Positions 1-64,000 of a stretch of 64,000 nt of DNA are shown one piece after another. Location of the stretch: contig OX337230.1 in NCBI GenBank assembly GCA_946965045.2, positions 62,001 through 126,000 on the forward strand, written 5' to 3'. Each line of letters starts with the position of its first letter. The stretch's first letter is position 1. The notes below the pieces were generated by a model, which was not told where the DNA came from, did no database searches, and saw nothing but the letters and a program-made list of their open reading frames with translations. Both the position numbers and the translations under genes were made by a program. Source of the stretch: Epithemia pelagica (taxonomy: Eukaryota; Protista; Bacillariophyta).

Positions 1-99
1 TCATTCATTTGTCGTGGTCGTCCCTTATCATGGCCTTCGTTCGCTTACCCTTGTGGAACAGGCCTGTTGTTTGTCCAATTTCGTTTCCACTGACATTTT

Positions 100-520
100 G
101 GAACCGCCATGGAGGGCAATGGCAATGGGATTGTCGTCGGTCGACGCAAGGAAAAGAATACTGGCACCAACACTTTGGTTGCGAAATTGGAATTTGACGC
201 CACAGAACAATGCCTCGTACTGTTTCGTATCGTCCAGTGGTTGCAAAACTTCCAAAATTTAGACGGTGACTTCTTGCAAGTGTTGGCAATTCAACAGAGC
301 GGGCATCTATGCCTCACGATATCAGGTCAAACGTCAAAGGATCAGTACCACCGTGGCCGTGAATATTGCGATCGTATTGCTGTTCAAACCACGACATGGC
401 ACTGCATCTTTCACAGTGACTACTTTGGTTGTCCATAGACTTCTCTTGATATCCGCAGGCATTCATCCGTTGCAAACCGACTGGAATGACAAACAGCATT
501 CCATTCGCCATTTTTGAAAG
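100..520 (+). pseudogene. Degenerate kelch-repeat relic
   Basis: Fragments in different frames resemble kelch blades (TNTLVAKLEFDATEQ; LLFKPRHGTASFTVTTLVV). The LEFDAT motif recurs at about 3230-3262. No intact ORF. Confidence 0.35.
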
Positions 521-1203
521 GATCCATGAATCCCAATGGTCCTGTGTCTTTCGAGACGAAAGTGGGAGCAGCAAAACGAAGGGGCCACAGTAACCGACGA
601 AAAGGAGAGCACACCGAAACAGTCTTCGTTCCGTAAACGTGTGATTCATGGTGCTGTAGCGCACCTTTTGTCATTGCTCCCCTCATTCTCTACTCTACAT
701 ACAAAGAAAACACTGGATATGTTTGTTTGTTGCTTGTTGGATGTTTTCCAAAGCCCAAAGATATCTCTTGTTGCTTCCATACTATATAACGCGAACTCGT
801 CTCTGGAGCCGTTGGCACGCGGCATTTGTCCCGCTTATCGTGGACAAACAAGAGCTTGGAAATAGCAGAGCCACTATACGGTGCCATATTCCACGATTCC
901 AAAGCATTATGCAAGTTCCACAGTATACAGTTCTCCAATTCTTCAGCGACTTCCACCGAGTACAAGTCATCTGGTGAGTTCGACGGCTCAAGGAATATAC
1001 CAAGCCAGACTCAAACAAAATTCTGCCATGTTGTCGCTGCTACCAGGGTTTGGATATATTGTCAATATGTCATTGTCTTGTCAGTGTTTTTGCGCTTGTG
1101 CCACCGTGTCTGTTTCAAAAAGTTCGGAAGTCCACGAGTTCAGGCGACATGGGAGGACCCACTTGTGGATGGGGTGAGAAGGCAACTCTTGAAACTGTCA
1201 GTC

Positions 1204-1350
1204 TCATCTGAAAAAATGATATGCAAGAAATATCCTCACCATTTCACAGGCAAACACAATCTCGTTGCACTCTGCGATCAAACGAAAAAGATACTTTGGA
1301 CGTGTCACATAGGCTATGTGCGATCCGTACGGACGACAGACGACCATATG
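1204..1350 (+). repeat. Upstream non-coding block co-duplicated with the kelch genes (second copy about 5221-5410)
   Basis: Shared strings ctcatctga, tgcaagaaat(a/c)tcctcaccatttcaca, aaacacaat, tgcgatca..aaaagatact, gtcaca..(g)(c/t)tatgtgcga(t/g)ccgtacg occur upstream of both kelch genes. Confidence 0.8.
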
Positions 1351-1425
1351 CTCCACACTCCACACACAAAATTTTTTTTCCCGCGGTTTTGTTCTTGGTG
1401 TGTTCGCCAAAGTGACGAGTAAACC

Positions 1426-2619
1426 ATGAGCACGAGACTGAAAGAACAAGCATGGCAGTCGGGCCTTGTCCTTTTGGACGAGACACTTGAATGGAATGAA
1501 AACGACTGGCCTCCTCTGTTGGGCGGATGGCGTTGTCGTCATGCTACGGTCGTACTCGATCATTCCGATACGAACGATAACAACAACAACAACAGACAAA
1601 CGGTCGTTGTGTTGGGAGGAAGTCAACGAAACCAGAATTTCACCAATTCCGTTCTTGTTCTAAATCTGGCAGATGCAGACAAGCAGTGGCGAGAAGGGCC
1701 ACCGATGATCAAGAAACGTGTCGAACTTGCCGCTGTTGTGTGCAATGGCGGCGTCTACGTAATGGGAGGACACAATCAAGGTATCGAAAGAATTGACGTA
1801 AAGGATTTGCTGCGATCATCTTCGACATCCAGCACCACACAGGAGAGCCCTTGGACGACATTGACATGTCGATTGTCAACGGAGCGAAATGGATGCTGTG
1901 CTGTTACACTGAACAATCGATACATTGTTGTAATGGGCGGACGGAACTGGCGGCAATACTTAGCGTCGGTTGAGATTATCGACACCAGCAACCATACTGT
2001 TATGGAGGGGCCATCCATGAACGTTCCTCGACCATATTGTGCTAGTGCGGTCGTTGGCAACCGCATCTTTGTCGTTGGAGGCTGTAACGAGGGCGGCAAC
2101 AATCTCGACTCGGTGGAATATTTGGAATTTGCAAAAGACGTTTCCTTCTCGTCCGTTTGGACGACTCACTCTGATTTAGTGCTTTCCGACCCACCATGCT
2201 CTTGTGCAATGGTTGCCGTGGGATCTTGTCTAGTTGTGGCCGGTCAAAGAACAGTCGATGTCTTGGATACGCACCGCAACCGCGTGTGGAATCTCCCTCC
2301 ATTCCCAAATGACCGCGCTGGCTTTACTTTGGTGACTGTTGCCAATCAAGTTGCCGCGATTGGTGGGATTCTGGATCATACCTGTGCGACATTTGGAATA
2401 GTCGACAAGTATACATGGAGTTTTCTTCGACTCTGTCAGCAGCATGCAAACGGAAGCTTTCATTGTCGGCAAGGAAGGCACATTGGAGATATCAATGCTA
2501 CATCCTGCACTACCTCGACATCAATTTGTAAGCGAATGAAGACCAATACATGCCATGATGGCAAAGAGGAGGATTGCACTGCAAATGTCCAACAGGTTGC
2601 AAGTAACGTGAAAAACTGA
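1426..2619 (+). CDS. Kelch-repeat beta-propeller protein (paralog 1), no BTB or F-box domain
   Basis: 397-aa intronless ORF with repeated kelch motifs (VVLGG, VYVMGG..W, IVVMGG, GPSMNVPR, IFVVGG). Confidence 0.88.
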   Translation: MSTRLKEQAWQSGLVLLDETLEWNENDWPPLLGGWRCRHATVVLDHSDTNDNNNNNRQTVVVLGGSQRNQNFTNSVLVLNLADADKQWREGPPMIKKRVELAAVVCNGGVYVMGGHNQGIERIDVKDLLRSSSTSSTTQESPWTTLTCRLSTERNGCCAVTLNNRYIVVMGGRNWRQYLASVEIIDTSNHTVMEGPSMNVPRPYCASAVVGNRIFVVGGCNEGGNNLDSVEYLEFAKDVSFSSVWTTHSDLVLSDPPCSCAMVAVGSCLVVAGQRTVDVLDTHRNRVWNLPPFPNDRAGFTLVTVANQVAAIGGILDHTCATFGIVDKYTWSFLRLCQQHANGSFHCRQGRHIGDINATSCTTSTSICKRMKTNTCHDGKEEDCTANVQQVASNVKN

Positions 2620-3099
2620 GGAAGTAATATCATGGAAATTCTACTCTCAAATTGTTGTCCATGTTTATATCACAAATTTTAAGCTTCGATGAATATCATA
2701 TCACTCCTGTGTTACGTTGTGAATCCTATTAGTCAATGGCAAACTTCAAATCACTTTACAGAATTGGCTTGCGTCGAAAAGACGTCAAAACTAGCTGGGA
2801 TCCAAGAGCACCGTGCCTATGATATTAATACATTCCTGCTGTTCGTCAAGCAATCGCCATGATGCATGCATCGGCCACGGCAAGTGTTTAGCATTCATGA
2901 ACTCTTGGGTAGTATAGCAGGAGACTTTTCAAGTATTTTCTTCTTCACATCGATTCCTTCTGTCCGACTTTTGCACCTTATACAAAGGCAAAGCTCACGG
3001 TACATACGATCCAGCCCTTTTGATGAGCCCTTTGTGGACACGCTTGTATTTACAAATGGTAATTCATTGCCTTTGCTGGTTGACAGTGCCGATTCCAGA

Positions 3100-3320
3100 A
3101 TCACACAGCAAACGTCCACCGACAGTGCAGGTTGTTTCCAGTAATGGGTGTCAATTGCCACTGCTCTGCTGCAGTCGCCGTGGTGGACAACGAAATTTGG
3201 ATTGTCGATACCTGTACCAACAATTTGGTAGAGAGTTTGGAATTTGATGCGACACCGTTTTGGAAGCATTGTATAGCCCACACCACAGCACCGGTTGATT
3301 GATGGGGGCGACTCATCCGC
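3100..3320 (+). pseudogene. Degenerate kelch-repeat relic
   Basis: Frameshifted translation gives C.AVAVVDNEIWIVDTCTNNLVESLEFDATP, one kelch-like blade similar to the relic at 100-520. Confidence 0.4.
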
Positions 3321-4256
3321 AGATGCACCCGTCCTCAATTGGCTTCGTTCGTTTTCTTGGCTCTATTAGGTTGCGGGTCGTTTCGACGTAATTTTGACCA
3401 TGAAACTCTTGTTTCATTCTCTTGCTTCATTCTCGATGCACAAAAACGACATGTTCTCTTCTGATTCTTTGTCGATGGGCATTTGTGGAACATCGTCCTC
3501 GTGTTGTTGGCCTCTCGTATGGATCAGCAATGGTGTTGAAATTGGCTGCATTGCTTTCTTTCGTATTATATAGCATCGTGACGACGAGTGAAGGGATCAG
3601 TCATTACTAGACCCTTGCTTGATGAGGCAACGGCAACTATGATCCATACTGGTGCTGGAGGATTTCATGTTGTAGTCGTTTCAAGGAGCAACGGGATGGC
3701 AATGCTGTAGTGGAGCCGTCACATTCTTGATTCTGGAAGAGCAGGAGCGGGGAGCAGCCACCATGGTGTCGTCTCTTTCAAAACTCCTCAACACTCTACC
3801 TACTACAGACAGGATAGAAACATATGACCGCACATGAATTTCCTTTTGATACCATGGCGTTTGTGGCAGTCGGATCCACGCACCATCTGGTCAGCTCTCC
3901 TTGAAGTTAACAATCACATGTTACAGCTTCCGCCAAGACAATGCTGTCCTCTGCAAACCTGTGGATGTCAGGCAACCACTCTTGGGTGGATGGCGAGGGT
4001 ACCGTTCCCTCTCTGTGGTGTTGAATACTCTCTGGTCTTGAACAGAATGAAGCATCTTTCAATGAACGAAACAGTCTTTCGTGGCCATGTTACATTCTTC
4101 AACCTGGAAAGAACGGCCCGACATGTCTCTCGACAAGTGTCACGTAAGGAACGAGTGACGCTGCGGCCATGACCTGACAGTATTCGGACAGTGCCACTAC
4201 CGTAGTAGTGAGTCATACTGGTGCATTGATTGTGGTGGAAAGTGTTGCGATCCTAA

Positions 4257-4871
4257 TCACTCGACGCGGTAAAAGTATATTGATGGTGCAATGGGTCGGT
4301 CGTTTCGGTTTGTGGTGCTGGTGGACCGTGTTGCAAATAACCAACTGGTCGTGGTAGTCGTCCTTTGGTCCACCAATTGTCGATGCATCGATCGAAACCC
4401 TTCATTCGGTACTATTGGAAAATTACGCGAAACTTGTGCATGCGACAATTGTTGCTGTTGCTGTTGTTGATGTTTGAGTGCTGTTGATGAATCGGGAAAC
4501 CTGATATTTCCTCGATGAAAGTGAAGAACGGCTGTAGTTGTAGTTATCGTAGGACAATCGAATGACTGCATGGTCTTTGCTCCTTTCCACAACGAACCCT
4601 GAGTTTCAACATCTTGTCGTGCTCCTTCTTTGGCCTGGTTCGTGGTCGTGTCCGATGAATCCGAACCTGGTGGATCCAAACGTCCGACTATGAGGACAAG
4701 CACGACAAGGTAAAACCTTGTTGGCCCTGTTGTCCGCTTCTTTGCTGGTTCATCCTGGGGACTTGTGTGGATGGAAGTACGGAGCATCGTGTCATGAAGG
4801 GCTGTTGCTTCTATACTTTCCTCTTCCTCCTCCTCTCGCGAAGAGCGGGTGTTCAGCGTGGAAGTGAGCAA
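4257..4871 (-). CDS. Possible hypothetical protein with one hydrophobic segment
   Basis: 204-codon ORF starting at a non-ATG codon; low complexity; hydrophobic stretch FYLVVLVLIVG. No recognisable domain. Confidence 0.25.
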   Translation of the reverse strand: MLTSTLNTRSSREEEEEESIEATALHDTMLRTSIHTSPQDEPAKKRTTGPTRFYLVVLVLIVGRLDPPGSDSSDTTTNQAKEGARQDVETQGSLWKGAKTMQSFDCPTITTTTAVLHFHRGNIRFPDSSTALKHQQQQQQQLSHAQVSRNFPIVPNEGFRSMHRQLVDQRTTTTTSWLFATRSTSTTNRNDRPIAPSIYFYRVE

Positions 4872-5665
4872 ACCGAGCCGTGTACGAGTGGTTGCTTCTG
4901 TTTTCGGGTAGCATCAGTGATATGAACATTTGTGACCCTATTGTGATGGATCTTTTTCCCGATACCGCTGATACTCCTGGCTGTCAATACCTCCGGCCCC
5001 AGTTTCATTTCAAACTATGCCACAACAAGACTTAGAAAAATGGTCTTGTGGGTGTTGGACAAACTTCACACCGAGAGTGGGCTATATTATAGTGCTCTCG
5101 ATTCCTTCAGGGCCCGAGTGGTGCCGGTTCCAACCGGCCTTGGATTGGCTGTCGTCACGAATCCTTCCTCCTCCCAATCAATGTACAGCGGCGCACCATT
5201 ATGCTCTTCATCATCCGTCTCCTCATCTGATCAACGACATATGTGACCAGCAGTACCAGTCCTTGCAAGAAATCTCCTCACCATTTCACAAAAAGGCAAA
5301 AAGGCAAAAACACAATATATGATCGTCGCATCGACAAAAGATTGCGATCACGAAAAAGATACTGAGGTATGTCACAAAAGTTATGTGCGAGCCGTACGTA
5401 TGACAGACGAACGTATGTTCTGATGGATACGTTGTGGGTCGCAACCTCAAGACTTGCAAGATTCTCAGACGGACAAACAGCGTCACTTCTGTGTCGTTAA
5501 TAACAGTATCGTATATAGTGACAGTTACATGTGACACAATACGAGACAGATATCAAGACGTGGGACTTGCAAAGTCAGTCGTGCTTCTCCATCAGCATGC
5601 ACGAACCACGAACCACACAGTCTCTCGACTCTCATAAATTCTGCAGTCAACCCGTAAGGAAACAC

Positions 5666-6847
5666 ATGACCATGACACGACAAGAACAAGCATGGCAGTC
5701 CGGCCTTGTCCTTTTGGACGAGACACCGGAATGGAATTTCGAGGACTGGCCTCCTCTGGCTCTGGAGGGTGGATATCGTTATGATCATGCTTCGGTCGTA
5801 CTTGACCACCACGAAAACGACGACGACAACAACAACGAGGGGCAGACGGTTGTTGTGTTGGGAGGACACGATGAAGGTGTGGATGCTACCCATTCCGTTC
5901 TGGTATTGAATCTTTCAGAGCCAGACAAGCAGTGGCGAGAAGGGCCGCCCATGAACAAGAGACGCCGCGCACATGCCGCTGCTGTGTGCAACGGTGGAGT
6001 TTACGTCATGGGAGGAGACAGTGAAGCTTCAACGTGGGATTGTCTGGAACGAATCGATGCGAGTGATTTGCTGCAGTCATCTTTCACAACAAGCAGTACT
6101 CCCACGTATGAGAGCCCTTGGACGACAGTAACTTGTCGCTTATCAACGAGAAAATATGGATGTTGTGCTGTTGCAGTTCGAAACCGATACCTTGTAGTAA
6201 TGGGTGGCTATGACATGGAAGGCACGGGCTTGTCGTCGGTGGATATTATTGATACCAGCAATCATTCTGTCACTGCAGGTCCATCTATGAACGTTCCTCG
6301 AGCATGGTGTGCCAGTGCCGTCATTGGTCACCGAATCTTTGTCGTGGGAGGCGAAAACGAGTACGGGTACAACGCACTTGACTCGGTGGAGTACTTGGAC
6401 TTTGCAAAGGACGACACTGTGACTACAGCCAGTTCCTTCCCATTTACTTGGGTGACTCACTCGGATTTGGTACTTTCCGACCCACGAGATAGTTGTGCAG
6501 TGGCAGCCGTGGGATCCTGTCTGGTTGTGGCGGGAGGAGAATATAATCCTACCGTGGAAGTATTGGATACGCACCGCAACCGCGTGTGGAATCTCCCACC
6601 ATTCGGAAATTGCCTTGTTTGCTGCAGTATGGTAACGGTTGCCAATCAAGTTGCCGTGATTAGTGGGATTCAGCATCCTACTTGTGCAACATTATCACTT
6701 GTGGACAAGAATTCGTGGTGCTTTCGTCGACTCTGTGAGCAGCCGCCCAATCGTTTTCGAGAAGGAATGGGTTTCCTAGATGGTGATATTTCACCCTTCT
6801 CCACCTCGACATTGAAGTTGCATGGAACTCTTGGATATGCCGCATGA
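5666..6847 (+). CDS. Kelch-repeat beta-propeller protein (paralog 2)
   Basis: Starts MTMTRQEQAWQSGLVLLDET, matching paralog 1's N-terminus, so ATG 5666 or 5672 is likelier than the ORF-track start 5531. Same kelch repeats and the C-terminal W.F.RLC(E/Q)Q motif. Confidence 0.88.
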   Translation: MTMTRQEQAWQSGLVLLDETPEWNFEDWPPLALEGGYRYDHASVVLDHHENDDDNNNEGQTVVVLGGHDEGVDATHSVLVLNLSEPDKQWREGPPMNKRRRAHAAAVCNGGVYVMGGDSEASTWDCLERIDASDLLQSSFTTSSTPTYESPWTTVTCRLSTRKYGCCAVAVRNRYLVVMGGYDMEGTGLSSVDIIDTSNHSVTAGPSMNVPRAWCASAVIGHRIFVVGGENEYGYNALDSVEYLDFAKDDTVTTASSFPFTWVTHSDLVLSDPRDSCAVAAVGSCLVVAGGEYNPTVEVLDTHRNRVWNLPPFGNCLVCCSMVTVANQVAVISGIQHPTCATLSLVDKNSWCFRRLCEQPPNRFREGMGFLDGDISPFSTSTLKLHGTLGYAA

Positions 6848-7589
6848 TTGCGATGACTTTGTCAGTACCAACCCTCCCTCCCCGACCACGAGGGACAGTC
6901 CTTGCAATGAGTATCCACGACACAACACTACAACGACAGCAATGCACGCCACACTCTCCAGAGTATCGTCGTTGGGAGATTCCAAGCCCATGTTTTTCGT
7001 AGTCACTGAACCCAAGCATGAACGGACGTGCATTCTAGACTATTCTTGATTGATTGTATCAATGTAGCTCTTGCACTTGTTGTGATGTTTGCTATACTAG
7101 AACTTGTGTGTGTGCTGATCCTTATAATAACGTCCATGCCTACAACAAAATGTCTCTACTAGAATCAAATTGGATCAATGCAATGTACAAGTGGAAAACG
7201 TTCGATGGAAAACGGGGCTCAACAAAAGTTGGCCATGACCAGAACGTGAGGAACAAAGCCGTTGCGCACCTTATCTTATACGTGCCATGGGATGACCTTG
7301 GCGCAGAGGCAGAGGCAGAGAGACCAACCTTCTACCTGCGCGTATAGAAGGTGTGAACTTCGTCGCTTCGTTGGAATGCTCTCAAGTGCTTTAGGGAGAC
7401 AAGAGTTGACCGACTATGGACTTCGAGTAGTCCTACCTATCGTCCCACGGTCGAGCAAAGCTATACTCTATCCGTACCTTCGCTTCTATCAACATAGTTG
7501 TTTCCGGTTTGTGGCCGTTGGTACGAATCATTTGAATCGAGTTCTACTGTATTACCAAGAGTAGGTGCGCCAGCCAAACAAGACCCCAT

Positions 7590-8210
7590 ATCCTCCGCCG
7601 GCCGAACCAACAAACACAAAAGCCGTCACGCAAAGAGAGCACTGGAACAACAGGAACCAACTCCGATGAGGGGAAAGTGCCGCCAATCCATCCATGGCAG
7701 TGTATCAATCCAATCACCATGGCACAGAGTACCAGGCATTCTTCTCGTTGTTGGAACAAAACACGGGCCGTGGTGAAACGTGCCTTCAAGCTCTCCAAAC
7801 ACCAACAACAAGAACGAAACCGAAAACGATTGGCTCGACAAACAAAAGACACCCATCCATGGAAGGATTCCCACAATCCTAGAGCCTTGTTGTCGTTGCC
7901 ATCCCTTGAAGAACGGCTTCCAAACCCATTCTCGCTCGATTTTCCAGTCTTGTCTCCGTCTCCTCCACCGTGGGTCCTTTCGGTTCCACAACGACTGCGA
8001 GAGTATCCATCACCACGGGCCTCGCCACAGGGTAAGTCCCAAATCGTGTTTGGTTGTTGGAGTTGCGCTGGTGGAACGGAATACGGTCGACACTCACCAG
8101 TTTTGCGTTCGTGTCATCATCCATGACAACAACAGCCAAACGACGCCTCGTCTTTTAGGTGAAACGTGGGAGCTCGTACATCAGCCGGAGAATCACTGAC
8201 CAGACACAGA
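7590..8210 (+). other. Copy A of a duplicated small intron-containing gene (inverted paralog at about 57890-58510)
   Basis: Long near-identical stretches with the reverse complement of 57890-58510. Shared GTAAGT donor (about 8032) and TTTTAG acceptor (about 8158). Shared peptide LPNPFSLDFPVLSPSPPPWVLSVPQRLR. Confidence 0.8.
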
Positions 8211-9374
8211 GCACCGGCGCCCAAGCTTCATTGTCCCGTGACGACAAGATCGCATCGTATCTCTATGATGAAACAAGGCACGACTTTGTCACTGTCATTC
8301 ATTCCCGCCTCCTCTCCATGACGTGCGCTGTGGGAAGCAATTGTCTGAATCTCCTGCAAGATGGCCTTTGCCGATTGGAACAGGGGAAAATTTGTGGAAC
8401 TCATTTCAACTTGCGCGATTCGCCGTGACCTGTGGGAGTGAGTAACCGTCGGAAAATGATTTTTCTCCGAGACACATCATTGTGCGATACACCAATACTA
8501 AATGAGACCATATCCAGTCCTTTCTCTCTGAAGATAGTTCGTAGGACGGAATGATATCGTTTCGACGTGTGGGATTACGCAAGGCTCTGTGGTTGATTGT
8601 TCGTCTCTTCTCACCCACTACTACTATGACATGGCTCGATTGTTTGCCATTGTCATGTACTTCCTTGTCATCCACTCTCATTGTTGGCAAGTGTGGCTCG
8701 TCATGTACCATCATGCATGGGTAGCAGAAAAGAGAAAAGTGCTAGGAACCGAACCCACAAGTCATTTTGTATTTTTCGATATCTGGTTGGGATAAGAAAT
8801 ATGTCTGCTGGATGAGCGAATGCATCGACGTTCCATCTAGTCTACTAGCTAGTAGAGAGATCTAAATACGTATTCTAATCTCCCTCATATAGAGGACTTA
8901 TTTTATAGTAACAGTTACCAGCAAGCTACACTACTTATTGTTGCTAGTATATTTAGAGCTAATGGGCCTTTCAAAAAGATGACCAGGAAAGGGCAGTAAT
9001 ATAAAAGACATTTCACAATCTTGCTTCGCCTTTATGACTATGACTGTTATGTCTCTTTTTCAATTTCTAACGTTCCATGTGCAGATCAAAGGTTACCTTT
9101 CTGGAATCCAACCATTCACTCGGTTTGCTAAACTCGATGAGGTGTTCCAGGGTCTTGCCCGCACTTTCCCAGTGAGACTGCACCGAGTTATGCCACAGGC
9201 CCAAGGGAGAGTTCGAGGCATCGCAAGTCTAATCGTAATCTCTCACTGGAATCCACCCGCCAAACCCAACACTCCACAGTACAACGTCCCAATTCCACTT
9301 CCCCCTCATTGTTTGACTTGACAGAGAGGCAGAGCTGTAACCCTGGAAGAAAGACAACAACAACAACAACGACG

Positions 9375-12300
9375 ATGATGATCAAGTTGGGCAGCAAGGC
9401 CCTCCTGGCCGCTTGTCTCTTGGGAGTCCTGGACCGTGTTTCTGGGGATGGTGGTTCTGTTTGTACGTTTTGTTGTTGTTGTAATTTGTGTCGCACATTC
9501 AAGCTTGTTTGGTGCTTTGGCCAAATTCCATGTTGCTGTCAAGCCATGAATCGTCCCATTCTCCCTTGTTTTTCTTTTCTAACTGCCCTGTTTTCTTGTT
9601 TCATGTTTCGCTCCCACAACTTGACTTCGATGACTCACGAAATCATAATCGTCTACTGCCAACGTCCAATATACAGCTTCTGGAGGGAATACGGGCTTCG
9701 GCGGTGACAACCCTTTTGGATACGTAGACCCACAGCCAGATCCAAGTAAGTGCCATTCCATCAGTCACTCCAAGAATTGCTTGACACCTAGGACTTTGTG
9801 TAAATATGTGGGAATCTCCAAACTTGTGTGTCGTCAATCTCTCACTTCCAACGTTTTGACTGTTGCATTTATCTTCAGCCGATCCCCCCACCTATGTCGT
9901 TACGACGAAATCGAGTGGTCTTTGTACCGCCAACTCCACGCGGAACTACTACCCCGGACCTTTGAAGAAAGGCACGGCCTCGCCCACCAATGCTCCGACC
10001 CCAGAGCTTATTCCCAATGAAGAAACGCCCGCTCCTACTTCTGGACCGACCAGCGCACCCACGGCTGGACCCACGGCTGGACCCACGGCTGGACCCACGG
10101 CTGGACCCACTGCTGGACCCACGGCTGGACCCACTGCGAGTCCCACTGGTGGTCCAACGGCTGGTCCGACTGGTTCTCCCACTGCCGGTCCGACTGGTTC
10201 TCCCATGGCGGCCCCCACTGGAGGTCCCACCGCCGGACCTACGGCCAGTCCTACTGGTTCTCCCACGGCCGTTCCGACTGGCTCTCCCATGGCCGCTCCC
10301 ACTGGTGGTCCGACCTCTGCTCCCACTGCAGGTCCTACGGGCGGCCCTACCGCAGGTCCTACGGCCAGCCCCACCGGCGGCCCTACCGCAGGTCCAACTT
10401 CAGCTCCCACGAGTGGTCCAACTGGTTCTCCCATGGCCTCTCCGACTGGGGGTCCAACGTCTTCCCCTACAGCTGGGCCCACAGCTGGGCCCACAGCTGG
10501 GCCCACAGCTGGTCCAACGCATGGTCCGACCTCTGCACCCACATCTGGTCCCACCGCCGGCCCAACATCCGGTCCAACAGACGGACCTACAGCTGGGCCC
10601 ACCTCTGGTCCCACATCAGGCCCCACCGGAAGTCCTGTGGCTAGTCCCACCTCCGGTCCAACAGCTGGGCCCACAGCTGGTCCAACGTCTGCCCCTACGT
10701 CTGGACCCACAGCTGGGCCTACAGCTGGTCCGACCTCTGGGCCCACAGCTGGTCCAACGTCTGCCCCTACGTCTGGACCCACAGCTGGGCCTACAGCTGG
10801 TCCGACCTCTGGTCCCACAGCAAGTCCTACAGCCGGACCTACAGCTGGTCCGACCTCTGGTCCCACAGCAAGTCCTACAGCCGGACCTACAGCTGGTCCG
10901 ACCTCTGGTCCCACCTCTGGTCCCACATCAGGCCCCACCGGAAGTCCAGTGGCTAGTCCCACAGCTGGCCCGACAGCTAGTCCCACAGCTGGCCCGACAG
11001 CTAGTCCCACCGCCGGTCCGACAGCTGGTCCAACCTCCGGTCCCACATCGGCTCCTACCTCGGATCCCACCAAAGCTCCGACTCATGGACCAACTTCGTC
11101 TCCCACGGACGGGCCCACTCACGGTCCGACCGCAAGCCCAACGTCTGCACCCACCGGGTCGCCATCCGCCTCGCCGTCCAATACTCCATCCATGTCCCCC
11201 ACCGAGACCTGTGACGACCGGGAACTTGATATTTGCATCGCGATTGATAATTCAGGATCCGTCTGTTCTCCTAACGAGCCCGTGGAGTGCTTCGATTGTC
11301 ACTGTCGCGAAAACTCAGAATGGTACAATAATGATCAAACCAAGTGTTGTACAAACTTCCAAAACGAAATTAGTTTCGCGTCCAAGTTCATGACGTCTTT
11401 GGATGAAAAAACACCAGGCTACGATCAACAGTTTTCCGTTGTATCGTTCTCAACTGAGGTATTGACAGTACACCCGCTCGAGAATGCCGCTACTGCAAGT
11501 GAGAACACAATGAAATTAGTTTACAGGGGTGGATGGACAAACACTGGTGATGCCCTTAAGGCTTGTTTTGACACGTTGAAGGATTCCTATAAGGAACGTG
11601 TCATTCTTGTGATCACCGACGGTGTAGCCACAGCTGGTCACGATCTCTACAACATTACTGGAAAAGCAGCTGATGACAAAGAACATCATGAGTACGCTAT
11701 TGGACAAGCGGACTTGGCCAGAAAGGCACGCATGACTGTCATTCCTGTATCGATCGGCGATTCCACTTCTTTCAACAAGGACAAGCTCATGGAGATTGCC
11801 TCTGGTTATACTATGTTCCTTGACGTTGACAACTTTGATGCTTTGACGGACAGTGATGGATTGGTTGATCAACTCTTGGAAAAAGTCAAATGTGGTTCAA
11901 GTCAAGGTTTCATTGATGGCAAGTGGGAGCCTGTGAATTTTGAGGATTTCACGAACTACGTTGAAGGCGACAGTTTATGGTCCTTCAGGGGTGGTGCTGC
12001 TCGTGTTAACGATGAAGGCGTTACTACCCTTCCACATGCGTTCCTCAACAACTATGCACAATTCTGCCCCTACTCAACCGGTGCTACCGATTATTGCGCT
12101 CTCTTGCTTGGTGATACCATTGAGGACGAGCACAACATGATGGAAAACATGGGCTACGTCATCTCCAGCCCTGTGACTGTCGGCAGCACTGTTATTTATA
12201 TTCGCCTCAAATTTGATTACCTCGTACATTTTTGGCTAACGGATGAGTATCATATTCATGTGGACTACAGTACGGATGGTGGACTTACCTGGTCGATTCA

Positions 12301-12514
12301 TCAATACTCTCTTGGAAGTCATATGAACAATTACGTGGATGGCCACATTGAGCAGTGGCTTACTGTTGGTATCGGAACTGATTTTGATATTGACCTCAAC
12401 GTCACCTCTACTGTCCAGTGGCGTTTCCATCAGGACGCCTTCGAGGTTGGTAACCAACAATGGCCGGTGGCGGCCGTGGACAATATCAAAGTTGAACAGT
12501 ACGTTCCTCCCTAA
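9375..12514 (+). CDS. Secreted mucin-like protein: signal peptide, PT(A/S/G)(G/S) repeat stalk, vWA domain, C-terminal beta-rich domain
   Basis: Inferred exons 9375-9462, 9677-9745 and 9879-12514 keep phase 1 at GT/AG sites. Signal peptide MMIKLGSKALLAACLLGVL. vWA motifs ICIAIDNSGS (MIDAS DxSxS), GGWTNTGDAL and VILVITDG. Asp-box-like VDYSTDGGLTW near the C-terminus. Confidence 0.85.
10030..11205 (+). repeat. Coding 12-bp tandem repeat (Pro-Thr-x-x, roughly 95-100 units) with higher-order 48- and 72-bp duplications
   Basis: PTAG/PTSG/PTAS/PTGS units. A near-exact 72-bp unit repeats at 10681 and 10753, a 48-bp unit at 10801 and 10849, and the block at about 10598-10650 recurs at about 10909-10960. 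Confidence 0.95.
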
Positions 12515-12949
12515 ACCACAAACAGACGCCGAATACCATGCGTAAATTTCTATATTAGTCATGATTGATTTTCTTCTAGTTTTTCCGACGAATATGAAAG
12601 AGGTTGTTGTATGATAGACCTAATGGAGAGAAACTTTCCACTCATTATATAGCAGTGATTGATTTCCTTGCAGTTCAGATGACGTGATGGAACCACGCGT
12701 AGCTCGATGATTGTGGCATTCCATTGACGTTCCGTGTGAAGCTCCCGCTTGTATTTATGAGTGACTGTATGAAACCTAGAGGAGTGGTAGTCGTCGCCGC
12801 GCGTAGCTCGATGATTGTTGCATTCCCTTGACAAGAAGACGCAAGAAGTGTAAGGCAGAAGTATCGGGGATAAACGAAGCGACATTTATACCCGCTACTT
12901 CTTCCTTACTAACTGCTATTGTCAATGTTGGAAGGTGTTAACTTTGGTG

Positions 12950-13633
12950 CTACCACAAAATCTCTAAATGAGGTTTGAGGGTTATTTGGAGTTGCGGCAC
13001 CATGACATCTTTTTCCTCTCGCGGTTGTGGCGGCTGTTCCTCCAAGTATTCTTGTGTAATGTAATACAAGAGTTCGGATTCTTCCCCATGCGGATTGCCC
13101 GGTCCCTTGCCTCCCCCCACTTGTCGACTGCCATAGGAAACATGGTGGGCTGGTACCACGGCAATGAGGGTCACGTCTTGCAAGCCGGTGGCGGTCCGAT
13201 CTTCTTCGTCCACCAAAAATTCCAACGACGTGCCAAAGACAGGGTCATTGCTCCAAGCCGAAAGGGGTTGCAAACATCCCTGTTCTTCCATGACCGCCAA
13301 TTGGTAATACACGACATTTTTGTCGTCCTCGCTATTCGTCTCCTCGGTTTGTTTGAGATTGCTGGTATAAATCACCACATCCATTTCCATAAGGTCTTGG
13401 ACAGAAGGAGCAGGTTCGTTGGTCTTTTGTGGATTGCTGTCACTACTAGAGCTTTGCTGATAGAGCCGTGAACTTGGAGGAATGCAAAATGGAACCAATC
13501 GAGATGGGGTTGTGCTTGTTCTTCGTTGGATGCGAGAGTCGTCTATCACAGAGAATGCATCCACCAGAAGTGTTGTGGTGATGGTTGCAGCCGTGAGAAA
13601 GCGAAGGGCACATACTAGTTTGAGTGGATTCAT
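12950..13633 (-). CDS. Hypothetical protein, probably plastid-targeted (bipartite presequence)
   Basis: MNPLKLVCALRFLTAATITTTLLVDA-FSVID is a signal peptide with an ASAFAP-like cleavage site, followed by a Ser/Arg-rich transit region. A conserved-looking core follows (YGSRQVGGGKGPGNPHGEESE). Confidence 0.7.
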   Translation of the reverse strand: MNPLKLVCALRFLTAATITTTLLVDAFSVIDDSRIQRRTSTTPSRLVPFCIPPSSRLYQQSSSSDSNPQKTNEPAPSVQDLMEMDVVIYTSNLKQTEETNSEDDKNVVYYQLAVMEEQGCLQPLSAWSNDPVFGTSLEFLVDEEDRTATGLQDVTLIAVVPAHHVSYGSRQVGGGKGPGNPHGEESELLYYITQEYLEEQPPQPREEKDVMVPQLQITLKPHLEILW

Positions 13634-14033
13634 TGTCTGTGTTGATCGTTTGGAACGGCAACGCCTGGTTTTGTGTAGCTCGAAAGAGTTTATTGGAGGA
13701 ACTGTGCTGTACCTCGGACACAAAGAGATGCAGCACAAGACAACTCCCTGCCTCGTCGTCATGGTGAACCAATCTCGAAAGCAAAATAATGACGTCACGG
13801 CAACGGAGAGAGAGGCGACTTGTGGTGTCGTTTGGATCGTTTTTCAGTCGCCGAAGATAGGAATGCTAGGGGTCCCTACGACGCCAAGCACGGACAGAAA
13901 GAAAACTGTGCTTCTAATACCAACAACGGGAAAACTCTAGATCCAAGAAAGCCTCATGCTCTACACTATAGGCGACGAAAACACTTGTTGGTTTTGTGGT
14001 TTGTGGTTGCCGCGGGGTGGAATGATGGCTTTT

Positions 14034-17000
14034 CTATGTTTTGCTTCGATAGCGACGACGAATCCAGTAATCCTGTTCATGATAATTATGCTTCAAGGAT
14101 AATGAGTCTGTTTCCATGAGAGCGTCATTGATGTAGTTCACAGCATCTTCCCGACGTTCCATCGCCAAGGCTTGTTCTTCTTCCATTCGCTCTTGATAAC
14201 TGGGATCATTATCGTCATCATCGTCATTGTCCACTTGATCCAGGTCACTGGTATCCGCAACTTGATTGGGAAATCGACGTTGCACCCAAAAGTACAAATC
14301 CACTTGATTGACAATGGAACACAAGTTGGACAAATCATCAAACGAGTCTGCCGGGTTGGGTTCGTGGGACGACAATGGAATATACTGTACATTGTTGGCC
14401 ACCGAATGGGCGTAGCGACGGAGGGCCTTTTTGGATTGTTGACTCCCCAAAGAGACGGGAGAGATGCAAAACATGTACTTTTGCTGCAAGGGCAGGTCCA
14501 CATCCTCTAGTAACTGGGCTATTTCCATCATGCTTTCGCTTCTTCCCAAGAAGTAATCACCTTCCACATTGGCCAGTTCCGCAAAACTCTTCAACACGTG
14601 ATACAAATCGTTCCGTCGTGGCGACACTGAGCCTTGCCCCCATTGTGACGTGTTGTTGGTGATTGTCAACTTGTTGGTTGTGTTGTCCTCCTTGTTGCTG
14701 GCATCCATACCAAAGTCGTACTCACTGGGGTGATCGCCTTTGTGCATAAGACCAGTCGTTTCCAATGTATCACGAAAGGCTTCCAAATGATCCGCCATGG
14801 GCATGAGCCCTGCCTTGGTAATGGGGCCAATATCCGTTTGAATGCAGGTTTGAATGTATTGAATGTCGTTGTCGTCACGACATGTTACAAATCCCTGTGG
14901 GTAGGGACTGTTGCGTCGACCGGCCCGACCACCAATTTGTTTTACATCGTTGTGTGTCAATCGAATAATGCTTGTTCCATCGTGTTTATAAATAGTATGA
15001 AAAATGATGCGTCGAATGTTGAGATTCAAACCCATGCCAACGGCATCACTCGCCACCAAAATCTCATATCCAGAGTCCGGGTCATTGAACAAACGGGCTT
15101 GTTCCGCTCGTGTTTGAGGAGGCAAAGACCCATAGACGACACAACAACGAAACTTTGTCCTGGACTCAATCTCTCGCTTCACGGCAAAAATATCTCTTCG
15201 ATTAAATGCCACAACACAGTCACCTGGCCGGACGGATGATGCATAGGGATATAATTGCACGTCATCTTGGTGTTTTGGGTTCCTTTTGTTGGTTTTCGTT
15301 TTCTTGGTTTCCTTGTTGGACTGGTTTGCCTCTTCATCCTGTAGTTGCCACTGTTCCCATTGCTGTTGCTTTCGATACAAGGCAGCTTGTAAACTGTGTG
15401 ACTCAACCTGCAAGGGTGTAAAGCGTTTGTAGGTACGGAGTTCAAAGTCATCGCCGCATTTTTCCTCCACTAGTTTACGCACCAGATCCACCGCTTCGAG
15501 GCCACCACACACATGAATTTCGGAGCAATTCAAGCCCAAGAGGGCACGGGTCCAGGCAAACCCTCGTTCGGGGTCGGCAATCATTTGGATCTCATCAATC
15601 ACCACGACCGAATTCGTATCGTTGTCCGGTTTCGTGCTGCTGGACGGTTTCGGGGTGGTTCCGTTTGCCTCTTCGTTTTCTTCCTCCTCTTCTGTGGGCG
15701 GTCGAGTCGATAACCGTGTTCCCTTGAGGAGGGGATTGGATGCACCATTGTAGGCCATTTCAATGGTTGCCGATCCATGCGTGGCGCCCCGCACGACGCG
15801 TCGCTCTTGTCCCGTGTACAAATTGCATCGAATGCCCTTTTCCGTCATCGTGTCATAGACCTCTGCCGCCAAGAGTCGAAGGGGGCCATAATACATGCCC
15901 GTCGCGGCCTGTTCCAATCGTTGCATGGCTTGATAGGTTTTTCCACTATTGGTCGGGCCGCCATGGTAGATAATGCGCCGTGGTGTGGGCCGATTCCGTA
16001 CTTCGGGGAACCATTCGTGTGGTTGCGTCAAGTCCGCCACGGCATCCAAGGCACGATATTGACGCAACAAACCGGCATGGACGGTACAAATGTAATCTGC
16101 CATGATGCGACAGATTGTTCCCTTGACCTCATCGCTTTGCAACACCGCATTGGTTTCTGCAAACAACTCTGGAGTGAGACCAAGGCGTTTGCCCAATTTC
16201 TGAACCAACCCCTGCAACTGTTGTCGCCGAACATTGCAGCTCGACGCTTTACGGCGCGTTTGTTTCAAGCTTTTCCTTTGGACTCGAACTTGATAATCAT
16301 ATTCACGTTTTAGTGCGTTCAACTGAATCCGTTTTATCCCCGAGGAATTGTATGCTTCCTTCTTCTTGCCATTTTCTTTGGTGCTGGTTAGTAGGGGTTT
16401 CCTACGGCTGGATCGGTTTTCCTCATTCGTGTTCTCGAGTTTGCTGTCGTCCGTGCTCTGAGGACTTGGTGGATCCTCCGCCATATTATTCCTTGGAGAC
16501 GAGGTGGCAGACGAGGAGTCCTTCTTGTTGTCGCTGCTGCTGTCGGTCGTTGACGAAAAGACCGTTGCTGGCGGACCAGTCAACCAGTTGGTTGCAGAAC
16601 CAAACACGGTTTTCTGCACAAAGGTTTGAAACAAGCTGTTGTTGCTGCTGCTGGTAGTACTCTCCGCCTCCTCCTTGGTTTGAGATGACGCCATGTCTTG
16701 TTGTTCTTGTTGTTGCTGCCGCTGTTTCACCAACTGTTTTCGTTCTTGTTCGAGTTGTTGTTTTCGTTGTTTTTGTTTTCGTTCTTGTTCTTGTTGTTCG
16801 GATTGTACCAGACGATCGTATTCTTGTTGTACTTGTTTCACTTGTTCCTTCCAGTACTGTTCCACTCGTTGGAGTTCCTCGTCTTGTTCTTGCAAACGTG
16901 TTTGCCAGGTGCGACACTCGTGTTCCACCATTTGCAATTCCGCGAGTTTGGAGTGTCCCTCCTGGACAAAGTTCCAATATCGATCCGTGACACTCAACAC

Positions 17001-18584
17001 GATGGGTGGGTGTTGTGGTTGTGGTTGTTGTGGTTGAACGACCGGTTTGGGGTCCTGGTCCGGATTCGTGCCACTACTAGTACTGCGAATTGCTGTCACC
17101 TTTTTGTCTGGATCCCTTGTCGTCGTCGTGGCATTGGCATTCTTGGATTCCGGAAGGTTTGTTGGTTCCTTCGTCGTAGCAGTCGAGTTCTGGCCCGGTT
17201 GGTGTTGTGGTAGTTGGTGTTTTGTACGAGAGTCAGCCATGGTCATGGCAGGATAGCGTTGCAAGACGGCCTGTAAGGCCTGGACGGCCGGTTCGAGTTG
17301 TTGGCCAAAGTCTGGTTCGTACCAAACCTTGTTGGCAAAGGGATCCAACAAGTTGAAATAAAACATGTGTTCGGGATTGTTCTTGTTGTTTGGATTGTTC
17401 TTGTTGTTCTTGTGGTGATTGTGGGTGGTAACCTGAACTTGTTGATTGGATTGGGAATGCATTTCTTGAAATCGCTTGGGCAGTTGCACCAGCTTCAACG
17501 TCGTGATCCGCCACGACGCGTCTCGTTTCAAACAGGACAAGAGGAATTCCAAGACGGGTCCGTGTAATGATGGTGATGGGGTGGCCATTGTTGTGCTGGT
17601 TGTTGTGGTGGTGGTGGTGTCCAATGCTTTGGTTTCAGGGAGCTGTGGTGGGTGATACCACAAGGTTGGTTGTCCCCGATTCGTTGTCGACGACGACGAC
17701 ACTGAGGAGGAGGATTGCAATGACTCACTACTGGTAGTACTGGTTGTGGTGATGGGCGCCGTATTCCTTAGTGTGTTGGTCGTATCACCATTGGTGGATT
17801 CCTCCTCCTTGGTGGTAATACTAGGAGGGCCAATTCTTGGGGCCGTCGTGGAGGAGAAAACTGGTTCGTTTGTGGTTGCATTAGGAGTGCTGGATGGTTT
17901 GGTCGTGGCCTTAATCGTCATGGCCCATGGTGGCCGAGTCGTCGTCGTCTCCTTCGTTTCGGCCACTGGTACCGAGGTTTGTGTGGTGTTTGTGGTTGGG
18001 AGTGCTGTGGATGGATCTTCGCCACGAGCGGCCGACTGGAGGTTGTTCTTGTTGTTGTTGCTTCTCTCCTCCAGTTTGGATTCTTGTGGTTCTTGTTTTG
18101 GTATGGCCGGTGGTGATGATGAGGATGATGATGATGATGAGGAGGAGGAGGAGGAGGAGGACGGTGATGGTGGATTTTGCCAAAAGGGGACACTGGTTTG
18201 TGGTGGTTGTTTCGTTGTTGTTGGAGCGTTTTGGCGGTGCGAGGATTGTCGTAGAGGGGTCGTCGTCGAACCAAATCTTCGATGGGATTGTGGTTGTATG
18301 AGTGCTGGCAGTGGAGCACAAGGATACCGAGGCCCCACACCACACACGGTTCCAGTGCCCCAGTTGTGGTGGTTGTTGTGGTTGGTAGGCTTATTCCATG
18401 GGAAGATCCATTGGGATGATATTAGTGACACTGATGATACGGAGCATGGCGTGGTCGTGGTCGTCGTCGTCGTCGTTCGTGGCCGTTTGCGGGTGTTGTC
18501 GTGGACCAGGAGAATGGCACTGTTTCGTGTGGTCCTCCTCCTCCAGTTGGAATTCAAACCACCACCCGTGGCACAGTTCCACAT
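14034..18584 (-). CDS. SUV3: SUV3-family ATP-dependent RNA helicase with a very long low-complexity N-terminal extension
   Basis: GPTNSGKT (motif I), GPLRLLAAEV, IDEIQM..DPERGFAWTRALLG, GDCVVAF, VYGSLPP, VASDAVGMGLNLNIRRIIF, QIGGRAGR. 1516-aa intronless ORF. Confidence 0.95.
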   Translation of the reverse strand: MWNCATGGGLNSNWRRRTTRNSAILLVHDNTRKRPRTTTTTTTTTPCSVSSVSLISSQWIFPWNKPTNHNNHHNWGTGTVCGVGPRYPCAPLPALIQPQSHRRFGSTTTPLRQSSHRQNAPTTTKQPPQTSVPFWQNPPSPSSSSSSSSSSSSSSSSPPAIPKQEPQESKLEERSNNNKNNLQSAARGEDPSTALPTTNTTQTSVPVAETKETTTTRPPWAMTIKATTKPSSTPNATTNEPVFSSTTAPRIGPPSITTKEEESTNGDTTNTLRNTAPITTTSTTSSESLQSSSSVSSSSTTNRGQPTLWYHPPQLPETKALDTTTTTTTSTTMATPSPSLHGPVLEFLLSCLKRDASWRITTLKLVQLPKRFQEMHSQSNQQVQVTTHNHHKNNKNNPNNKNNPEHMFYFNLLDPFANKVWYEPDFGQQLEPAVQALQAVLQRYPAMTMADSRTKHQLPQHQPGQNSTATTKEPTNLPESKNANATTTTRDPDKKVTAIRSTSSGTNPDQDPKPVVQPQQPQPQHPPIVLSVTDRYWNFVQEGHSKLAELQMVEHECRTWQTRLQEQDEELQRVEQYWKEQVKQVQQEYDRLVQSEQQEQERKQKQRKQQLEQERKQLVKQRQQQQEQQDMASSQTKEEAESTTSSSNNSLFQTFVQKTVFGSATNWLTGPPATVFSSTTDSSSDNKKDSSSATSSPRNNMAEDPPSPQSTDDSKLENTNEENRSSRRKPLLTSTKENGKKKEAYNSSGIKRIQLNALKREYDYQVRVQRKSLKQTRRKASSCNVRRQQLQGLVQKLGKRLGLTPELFAETNAVLQSDEVKGTICRIMADYICTVHAGLLRQYRALDAVADLTQPHEWFPEVRNRPTPRRIIYHGGPTNSGKTYQAMQRLEQAATGMYYGPLRLLAAEVYDTMTEKGIRCNLYTGQERRVVRGATHGSATIEMAYNGASNPLLKGTRLSTRPPTEEEEENEEANGTTPKPSSSTKPDNDTNSVVVIDEIQMIADPERGFAWTRALLGLNCSEIHVCGGLEAVDLVRKLVEEKCGDDFELRTYKRFTPLQVESHSLQAALYRKQQQWEQWQLQDEEANQSNKETKKTKTNKRNPKHQDDVQLYPYASSVRPGDCVVAFNRRDIFAVKREIESRTKFRCCVVYGSLPPQTRAEQARLFNDPDSGYEILVASDAVGMGLNLNIRRIIFHTIYKHDGTSIIRLTHNDVKQIGGRAGRRNSPYPQGFVTCRDDNDIQYIQTCIQTDIGPITKAGLMPMADHLEAFRDTLETTGLMHKGDHPSEYDFGMDASNKEDNTTNKLTITNNTSQWGQGSVSPRRNDLYHVLKSFAELANVEGDYFLGRSESMMEIAQLLEDVDLPLQQKYMFCISPVSLGSQQSKKALRRYAHSVANNVQYIPLSSHEPNPADSFDDLSNLCSIVNQVDLYFWVQRRFPNQVADTSDLDQVDNDDDDDNDPSYQERMEEEQALAMERREDAVNYINDALMETDSLSLKHNYHEQDYWIRRRYRSKT

Positions 18585-18680
18585 CCTCGTCGCGTGTGTG
18601 TGTGAGGTGGAATTGGAGAATGTAGGATACTATACTGTGAATTGTGCTTGCAAAAACGACACTTGCCTCACACAGACACA

Positions 18681-18682
<2 letters not shown>

Positions 18683-18728
<46 letters not shown>
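18683..18728. repeat. (CT)23 microsatellite just upstream of SUV3
   Basis: Read directly from the sequence. Confidence 0.97.
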
Positions 18729-18732
<4 letters not shown>

Positions 18733-19168
18733 GCACCCACACATTCTTTTGTGACCTGCTTGGTGGTTGGTTGGTTTGACTTTTTATTATGATTGTGCCA
18801 ACGAATGTCTCTTCGGCCCGCAAGATTCACTCCAAAAGCCGAGAACCATGAAAAATTTCGTGGGTGTGCCTGATGTCTCGCGCGACTTACAAGCGATCTT
18901 TTGATAAGTATGATAATAGAGAAACGAATGGAAGCGAACCAGTCTGTACTGTTGGATTGTCCATCTCGTCTGTGTGTGTGGAGTGTGGATACTTCTCTTG
19001 AGAGATGACAGCATTGGCAATGGTCTCCCATCGGTCTCTTGCATCTACCGAGAACATTGTATAGTATGAGGTACAACGATATAGTGTGGTTTCATGTCAT
19101 AAGGTCTAGGAGTACATAGCTTCTTCGTGAACTGGCTAGCTCTATCTCACATTAGCCTTAATAGTGAG

Positions 19169-19230
19169 ACACCTCTGCTCTCTAGTAGAGAGGAGAGAAC
19201 ACCTCTGCTCTCTAGTAGAGAGGAGAGACA
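19169..19230. repeat. 30-bp tandem duplication with an internal hairpin
   Basis: acacctctgctctctagtagagaggagag occurs twice; ctctcta-g-tagagag is self-complementary. Confidence 0.9.
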
Positions 19231-19575
19231 CCATTCTGGAACCACAACAACAACCACAACGAAAAATTTCTCTGTGAGACCGCTTTTGTTGTGTACACTT
19301 CCCAAACACCACCACCCGGAGGATTGTTCTACCATACTACTACTCGATTCCACCGCAGAGAGAGTGTCATTCAAGAAAACACACATCTCACAGGAATGGT
19401 ACCAAACGACCATCCACCCAAACAACAAAGGCTGTCAAACTTTCTTTTTCTTTTCCACGTCAAAGATTCCAAGGAAATCTCAATCGTTTTACCTTTGCAA
19501 TGTCCGATGATGCTCTAGTTTCGCCATTGTAATAGGACATATTGCTGCAAATTTCCAGAGTGATGACTTCCTTCA

Positions 19576-20882
19576 TCAAAACCACCAATGTGCGTCCGTA
19601 TGGGGCCTTGCTCGTTTACGAGCTACTGTCCAGGGGGGTGAACTATCAGCATCATGGATACTACCCATTCCGTTCCAAGAAGGAAAGCAACAGAGTCTTT
19701 TCATCATCATCACCACGGTGAGTCCGTATTCAGCATCATGGATACTACCCATTCCTTTCCGAGAAGGAAAGCAACTGTTTGGATGCTGCTCACAAAGTCG
19801 AAGAAAACACCATGTATTCTTGTCCATGAGTGAGAATGTCGCACAGGTAGAACCCGCAAATCCATCCACAATGGCAATTTGACTGGCAACTTTTACCATA
19901 CTACAGTCTTCCAGATCATTTCCGAATGGAGGAAGATTCCACCCGCAGATGCGGTTTGTATCCAATACTTGCACCGTTTGGTTCCCTTTTCCCGTCACCA
20001 CGAGACAAACTCCCACGGCAACCACTGCACAAGCGCAACGTTTTTCGGACAGTACCAAATCCGAGTGAGTGGTCCAAGCCGACAAGAGGGAAATGGCTGT
20101 AGACGCAGCCTCCTTTTCTGTCTCATCATCATTGTCAGGAGAAAAGTCCACATACTCTACCGAGTCAAGATTGCCTTGCTCCTTGTTACGACCTCCAACG
20201 ACAAAGATGCGGTGACCAATGACCGCACTGGCACAAAATGATCGAGCAACGTTCAAAGATGGACCTGCAGTGACAGTATGATTATGGATGGTATCTAGTA
20301 TATCCACCGACGACACATAACGATTGCTCTCCCATCCGCCCATGACAACAATATATCGGTTGTGAACCGCAACCGCACAACATCCATCTCGTCGCGTGGA
20401 TAGCCGAGTAGTCAATGTAGTCCACTGGCTCTCTTGCAAAGTGCTTGAGGTAGAAAGTGCTCGACTCAAATCAAAGGCATCAATGCGTTCGATACAATTC
20501 AAACATGAACCTTCAGCGTATCCTCCCATGACGTAGACGGCTCCGTTGCACACAACTGCGGCATGTCCAGAACGTTTCTGGCTCATGGGAGGCCCTTCTC
20601 GCCACTGCCTGTTCGATTCTGCCAAGTTCAATACAAGAACGGAATTGACAGAATCTTGGCCACGTCGCCATCCTCCCAACACCACGACCGTCTGCCCCAT
20701 GTTGTTGTTGTTGTTGATGTTTTGTTGATATCGTTCTTATCGGAATGATTGAGTACGACCGTAGCATGACGATTGCGCAATCCACCCTCAAGAGGAGGCC
20801 AGTCGTGTTCATTCCATTCTTCTGTCTCGTTCAAAAGGACAAGTCCAGACTGCCATGCTTGTTCTTTCCATGTCGTGGACAT
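19576..20882 (-). pseudogene. Kelch paralog 3 with a 1-nt frameshift in an AAC run at about 20720
   Basis: MSTTWKEQAWQSGLVLLNETEEWNEHDWPPL (ATG 20882) and the kelch body (GQTVVVLGG onward) lie in different frames. The junction reads aac aa aac atc. There is also an internal 45-bp duplication near the 3' end (about 19647 and 19730). Confidence 0.75.
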
Positions 20883-21292
20883 GATTCCAAAGTTTCTGGA
20901 CTGCAAAATTTGTGTGGATCAGGACGGAGAGGGCGTTTGCGCCTGCTGATTTTCCTTTGATGATGGGTGTGGACTGATGGGTCTCTAGGTAGTATCTGTC
21001 ACACGTACGCAATCGCACATAGACTTCATGACAGCATCACATATGGTATCAACGACGCGCCAGATATGGAATCCCGACATGTACTACCTAGGTAGAGGAT
21101 CCCATCGGTGGCTTCCAATTTCCTTCCTATACTATAGTAACACATATCTGCAGACCACCAAAGCTGCACTCCGGAAAGGTCCCTCTTCTGCTGGTGGGGG
21201 AAACAATCTCCCCGTATTTGTTCACACTGGACACACACAACCAACAACTGGTTGGACTGCTACCACTACTACACATATCATCGTTACCCTAC

Positions 21293-23412
21293 CTACACAT
21301 AATAGGGATGACTCAAGACGGCCTCAATCCAGGGTTCCATCCACAGGCGGGTCAACAAGTACGTGACAATGCCCAACAAGATGGAAATGGGCAAGGCCGG
21401 CAAGGCTTGATGGTACATGGCCAATAACAGCAGTGTGCCACCCAAGCCGGCCAAAATCACCAAGGTACAAGCAGCAAAGGTGGCAAAGGAATATTGCGCC
21501 GCCTTGCTCACCAAGACGGAATAAAAAATAAAATCGCCCAAGCCCAAGCGAATCGACGATTGACTATCGTCATCTTCGTCGTCGTCATTGCGCAATTCGG
21601 CAAAGACCTTGCCGGAACGGTCCACCCACAACAAGCGTTTGGGTTGTCCATGCCGATCGCGTTCCAAATACACGCGACGACCACGTTTCTTGACCCGTTC
21701 CAAACGACCCCCCTGGGCCGGCATGCGAACCGTTACATCGGCCCGCAATTGCGATGCCGTTGGATTGTCGGGCAAGGACAACGACGTACCGTCATTGGAC
21801 GACACCACCAGCAAGGGTTCGGCACCGCCATCGGTCGTCGTCGTCGTGGTGGCCTTGGTTTTGCGACGACCCTTGGCCATGACGGTTCGTGATTCGGGTG
21901 GAATCGCCACCACTGGCAACCGATAGACTTGGGCAATGGCCAAGGGAATGGTCACGACTGGATCCTCGGGCGAAACGGCTTCTTCGGCTGCTGCTGTAGT
22001 TGTATTGCCATTGTTGTTCTCGTTGTTGTTGTTGTTGGTATCGACATGAGGTGCCACTTCACTCAAGGTGGCATTCAATCCGGTTGGCATTCGTTCCATG
22101 TTGGTTGTGGGAGGTTGTTCCTCCGAGGCCGCACTCCGCGCATCGCGAACTCCACTGTATCCATCCGCGTCTTCATCGTCATTCGTGTTGGTCGCCGTGG
22201 GTTCCAACGGTTCCGCAGCTCCCGTCCCATCGTCGGTCGACGACGATGACAGGGGTGGATCCGTGGACCGTGTTCGATTATTGTTGGCAGCACCCGGTTT
22301 TTTGGCTTCGGGTGGCAATTGGGCTTCAAACAAGAGACCGGGCATATCGGGAGCATCTTCTTCCGACATGGCTTCGACCAAGGCTCGCAAGGGACCAAAA
22401 CTACTCAAGACGGCGCCTGTTGTAGGAACACAAAAAGAAGCAAAAGAGGTGAGAATCGACACACCACTCTTCTGACCATCCATTCATTCACTCGTCGTTG
22501 GTCACACGTACACAAATCGTAGAGGGCCAGCATAAACAAGAGACACCAGGCGGTCCAATCGTCAAAAAAACTCAAATGCCAGGCCAAAATGACAGACGTG
22601 GCCATCAAATAGCCTTGCGTGACGGTCCGGGGAATGCCCTGGCCCCAAAAGACGGCCAAAACACCGACCAGGGCAAAATTGACCATGAAGAGGTAAAAAC
22701 TGCCTTGATCGACGGGAATGTGGTAAATGAGCAAGGCATTCTTGAGTAAATTGGCGCCCAAGACCCCCAACAAACTGGTCGAACACAAGACCATGTACCC
22801 AATCAAACACTTCATGCACCGCATGCGATACAAGAACACAATGACAAAGGTCATGGTTCCGACAAACAAAATCATGACCAAGGCATTGGCGAGGGAGAGG
22901 GCCAAGGTTTCACCCTTGGTTTCACTGCTACTGGCAGTGTTGTCTTGGACATTCCACACTTGATAGGCCGTGGCCATGGCTTGTTGGCCTTGTTGCCGCA
23001 ACTCGTCCGTATTGATAAAGACGACGGCCAGGGCGGACAAAATCATGGTCAAACAAACCGGTTTGGCAATGGCATAGTACGACGACGAACTGTACAACAA
23101 TTCTTGAATCGTCATGACTGGTTCCTCGTCGTCGTCCTCGTAGTCAGTGTCCCGTAAGAGACCATCTCGGTCCTCTTCCTCATCATCGTCGTCGTCGTGA
23201 ATGGGCAAGGGATCTCCCGGTTGATAGCGTCGCGTTTGATGAATAATTTCTTCTTCTTCCTCCTCGTCCAATCCATCTTGGAGCAAGGGCGAGGTGGTAG
23301 GATTGTGGTTGTTGTTATTGTTGGAAATGCTGTCGTAATTGGCCCGACGCGTCGTCGATGCCGTCGAGTCGGTTGGACCGGCTGTGGTGGTGGTGGTGGT
23401 GGTGGGAGCCAT
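21293..23412 (-). CDS. PSEN: Presenilin (gamma-secretase catalytic subunit)
   Basis: Two exons (23412-22512 and 22416-21293; 95-nt GT-AG intron) join as LYDLC-AVLSSFGPL. Catalytic YD and GLGDFIFYS motifs and the PALP motif are present, with multiple TM segments. Confidence 0.95.
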
Positions 23413-24282
23413 TGTATATTATTAGAGAGTGCAGTGGTGACACACGAATACCGAATCTCGCTCTTTCTCAATCCAAAGGAATGGCAAGCGTCTCTGGTGG
23501 TGGTTGTTCTTCTTGTTCGGCGCACCAAAAGAGGGCCTCGATGATCCACGAGAAATCCAAGAGTCCACCGTTTCCTGGTTGTGCTGCTTGTGGTGCTTCT
23601 GTGATTCCAATCCAATCTAATAACACACCAAGATGGATTGCAAGGACCGCTCTCTCTCGTCTCTCTTCTCTCTTTGCCTTTTCTTTTGTCAACACGACAA
23701 AAACAGGGGGTTGCCGTAGAGACGGTAAAGAACGGTTGACTTGACAAACGGTCTATTGGATGGGCTGGCGTGTTGCAGTGCGTTGCTTACTTTTTCTTTC
23801 CGCACGCCGGACAGTCCTGTGACAGAGAGTAGCCACGTCGGCGCACTCGAGACGCCAGGCAGGCATCACAGGACAAAATAGATGAAGGATCGCTCACTCA
23901 TACAACACAAAAAACCTTTGGTTCCAAGAACACACTTCTCCATCTCATTCGTTTCTTCCCCTTGACCACAGCGGCGCTATATTGTCTTTTTCGTTTGTCG
24001 ACACCTCCAAGAGTCGTCCTGCCTCTAGATTCCAACTGTGTGTCGATTCGTCCAGAGTATCCCAGCTGCATAATAACATGTCATGTCCATGTGTAGGAGT
24101 AGTGTTTGTGCCCATCTTCCGTCTCTAGTAGTGTCTTGGGTGGTGGCAAGTCGCATCGTCCAGATGGAGCAAGTTCGAGATTCAGTCCATAAATACGAAT
24201 ACAAGAGAGAGTCCGCAAACGGAAGCTAAAAGGTGGCGGTACATTCCAAACAACGAGCCATTCACGAGAATACTGGATGGAG

Positions 24283-24575
24283 TAGTCTACGATTCGAGTG
24301 TGTGTTGCGTATCGTTTGTGGTTGCTGTTCCGTGTGTGGGCAGAGTGTGGAACGGTGCTACCTATAGTTTTACAGAGGACGACCCCCACAGTAAGGATAA
24401 AGTCGTTGTATCGTCGAGTAGAGAATAAGTTCGATCCAGTCCGTGTTCCGGGCCAGCCATGCCACATAGTCTACGATTCGTGTGTGTGTGTTGCGTCATG
24501 TTCGTTGTTGCTTCCGTGACAGTGTGTGTAGAGTGTGGAACGCTGCTAGCTTTAGAGAGGAGGACCCGCAGTATC
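24283..24575. repeat. Diverged direct repeat of about 110 bp (period 184 bp) between the divergent presenilin and S8 genes
   Basis: tagtctacgattcg..gtgtgtgttgcgt..agagtgtggaacg..gcta...agaggacg/aggaggaccc at 24283 and 24467. Confidence 0.8.
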
Positions 24576-24875
24576 GTTCTTGGGAATGATCTCACGGGGA
24601 ATGTCGAGTCGTGAGTCACAACAACGTTGTCTACCCGGAAGCAAAAGAGACGGAAATTGCGAATCCAATGGAAACTACTACAATAGACTGAAATACGGAT
24701 ATATTATAGTTTAGCAAGATCAATCTCGGTTCCGGCAATCGAAAAGCAACACTCTCCATCCTTCATTCTCTCTCTGTTGGTTCATAAAAAAAAGAACCAA
24801 CCTCAAAAACAAGAAAGAAAGCCTCTCTAGATCGACCAGTTTCGTTCTCTTTGGAATCTCTCATTCTACTAATAG

Positions 24876-27678
24876 ATGATGCGTCTTCTTCTGCCAGTCT
24901 CCTCCGCCACAACGTCCCGATTGTTGTGGACCATCCTGGTTCTCCTCACAAGCAGCAGCAACAGCAGTCGCCATGGTTTCTTGGTTTTGGCCATGCCGAG
25001 CTGTGGTCCATCCTGCAATACCAAGGTCCGAGTTCCCGTGCAACAACAACAGGGTTGGAGGATTGATCCCCATCAACTGGACAAGAGTCGCACCAGTCCC
25101 ACCAAGAATCTGCTCGAAACCTTTCAACCTTCCTCCTCCTCCTCTTCGTCTCCTGGTTCTCGAAATCGCCACCTCGACGACGAGGGACAACTCATGGACC
25201 ACGAAGGACAACCATCTCACAACATCACGACGCAGACCGCCGGTCTCGTGCAAAATGACCAGGGTCAGGTTTTAATGGAATTCTATGGCAACAATACCAA
25301 CAATGCCTTGTGCCAGGATTTGATGCAACAGTGCAACGCCACGGTGGTGATTGCGTCCGAGCTGCAGTGCAACGTCTATGTCCATCCCGACACGGTGACA
25401 GTGTGCGACAATGTTGCCAGTGTCCATCATTCCTTACCCGTGGTGGCGGAGCAACGTCAATTCACGGGCCCCGTCGTCAATGAGGCCAACCAAGCCTTGG
25501 AGGTGGACCCGGTCCACGACACGCTGGGCATTACGGGTGCCAACGTCAAGGTGTGTGTCATTTCCGGTAGTTTCAATGCCCTGGACGGCTACGACTTGGA
25601 CGTTTCCGAAGGAGAATTGCCACCCGACGTGCAAATTGTTCGCGACTTGACGGGTCTCAACAGCAATGCGGGTGACGAAGGTCGGGCCTTGTTGCAACTG
25701 ATTCACGATATTGCACCCCGTGCCAGTCTCGCCTTTCGTACCGGATTGCAAAGCGCCCTGGATATGGCATCGGGGATTGTCGTCTTGGCCAATCTGGGAT
25801 GCGATATCATTATGGATGACATTGGTACGTTGACAGACGTATCCAAAATTGCCCATGCGTTCACTGGATGGCGAGATTGTGCACTCACGACACTTCTGTC
25901 TCATTTGCATTTCTCGTTCCTCCATCCTCTCACAGTGTACTGCGCGGAACCGTTCTTTGGAGATGGCACCATTGCCCAGGCGGCCAACAGCGTTGTCGAG
26001 ACCATGGGCGTGGCGTACTTTTCGGCCGCCGGGAACCAAGCCAGGACTTCGTACGAAAGCTCCTTTGTTTCGTCTGGTAATGATTTCAATACGGGAGGAT
26101 ATTGTGACATTCACTTGTTTGGAGGCACCGACCTGGCGTAAGTGCTGGTGGTCAATGACGAACCGGCCATTGTCTCGTTCCAATGGGACGATCCCTTTGT
26201 GTCGGTTCATGGTGGTCAAGGAGCGACGCATAACATGGATGTCTTTGTCTTTGATATTGATGCCAACTTGATTGCTTGGTTTGACCAGGACGAGGTGGGC
26301 AGCGATCCAGTATCCATCTTTACCTTGCAGCCAGGCGTTTATCAAGTTGCCTTTGGTCTTTGCGGTCTTGGTGACGGAGATGCTCGTCGAAGAATGCAAT
26401 CGGCCACAGCCCAACCACCAACCATGAAATGGGTTGCCTGGGGTGACGTCGACATTGCCACGTATCGCACCGACTCGTCGACCATTTTTGGACATGCCAA
26501 TGCCGCCATGGTATCGGCTGTGGGAGCAGCCTTTTATCTGGACACACCCTTTCATGGAGTGGACCCTCCCTTGTTGGAATCCTATTCCAGCGCCGGAGGA
26601 ACGCCCATTGTATTGGATACCACTGGATCTCGGTTGCCTGTACCGGAAATCAGACTCCAACCACGAATCACTGCAACCGATGGAGTCAGCACATTGGTCA
26701 TTGATTCCTTCTTTGGTATGTGGTAATCAGTCCCTTGATACGGCGATTCGTTGGACTCGGATTCGTCGTTTCTCACTGTCTGTTCTACTCGTGTTGTATC
26801 TTCACAGGAACATCGGCTTCGGCCGCCAATGCGGCTGGTGTAGCCGCCTTGGTATGGGAGACCAATCCACTATTGACGCCACTGGAATTGTATCAAGTCC
26901 TGGAACGGACCGCCGTGGACATGAATACACCTGGATTTGACTTTACATCGGGTCATGGATTGATTCAGGCCGATCAAGCCGTCTTGGAGGCTCTCCATGA
27001 CGACAAGGACCCTGTCGTGGAGACACCCACTCCATCGACGGATGCACCCACCACACGGAATCCTTCACCGAATCCCACAGAAGTGCCCACGACGCCCAAT
27101 CCCACAACAATGCCCACTACGATCAATGGAATCCCACTGCCGAACCGACTACGACCAATCCGACATGGATTCCAACCGTTCTTCCTACAGTCGCTCCCAC
27201 CACAAGTACCCCTAGTACCAACACTCCTAACACCAATCCGCCAACAACCACAACAACAGAGGAACCAACGACAATGTCTCCTTCTACGACATCTCCGACG
27301 CGCTGTCCCTTGGTGTTGACACCGGTAGTTTCCGTGTCCCCACAACCCCTTTCCGTCACCTTCTCCATTGCCTGGGACACGGCCTGGATTGCTCGAATTG
27401 GGTTGCACGTTCAAGAACTCAAATTTGGAATCCAGTGGACGACAGTTCCCGGATTGGACGATGTCGAACTTGGCCTTGACGAGACTCTGGTCCAATCCGC
27501 ATCCAATGACGACCAGAGTGGTGATGGTGGTGCTAGCACGTTTCGTGTCACCAAGTATGTTCCCAATCCAGGCTTGTTTCGTTGGTGTGTAATTGTAACG
27601 CCCGTAGAATCGGCCACTTGCTGGAAGGAAACCATGTCCGTGTGGAAGGAAGTCACGGTGGAAGATTCCACCACGTGA
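24876..27678 (+). pseudogene. Secreted bacterial-type S8 subtilase with a Pro/Thr stalk; apparently inactivated
   Basis: Motifs DEGRALLQLIHDIAP, SAAGN, YSSAGG and FFGTSASAANAAGVAAL. Introns at 25825-25935 and 26716-26807. Lesions: ISGS in place of the expected ISDS (25566-25568), in-frame TAA at 26139-26141, and a frameshift at about 27125 in the PT stalk. Confidence 0.75.
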
Positions 27679-27851
27679 TAATGATGATGATTACGGCAAT
27701 GACAGAGAACGATAGACCCGTAACCAGCAATAGAAAGTGCACGTCCAAACATGAGAAGCGTTGGCCTCTTTTGGCCCATACGATTCGACACTTATGATGT
27801 AGAGAAACGACAGCATGACTCCTGCTGTGTGTGTATTGGGATTGTCATCTT

Positions 27852-27999
27852 GACGTTTCGTCTCTTGCTTGTGGGAACTAGAGAGGAAAACAAGTCTTTT
27901 CGACGTCATCTCTTTTGCTTGTAGGAACGAGAGAGGAACAAAAGTCTTTTCGACGTCATCTCTTGCTTGTAGGAACTCGAGAGGAACAAAAGCCTTTTT
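27852..27999. repeat. Minisatellite, three copies of about 49-50 bp
   Basis: Unit cgacgtcatctctt(tt)gcttgtaggaacNNgagaggaacaaaagtctttt, contiguous with no spacers. Confidence 0.9.
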
Positions 28000-28233
28000 G
28001 GACACGCGTGTCGTTTCGATACTCCCCCTGTGGAGTCGTCCCAATCCTGTGATTGTTGTGGTTGTGGTTCCTGTACGAGAGAATGGCATCACTCCTTGAG
28101 GTTCCATCGGGGCGGACGATGCGAGTGGTGAGGGCCGCTACGTCCTATAACATAGATGCTGTCTTGTGTGTGTGTCTGTGCACTTGGGGGCTTGAGAAAG
28201 CCACATGTTGTTGTTGTTGGCGTTCTTGTGTTA

Positions 28234-28874
28234 TTAGGGATCCAACGATGAGGACGATGAGGAGGACGACGAGGACGATGTGGATCCACTCGTCTGTTGG
28301 GGATGAGACAGCAAGAACCGACGCGTCCGCGACACCAAGGGTGGTGCCCGAGTACTCCTGCTTCGGGAAGTGGTGGTGGTGGAATGGGACAGACTGTTGC
28401 TCCGTCGCGTCGTCGTCGAGGACGACACGGACAGGGACGGATTGGTGTTCGTGTTGGAAAAGGTTCGAGAAAGAAGGGACGACAAGAGCATGTTCCAGGG
28501 ACTGGAGGGACGTGCGGAACGACGGTCTTGGGATGATTCTTGGAGCGGCCGGACTTGTTGTTCTTGTTCTTGTTGCTGTTCTACTCGTTCTTGTTCTTCT
28601 TCTACTTGTACTTGTCGTTGACGTTCTTCTTGTTGCCGTTGTCGTTGTTGATGTTGTTGCATGTGCAACAAACTCTTTTGCCATTGCACCATTTCCCGTA
28701 CCAGCAAGCACGCCAGGAGGGCCAAAAAGAGAAAAAAGAACCAATAATCACGGGCAAAGGAGGACGACGACGAATGGGTGGTCGTCGTGTCGTCGGTTTC
28801 GGATTGGGGGGTCTTGGTCTTCTTGTTCTTCTTCTTCTTCTTCTTGGGACTCGTGGATGGGGTCCTTGTAGTGA

Positions 28875-28910
<36 letters not shown>

Positions 28911-29583
28911 CCTGTTCGTTGGTCTTGTTGTTGTTGTTGTTGTTGTTGTGGTTGTTCTTCTTGTTTCCGTCCTTGTCATCCAACGCAATGATTTCCTCCG
29001 TATCGTCGACCGACTTGCTGCTGCTGCTGCTAGTAGTGGAATTGCCAGTGCTAGGCAAAGAGGAGGATGGTACCGCATTCGAAGGGTTGTTCTCCGTCTT
29101 GTTCTCCTGGTCCTCCTTTGTGGTGGACGGTCGAGGCCGTACGGCAATGCGCAACAAGGGTGGTTCCGACGAAGAAGAGGAAGAAGATACCTCGTCCTTG
29201 TGCCATACACCACCACCCAACGAAGCAGAGGACGATGACACGTGGTGTGGCACGGCTGGATGATTGTCCCGCAGGGAAGGATCGTCCAACTTCCAGGGAT
29301 AGGGGACCGACGTGTCAAGGGTAGTGGTGGTGGGTTGAGGAAAATGCAAGGACGCCGAACCTTGATGATGGGGAGGCACATAATATGGATTGTAGGCCAC
29401 CACCAATTTGGGATGGTCGGCATTCTCTCGAGCAGCCGAAGAAGCCGAGGACCCACCAGCAGTAAGGGCCTCGACTCCACCGCCCAAACGAAATGTCACC
29501 AGTATCATCATCACCAGGACGAGAATCCTCCCAATCATTATCATCATCCTCATCATGATCATTTTTTCCCGATGGACCATCAA
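28234..29583 (-). CDS. Low-complexity single-pass membrane protein (signal peptide plus TM), unknown function
   Basis: 449-aa ORF with a hydrophobic N-terminus (ILVLVMMILVTFRLGGGVEA), a TM segment (YWFFFLFLALLACLLV), and Asn/Ser/Gln runs. Confidence 0.5.
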
Positions 29584-29842
29584 ACAGTCGGTCGGAGTGT
29601 GGATTGCAATACCTCTCTCTTTCGCTGTCTCTGTCTCTCTCGGTCGTTCTCTCTACTACTCGATGGATGCGTGGCTCCCAACGTTCCGTATCTGCGGCAT
29701 GTCACTCAAACCTCCTGGATTGTCGTTCTGGTTGTTGTTGTGGTTGTGGTTGCAGGGGAGATTCTCGCTTCGCTCGAGCTTCTGCACCTCTCTTGATTTC
29801 GAGAAAGAACCGTAGAACTGTGGATGGATGTGTGTGTTGTCG

Positions 29843-29889
29843 TTTGGTTTGGTTTGGTTTGGTTTGGTTTGGTTTGGTTTGGTTTGGTT
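29843..29889. repeat. (TTTGG)9 pentanucleotide repeat
   Basis: Read directly from the sequence. Confidence 0.95.
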
Positions 29890-30557
29890 CCCTGCCAACA
29901 ACACAAAAAGCGACAGACGCAACAAGAAAGGAGTAATGTTCTGATTCGGTGACACAATCCGGAAAAGGATGGTGGGGTGATGGATGTGTCTCTCTCAAGA
30001 AGCTCTCGTCGCGTGTGTGCTTGTGCTTTGTGTTTGGATGCTTGCTGTCTTCGCCAACGGGCCGTTGTTTGTTGTTTGGTGGGGAGCCAATAGCCAGTAT
30101 AGCTAGACTACGTGCATCATCGGACAGCTGTTCGATCTGTTCGGTGCAGAAGAGCGACTGATCATCGGTCGCACCTTAGTCATTCTTGCAGTCCACAAAA
30201 AACGATGCCGAGTGGAATGACGTGGTGCAACAATCGTGTACTTCTCTCCCATGAATCTATCTACTGGGACCATGGCAGAAGATTCAGTCTCCTCTTGCCT
30301 TTTTGGGGTGGACGTCGCCAATCGAAGAGGATTGCCAGCCCTTTCTCTTTGTTTGGCTCACGCAATCCAACGTTTTGGCTCATCACAACCAAAAATAGAA
30401 AGTATTGGAAAGATCAACCACAACAACCAAGAAGTAATAAAACGCTGCTCACCGCAACGAACGAAGAAGTACTCCTAAAACGACAACTACAACCACACAA
30501 CAAAGAAGTACGACAACGACACAAGAACAAGCAAGACGAGTAGTTTATCTTGGGACC

Positions 30558-30950
30558 ATGCACTCCACCACGACAAGAACGACAAGAACGACGACGGTCT
30601 ATCATCCCGTGATTGCGTCCATTGTGCGACACAATACCTTGCGAACCTGCGATCAAGTGCAGGACATGCTGCAACACTGTCACTTGCATCAACAACAGCA
30701 ACAACAACAACAACAACAACAGCAGCAGCAACACTATCCTCAATATCATCAGCAAGCAAGTGACGAAGTGGGAACCCTCTGTCAAACGGCCCGTCGCTAT
30801 CAAGACGAATTTTGCATGCTGGGCGAGGCCTCGGAAACCACCACCATTCTTACAAATCATCATCCTTCGTCTCCTGCTTCCTTGCCGGCTGCGACACCCA
30901 TTCCTACTCTGGCCACCAGCACTGCGACGGCGAAGCATTTGTCCCCGTAA
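30558..30950 (+). CDS. Possible small poly-Q protein
   Basis: 130-aa ATG ORF with two Cys-bounded segments (CDQVQDMLQHC, CQTARRYQDEFC) around a poly-Q tract. No recognisable family. Confidence 0.3.
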   Translation: MHSTTTRTTRTTTVYHPVIASIVRHNTLRTCDQVQDMLQHCHLHQQQQQQQQQQQQQQHYPQYHQQASDEVGTLCQTARRYQDEFCMLGEASETTTILTNHHPSSPASLPAATPIPTLATSTATAKHLSP

Positions 30951-31418
30951 CGTGCGGTCGAGTCCGTTTCTCTCTCTTTTGTTCTCTCTCCCGACACCAT
31001 TTCTCCTACACCTTCACACACACACACACACACAAGACACGGATACTGTCTGCCACGACCATGACAATGAGAGGAGAGGAGACGACAAACTCGTGTTTGG
31101 TTCGTTCGCGTAGAGAGAGGTTAAGCTACCATATACACACAAACAGGTGTGGAGAGAGGAAACAAACGAACGAACGTTCCAGTTGCCGCCGTGATTGTGG
31201 GGGTATCACACCCAAGAGGAGGAGAAGGAGAAGAAGGATCATCACCCGTTGTCTGCGTGTGTCTCTGTTTGGGTGTTCCACGTGCCGCTCATGGTTCGTC
31301 GGGGGCCGGCGCATTCTTGGAACCACGCGCCCATTCCGGGACTCTCACGGACAAACGATACCGCGACAATCCTACATGGTCGTTCGTTCCCTCTTGACTA
31401 CCTAATAGAGGTCTCACG

Positions 31419-31477
<59 letters not shown>
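31419..31477. repeat. (TAC)n microsatellite, about 19-20 units
   Basis: Read directly from the sequence. Confidence 0.97.
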
Positions 31478-33499
31478 TATAAGGTACAAGAGAGTCTTGT
31501 GTTTCATGGTTACCACCAATACAGCAACGAGTATTCTTGTGAGAGCTGTGCCTCATTGCTCCTCTCGTACTATACCTAGGCAGTTGATGTTGCGTTTGTT
31601 TGTTTGTTTGTTTGTTCCCATTGACAGGGTAGTATAGCAGCAACCACCATCCACCACCACGTGCACGCGAATAGGATGGTGGACAGACTTTCTTTATCTT
31701 TCTTTCTCTCTCTCTCTCTCTGTTTCTCTTTTTTTCGGCGGGTGCCCTCTTTGGTGTTTGTGGTGGTGGTACCAGAATAAGATAGTAGCAACGGATGGCG
31801 CTCTCCAGTGTTGTTGTCGGCGGCTGCCGTAGGAATGGGTAGGGGTGGTGGTTGGAGAAAAGGAGAAGAAGAAGAAGCGTGGAGGCTCTATTCGGAATGG
31901 TTCGTTCCCCCGTACGACTGCTGCATGTGTGTACTCAAAGAAGTGGAGTCCATGACGTACCGTCGGGCGGCTTGCTCGTCGAGCGTTTGGTGGTTCCGAT
32001 AAAACAAACAAACAAACAAGTGGCCCAATCGTCGTACACCACGAGGACACTGGCAATATAGGAGGCAAACACGGTCCGCAACAAGGTCCATCATTCCTCT
32101 TTTTCTTGTGGTGACAGTGTCGTAGCAGCAATCGCAATTCGACTGGCCGCACGAGAAAAGAAAAAGACAATAAGTAGGACACTGGTTCGCGATTCGCGAT
32201 ATGTGTGTGTGTACATGGAGACCCCGACGTACGCTGCTGCTGGTGCTACAGTGTCGTGCAGACCTCTGCAAGTCGAAATACCGTATTGAAAGTACGGTTG
32301 CCTCCGGTCACTGTGAATGCCAATGTATATGCGCAACCTTGGGAGAGTTGCTGCCAAAAGATTTACGCGTAGTCGTCACCTCACGGCACACGCAACTGTG
32401 GAAGCCCGCTAGGAGTACTCAATTTGCGAGGCCATGTTTCATGGATGGACCACTCGTGAACGAGTTTCTCGTTCTGGATGGACGAGAGCAAAGTGAGAGT
32501 GCCCCTTTTGGAACCTTTTGTTTGGGGGGTCATGCTTCATTGATGCGAGTCTCTCTGCAGGATGGAGTTTCTTCCATACGAAACCTAACATGTAGATTGG
32601 GCGTTGTGGATGGCGACAGAGCCAACGCCCCAGAACCGACAAAGAGAAAGAAGTGTTCCTTTGCACCTCTTTTGCTCTTCCAGTGTCTCGGCTCGCTCGA
32701 ATCCGTTGTATTCACCTCACGCTGGCCGGTCAGGAGCGTTTACTCTTAGCGTCTACTTAACCGTAGCGGGACCAAGAGCATGGCACGCGCCCGACGGCGC
32801 GCCGTCTGACACTTTCATGTCTCACATTTTCTCTAAAATAGCGATCGTCTATTCTTCTCAACACGAAAGTCTGAACTGACCCCCTTTCAACAATGGCACG
32901 CTACGGAAACTATCCGCAGTGAAGCTCGTGATAGGCCCAGCGGTGGAGGCGCACCAATGCAAGGGCCTGGGAATGCTCGTTGACTTTCTGTGGCGGCTGT
33001 AAGCATCACTTTGTAACCCGAGGCGCCGTTGGTGGTTGCACATGTTGTTCTCGTGCATGTTCGCTCTCCAATGGAGTTCGCTCCATGGTGTTGTTTCCAA
33101 CACTGTATCGGGTCGGTACAAGGCATATTCTACACCTATGAAGAACGGCGGTTTTCAGGTATACTCTCTGCAGGTGTGTCGTCAGACCGGACCTTCCATC
33201 TCGAAAGGCTTCTCGAAAGACATGCCGACAAAGAGAGAGAAGGATCTGGCTCGTCGTATCGTTACACTATATGTGTAGAGTGTCTTTGCTTTGGTAGAAA
33301 AACTTGAGGAGAGAGAAAAAAACTACGAGACAACAACAGTCATGATGACGGAGAAACCAGCGAAAGATGCGGCGTTTCATTGTTTCGATTCACAAAGTGT
33401 CTAATGTTCTGCTCTTCAGGCTTTTGACCCACTATCCTTCGCGATAGTATCCCCGTTTTAACCACATGTCATGTGCATCTCCCCTATTCAACATATTCA

Positions 33500-33752
33500 C
33501 GAGAGTGGGCGTCCCCTCGACTCCCTATTTATCTTTCCTTCAAGGAATATGGCCAATGGTGTTACGGCTACAGTGTCCCTATTCAACTCAGCGAGAGTGA
33601 GTTAACGAGAGTGGGTGTCCTCTCGAGTCCCTATTTTTCTTTCCTTCAAAGGAATATGGCGAATGGTGTTATGGCTACTGTCCATATTCACCTCGAGTTG
33701 ACGAGAGTGGGTGTCCTCTCGAGTCCCTATTTTCGATTGCTTCAAAGGAATA
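33500..33752. repeat. Tandem repeat of about 100 bp (about 2.5 copies)
   Basis: cgagagtggg(c/t)gtcc(c/t)ctcga(c/g)tccctattt...cttcaa(a)ggaatatg at 33500, 33606 and 33702. Confidence 0.9.
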
Positions 33753-34436
33753 TGTCCCAAAACCAAAAAATCGGTGATAATAGTACCATCCAAACTCATC
33801 AAAGGACAGAATCGGGCGATGTTTGCCGGTACCGATATGTCCCGAAAAGGCTTCTGAGGATGCACGCAGCGGTGGCCCAGTATATCATAGAACGTTGACC
33901 ATGCAGTTGGGGGGCCACCATTTACGATGATACTGCGACAAGAACTTGCATAGTGGCTCTTTGTATGGCTTTGGCGCATTATCCACGTAGGTGATGAAAC
34001 CAAAAATTCCGAAATCGTACAAGGCACGGATGGTGGATAACAAGATCAACCTGATCATGTAAGGCTAGATGAGGAATGACACATAAGACGAAGGACGACT
34101 GGGTCAACAGGTCGAGATCAGGGGGAACCTTCCATACCTTGCATCCTTTCAAGACTCTTGTCGTAAAACGGCGTGTGTATAGTCCCTCAAACCACCCTTC
34201 GAGTGGCATGTTTTGACCTCGTCGACACATGGGCGGCCCTCACGTGTGTCGAAAAACCAAGTCTACAAAGCCGACAAGGAAGAACCTGCACAAGATGCTT
34301 CTTCGTTTTGACTTTCTCCAAAGGAATCTGTACAACAACAACTGCTACCTTTTGCCATGGGGATTACAAACCGACAAGGGATACTATTAGAGAGAAGCGT
34401 ATGTCAAATCGGTGTGTTCCCTATAATTATTTCAAC

Positions 34437-37400
34437 TTACGACGGGGATCCCTCATCACAAAGGTCAACCACGCTCTCACTACTGATGCTGGTACTGGGT
34501 TTGGGAATGTAAATGGTTCCACCATACAGTTGCTGATATTTGGCCAGGTACTCTTGGACGATTTCTTGTCCCTCACGGACCCATTGGTCTCGATTGTGCA
34601 TGGCATATAGTTCAAATATTCGTGACTGCTCACGCCAAAGACACCGCAATTTTCCAACTTTTTGGCCAAGGGAATGATATAAAAGTCAAAAAAGCCAATT
34701 TCGCCCTGATACCAACCAAGGGATGGATCCGTGCCTGTGGCACTTCGTCCCGTACAATACCCATGGTACATTTCCAAAAAGAATCGTTCGTTCCATGTTC
34801 GATAGACTTGCCAATGTTGCATGGTATGAGCCACATCGGAGGCTTGAATGAAGTGTTCAATCACAATGGTCGCCTTGCGGTTGGTACTCAAGAGCATTTG
34901 CTTTTCCTGTTCGGGGTTGGGTTGTGGAGCCGGGGGTGACTCTTGTTGTTGCTGCTGCTGACGAAGCAAGAGGGGCGACGGCGATGCTGGAGTTGCGGTA
35001 CTGTTGCTACCGCCCGTACCCGAGGATTCGGCGGCAAAGGCGACTTCCCATCGCGCTTTGCGCAAGGCATTCAAATGCTTATCCACAATGTCCGTGGCCA
35101 AGACTGTATTGACGACCAATTGTCGAAAGCGTTGAAATTCTTGCGGCGTCCGGTAAATACACGACCGCAATTCGGTATAGGCCGGCGACAAGAGCAGTTT
35201 CCACACCAAATCGATCGAATGTTGTTCGGCAATGGATTGCCGATACCGTTGGGCTTCGACCGTTTGTTCATGTACCAAGACGGCATTGGGCACTCCAGGA
35301 TGATTGGCATCGTGCATGAGTGCGGAAAAGACAACGGCAAATTGGGTCAAGGGATCACTCGTGATCCCATAGGAATGGCCCAGACCGTCCACCAATTCGA
35401 CACCCGAAGTTGAAAAGTCACCGCCAGCACTTTCAGAGGAGGAGGAGTTGGTTCGGTGTTGTGATGGATGAGAACTGCCCAAACCACTCAAGGCCAAACG
35501 GGAACTTCGATCGGCTTGGACAATCCGCGTCAAGAGTTTGCGCACGGATGCAGTCACATGGCTGGCGTGCTGTAACAAGGAAAACACAAGACAAAATGTG
35601 AGAAACAAGGACGGTGTTTCACCAATGCGCCAAGCAAATCCAAAGGTCGCGACAACCAAGAAAGAGAGAGATGCCATACCTCAAAATTGTGAAAAGGATT
35701 CGAATTGGAATACAAATGCGCAATGCTCGTGACCAAATCACGCAACTGATTCTTGACGGCAGGGCTGAGTTGGGGGAGCGCCGTGTTGCGAGGACGGGGC
35801 TGGGCATCTTGTTGTTGTTGTTCCCAGATCGTGGGTTGTGGTAATTCAATAATGGGCTGGAATTCATCCAAGGCTGTCGTCGACCGTTGACATGATTGTG
35901 CCTCGAGCTTGGACAACAAGTCTGCCATGGCCGTAGGCATCGATTCGATGCCTGGCACGTTTCCTCCGTGCTGGTCGGCGGACTCGCCGCCCTTGGTGGT
36001 AGGATTGTTCTTTTTCTTGTTGGACCAAGTGTGAAAGATGCTGATACGTCGCTGCGATTCGTCGTCCTTGGTGCTGGTGGCGTTGTCTTTGTGATTTTGG
36101 TTGGGGTTCCGGGCAGCCAAGATTTGTTGCAGCAAGGAGGCCAACACCTCCGTGTTCCATTCAATCAATCGTTGCTCTTTGCTGAGACTCTGTTCGAGAT
36201 TGACACTGTTGCTGATGTTCTGGCGAGACGAATTGTCATCATCTTCTTCGTCGTCATCCTGAAACTCTTCCACCATGTCCAATGTGGCCGTGTCCAAAAG
36301 ACTTTCTCCAGGATGTTGTTCCATGCGATCTTGCTTCTTGTTATTGTTGTTGGTGATCTTGGTACTGACCAGCCAATAGGTTTGCATTTGGCCCTTGCCC
36401 TTGACTTCGACAGCATCTTGACGTTGTTCAATCCAGGAATCCAATCCATAACGAGTCAGTTCGTGGGCTGTCGTACTAGACATTTGGACGCTGTTGGGTG
36501 CACTCGTACTGAATCAATGAAACAACATTTGACAAGGACACATCAAGGAAACGAGAAAAATACCTGTTAGATGGATGTTTCGACATGCTGTGATATAATT
36601 CGAGCGAGAGGTAACTGTTCCGTACCTTTCCATTCGAGCTGCGGTATTCCAGGGCCAGTGCATAACCCCGCGTGGCAGCTGGATTCTTGCTAGTGTTTAG
36701 CGTTCGAATAAACTTCTCAAGAACTCTAGTTCGTAACCTCTCCGTTGGCCCCTTTTCGCTCACGGGAAAGTAGGCCTGAAAAAGTTGCTCGAGCGCTGCA
36801 CATAACAACCAAACAAGGAAATGGTTGTAAGTCATGTTTGCCGGGGTTCAGTGAGGATTTGAATTTTCAATTGATAATAAGCACGTACCGGTATCTCCAA
36901 ACAGTTGGAATCGAGATCGCTCTCCACGAAGGACTCCTGCCGTAACTTGACCAGAATGGAGACCGACGCGAAGTTGAAGGTCGGCAGTGTCAGGGCCCAA
37001 TACCAGCTCCAATTGCTGAGTCAATTTGCGGAGTGTTCGAATGCAATCCTTGGCAAATCGGGCCGCAGCAATGGCATGATCATCACGGGTGTCGGGTAGA
37101 CCCGCGACGGCAACATAGCAATCCCCCACCACTTCTACCTTGAAGACACCATGACGATAGGCCAACTTGTCAAAGGCCAAGTAGATGTGTTCCAATAGCT
37201 GGAAGCAATGAGACGGCTCACGAGTCGACGACCAAGCCGTAAAGCCAACAATGTCCTGGCGCAAAAGCCGTCCAAAGAGAAATTTAGAAACATACGTCGA
37301 TTCCAATGATGAGAACGAGATTCCATACGTACTGCAAAGATGACTGTGGTCTTGAGGAACAAGTCAGCCAACGCAGGTGCATCACTGGAGGAAGGAGATG

Positions 37401-38988
37401 GATTCTCGGGATCCAACAAGTCCACAAAGTCTTCTTCTCGGTCCCTGGAGGTGTGGGCATAGAGACGATCCCGAATCTTGGTGGGGAACATGTTGGCGAC
37501 AATTCGATGTTGTCGTGTCACACGGGTCATGACCGCAATTTGTCGACGACGGACTGAAAAATCATAGATTGCAAAGACCAATACCGTAAACCCGAAAATA
37601 GCCAAAACGGCCAACGTGTAAATCAAAGCTTCGTTGGTTCGATACGAATCCTCGAATCGTTTGGATGGATAGAGAAACAAGGACAACTGTGGCATGCAAT
37701 CAATCCCTCCCGTGAGTTCTTCAACATTATCAGGATAGTCAAACTGGACAAAGGGGGCAGAAACCACCATGTCGTCGTACTTTGGATCATGCAAATCCCC
37801 GGATCCCATTGAGACGGCGTTCAAACCGTTGATCTCATATGTGACTGCGACACCATCATAGCCTACCCCGTCGCATGGACTTTTGAGGACTGCAATGATT
37901 CCGTTGGCATTATCAGGCAAGAGGTTTTCAAAGTAAGTCACCCAATCAATGGCAACATGAAGGTATCCAACCGGATCTGGGCGATCTTCAATCTTGGTCT
38001 TTTCGTGGTCGTCCAAATCGGGAACTTCCGTGAAGATTGGATGCATGATTTGACTTTCCAACTTGTCCAAGCGGGGGTCATCTGGATGAATGTTTACAAG
38101 AAACTCCATGGCTGGCGATTTGGTTGCAGAGGCCAACACATATGTGTTGTTGATCCTGGGTCCATTCCTTGCATTGTAGTTGGTCCATGCTGTTCCTGCA
38201 AGAATATAAGTTGGGTATGTTTGATAGATGGGAAGCCAAGGTCCGGGACGGTGTTCGAGCGGAAAAGTGTCATCCGTAAAATTCCAAAACCACAAACCGT
38301 CCTTGTTTCTCAATGTTGCCTCCATCTCGGCTGGGGTAACGTTGAGCTTCTCGGTGAGGAGTCCGTCCTCGTAAATCCCAATCCGCTCTTGCTCCACGTA
38401 CGCGTTCCATTGATCCCATTCTTCTTCCTCAACCTCTGGCAAGAAAATAACCCAATTTGCTTTGCTCAATCGCGCCACACGTTGGGCTCGAGCCGAAAAG
38501 TCTTCCACAGTCACATATGGCCATGAACTGTTGGTCGATGCTGCATAGGAGCTGATCGAGGCACCAAAGGCTTCAATGGCGTTGAGAGTGTTTTGCACAT
38601 TGGAACGAGAAACACTCAACACTTCGCTGGCAAAGTTGTCAAACTGATAGAACAAGATCAGACAAGACGATTGTTTTGTAAGACGACCACGATGAACAGG
38701 AGAAAGTGAGATATCACCACGTACCTGGGATTCAAAGGTTTCATCTTCATTGTTGGAAATGAGACGATGCATTGTAAAGGAAAAGATGACAACGACGACA
38801 GCCAAGACGATAAAGACGACGACACGAGACCAAAAGACGGCCGACTGCTCTTTCCGAGCGACCTGAATCTCGGAGCTGCTGGCATCACTGGTTTGGCCTC
38901 CCACATCATGGTTATCATCGTAGGAAGACGACTTGGACTTGGCGGTAACACTTTCACCGCCGCGAAGGCTTCGTGCTGTGCTCATCAT
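34437..38988 (-). pseudogene. Membrane nucleotide cyclase-phosphodiesterase fusion A (TM-sensor-TM, class III cyclase, class I PDE); disrupted
   Basis: VIFA-DIVGFTAWS, VFKVEVVGDCYVAV, RSRFQLFGDT, VKGKG..TYWL, FHNFE-HASHV, HDANHPGVPN, IQASDVAHTMQHW. A foreign insert sits in the micro-exon at 36626-36795, and a 2-nt (TA) duplication frameshifts YLNY/AMHNR at about 34616. Confidence 0.85.
36650..36795 (-). other. Captured coding fragment resembling tubulin-folding cofactor D (TBCD)
   Basis: Translates as (A)ALEQLFQAYFPVSEKGPTERLRTRVLEKFIRTLNTSKNPAATRGYALAL. This resembles my recollection of the TBCD segment AL..F...Y...N.A.RRG.ALALG. It is unrelated to cyclase sequence. Confidence 0.65.
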
Positions 38989-41085
38989 GGCGTGACGACA
39001 GAAGAGAACGAGTTTTGTTTCACTCGACCGAGAATTTTGTGACCATTCCGACCATCGCCGGATGTGCATTCTGGATTGCCAACTGGGCGTCGTCACCCTT
39101 TCATGATTTGGTTGGGACAGATTAAAAGATTTCCCCTCGCATATCATTATTATTGAAGGCTTGATCGGAGAACGACCACATTCAGGAGTATTTGCAGTAC
39201 TGATTCAAAACGTGAAAAGACAGAATCTGTTCGCAGAATGGCGGACTGTCACCAGCTTTTGGCGTGCGTTCGTTGCAGGAGGAACAACAAAATGTGAATG
39301 ACAACTTGTCGATGTGATAATCATAGGGCCCTACCATTAAGACGCTTTTGCACACCCTCCTAAATCTGGTGTTGTCCCTTTGAACTTTGAAGATCTAGGT
39401 AGACGATGCCGCATCTCGTCGCATTGTACACGAAAACTATTAAAGTGTTCTTGTAGCAACTTGTAGGGGAAATGATATTGGATAGGAGTAACAGATAACA
39501 GCCTATACTGCCTCTACTCGGACTTCTAGCTTCTAGCTAGTAGAGCTAGCGAGACGCGTAGATCTTCTTTTTTGCGTCGACTTCGCAGTAAATTCATTCG
39601 GCTTCAGTCACATTTCGAAGGTAACTGTGACTCGTAAACTCCCAACCAATAAGTATCATGGAGAGTAGACTTGTCGACGAATACGACTAGAGGGAATATA
39701 CATTCCGAATTCCGATGGGTGTTGAGATATGAGGTCAGAGCTCAGAGACACTTGGAAAACAGAGATATAGATAGAGAGCCACACTTTCTTGTACTGCGTT
39801 TGAACGCCGACAAGGAACAATCTTATACTAGGTAGATGAGTTCTGGAACGAGACGCCCCTTTGTCTAGGGAATTTTGGGAAGAAGCAGGAATGCCAAACA
39901 CAGTTCGACAGACTTGCGCAAGGGGCATCATGAGTGTCGAATTTCCAGAGTCCAGAGTCATGTCGTTCAGTACCTATAGAAAACCAAACTCTAGCAGGAC
40001 TAAAACGCCAACTCTTCTTCCATGCGTGATGGATCATCTTGTGTCAATACGAATATCATGATGACATGAGCGAGGTATCTTCTACTACGACACATTATGA
40101 CAGAGTGCGTTGACAGGTCTCTACAACATACACACAACATATCCAACCATTGTCATCCACAAGAAACCCCGACTACTGCGGGCCATGAAGAATCTCCGCC
40201 CATATAAAGCTGCTGTGATTGGGGGAAAATCACCGGAACAAATGCCGCCGTGGTAATGGACCACAACGTTTCTTCTGGAGCTCGAAACAGATGATGATAA
40301 TGTGTGCAATACGAGTACAAAAGCCGAGAGGCTATTCGAATGGTATGTGTACAACGTTTGCGTCACGGACAACGGATCCCCGACCCCAGACTCCTCCTCT
40401 GTTTCTGGAACGTTCCTCCCTAGTGCACCTCTAGTAGTGGTATGGGACTCGTCCCTCGGAATGCGGCGTCCTATCGAATAAGACGAGTACTACTACTATT
40501 GTGATTCCTTTGTGTTGCGGCATGGCCATGGCGGTGACGGACCCAGCAGCAGCAGCAGCAGCAAGTTGTTGAGAGTATCGACCTAAGTACACCTAGTTGG
40601 AAGAGGTCGATTTGGTTGTTCGGTTGGAAAAGTATATTATTGTATTTTATTTGTTTGGAACTGTTCCATTGTTCTTCGTGTAGGACTATAATATAGCCGA
40701 GACTAGACTAGCGAGAGAGTTTCGTTCTCCTCTGTAGTCCATGCTAGCTAGAAATGCTACCCACTGCCGAGCGAGCTACGCGCCGGGCCTCGAGAGGCAT
40801 GAACTTTATCCGCGACCACTGATCGCAAAAAGACACGTCAAAGACACCAACAAAAAGATCGACCCGGCAACGCAACAGTGAAGAATATAATAGACAGAGA
40901 GAGACCCTGTGTGGAGAGACGACGATGCCTTGCCCATGATTTGATCTATAGAATACTACTGGTACTACTGTGATTCCTCCATCGTTTCAAAGCGTCTCGA
41001 ACGAGAGCCGCAACTCTGTATTCCATTCGGAATCGACGGAATTCCAAAAAGAAAAACACTCGCTACAATCCAGCAGCACCTCGCA

Positions 41086-44021
41086 ATGAAACCTGCCGAA
41101 CCCATCCTGTCGTCGTCCTCCTCCTCGACACAACCGTGTGGTGTCTTGTCCTCTACCGCGGACGTTGTCGCAGCAACAACAACCACTACTACTACTACTA
41201 CTTCCTCTTCTCCCCATCGCTTGCGAGCGTCTGTGGCAGCCTTTTACGAATATGAAGTCTCGGGGTCGTTACACCAGCTGGGCGATTCCCCACACTCACC
41301 ATCATCTCCACGACAGCAAACCGAATCGGACAAATTACCACCCGCCCCCGTTCAATCCTCCAAGGTTCAGTTTGCTTTGCCCTTGACAGGCGAGCAGGAA
41401 GTAGCAGAAACAACGCAGGACGACGACAAGGACGACCAGAAGAATGCCCAAAAGTCCTCAGCAGCAGCACCAGCACCCCAATCCTCCTCCGGACGACCAC
41501 GTCCCACCATGGCCCGCAACCTGTCCATTTTTTCCTCTCTGCAACAACAACCAATGTCACGCACCGAACGACGGCGTCATGTCGTGACGGCACACGATAC
41601 ACCCTATGCCATGGGCTACCCCACCGATGGACGATTGGTACGTCCATCTGCAATCCATCGTCGAGAGTGTTTCCGAATCCACACACTCACACATTCTTGA
41701 TTCTTGTTGGCGCTCTCTTTGTTCCTTTTGTTTCTTGTCGTGGCTCGATTCTTTTCTCGTGTTTGGTTGTTCGCCGAACAAAGGTTTGGTATTGTCCTCC
41801 CTGTCAACGTCAAAAATGGGGCGATCGTCAAATGTTACCACGCGTCAATTGGGGCGATTTGTTTTTGGATTTGCACTATATCGCCGCCACGTACAATGTC
41901 TCGCTCATTTTGGTCGAACATCCACAGGGACTGGAGGGTTGGTTGTATGCCGCCGGCACCTTTTGGCCCGTCATGCAATTGTGGGTCCAATCCACCTTGT
42001 ATTCAGCCCGTTTTGCCGTATCGACGGGCGGTTCCCATCGCGACGATGTCTATCACAAGACGATTCAAATTGCCACTTTGGTCATTTTGGCCACGACCGT
42101 TTTGCACATTCGACCCGTGACCATTTTGCAACAGGCGGCCAACCATATCAGCATGTTTTGTTTCGCCCTCTGTCTGTGTCTGGCCAAACTATTGGAAGTC
42201 ACGTGGCATGTCGAAGTCCATTGGTACGGCGTCGGACAACGGCAGGCCCTGCAAGCCGTGGCACGACGCGAAGCCTTGCTAGCGCTGGGGGTCGCCACAT
42301 GGTATGGTCTCGCCGCACTCGTGGCCGCCTTGGAATTTTTTCCACGACACTCCTCACAAGCACAACACGACGACGACAACCACTCGAACGAATCCTATGA
42401 CAAGCCAGACGACCCAAACTACCAGTCTCTTCGGTGGCTGGCAGCTACTTCTAGCACCACGGATGATGATGAAACCACGACAAGAAGTAGTAGTAGTGGT
42501 ACCAATGTTCCCATTCTCTTGTGTTTGGGCGGCTTTGTCTTTCAAATGATAAGCATTCTCATTTTTGTCACGTGTTGCCTGCCCACGTCCAACAATCGGC
42601 AACCACCACCACAATCACCCGAGGAGGAGGAACAAGAGAATACGACAACCGACAAGACAAAACACACTTCCGCCAACTCTCCCACAACGACGACGACAAC
42701 GACGAGACTGCCACCCCGAATTGTTCTAGGTGGTCTCATTGCACCACCAACCGAGCGTACGCCACCGGACGACCACCTCCAGGAACACGCCGTCACGACC
42801 ACAACAACAACGCAACGCATGGTACAACCGCACGAACATGTGACCGTCCCCATGAATGTCGATTTTATTTTGCATCGGTTTGGAGAATGGACCATGCTCA
42901 TGTTGGGCGAGTCCATTTTTAGTATCTTGATTGTCAATATCCAAGACGAACGCACGGATTATTTTGGAACCTTTTACAACAGTCTCTTGACCGTCATTTT
43001 GCTCCAATATTTGCATTTCACCTCCCAACCCCATCAAGCCAAACATCATGCCCTCCGACGAAACAAGCATGCCGGGATTGCGTGGAATATTACCATGCAC
43101 ATTTATTCCCTCGCCCTCGTGGCCTTGGGAGCGGCCTATACCTTGTTTTTGTTGCATTTTGATTCCACAAACACCGATACGAAAGACCAGGACGAGACGG
43201 ACCATCGCATGGACCGCCACATGGCCGAACAAGAGACGGCGACAACTGACATGGAACCTGCGTCACACATGTTTTGTGCTTCCATGTCCATTCTCTTTGC
43301 GTGTCTAGATCTCATGACCTTGTTTCATATTGGCTTGCATCGAGCTCTGTCTCATGTCTCGTGGTGGTGGACAAAATCCCACACCAACAATAACCACCAT
43401 CCGGACGACGACCAGCATTCCCCCACCACCAACACGGCGGCGAAACGGCGAAACGCGTTGCTGTTGGGAGGAGTCCTGGTGTTGCGGGGAGCCTTGCTCC
43501 TTGGCATGGCGACGCTGAGTCAATGGGAAACCGAACCGGATCCCTTGGCCTTGTATGGGTTGATCAGTGTCTTGCTCCAACTCACCTTGCGCAAGGCAAC
43601 CACACTCTTGACGACAAACAGCAGCAACAAGAAAACGAAAAAGAAATCATCCAAGCAGCAGCACCACCATCACCACCATCACCACAAATCACATGCACAC
43701 CACCACAAGAGGCATTCCTCTCACCGACAAACATCAGACTCCATCACGGAACCAAGGAATGGAAACGACCCTCAACCCAACGATGAGAATGACGAGAAGG
43801 ATCCGTCTCATCATGGAGGTACATCCACGTGGCCCAATGTTACCACTGCCATGGTATCCATGTCCTCCGCCGCATCGTCTTCATCATCATCATCGTCCTC
43901 ATCTTCTTCTTCGTCGTCTTGGGAGGAAACGGAGGATCCTCAATCAACGACAGACAAGCTTCGGGATGACGACATCCATGACACGTATGGTCCTGAGCAT
44001 CTAGAAGAGCCTTTGGAGTAA
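41086..44021 (+). CDS. LtrA (low-temperature-requirement A)-like polytopic membrane protein
   Basis: Inferred intron 41638-41783 (phase 0). Motifs PRVNWGDLFLDLHY and HRFGEWTMLMLGESI, with many TM helices. An acidic in-frame tail continues to 44225 past the TAA. Confidence 0.7.
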
Positions 44022-44458
44022 GAAGACGAAGAAGATGATGACAACGACGACCATGACGATGAGGAATCCTTTGACAAAGAAGAGCAACATGCTTCTGAGC
44101 AAGAGTTGAATGCTCAACTCTTGTCCATGATGATGACGACTCCTTCCACCACCAATGACACGGAGGACAATCCTAGCTTACCGGAGTCTCATGGTCCACA
44201 AGAACTGCCTCCATCAGACGAGTGACGCCATCTACTGTCTCCGAAACAGACCAATCCGTACCGAAACGAGGTATCCGAGTAAAGACGACTTGTGCTATAG
44301 ATAAACAAAGGTACTATTAGTCTACACTGGTTTGTTTTACCGTCTCTCTCTATCAAGTAACAAAATTGATCACTCATTTCAAAGCCAAAGAACCATTTCG
44401 TGTACCAATGACTCACAAGAATTATCATAGCAAGTTCGAGGTAAACCGCATCATCGTG

Positions 44459-47400
44459 CTAATATGACGGTGACAAGGAGGACAATTCGGACGAGCGCCT
44501 CCGTGCAGTAACACTTCGGACAACGGATGGGTTCACGTCATAGATTTCTCGAACATGTTCCACCAATTCCTTCACCACCACTTTTCCACGCGCTTTCCAT
44601 TCTTTCAAATTGCGTTCGGCATAGTTCAAGTACTCATCGCTGGAGACACCAAAGACACCGCAGTCTTTCAATTTCTTGGCCAGTGGAATGATATAGAATT
44701 CAAAAAATCCAACCTCGCCCTGGTACCAAAAGTCAGCCGGGTTCGTTTTGGAACGCCCCATTTTGTACGCCTTGTACATTTCGGCAAACAACCTTTCGTT
44801 CCACTTACGGTACACATGCCTCAGATGACGAGCATGAGAGAAAAGAAAAGATCAGAGGGTAAGCACTTAGGTTGTATCGACACTTGGTCTCTCTACATGT
44901 GACCACCTGGTCCCCAAACAAACTTACCAGTGTTGCATTGTATGTGCGACATCCGATGCTTGAATCAAGTGTTCAATGACAATGGTGGCCTTTCGCTGAT
45001 TCGTCGCAAGAGGATCATCCGTCGCGGTTTGCTCCGAAAAGGCCAAGTCCCATCGAGCATTCCGTGAATCCTTGAGCTCCTTGTCCATAATATCCGTGGC
45101 CATGACAGAGTTGACCATCAACTTCCGAAAGCGTTGCAGTTCCTCGTTCGTTGTGTAGATCATCCGTCGGAGGTCCACGTAGCAATCATCAAAGAGTAAA
45201 TCCCATGCCACATCCACAGAGTTTTGTTCTGCGACACTGCGGCCTTTGTAGTAGCTGGCAAGCCCTTCGTTCTCCTTTACCAACTGGCTGTTGGGAACAC
45301 CCGTGTGGTCAACATCGTGAACGAGAGCCGACAGGATACAGGCAAATTGTGTCAATGGATCCGACGTGATACCGTAAGTGTGGTCATGAAGCGTTTGATT
45401 TTTGGCGGCGCTTGTTTGAAAGTCCAGGTCAGTTGGTGCAACGATTCGGGACAGCAGTTTGGATACGGACATGGTAACATGACTAGCATGTTCAAAATTG
45501 TGAAAGGGATTGTCACGGTACATGGTCGAAATCGTCGCCACATAATCGTACAACTGCGACTCGGCGTCAGGGTCAAGCGTAATCTCTTCGGGTGGAAGCT
45601 GCATCTTGGCAACTGCTGGGTCAAACTCGGGAAGTGCAATCCGGTCTTCTACTTCCTCCAGGATCGTGCGGTCCTGTTTGCGACCAAAGTCTTCTACGGG
45701 AATCATGGATTCTTCCGGGTCATGTTCATAGGCGTTCCGACGAGCGACAATGCATTTCAAATGGTGGAGCAAGACTTCCACATTCCAATCCACCAATCGA
45801 AGGATTTTCGATGTCGCCGGTGGTTGTGAAACAACTTCTTCGTCTTCTGGCTCGGTGACATCATCCGATGAAAAGGTTGCCGCGCTCCCACTGTTTTTGG
45901 CGCTACTGGCTTCTCCAAATCCTGCAGAAGAGGTCCGATGGGTGGGAGGGCAATCTCCAATTTCCTGCTTCCGTTTTCCATGACGCACTTCCAGCCAGTA
46001 GGTCCTCAATTCTCCCTTTCCCTTGGCATTGACAAGGTCTTCTCGGGGCCGTATCCACGACTGTTTACCCACTCCAATAAGCAGATCTGCTGTGTCCTGT
46101 GAAATTTGAATCTTTCCCCGTACTCCTGTCGACTCCATTCTCGACGCAGTATTCATGGTGTCCCCAAACAATTGAAACCGAGATCGTTCCCCACGAAGGA
46201 CACCCGCCGTGACAGGACCACTGTGCATTCCCATTCGAAGTGCCAAATCGGCCGTGTCTGGACCCAGTCTGGTTTCCAGCTTTTTGGTCAAGGTACTCAT
46301 CTTGACCATGCAATCCCTGGCAAAACGGGCCAATGCGACTGCATGATCGGTTCGTGGCTCGGGAACACCCGTAGCTGCAACATAACAGTCCCCCACCGTC
46401 TCCACTTTGAATACCCTTCGCCGATTGGCAATTCTATCCAAAACAAACACAGACACAAAAACGCAACATGAGACCATGTTCACAGACAGCGAATGCATTT
46501 GCGATTGTCACGACACGTACTCATCAAAGGCTCGAAACAAGGTCTCGAGCAGAATAAACACTTGACTTGGTTCGCGGGCCGAGCTCCACGCCGTGAATCC
46601 CGCAATGTCGGCAAACAAGACGGACGTTTCTGGGAATAAGTCGGCAATGGGTTGCGAATGGTACAGATCTTGGTCCATTTTGGTTTCGGTTTCATCCACC
46701 ACCACCGTACTTGGTTGAGACTTTCGTCGTCCTCGATCGGCGTCGGCCAAAAACTTTTTGAGTCGGGTTTGGATCCCCGCGTGATGATGATGATGATGGT
46801 ACGGACTAAACGGATAATGGCTTTGATTTTGCTGTTGTTGTTGTTGTGCTTCGCGCCGTTCGGCTTCTTCCTCTTCGGCCAACAATCGGTCTCGTACCGT
46901 ATCTGGAAAGAGGGACGATACAATCCGACCCGACCGCATGGCAGCCTGAACCATTTTTTGGTTCCGTCGCCGAACGGTACGATCGTACATGAAAAAGGCC
47001 ACGGCCATGAGGGCAAAAATGGCTGCCACCACACCCGCCACGACTTGCGGTAAATTGGAATGATGTTCGTTGCTCAGTTCCTGTGTGGGATACACATGGA
47101 GTTGGTACTGGCACATGGTCTGATTCCATTCTGGAGACGATCCGTCGTGTCGATTCCCCAGATCCAAGACTGTTTCCAAAAAGTCAAAATCTCTATTGTG
47201 ATGGTCTCCTTCTCCCAGATACAAGGTCTGCGCGCACACAAGTCCAAACGAAACTTGAGCGTCCACAGTTTCCCACGATACACCACCAACTCTCTGAGAA
47301 CGCACCTTGGTTCCATTGAGAAGATAGGAATGAACTTGTCCACACGAATTCCTCAATACGGCATGCACAGTGCCGGCACCTTCCCTGCAGATCCCGATAA

Positions 47401-49241
47401 GAGCATTCCAGGAGCCCAAACACACGCACACAGACGAGGAGACGGAATAACCAAACGAGACACGTGTGAGAAACACCTTGGTTGTCTACCTCTAGACTAG
47501 CTCTCATCTCTCTCTCTCTACACCACACATATATAAGAACACACGTACGGCAATGCAGTTTGCAAATAGACATTCCAGGGAAGCAATCCCAACACGAGTC
47601 CGACCACCGACGACGAGAATTCTTCATCGCTCTTGTCCAAGACGGGTGTCAGGACCAAGGACTGTGGTTCCGTGTTGTTTTGCTGCCTTGGAGACGACAA
47701 GAGTGCCTCGTGGACCCAGTGGTCGACCGAGACAATGGGGGTCACCAGAAGCAGTGTGCTGGTGGATGGGAGGAGCGACAGGGATTGTAGGACCACTGGT
47801 TCGGCCAAGAGATTGTAATTGATGGAGACTTGTGGATTGTAGGGTGGGGGAGACGTCTTTTTATAATATATACAGTAGATGATTGCCGCCGCAGGATTCA
47901 GAGTGTCGTTTGGTATAAAGAGTGCCAACGAGGAACCAGAAGCATGAGAGAGACGACCCACGAATGAGACAGAAAGTCACCCAGGTGTTGTTGACCTATA
48001 CGTACCTGCCACATGGGCAAGAGCCATTGCACTGGATGGCTAGCATTCCCTGTAGGGGGAGACCACGTGGTGGTGGCGGGTCGTAAGGGAAGACGAGATG
48101 ACGACGACGACGAGAATTCAAAGACAAAGGGTGTAATGTCCGTGTCATTTTGGTCCAACGGTTCGTCCCACAACACGGAATGACTTGTGGCCATCCATTC
48201 GGGTGCCATTGTGGCCGAGTACATGTTCCAGTCGTGATTCTGGAACGGGACCGTCCCATTCGGGTCCGAAACAACGACAAGGGGAACCAAGGGTGCATAG
48301 ACCACGAGTTTGAGGCCCGTCTGGAGTCGAATCGCACCCGCTCGAAGTTCCCAATCGGGCAGAGTGACCCAGGGAACGGAGGAATCAGTCGTCAGATTGT
48401 GTTGGAGCTGTTGTTGTTGTTGCTGTTGCCATTGGCCATGTGCGGAAAGGGCTTGGCTCAGAGACTGGAGGGCCACGTGAATGTGGTCCATGCGTTGGGT
48501 GAGCACGGTACGTACATTCTCCACCAACAAGTTGTACTGTATGTGAGTGTGTGTACCAACACCAACACGTAATAACAAAGAGACCAAGCACCAAACAACA
48601 AGAACAATTAGAATCCTCATGAGAAAAATACAGGCACCCAAACAAAAGGTACCCATACCAAACCATGCTCTCGTTGTCTGTATGTCTTTGACGCACACAT
48701 TCTCTCTGTCTCTCTCTCTCGACAAAATCACACACACGCACACGCACACACATACAGTCGTGTCTGTACGTACACTGGTTTCAAAGGTATCGTCTTGTTG
48801 TTGGAGGAGGATCCAATAGGACCCAATGGCCGTCAGGGCCCCCGTCGCCAACAAGAGAGTCACGACCAAGATGCGCCATACCAATAGGATGGACTGCTGT
48901 CGCTGTTGCTGCGAGCGTGACACTCCCAACCACGACGACGAACCAGTCCGAGCAACAGCGGGAGACGACGCATGCTTTGAGTGTGTTGGAGGAGGCGTGG
49001 CAACCACATGGACCGTTCGTCGTCGTCGTCGTTTGCGACCGAGAGGACTCCAAAAGGGACTCTGCCAAGTTTGGTTCCGATGCGAGGCGAGAGGCAAAGT
49101 GGGTTCTTCGTCATCGTCATCGGAGGAGGAGGAAGAAGAAGATGCTTCCAAACGGGACGTTTCCTCCGGTACCGCATCGTCATCCTTCGTGCTGTTTTGG
49201 TTGTCGTGATGGTCCTGGAAGGAAGGACTGCGAATCATCAT
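44459..49241 (-). CDS. Membrane nucleotide cyclase-phosphodiesterase fusion B, multi-exon, no lesion found
   Basis: N-terminal TM (ILLVWRILVVTLLL), second TM (VVAGVVAAIFALMAVAFFMYD), cyclase (VLFADIAGFTAWS, VETVGDCY, FQLFGDTMNTASRMES), PDE (FHNFEHASHV, HDVDHTGVPN, IQASDVAHTMQH, WYQGEVGFF). Confidence 0.9.
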
Positions 49242-49906
49242 ATTGTTGTTCCACCGAACGCACGTGCAACGTAAAAGGAGGAAGAGGAGACTGTGGGGCG
49301 TACTAGTAGGGCAACGAAACAATGATCCACATTCGCCAGAGAGAGGGAATGAATCCACCAAACAACGATGAGTGCGTTCCGAGTCAAGAGCAAACGTGTT
49401 CTCCCCTTGTTTGTTTGCTTGCTTCCTTTCTCACAAAGTCTCCTCCCGGGAAACTACAAAGTTGCGCGCTTTCGTTCGTAGAGAGGCTCCTACTCGATTC
49501 GTTTTGGGGTATATCGTGCCAGCAACCAAAGAAGCGGACGACGCCAACACCACCATGGTCCTTGCGGTTCGTGCCAAGAAAAGGTTTCTGTTGTGTGCGC
49601 GTGTCCGTTGTTGTCCGTCATGTGCGTGTTGTGATCCGAGACAACCGGGCAGGCTTGGCTTTTTGTGACATGCCGGCGCATGACAGTCGATTCTTGAGGA
49701 CCGCGTCTCGGTCGCTGTAATACTAGGAGGACCGATCCGCGGATGGAAAAGATACGGAGGAGAAGATCCCCTACATCCTCCCAAATCGGTTGTTGGTTGT
49801 TGCTGTCTTGTACACCATTTGTTTGTTTGTTTGACCTCAAATGACAAACCGTCACAACATGAACAAGGCAACCGAAAAGAAGCCAGGAGTGGCTGCAGCC
49901 AACCAT

Positions 49907-51436
49907 ATGCTGGGTCCAGTCCATGGTGTTGTGGTGGTGTGGATCCTTTGCTACGCCATGACGACAACAACAACCGTTGTGGATGGCTTTTCGGTTCCCT
50001 CGTTTTCGGTTCGTCATGCTGTTGGGTCACCACACTTTGGAGGAGGACGACGGTCGGCATCCAGAACCACCATCACCACATGGCTCCGAGCGTACCCCAA
50101 TGGACAAGTACAAGGAGAACAGGACCCAGAGCCGAATCCAACCACCACTACTCCACGTTCTTCTTCGTCTTCTATGAATTTGGGCTTGCCCTTGGTGTGG
50201 ACCTTGCCACCCTTGGTCTCCTTGAGTAGTTTTGTCACCTTTTCGTGGACCGTTCACTTGTTTCATTCCGTCTTTCACGTCGTCGACAATGAATCGTCCT
50301 CCTCGCTCTTGTTGCCCATTTTGAATGGACCCATTTTGGGGGCCTGTTCCATCTTGTTTGCCACCCTGACCGCCATGACGATTGGAACCTTGTACAATCG
50401 ACAATTGCAAATTCGACAAGGTCTCGTCAATGAACTGGAAGAATTAAGACAATTGGCCTTGTACATTGCCAGTTTGACGCCGCCGCCAACGACAACAAAG
50501 ACCAGGACCAGGACCAATGGAAGTGACAATGATTTGGAGGATGATACGGATCAAACAGTCCTGGCACTCACCTTGGAGGCCCAACGACAAGCGACCTTGT
50601 ATTTGGAACAACATGTCCATCTCTTGTTGCAACGCGATACCCTCTTGGGCAAGCCACGGGAGGAAGAATCACTACTGGGACCACCGGACGATACGCAAGG
50701 ATGCATGATTCGAGCGTCCACGGCGATTCGAGACACGGGCATGGATCCCCTCACGTCCTTGCTCAATGACTTGTTGCATGCCAACAATGCCGCCCGAAGC
50801 GGCAAGGATGTCGTTCCGGATACCTTGGTCAGTCAAATGTATACCAGCATTCAACGCATTCATTCCTTTCGGAGTCAATTTCAAACCTTTTTGCAAACCA
50901 AATTTCCACCCATTCATTACATTATATTGGCCTGGTTGGCTCTGTGTTTGGCCACGATTTTCTTGTTGGAAACAGCCAGTGTGACGACCGCCAATGCCAA
51001 TGCCAGCACCAGCACCATGACCGTTCTCGAGTCCTGGTTTCGTGCCTCGACTAGTCGGATTCACATTGCCACTGTCCAACAAGAAGAGGAATTGCGAACC
51101 ATGTGGACCTTGTTGTGGACCGTCTTTGCCTTGATTGCCAGTGTCGTGTACGATTTGGCCACTCCCTTTACCGGAACCTATGTCATTTTTGCCTCGACAC
51201 GACCCCAAGAACAAGCCGTTCGACGATACGTCTTGGAACCCATTGATTCGTTGAGTCGTTCGAGTAGTTTTACGAGTCGACCGGCGCCACCACCCATTAC
51301 CAATGGATCCGCTGCCGCCTCTTCCTCTCTGGGTCTCGACACCCCTCCAGAGTCCTTGGTTCGTACGACTACTGCCATGGTACCACCCCAACAGCAACAG
51401 CCATCGCCACAAACCAATAATGAGGTACCCGAGTGA
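49907..51436 (+). CDS. Probable plastid membrane protein of the DUF4239/bestrophin-like type
   Basis: Signal peptide ending VVDG-F (ASAF-like) plus a transit-like region. Two pairs of TM helices with ILFATLTAMTIGTLYNRQ..IRQ.L..E and FPPIHY.ILA.L. Confidence 0.55.
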   Translation: MLGPVHGVVVVWILCYAMTTTTTVVDGFSVPSFSVRHAVGSPHFGGGRRSASRTTITTWLRAYPNGQVQGEQDPEPNPTTTTPRSSSSSMNLGLPLVWTLPPLVSLSSFVTFSWTVHLFHSVFHVVDNESSSSLLLPILNGPILGACSILFATLTAMTIGTLYNRQLQIRQGLVNELEELRQLALYIASLTPPPTTTKTRTRTNGSDNDLEDDTDQTVLALTLEAQRQATLYLEQHVHLLLQRDTLLGKPREEESLLGPPDDTQGCMIRASTAIRDTGMDPLTSLLNDLLHANNAARSGKDVVPDTLVSQMYTSIQRIHSFRSQFQTFLQTKFPPIHYIILAWLALCLATIFLLETASVTTANANASTSTMTVLESWFRASTSRIHIATVQQEEELRTMWTLLWTVFALIASVVYDLATPFTGTYVIFASTRPQEQAVRRYVLEPIDSLSRSSSFTSRPAPPPITNGSAAASSSLGLDTPPESLVRTTTAMVPPQQQQPSPQTNNEVPE

Positions 51437-51577
51437 AACAAGAGACCCAGTCGACCATCCTTTGCGCACGAGCATCGCATGTGCAGTGGTTGCGACTGCC
51501 ACAAAGGGAAGAACAAACGCAACAAACGCCAACCTACCTAGTAGAAGAACACCTCGGAAAATTACTTGCATCATCGC

Positions 51578-52360
51578 ATGCAAGACATGGCCGCTCAAAC
51601 CATTGCCCAACAACAGCAGCCACAAAAGAACCAGACTCGCACCAACAACTTTTCGGCCTTGGTGGACCAGCAGCAAACCAAGAAGCCCATGGAAGAGGGT
51701 CAAACGGCGCGAGATCTCTTGACCTTGTACAAGCAGTCCTTGGAAGAACACAAGGCCAGTATTGTACCGGGCAATGAATTGGCCTTGTACCATCGCGTGG
51801 CCAACTATGTGGCGAGCAATCCCATTCGGGCCTTGGCGGCCTTGGCCGTACCCTCGGTGGGTCTTATTTTCTATGGCCAAACCGGTCAACAACATTTGCA
51901 AATGTCGGTCAAACTCTTGCACACCCGAGTGTTTGGACAATTCACCACGCTGGTTTGTAAGTATCTTGGTTTGCTTGGATGTGCAGTTTGTCAATGCCAC
52001 TGTGTGACTCATGCTCTCTGGCTTGTATCGTTTGTATTGCTTTTGGTCATTTATTTATGTTGTTTTGTTTTGTAATACATTAGTGCTCATGTCCATATGG
52101 GCTTTAAGGATTACATGGACCGTCATGGCAACTTTATTACCGAAGTGGAAGCCACTCGTCGGCAACAAGAATTGGCCGATATTCGACGACAAGTCTTGGA
52201 ACGCCTAGAGGTGGAACATGCCCAAAAAGTAGAAAAAGATGCCGTCTTGTACCAACAAGTCGCCACGAGCACGACGCGCAAACCAGCCGCCACACCACCC
52301 GCCATGGTTGTACAAGCCTCGGCTGTGTCCACCGATGCCGCCACGGCCAATGCGCACTAA
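51578..52360 (+). CDS. HIG1/Rcf1-like mitochondrial membrane protein; possible 1-nt deletion at about 52096
   Basis: PIRALAALAVPSVGLIF and SVKLLHTRVFGQF match the HIG1 pattern. Intron at about 51956-52083. Exon 2 continues MGFKDYMD but is one base out of frame with the best donor. Confidence 0.6.
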
Positions 52361-52859
52361 ACCACCCAAACCAAACCGACCGAGCAAAAAAAAAAAACAG
52401 TACAAACAATACCTCTTTTTTTCTCCCGTGGACATGTGGCACATTCGTATTCACAAGCAATGATCATTCTTTGGTCCTCTCGCTCCACATGTCGTCTCTC
52501 CTAATGTATCAATATAGATCGTTTTCTACTTGCATCATTGCAGTTACGCTACTTCTATCCTGGTCATTTGCTACCGTGAATGATACTTTCGAGACGTTCT
52601 AGAAAAAAAATATGGCACTAGTGATGACAACGTGACAGAATATAAAAAATGCACCACTGTGCCCCTTGTCGTTGCTTCATCATCCTGAGAGTCAGCATTT
52701 GACACAGTCCAGCCATGTGGACTCTGTTCCTTCATGGACCGGCCCTCCAAATGGGAATGGATGTTGCGCGTAATACCAGGTGTCTGGTTTTCAGTTCGAC
52801 ACCCCCCAAACGAGGAAACCGACACGCCAAAACGTGTGTATATCTGTCTGTATGTAGCA

Positions 52860-53856
52860 TTACCGCAATTGTCCCGAATCGGCAATGACCACTGGAACTC
52901 GTGTCTTGCCGGAATCACTTCCGACTTGTTCCATGGCACTCACGACATCCAACCCGGACAGGACCTTGCCAAAGACGACATGTTTGCCATTTAACCAGGG
53001 AGCGGCTTGAAAACACAAAAAAAATTGCGATCCATTGGTATTCGGACCGGCATTGGCCATGCTCAAGATTCCCGGTCCCGTATGTTGCAAGACAAAATTC
53101 TCATCGGCAAATTTGGACCCATAAATCGATTCTCCTCCCGTTCCATTGCCCCGCGTAAAATCGCCGCCCTGGGCCATGAATCCAGGAATCTGTATGTGCA
53201 TACACATCACAATCATAGAATACCCCAAAACGAGAATTAAATTCAGAACCCAAAAAACACCAGTGTGTCACGATCATGCCCATTGTGCATAGAGAGTGGA
53301 TGTGCCTTGTTTCATTCTCCACAACATTCTTCATGGCTGGAACTACGTACCACTCGATGAAAGGCACTGCCTTTGAAATGAAGGAGTTTTCCCGAACGAC
53401 CGACACCCTTTTCACCCTAATATAGAAGAAAACCAACCAGTATAATATCAGACTTTTTCATCCTCCTGCAGGTTCCACTACAAGGAGGTAGAAACAAGGT
53501 TTGTTGTGGCACAAGTAGTCAGTATGGCGTACCGTACAGAGACACCGAAAGTTTTCAGCCGTTTGGGGGGCCACATCGGCTCGCAATTCCATTTCAATTC
53601 GGCCCTAAAAGCAAGAAAAGAGAAGGTGTGGTGTGAGAGATGTGGACACTCGATTCGTAGTGGGACGGTCCACTCTCTCGGAACAGAGACAGTTCATGCC
53701 AAAACAGCAGTGCCTGTACCGTCAGTCGACAACAACCAGGAGCAAGAGAGGTTGTCATTTGTCATTCGCGCTTTGTGTTTGTCTTGTGGTTCCTACCTTG
53801 GGAGACCCACTGATGCTAATATCAAAGAAAACCACTGGATTGGTCGACTCTCCCAT
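52860..53856 (-). CDS. Cytosolic-type cyclophilin (peptidyl-prolyl isomerase), 4 exons
   Basis: Exons read [10 protein letters not shown] / [24 protein letters not shown] / [22 protein letters not shown] / [24 protein letters not shown]...[28 protein letters not shown]. Confidence 0.96.
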
Positions 53857-54325
53857 GGTGGTTGGTTTTTGTCTCAATGATTGGAAAGAATGAAAGATGA
53901 GACAAACGAGCCACCGAAAAGAGGATCGCAAAAGATCGCTCTATTCTTGGAAAAAATTGTTTGACCGCGATGATGATCGGGGTATCTTTTGGTCGCGTTT
54001 CAACGCCGCGTAACGGTCGCTCTTAAGTAGGACGATAGACGGCCAGACCTCCTCATTCGTTGCGTGGTGTCTGTACTGGGTGGAGTGACGTGGCCGATGC
54101 TGGCCAGACTCCGCGACCGACAACAGAGGTGCGACTGCTCCGCCTCCTCGACGCGAGGCGAGCATCCGATTTGATTCCCACAATCGGAAGTTTTAGGATG
54201 ACCCTGAAGCAGAGTCGTTGGAGCGTGAGAAGAGCTCACTCTTCTTGGGTTCAGCATCTTTGCAACGACTACGAGACAAGTTCGAGATCGCAACGATACT
54301 AGTAAGCTAATCTTCTGAGTTTACC

Positions 54326-57136
54326 TTGTTCATCAGGACTTTTACCGGTTCCAACCCTTTCCTTGAGGATCTCTTTGGTAAGACGCCGACGTCGACGAAA
54401 GGATCTGATCCCCCTTCTCCTTCTTCGTCTGCTCCCGCGGCGGCGGCGGTTGTCTCCCAACCCGATGATTCGAATGGCGATCGCAAGCCTTCCGCCTCCG
54501 ACAAGTCTTCCCTCAAGGATCACCATGCTAAAGCTGATGACTCTTCGGTGGATTCTGACGCTGACCTCCAAGAACAAGCCTTCTTGGATGCTGTTACCTC
54601 CTCCAAGTCCAAGTTCCTGTCCAAGTCTGACAACAAGAAGCTTAAGGCTCCGCCTCCTCCGGTTCGCAAGTCTTCCACATCCTGCTCCGATGAAGATGCT
54701 CCTCCAAGTGCCCTTGATAAGGATGATTTCATCCTTGTCGACGACAAGGATGGTGACGACGTCGACAACGACAATCCGTCGTCCTCTCTCCGTGCAGGCG
54801 CCTACCGCCATGAGTTCTACTTTACGCAGGACTTCCATTCGCTTGGAGACAAAGCCTTGGAACATATCTTCTCAAAGTTGACAAAAGTCGACCCGATCGA
54901 CTGGTGCGACTCTTTTCTCCAGCCATTTCACGTCACTCTTTCTCGGGACCCTACCTTGTGGTCGCAGGTGTGCTCCAGCTTTAACCGTCTATCCTCCTCC
55001 GACGATCTCCATGTTTGGCTGACCTCGAAGATGAAGAGCCACCCACTGGCATTCCTTGGTTTGTCTCGCAATGGACGCCCCTTCCTCTTCCACAACATCT
55101 GCTGCCCTGCAGATTGTGGAACGTTCGTGGATCCTCAAGCGACATTCTATGGTCTTGACCGAATCTCATTCGAGTCTCCGCCCTTTCAGATCGACAGTGA
55201 CGACATTCCCCTTTTGTTGTCCGAATATGTTTTCCCTAATGTTCCGACCTTTGCCGAGATCCTTGAACATTGTGTTGTTGAGATCGACGATTTCTCTGAT
55301 TCTTCGTCCGTTCCCCATCTCTCATTTGATCCCTCCAAGTTCAAGACCTTCACCGTAGCTTCCTCCTCCGACACTGGCTCGAAGTCTGACAGTGAATTTC
55401 TATGCTCAAGTTTGTGTCTTCTTCCTCCATGCTTGTCTGGTCTGATGCTCCACAATACTGACCGTTCGAGCCAAGACATTACCGTGTCATTCGAAGATAT
55501 TGCAAGTGGATTGTATAAAGTGCCTTTGTTTCACTGGTGGGAAGCCTCCAGAGATCTGTCCCCAGAGTCCAAGAAGTTAGGTATGCCGATCGATTACCCT
55601 CTTCTCCAGATCCAGGAACCAATCATTCGTTTTTTGTGGATTGTTCTCCATCGTCCGAAGAATCCCAAGCTACAGTCTGTCTTCCCATCCATCCCTGCAG
55701 ACCCACAGAAAGCGAATACTACATTGTTGGATCATCGTTCTCGAATCTTTCCCAAAAACGATTCGCACCCACAAGAACAGTCCTCTGTCCCTCGACGCCC
55801 ATCCCTTCGTCGGTCCTCCTCAAGTGTGCGCTTTTGGTCACCATCACCGGTTGATTGTTTGCCTCTTCCAGACTCTTCACAATTGCGTGACCGTTCTTCT
55901 CCTCAAGGCGGCGTTCGCATGTTGGACGATGAAGGCAACGTTCATTTCGTCTCTCCCGAAATGTTCTTGCTCTCAAAATGTATCAAAGAAGTTACTTCCA
56001 AGAAGAGTGGAAATGAGGACGATATCACTGCTCCAGAGTCCAAGAGCATGTTTAGGGACATGCCCTTGAATGCCCAAAAACAATTACGTCTGGGATCAAT
56101 TACCCCAAAGGCAACATCTCTCCCGGACGAACTGTCTCCGATCATCAAGATTGTTTGGAAGTCAAAGAATTCAGCGACATTCTTTGAGTCTTTCCTTGCA
56201 GAAGTGTTCGACCCATCCGACAATGCGTGCACAATCCTTTTCGGCCAATGCACTGTGATCCAACGACTTGGATTGCGTTGGAAATTGGAGGCTTGTCCTG
56301 GTGGCTTCAGCCCCTTTTCATTCGACCCGTACGCAATTCCGGGGCTATATTCAAACAACACCTTGGACAAGAATATTCGCCAGCAAATCCACGACGCTTC
56401 CTTATGTCATCTCAATGACATGAAGCAGTCAAAGGAGATGCAGCAACTTTACTCGGACCACAACTTGTTCTTCCCAAGAACCGCCGATGAATTCGAAAAA
56501 CAACTTCGTTCCTTTTGGGCTTGTGCAAAAGGACTTTGCGGTGCCTCTTCAGCAATTGCGAACCAGATCCTCAAAGTCTTGAACTTTTATCATCAGTTTC
56601 GCACCAAGATCATGGCCAAACAACAAAGCTCTGGCTACGATTTTTATTTCGGCCAATTTCTGTTTGCCATCGACGAGGCCGTCCAAGAATTCGTCTCTAC
56701 CCTTTCGAGTGCATCATCCATTGGAGACGTGGGATTCCGGGACTTTGAAGAGCGAGTGAATTGGATTCTTTTCACCGTCAAGACTGGTTCGACCTTAGTC
56801 TCTCTTCCACCAGCTCTCCAAGCCAAATTCCAAGCAAACCAACAGAAGAATTCCCAGAAGAAACGATCCGGTGGCTTTGATGACGGTTCCCCGAGCTCCA
56901 AGCGACAACAAAATTCTTCCTCGTCGAATTCTGAGACCACCAAGACCCCCATCACTTTCGATTCTCCTTCCAATTGGCGGATTCCCGAGAATGCGAATTA
57001 TATGCGTGTCTTTCCCCCAAGCGTTCTCACAAACATCCCATTCGTCGAAAAGAACAACAAGAAACAACATTTCTGCAATATTCTTTTCACCAAAGGGTGT
57101 TCGCTGCTCGGTCATTGGTCAACAAGGCGAACCTGA
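54326..57136 (+). mobile_element. 936-codon intronless ORF, probably ORF1/gag of a truncated retroelement
   Basis: No introns or microsatellite tracts, unlike host genes; acidic/Ser-rich N-terminus; ends in a broken Cys motif (HFCNILFTKGC); first in-frame ATG only at 55031; lies next to a Copia element. No RT ORF follows. Confidence 0.45.
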
Positions 57137-57889
57137 CAGCCTTGCTTGGCTTGTTGATGGCGTTAATACAGCGCTATTTGTTCTCCAAAGTGCAATTTTT
57201 GCTTTTGGACACGTTTGATATGCATTCGAAAAGCAAACAAGGTGGCAACTGGTCCCACATATGGTGGTTCGATACACCTCGTGGCTCGAAAATCTCAACG
57301 CAACTGTCGTGCGATTGAGGATTTGGATGCACTCGATGCAGCCAAAACGAAGTGTGATCAAGAAGCTATTGCCAACAACTCCAAGTCTTTGGAAGCGATC
57401 ATGGGTCGAATGATCAAACAGAATCTAGACGAACATCCTGCCACGACGGAGGCAACAACACAAGAAACCTTTTTGCAGTTGCCAACATGGTGCAGTCATT
57501 TTGCCAAGGCCATTGTCGGAACTTTCTCCCCCCTCGTCTCCCACACGATCCGTGGCCAAGCCTCCCATGTCACCAATCGTTCGCCACGATCTTGACATTG
57601 CCAATTATATGCCGTGACAACCATTGAGTTGCCCGAAGGTCCCACTACCACCACCACCGACGACGAAGCATCTTCTACTAGGGCCGCTCGAGAGTTGGAT
57701 CGAACGTTCCCAGACTCTCTTCTTGCACTTCTTGGGTAGGAATTCCACCGGCTCCGAAAGGAATCAATCGGTCCAATCAATCACGTGAGACAAAACACCA
57801 CCAACAACAACAACTACAACGCAAAACCACCTCTGGCACATGGTTGTTGTTGTTTATCACGTCAAAGAGTTGTTTTGCTTTTCCTGTGG

Positions 57890-58510
57890 CTGGTCACTGT
57901 TTCTCCTGCTGTTTTGAGCTCCCACGTGTCACCTAAAAGATGAGGCGTCGTTTGGCTGTTGTGTCATGGATGACACGAACACAAAACTGCTGAGTGTCGA
58001 GACTGATCAACAATCGCAGATACAACAAGACACGATTTTGGACTTACCCTTTGGTGATGCATAGGAGGGTCGTTGTGATGGAGAGTCTCGCGTCTCGCAG
58101 TCGTTGCGGAACAGAAAGAACCCACGGTGGAGGGGACGGAGACAAGACTGGAAAATCGAGCGAGAATGGGTTTGGCAGCTGTTCTGGAAGGGATGGCAAC
58201 GACAACAACAACAAGGCTCTAGGGGGATGGTGGGAATCCTTCCTTGGATGGGTGTCATTTGTTTGTCTTGGCACTGGGAGGCCAATCGTTGTCGTTTTCG
58301 TTCTTGTTGTTGTTGTTTGGAGAGCTTCAAGGCACGTTTCACCATGGCCCGTGTTCTGTTCCAACAACGAGAAGAATGCCTGGTACTCTGTGCCATGGTT
58401 ATTGCATTGATACTGTCATGGATTGATTGGCTGCACTTTTCCCTCGAGGGGGTTGGTTGTGTTTCCTGTTTTGTTCCAGTGCTCGTTGTTTTTGTTGGTT
58501 CGGCCCGAAA
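57890..58510 (-). other. Copy B of the duplicated small gene (paralog of 7590-8210)
   Basis: Inverted near-identical copy with the same donor/acceptor pair. It begins about 25 bp downstream of the Copia 3' end. Confidence 0.8.
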
Positions 58511-58532
58511 GAAATCGCTCATAACATGGCGG

Positions 58533-58683
58533 TGTACTCACTAGCTTAGGGGTAACTCAGGATTTCATGCAAAAGAGTGACCATACCGGCCAAGGACTAA
58601 GGGATAAGCATTATCGCTAGATTCAAGGTATATCGCCAGTGCGCGTCGGCCTCGCTGGGCGGAACGCCTGCCATCTCGTGACA
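58533..58683 (-). repeat. Putative 3' LTR (about 151 bp)
   Basis: Begins TGT and ends ACA, about 60 bp after the RNase H stop, and is preceded by a purine-rich tract (gaggggaccgaaaga). The 5' LTR is outside the window, so this is unconfirmed. Confidence 0.4.
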
Positions 58684-58743
58684 GGAATCTTTCGGTCCCC
58701 TCGGAGATGTGATGCCTAGGCCTCATAGATTCGATGTCGTAAA

Positions 58744-59697
58744 TCAATAGCTGAACCGATTCAACAAATGATCACGTCGCTTCTCTGGCAGAGGTTTGGT
58801 GAAAAGATCAGATAGGTTGGTCAGCGTCCCCTCCTTGGCTACTCGCATGGTTTTAGCAGCCACGGCCTCTCGGGCCCTGTGGTAACAGATGGACGTGTGC
58901 TTTTTCTTCAACGTTGACTCAGGTATTGTCGTGTTTTTGAAGACAGACTCGTTGTCACAAAACACGTTCGTTGGTCCTTCTATCGGGATTCCGAACATTC
59001 GGAGTTTATAGCGCAGTGCTTCAATATGTTCCACGGCCGTTCTCATCGCGATAAACTCGCTTCCGAAGGTACTCGTCTCGACGGTATTCTGCCGTTTACT
59101 GTACCAGACGATTGGAGCCCGATTGACAAACAACAATAAACCTGTCTGCGACCGCCGAGTGACCTTGTTTGATGCGTGATCGGCATCTACAAAACAATGG
59201 GTAGATACTGGGTGGCCACGTGGTTCAGGCATGTCCCCAGGAATGGATTCCTTGGCATCTCTGTAAAAGTCGTACCAATCATATTGGCTAAAGCACCGCT
59301 CATCGATATCTGGGTGCATCGGGTCAAACCACAAGCGTCTCTTTGGGAACGCTTTCAGATACCCAAACATTGCATATGCTTGCTGCAGATGGCCTTCTCG
59401 TGGCATCGCGAGATATGTTGACATCATTGACGTCTCCAATAGGACATCAACTCGTCCTAGTTCCACTGCCCACCGAAGGATCCCGATAAGTTCTTGGAAC
59501 TTCTGAATCCCGTCTGCTTTGAGCTCCGGGCTGGTGTCGTTTTCAGGCCTATAGCCGTATGAGAGTGGTGTCCGGCAACCAGTAGGGAGACGCTGTCCCT
59601 TTTCAGCAAGTTGCTTTTCAATGTTTTCAATAGCGGCACGAACGTACCATCGACATCGTCCCAAGTTCTGCCCCGAGATACATCTCGGGCGGCTCAA
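58744..59697 (-). pseudogene. Copia RT C-terminus plus RNase H, frameshifted from pol
   Basis: FQELIGILRWAVELGRVD, FVDADHA, WYSKRQNTVETSTFGSEF, FCDNESV, NLSDLFTKPL. Confidence 0.9.
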
Positions 59698-62600
59698 TCT
59701 TGTCGTCTTTTAGTTTGAAGACCGCCTGAACGCCCTTTAAAACCTTCTTTGAATCGTGTGACAACGCCAATAGGTCGTCAACATAACATAGGACGTATTC
59801 ATAGTACTTGAAACCGTCTGGTTTCACAGCTGGTCTCATCCAAAAATCAGGGTCGGCCTTTGACGGTTTGAACCCAATGTCGTACAATGTTTCGGCCAAA
59901 TGTGCACGGAACGCGGCCCCACTGGACTTGAGCCCGTACAAGGCCTTCTTGATAATCATAATCGTCCCCTCTTCCGATCCCAGCTCTGGCCCAGCCCTGA
60001 ACCAAATCTTCTCACGGCAATCCGCCGTTAGGTAGGCGTTCTGGATGTCACAAGCCGATATATTTAGGTCATTCAATGCGGCAATGAGGAGGGCAATCCT
60101 AACCGAATCACGGGAAACCACGGAAGAGTATGTCAGGGATGCCGGGGTCTCGGTGAGGTGTCCCCCGGCGACAAACCTTGCCTTGCGACGGAAATTCTCC
60201 CCCATCTTGACGTCAAAGACAATGTGACATCGTATTTGCTGGTAACCAATGGGGATTTCCGACTCAGACTTCTCCCACGCTTGGAAGCCAGGGCGCACAT
60301 TACGCATTTCCTTGCAGATTGCATCCCACCAGAGTGTGTTACCATTTTTTCTATCGAGTTCCTTTGCCTCCTCAACGGATTTGGGGATTTGTATGCCGAA
60401 CTTGTGCGTTCGGAGCCAGTATTTGGACTTGAGTTTGGAAATAATTCGGTTGCGTTTCTTCAACACCTTTGGAACCCACCAGGCAAATGCCGGTTCCATG
60501 GAGATGCGGGCGGCGACGGCATATTCGGAGACTTGTACTGGGTACGACTCCTTCAGGTCTTTGAGCGTGATCCAATTCGTGGATCCGTCCTTCCACTGGA
60601 CTAGAAGCTCCCAACCGATGGTCGTTTCCCTGCGTCGCTTGTTTCCATTTCGCATCGTGACGAAAGCATCTTGTTGTGTCACGGCTTTACTGTTTTTCCT
60701 GTGGTCAATGATTTCGTCCAAGAGGACTTGTCGGTTCCCGTCGTCGTCGACCTGGGAGAAAAGGTTCTCTGCGATGTAATTTGCAGCGAGAGCGGTCTTG
60801 GTACCGTCTCTAAATTCAACCTCGTACATACGTGTGTCGAGGATGGGGTTGTCGTGTGCCGTTCCAATTGGGAGGCCGTCCTTGTCACGCAACCGTTTTG
60901 TTACTTTGGCTAACATCGGGAAGTCCTCATCCTGTTTAGGTAAGGCAACTTCCATGTTAACATAAGTGTCGTCAAAAACTTCCGGGGTAAATTCGTCGTC
61001 TGCCTCCTTGACCTCATCATTGCTGACCACATCGTAGAATTCAGCGTGAAAATCAGGGTCGTGTTCGAGGGGCGGGAGGTCCCAATCAGTAGGATGGGTT
61101 TTGCCTCCGTCGACGAGGAAGTGTGCAGAATCGTGAAGCTTGTCACGGATAAAGGTGTCGAATTCTGTGCAACGATGTTGAACACCAGTTTCTTGCAATT
61201 CCAGATTGGTCACCCTGGTGACAGTTGTACGGGAGACAACGCGTCCAGTGTCAGTCAGAATCCAATAGGACATAAGGCTTCCTACTCGGTGAGAGACACC
61301 AAGCCATCGTCCGAGACGAGTGGCACCCAAACCGGCGTTGTCGTTATACCAACACCAATCGTAAAAAGTAAAATCCAAATATTCGGATATGTCTGGCGTT
61401 TCGCCTGTCACTCGTTCTAGACTTGTGCGACCGTCGAGGTCGCCAGATTGCCGCGCAGTCCGCTGCATCGTTTCGCATACCCAGCGTATGCCATAGTCCC
61501 ATAGGCGACGTGGAACACGTTGTTTGTGCATGACGCGGAACCACCGTTTGCGAATCTCGCGAATTACGCCTTCCACTTTGGACTGGTTGTGACGATAGGG
61601 TTCAGTCACTTGGAGATCAATCGCATGCTTTCGGACTTGCTCGCGGAAAGTCGTGCGTTTCCCAGTTTGTTCTTTTGAGCCGTCACACAAGAGTGTATCC
61701 GGGACTCCAAAATCAGAAATGAACTGTTGGAGTCCGGCACCAGCATCACTTTTCTTTTCCATCGGGTATGCTGCGGCGAAAAAATCTTTGTTCGCAAATA
61801 TTTGAGCGTGGCAGTTACCATCTAGAGATTTATACTGCCCGTCCATGGTGTCGGTAAAAACGACGTCTTTCAGTCGGGGTCGTTCAAACATGCGGTCTGC
61901 CCGATAACGTCGTGACAAAGGCAAGATGGCAGAGCGGACCATTCGTTGGGTTGTCGCGGCCAACGTTTTCTTGGCCTGTTCCAAACCAATGAACCATCGT
62001 TCACTGAGAGACTGAGCGGTCACTGTACCGCGTCGCTCGTTGGAAATAAAGGTGCGCTCAGATGGGATATCCAAGCGAGGGAGGAATTCAGGTTTAACTT
62101 CATGGTCTGCAATCTGCACACTGGCAATCAAACGAGAAGTCAGTTGGTTCGGTTCATAAATCGTCCCCTGAAAGATGGGCTCAGACGATACAACGGAAAT
62201 ACCAACCGTATCTGCAGGTTGGTTCCGCGGGAATATGTCCTGATGCGGTTCCCAGTTGTGGTGGGAAGATAGATGGATGTGAGGCAACTGCTCCAGCTCC
62301 CGCTGTGATGGCACCCGAGTATCGAAATAAATGATGGTGCCCTGAGTGTGGAACGGGATGACCACGTCTTCGTGGTAAATACCCATTGGGTCTTTGGAAT
62401 ATGGGTTGTCCATGACATCGATGCCATTTGCCCTCACTTGATTGGGGTTGACCAGGGAATGCTTCATCTGGTCCCCCATCCACAATGCTTCATTGAAAAT
62501 GAGAATAAATTCTTGCCCGTCGGACTGTCGTGTCCATAAGGTGGCTCCGGTGACGACAGGTACGTGCTTAATGGCATCGTATGCTTCAGTGTATGGGGAC

Positions 62601-62836
62601 ACGTCGCATTCTTTTCCCGTATATGCCAAGACGGTACAATTTGCGCCAAGAACGATAGTATCGGCATGGGTGTCAAGCTCGACGCGCCCTGTCTCACCGA
62701 CGACGTTGGTTCTCTTGATGCACGATTTGGAAGAGGACACTGTGCTGCGTGCACTTGATATCAATCTGCATATTGACCGTTGTCTCCCTACTTGCATATA
62801 ATTCCTCTTAAGCAATCGTTCACAGAGTAAACTCAC
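59627..62836 (-). CDS. pol: Copia pol (protease, integrase, RT), truncated by a frameshift
   Basis: ELDTHADT; integrase FTD...CDG..E (EPYRHNQSKVE); RT KARFVAGG, DIQNAYL, KALYGLKSSG, YVDDLL. Confidence 0.92.
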   Translation of the reverse strand: MSLLCERLLKRNYMQVGRQRSICRLISSARSTVSSSKSCIKRTNVVGETGRVELDTHADTIVLGANCTVLAYTGKECDVSPYTEAYDAIKHVPVVTGATLWTRQSDGQEFILIFNEALWMGDQMKHSLVNPNQVRANGIDVMDNPYSKDPMGIYHEDVVIPFHTQGTIIYFDTRVPSQRELEQLPHIHLSSHHNWEPHQDIFPRNQPADTVGISVVSSEPIFQGTIYEPNQLTSRLIASVQIADHEVKPEFLPRLDIPSERTFISNERRGTVTAQSLSERWFIGLEQAKKTLAATTQRMVRSAILPLSRRYRADRMFERPRLKDVVFTDTMDGQYKSLDGNCHAQIFANKDFFAAAYPMEKKSDAGAGLQQFISDFGVPDTLLCDGSKEQTGKRTTFREQVRKHAIDLQVTEPYRHNQSKVEGVIREIRKRWFRVMHKQRVPRRLWDYGIRWVCETMQRTARQSGDLDGRTSLERVTGETPDISEYLDFTFYDWCWYNDNAGLGATRLGRWLGVSHRVGSLMSYWILTDTGRVVSRTTVTRVTNLELQETGVQHRCTEFDTFIRDKLHDSAHFLVDGGKTHPTDWDLPPLEHDPDFHAEFYDVVSNDEVKEADDEFTPEVFDDTYVNMEVALPKQDEDFPMLAKVTKRLRDKDGLPIGTAHDNPILDTRMYEVEFRDGTKTALAANYIAENLFSQVDDDGNRQVLLDEIIDHRKNSKAVTQQDAFVTMRNGNKRRRETTIGWELLVQWKDGSTNWITLKDLKESYPVQVSEYAVAARISMEPAFAWWVPKVLKKRNRIISKLKSKYWLRTHKFGIQIPKSVEEAKELDRKNGNTLWWDAICKEMRNVRPGFQAWEKSESEIPIGYQQIRCHIVFDVKMGENFRRKARFVAGGHLTETPASLTYSSVVSRDSVRIALLIAALNDLNISACDIQNAYLTADCREKIWFRAGPELGSEEGTIMIIKKALYGLKSSGAAFRAHLAETLYDIGFKPSKADPDFWMRPAVKPDGFKYYEYVLCYVDDLLALSHDSKKVLKGVQAVFKLKDDKIEPPEMYLGAELGTMSMVRSCRY

Positions 62837-62875
62837 GATTTTAGAATAGAGGATAACAAATAGGGAGGGTAACCA

Positions 62876-64000
62876 TCAGCTGTTCTTAGCTCTGGCTCTC
62901 TCATTTCGCCCGCCGAATTTGTTTCCGGCATCATCAGGCACTGGATCTTCTTGATCCTTGTTCGTTGCATCACTGGCTACAGGGATCAAATTCGTAGTGA
63001 TCTCTGCGACTTGCCGTTTGACCTCAGAGAGGAGAGTATCAGCAATGGAGGATACCTCCGATGCTTTGCGTTTGTTTCCAGATTTCTGCTTTTTCTTGCG
63101 TTCATCGATGACCTTTTGTTTGTCGTCGTCGGGGAGATCCTTCCAATTCTTGTAGAATCCCGTGAAGATCGAGCCATCAGGCATGGTAACGCCGCTCTTT
63201 GGTGCCTTTGCACCACGTTGAGGAGTGCTGAACTTGTTGTTGTTGTTTCCTCCGCCACGAATACGTTGGGCCGCGGATACCTTGCGTGCCAGTTGATACT
63301 CCGGCATTTCGCTCACAGCTGCAGCAATATGATTGGCCGCCTATGTGTATGTCAGTCCGTCCATGTCGAACCGGACTTTGAGTGCTTTGACGGTGTCTTG
63401 TAGCTGTGGGTGCTGGACCCTTTTAAACAGCTCTCGAATTTTCGCCGCGTCCGTATACGCTTCCCCCTCGTCTGCATAGATGTTGAACATCTTTTGCAGA
63501 CGATCCAGGAACGTGGTGAAGGGAAGAGAGCGTTCCGATTTGTAATGAAGACTTTCGCGCATGCGATCGGCCGTTGCAATACGGCGACTGGCATTACCTT
63601 CTCCAGCGTAGTGATTGCGAAGAGCGGCCATGTCACGTCGACCATCGGCATAGCGAGTCAAATGCTTGATCCATTGTTCAGCAGTTTCTGAGACTAGGAA
63701 ATTCTTGAGAAGTTGATGGACTTTTCGTGCGTCGGTGCGAAAATGCGTGCCTTGTAGAGGGGCACAAGCAACCATTGTTGCATTGAAGTCGTCTCCAAAA
63801 GTGCCGTTGTGGTCGGGCTGTTCATTCTCACGGACAACGTAGGACAGCGGAACGCCATTAACACCCGGTATGGTGCTTAGATAGTTGACAAACGCGGGCT
63901 CCCAATCGGGCCACTTCCGTTCGTCCTTGAATTTTCCCGGATCGGCAGCCTTGCTAACCGTATCCGCCTGGTCGGCTTCGACCTTGCGAGTCTCGGAGCG
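62876..64000 (-). pseudogene. gag: Copia gag, interrupted by an in-frame TAG at 63341-63343
   Basis: The open frame from the window edge (KWPDWEPAFVNYLSTIPGVNGVPLSYVVR) reads DGLTYT*AANHIAAAVSEMPEYQ and continues in the same frame. Confidence 0.85.

Follow-up and report, generated by a model that had tools for sequence, protein, structure and literature searches.

Class 2 templated sequence insertions (class 2 TSIPs) were described by Onozawa and Aplan as filler or patch DNA at double-strand-break junctions (PMC5110952). SD-MMEJ or polymerase-theta templated insertion and MMBIR (PMC2943611, PMC2621351) start from a 3′ end that pairs with a short identical stretch, is extended along it and is then re-joined; their insertions typically span a few to some tens of nucleotides and derive from nearby sequence. 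Intron gain by break repair has also been described (reviewed in PMC3443670), and fragments of host genes are duplicated to new loci by Pack-type elements and as class 1 TSIP retrocopies. Among the genes of pennate diatoms is a cyclase/phosphodiesterase (GC/PDE) fusion type (PMC4726125). A gene of this fusion type in the diatom Epithemia pelagica was found to contain a piece of the coding sequence of tubulin cofactor D (TBCD). The insertion is judged to be a real, recent repair patch, and it most likely inactivates one of many cyclase paralogs.

The gene lies on the minus strand of the window, the 64,000-nt stretch of DNA that was analysed. Profile searches, exon by exon, found a Guanylate_cyc domain and then PDEase_I in one gene, as in a class III cyclase-phosphodiesterase fusion. 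After the large N-terminal exon (37333–39147), which belongs to a 670-aa ORF, a 77-nt intron (37332–37256, donor GTACGT) splits the metal-binding motif IFA|DIVGFT and leads to the upstream cyclase exon (36889–37255), which reads from DIVGFT to FQLFGDT-G and matches positions 14–131 of the Guanylate_cyc profile. Next come a 93-nt GT-AG intron (36796–36888, donor GTACGT at 36888) and a chimeric exon of 170 nt (36626–36795). A 117-nt intron after RME-AG (36509–36625), at a position common to the paralogs L009 and L015, leads to an exon (35680–36508) encoding the end of the cyclase domain (profile positions 140–182) and a linker to FHNFE. The PDEase_I domain is encoded by the phosphodiesterase exon of the same gene (34427–35569), and the continuity of FHNFE|HASHV agreed with the homologues P0003 and P0004. 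Profile positions ~132–139 correspond to the interrupted NTAARMES piece. Its retained codons N-T-A-A-R-M-E plus AG, the catalytic Asn/Arg helix motif of class III cyclases, occupy 36626–36648; by direct reading, a GTACGG donor comes directly after the 23 nt AATACC...GGAAAG at 36648–36626. The patched gene is open in all its other exons. Protein database searches returned ORF-level fragments of this gene only, and neither a transcript-derived nor a full-length model of it.

Dozens of paralogs are present in the genome, including clusters on contig C5 at 3.42–3.49 Mb. A second cyclase gene (L027) lies on the minus strand ~9 kb away (window ~44200–47600), and its motif GDTMNTASRMES is uninterrupted. 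Elsewhere in the window, positions 10001–12000 had a GC content of 58%, against ~47–52% in the remainder, and a negative GC skew. A sister copy of the cyclase/phosphodiesterase gene was detected on a 263,420-bp ENA contig (P0001, P0132, P0149 and P0155) and is not in the assembly of the window. It is 93–98% identical in protein, and its N-terminal part is split into three ORFs; the ORF of the cyclase exon was not found there, and similarity to the window stops near 36477. This copy may represent a diverged haplotype, a homeologue or a gene of a sister species. The intron within IFA|DIV (37256–37332) was absent from 15 of 15 paralogs checked but present in the diverged sister copy (read-through VRMES in P0132). 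Being private among the paralogs and yet shared with the sister copy, it appears to have been gained in this lineage, inside a conserved catalytic motif.

As seen by base-by-base alignment, 153 of the 154 bases at window 36802–36649 (minus strand) were identical to the genome's own TBCD, corresponding to nt 2341–2494 of its ORF (residues 781–831). A DNA search of the window's own assembly (G000, 60.5 Mb, 23 contigs) located the donor segment on another chromosome (G000:C5:1981499–1981652, minus strand, 99% match), inside an intact TBCD gene. The preliminary description had recognized tubulin cofactor D from the peptide and proposed a templated copy, and both points were borne out: the match is near-identical and the donor was left intact. 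The patch keeps the sense orientation and the codon phase of TBCD, and on either side of it identity to TBCD falls abruptly to 1/10 and 2/10, the level of chance. Direct reading placed 147 nt (36795–36649) between the acceptor AG (36797–36796) and AATACC, with the 3′ end of the insert (...GCCCTGG) abutting AATACC directly, so that the chimeric exon comprises 147 nt of TBCD and the 23 nt of cyclase codons for NTAARME-S. Read from the G at 36889, the 147 nt translate as ALEQLFQAYFPV...NPAATRGYALAL, a peptide that starts with ALEQLF and ends with RGYALAL; the coordinates first given, and the reading in frame with the upstream exon, were right. The sole mismatch to TBCD is at 36692 (minus strand), with T here and A in TBCD (ORF nt 2451), and is synonymous in the TBCD frame (ACA/ACT).

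The TBCD donor is one continuous ORF of 1263 aa and the only full TBCD copy in the genome. It matched three Pfam families, all above the gathering scores used as cut-offs: ARM_TBCD_2nd (6e-92, 307.9 bits, cut-off 29.7), TFCD_C (1.9e-30, 106.6 bits, cut-off 22.4) and ARM_TBCD (28.1 bits, cut-off 27). Introns are absent from TBCD in and around the copied region, and a DNA and an mRNA template would therefore yield the same product. Within the 60.5 Mb, the patch sequence was found at three places, namely the donor, the patch and an old fragment of 82–83% identity, and their end points differ; a multi-copy transposable element, which had been named as the finding that would speak against a templated copy, was thus not what the search returned.

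The old fragment (L005:5392–5759; G000:C5:723391–723758) corresponds to TBCD nt 2093–2444, with ~82% identity and many indels, and overlaps the part of TBCD that is present in the young patch. It ends exactly at the start of a duplicated block (84%/78%) of two kinase-gene paralogs, and a truncated Pkinase ORF (L005:5732–6250, minus strand) runs into it. Since the fragment ends where the homology of the kinase paralogs starts and the truncated kinase ORF enters it, the fragment has the appearance of an older filler at the junction of a duplication. It stops at TBCD nt 2444, 7 nt short of the mismatch at nt 2451, so the mismatch is not polarised by it.

At the left junction, the heptamer TGTGCAG (36796–36802, minus strand) is common to the end of the 93-nt intron and to TBCD, and it holds the acceptor AG at 36797–36796. 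These bases may be a 7-nt microhomology, or the patch may simply begin with them; microhomology at the acceptor had been noted before, at a length of 4 nt instead of 7. At the right junction one G is shared between the patch and the cyclase side, and 1–2 nt of the Val codon seem to have been lost there, as judged from the paralog consensus GT(G/N). Paralogs read GDT-(V/M)-NTA(A/S)RME, from which an exon of 25 nt would be expected at this position; with its present 170 nt, the exon would have grown by 145 nt. The preliminary description had given the 170-nt exon correctly and the putative ancestral micro-exon as 26 nt.

A repeat search at the junctions found neither direct nor inverted repeats, and thus no target-site duplication (TSD) and no terminal inverted repeat (TIR), in agreement with what had been reported from the first reading. 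By direct reading, no poly(A) or A-tract and no LINE target motif were present at the insert. Capture by a transposon or Pack-type element was rejected on the lack of TIR and TSD, the low copy number and the differing end points, and a LINE-type retrocopy on the lack of poly(A) and TSD. The absence of repeats and of an A-tract, the intact donor and the three places with different ends point to a class 2 templated sequence insertion, and the overlaps of 7 nt and 1 nt are end-joining signs of the kind expected at its junctions. On these sequence features the insertion appears to match a known kind, and no new mechanism would be needed.

We consider it probable that the insertion is a young templated patch that closed a double-strand break in a cyclase gene whose 93-nt intron was already there. 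In the order of events that we infer, the break would have occurred at the 3′ end of this lineage-specific intron and would have been closed by copying ~147–154 nt from the single-copy TBCD coding sequence on another chromosome. On the left, the broken end with the last bases of the intron may have annealed to the identical TGTGCAG in TBCD DNA or RNA, from which synthesis would have run through the 147 nt. On the right, the new end would have been joined with the one shared G and with loss of 1–2 nt of the Val codon. A 25-nt exon would in this way have become one of 170 nt.

The consequences for the product depend on the acceptor. The frame count agreed with the earlier statement that the 170-nt exon shifts the frame by one. 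When the acceptor at 36797–36796 is used, translation gives 49 TBCD residues in frame, then a frameshift over the bases of NTAARMES, and then a stop, a premature TAG (36476–36478, minus strand) 10 codons into the next exon. Fifteen AG dinucleotides were tested, and only the cryptic AG at 36691–36690 (minus strand) kept both an open frame and NTAARMES; the AG at 36640–36639 leaves the frame open but deletes VNTA. The cryptic site gives a 64-nt exon in which Val is replaced by 14 residues. It does restore the frame, as had been proposed, with a net gain of 13 residues where 12 had been counted. A pyrimidine tract precedes the acceptor at 36797–36796, with no other AG between them, and the tract of the cryptic site is poor; the frameshifted form is for this reason predicted to be dominant. 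The mRNA of the patched allele would then probably be a target of nonsense-mediated decay, and the allele is most likely a null. Judged from these predicted products, a gene-breaking lesion is more likely than a useful new exon, and the preliminary description's account of a housekeeping fragment that had been exonized is not established in the sense of a useful exon.

The age of the 93-nt intron is the main point on which an alternative has to be weighed. GDT-(V/M)NT is free of introns in each of the 16 paralogs examined, and also in the closest of the database homologues that were read, P0011, P0012 and P0014 (62–69% identical); L009 and L015 share the downstream intron and still read GDT-V-NTAARME-AG|gt uninterrupted. 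The 93-nt intron is therefore private to the patched gene. Its AG is TBCD-derived, lying within the TBCD-identical stretch, and so the whole 240 nt between GATACCG and AATACC (36888–36649) could be one compound insertion, made in a single repair event from 86 nt of filler and 154 nt of TBCD. By this account, the exon was formerly continuous, no micro-exon ever existed, and the intron was born with the patch, with a donor starting at base 1 of the filler and an acceptor in the TGTGCAG of TBCD. Neither a 25-nt micro-exon, which is an unusual ancestral state, nor a break exactly at the intron/exon border, which is a coincidence, is then needed, and both count against an older intron. But an own-genome DNA search (E≤10) for other copies of the 93-nt intron returned the locus itself only, and a source for the 86 nt (36888–36803) was not found in the genome, the window or the neighbouring intron, where matches were at the level of chance (score 16 against the neighbouring intron, shuffle mean 14.4, no significant similarity). 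If the filler were as young as the TBCD part, a near-identical source would be expected; the TBCD part is 99.4% identical to its own, in a 60.5-Mb assembly of only 23 contigs. The 86 nt also begin with a perfect GTACGT, run into a pyrimidine-rich end and have a GC content of 37% (~49% for the window), a combination that is rare in random filler. In its donor, which is that of the 77-nt intron, in its length, which is within 77–117 nt, and in its GC content, the 93-nt intron is like the others of the gene. A GTACGT donor also belongs to at least one further private intron of the gene, the one within IFA|DIV, which is already in the sister copy. An introner-like or repeated intron family was rejected as its origin, no near-identical copies being present in the genome. 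An intron older than the patch is accordingly favoured, and a compound insertion is possible but rather unlikely. The pre-existing micro-exon and acceptor that had been assumed in the preliminary description are, however, not established: the 86 intron-like nucleotides speak for them, and the continuity of all 16 paralogs and the position of the AG inside the TBCD stretch against them.

The remaining alternatives concern the use of the insert and its reality. Were the donor at 36888 spliced to the cryptic TAG at 36692–36690, the product would be an in-frame cyclase with 13 residues added before NTAARMES, a functional exonization in which the A-to-T change at -3 would be a compensatory improvement of the cryptic site. 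TAG is a better acceptor than AAG. The only substitution in the 154 nt falls on just this base and turns a purine into a pyrimidine, for which the chance of one random change is ~0.4%, a figure noted post hoc; the site is also the sole one of the 15 that preserves the ORF together with the catalytic motif, and the open state of the other exons would fit a working gene. We nevertheless regard this as very unlikely, given the stronger upstream acceptor and the poor tract of the cryptic site. Moreover, the T at 36692 could merely reflect allelic variation in the donor, or the change may have occurred in TBCD itself, and 13 residues beside the catalytic Asn/Arg are likely to be harmful to activity. 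In TBCD itself (L004), the 147 nt lie between a pyrimidine-rich ...TGTGCAG on the left and a GT on the right, like a cryptic exon. This is probably a coincidence, of ~1 in 16 given the left microhomology. An RNA- or spliceosome-linked placement of the piece at the 3′ splice site, again with a compensatory change at -3, would account for these bounds and has a slightly smaller probability still; if true, a housekeeping gene would here be giving rise to a new coding segment. The least probable reading is an artefact of assembly or sequencing, in which a chimeric join put TBCD bases into the cyclase locus. Near-identity of the insert to another locus is what such a join would produce, but the copy differs from the donor at one base, the two junctions are 154 nt apart in unique sequence, with flanks that are collinear in the same gene. 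In addition, a 119-aa ORF spanning both junctions is encoded identically (119/119 residues) on an independent-looking ENA contig of other size (216,046 bp; the contig of the window is 4.37 Mb), and further ENA-derived ORFs on that contig are identical to those of the window. The agreement of the two assemblies on the chimeric ORF is supportive rather than decisive, as they may share reads. An exact-pattern scan of JGI metagenome contigs did not find the exon/intron junction.

The preferred reading, a repair patch placed beside an older intron, makes this locus a clean and datable case (one difference in 154 nt) of an inter-chromosomal templated patch in a diatom, with both junctions readable and the patch placed precisely at a splice site in a gene for signalling. 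Taken with the older TBCD filler, it suggests that patches recur, as a cause of gene disruption in this alga and possibly as a source of new exon or intron material. As a single case it leaves knowledge of break repair unchanged. An annotation of the gene should mark the frameshift and should not treat the TBCD-like peptide as a domain fusion.

Among known systems, the patch is most like the class 2 TSIPs (PMC5110952), being a short copy from a distant transcribed locus with the donor intact, no target-site duplication and no poly(A), microhomology, a microdeletion of 1–2 nt and a disrupted coding region. Unlike them, it is found in a diatom, has landed exactly on a 3′ splice site, and keeps the sense orientation and the reading frame of the donor; its 7-nt overlap is longer than typical end-joining microhomology. 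The scheme of annealing, copying and re-joining of SD-MMEJ, polymerase theta and MMBIR explains an overlap of 7 nt on one side with a near-blunt join on the other, although 147 nt from another chromosome is well outside the usual size and distance of such insertions. If the compound insertion were true, the locus would resemble intron gain by break repair (PMC3443670), the filler having made a new GT-AG intron in a conserved exon; it differs in having no flanking short direct repeats, in an intron part with no identifiable source, and in that splicing of the 93 nt leaves the frame unrestored. With Pack-type elements and class 1 TSIP retrocopies it shares the duplication of a host-gene fragment to a new locus, but it has no TIR, TSD, poly(A) or element body, and exists as one young copy.
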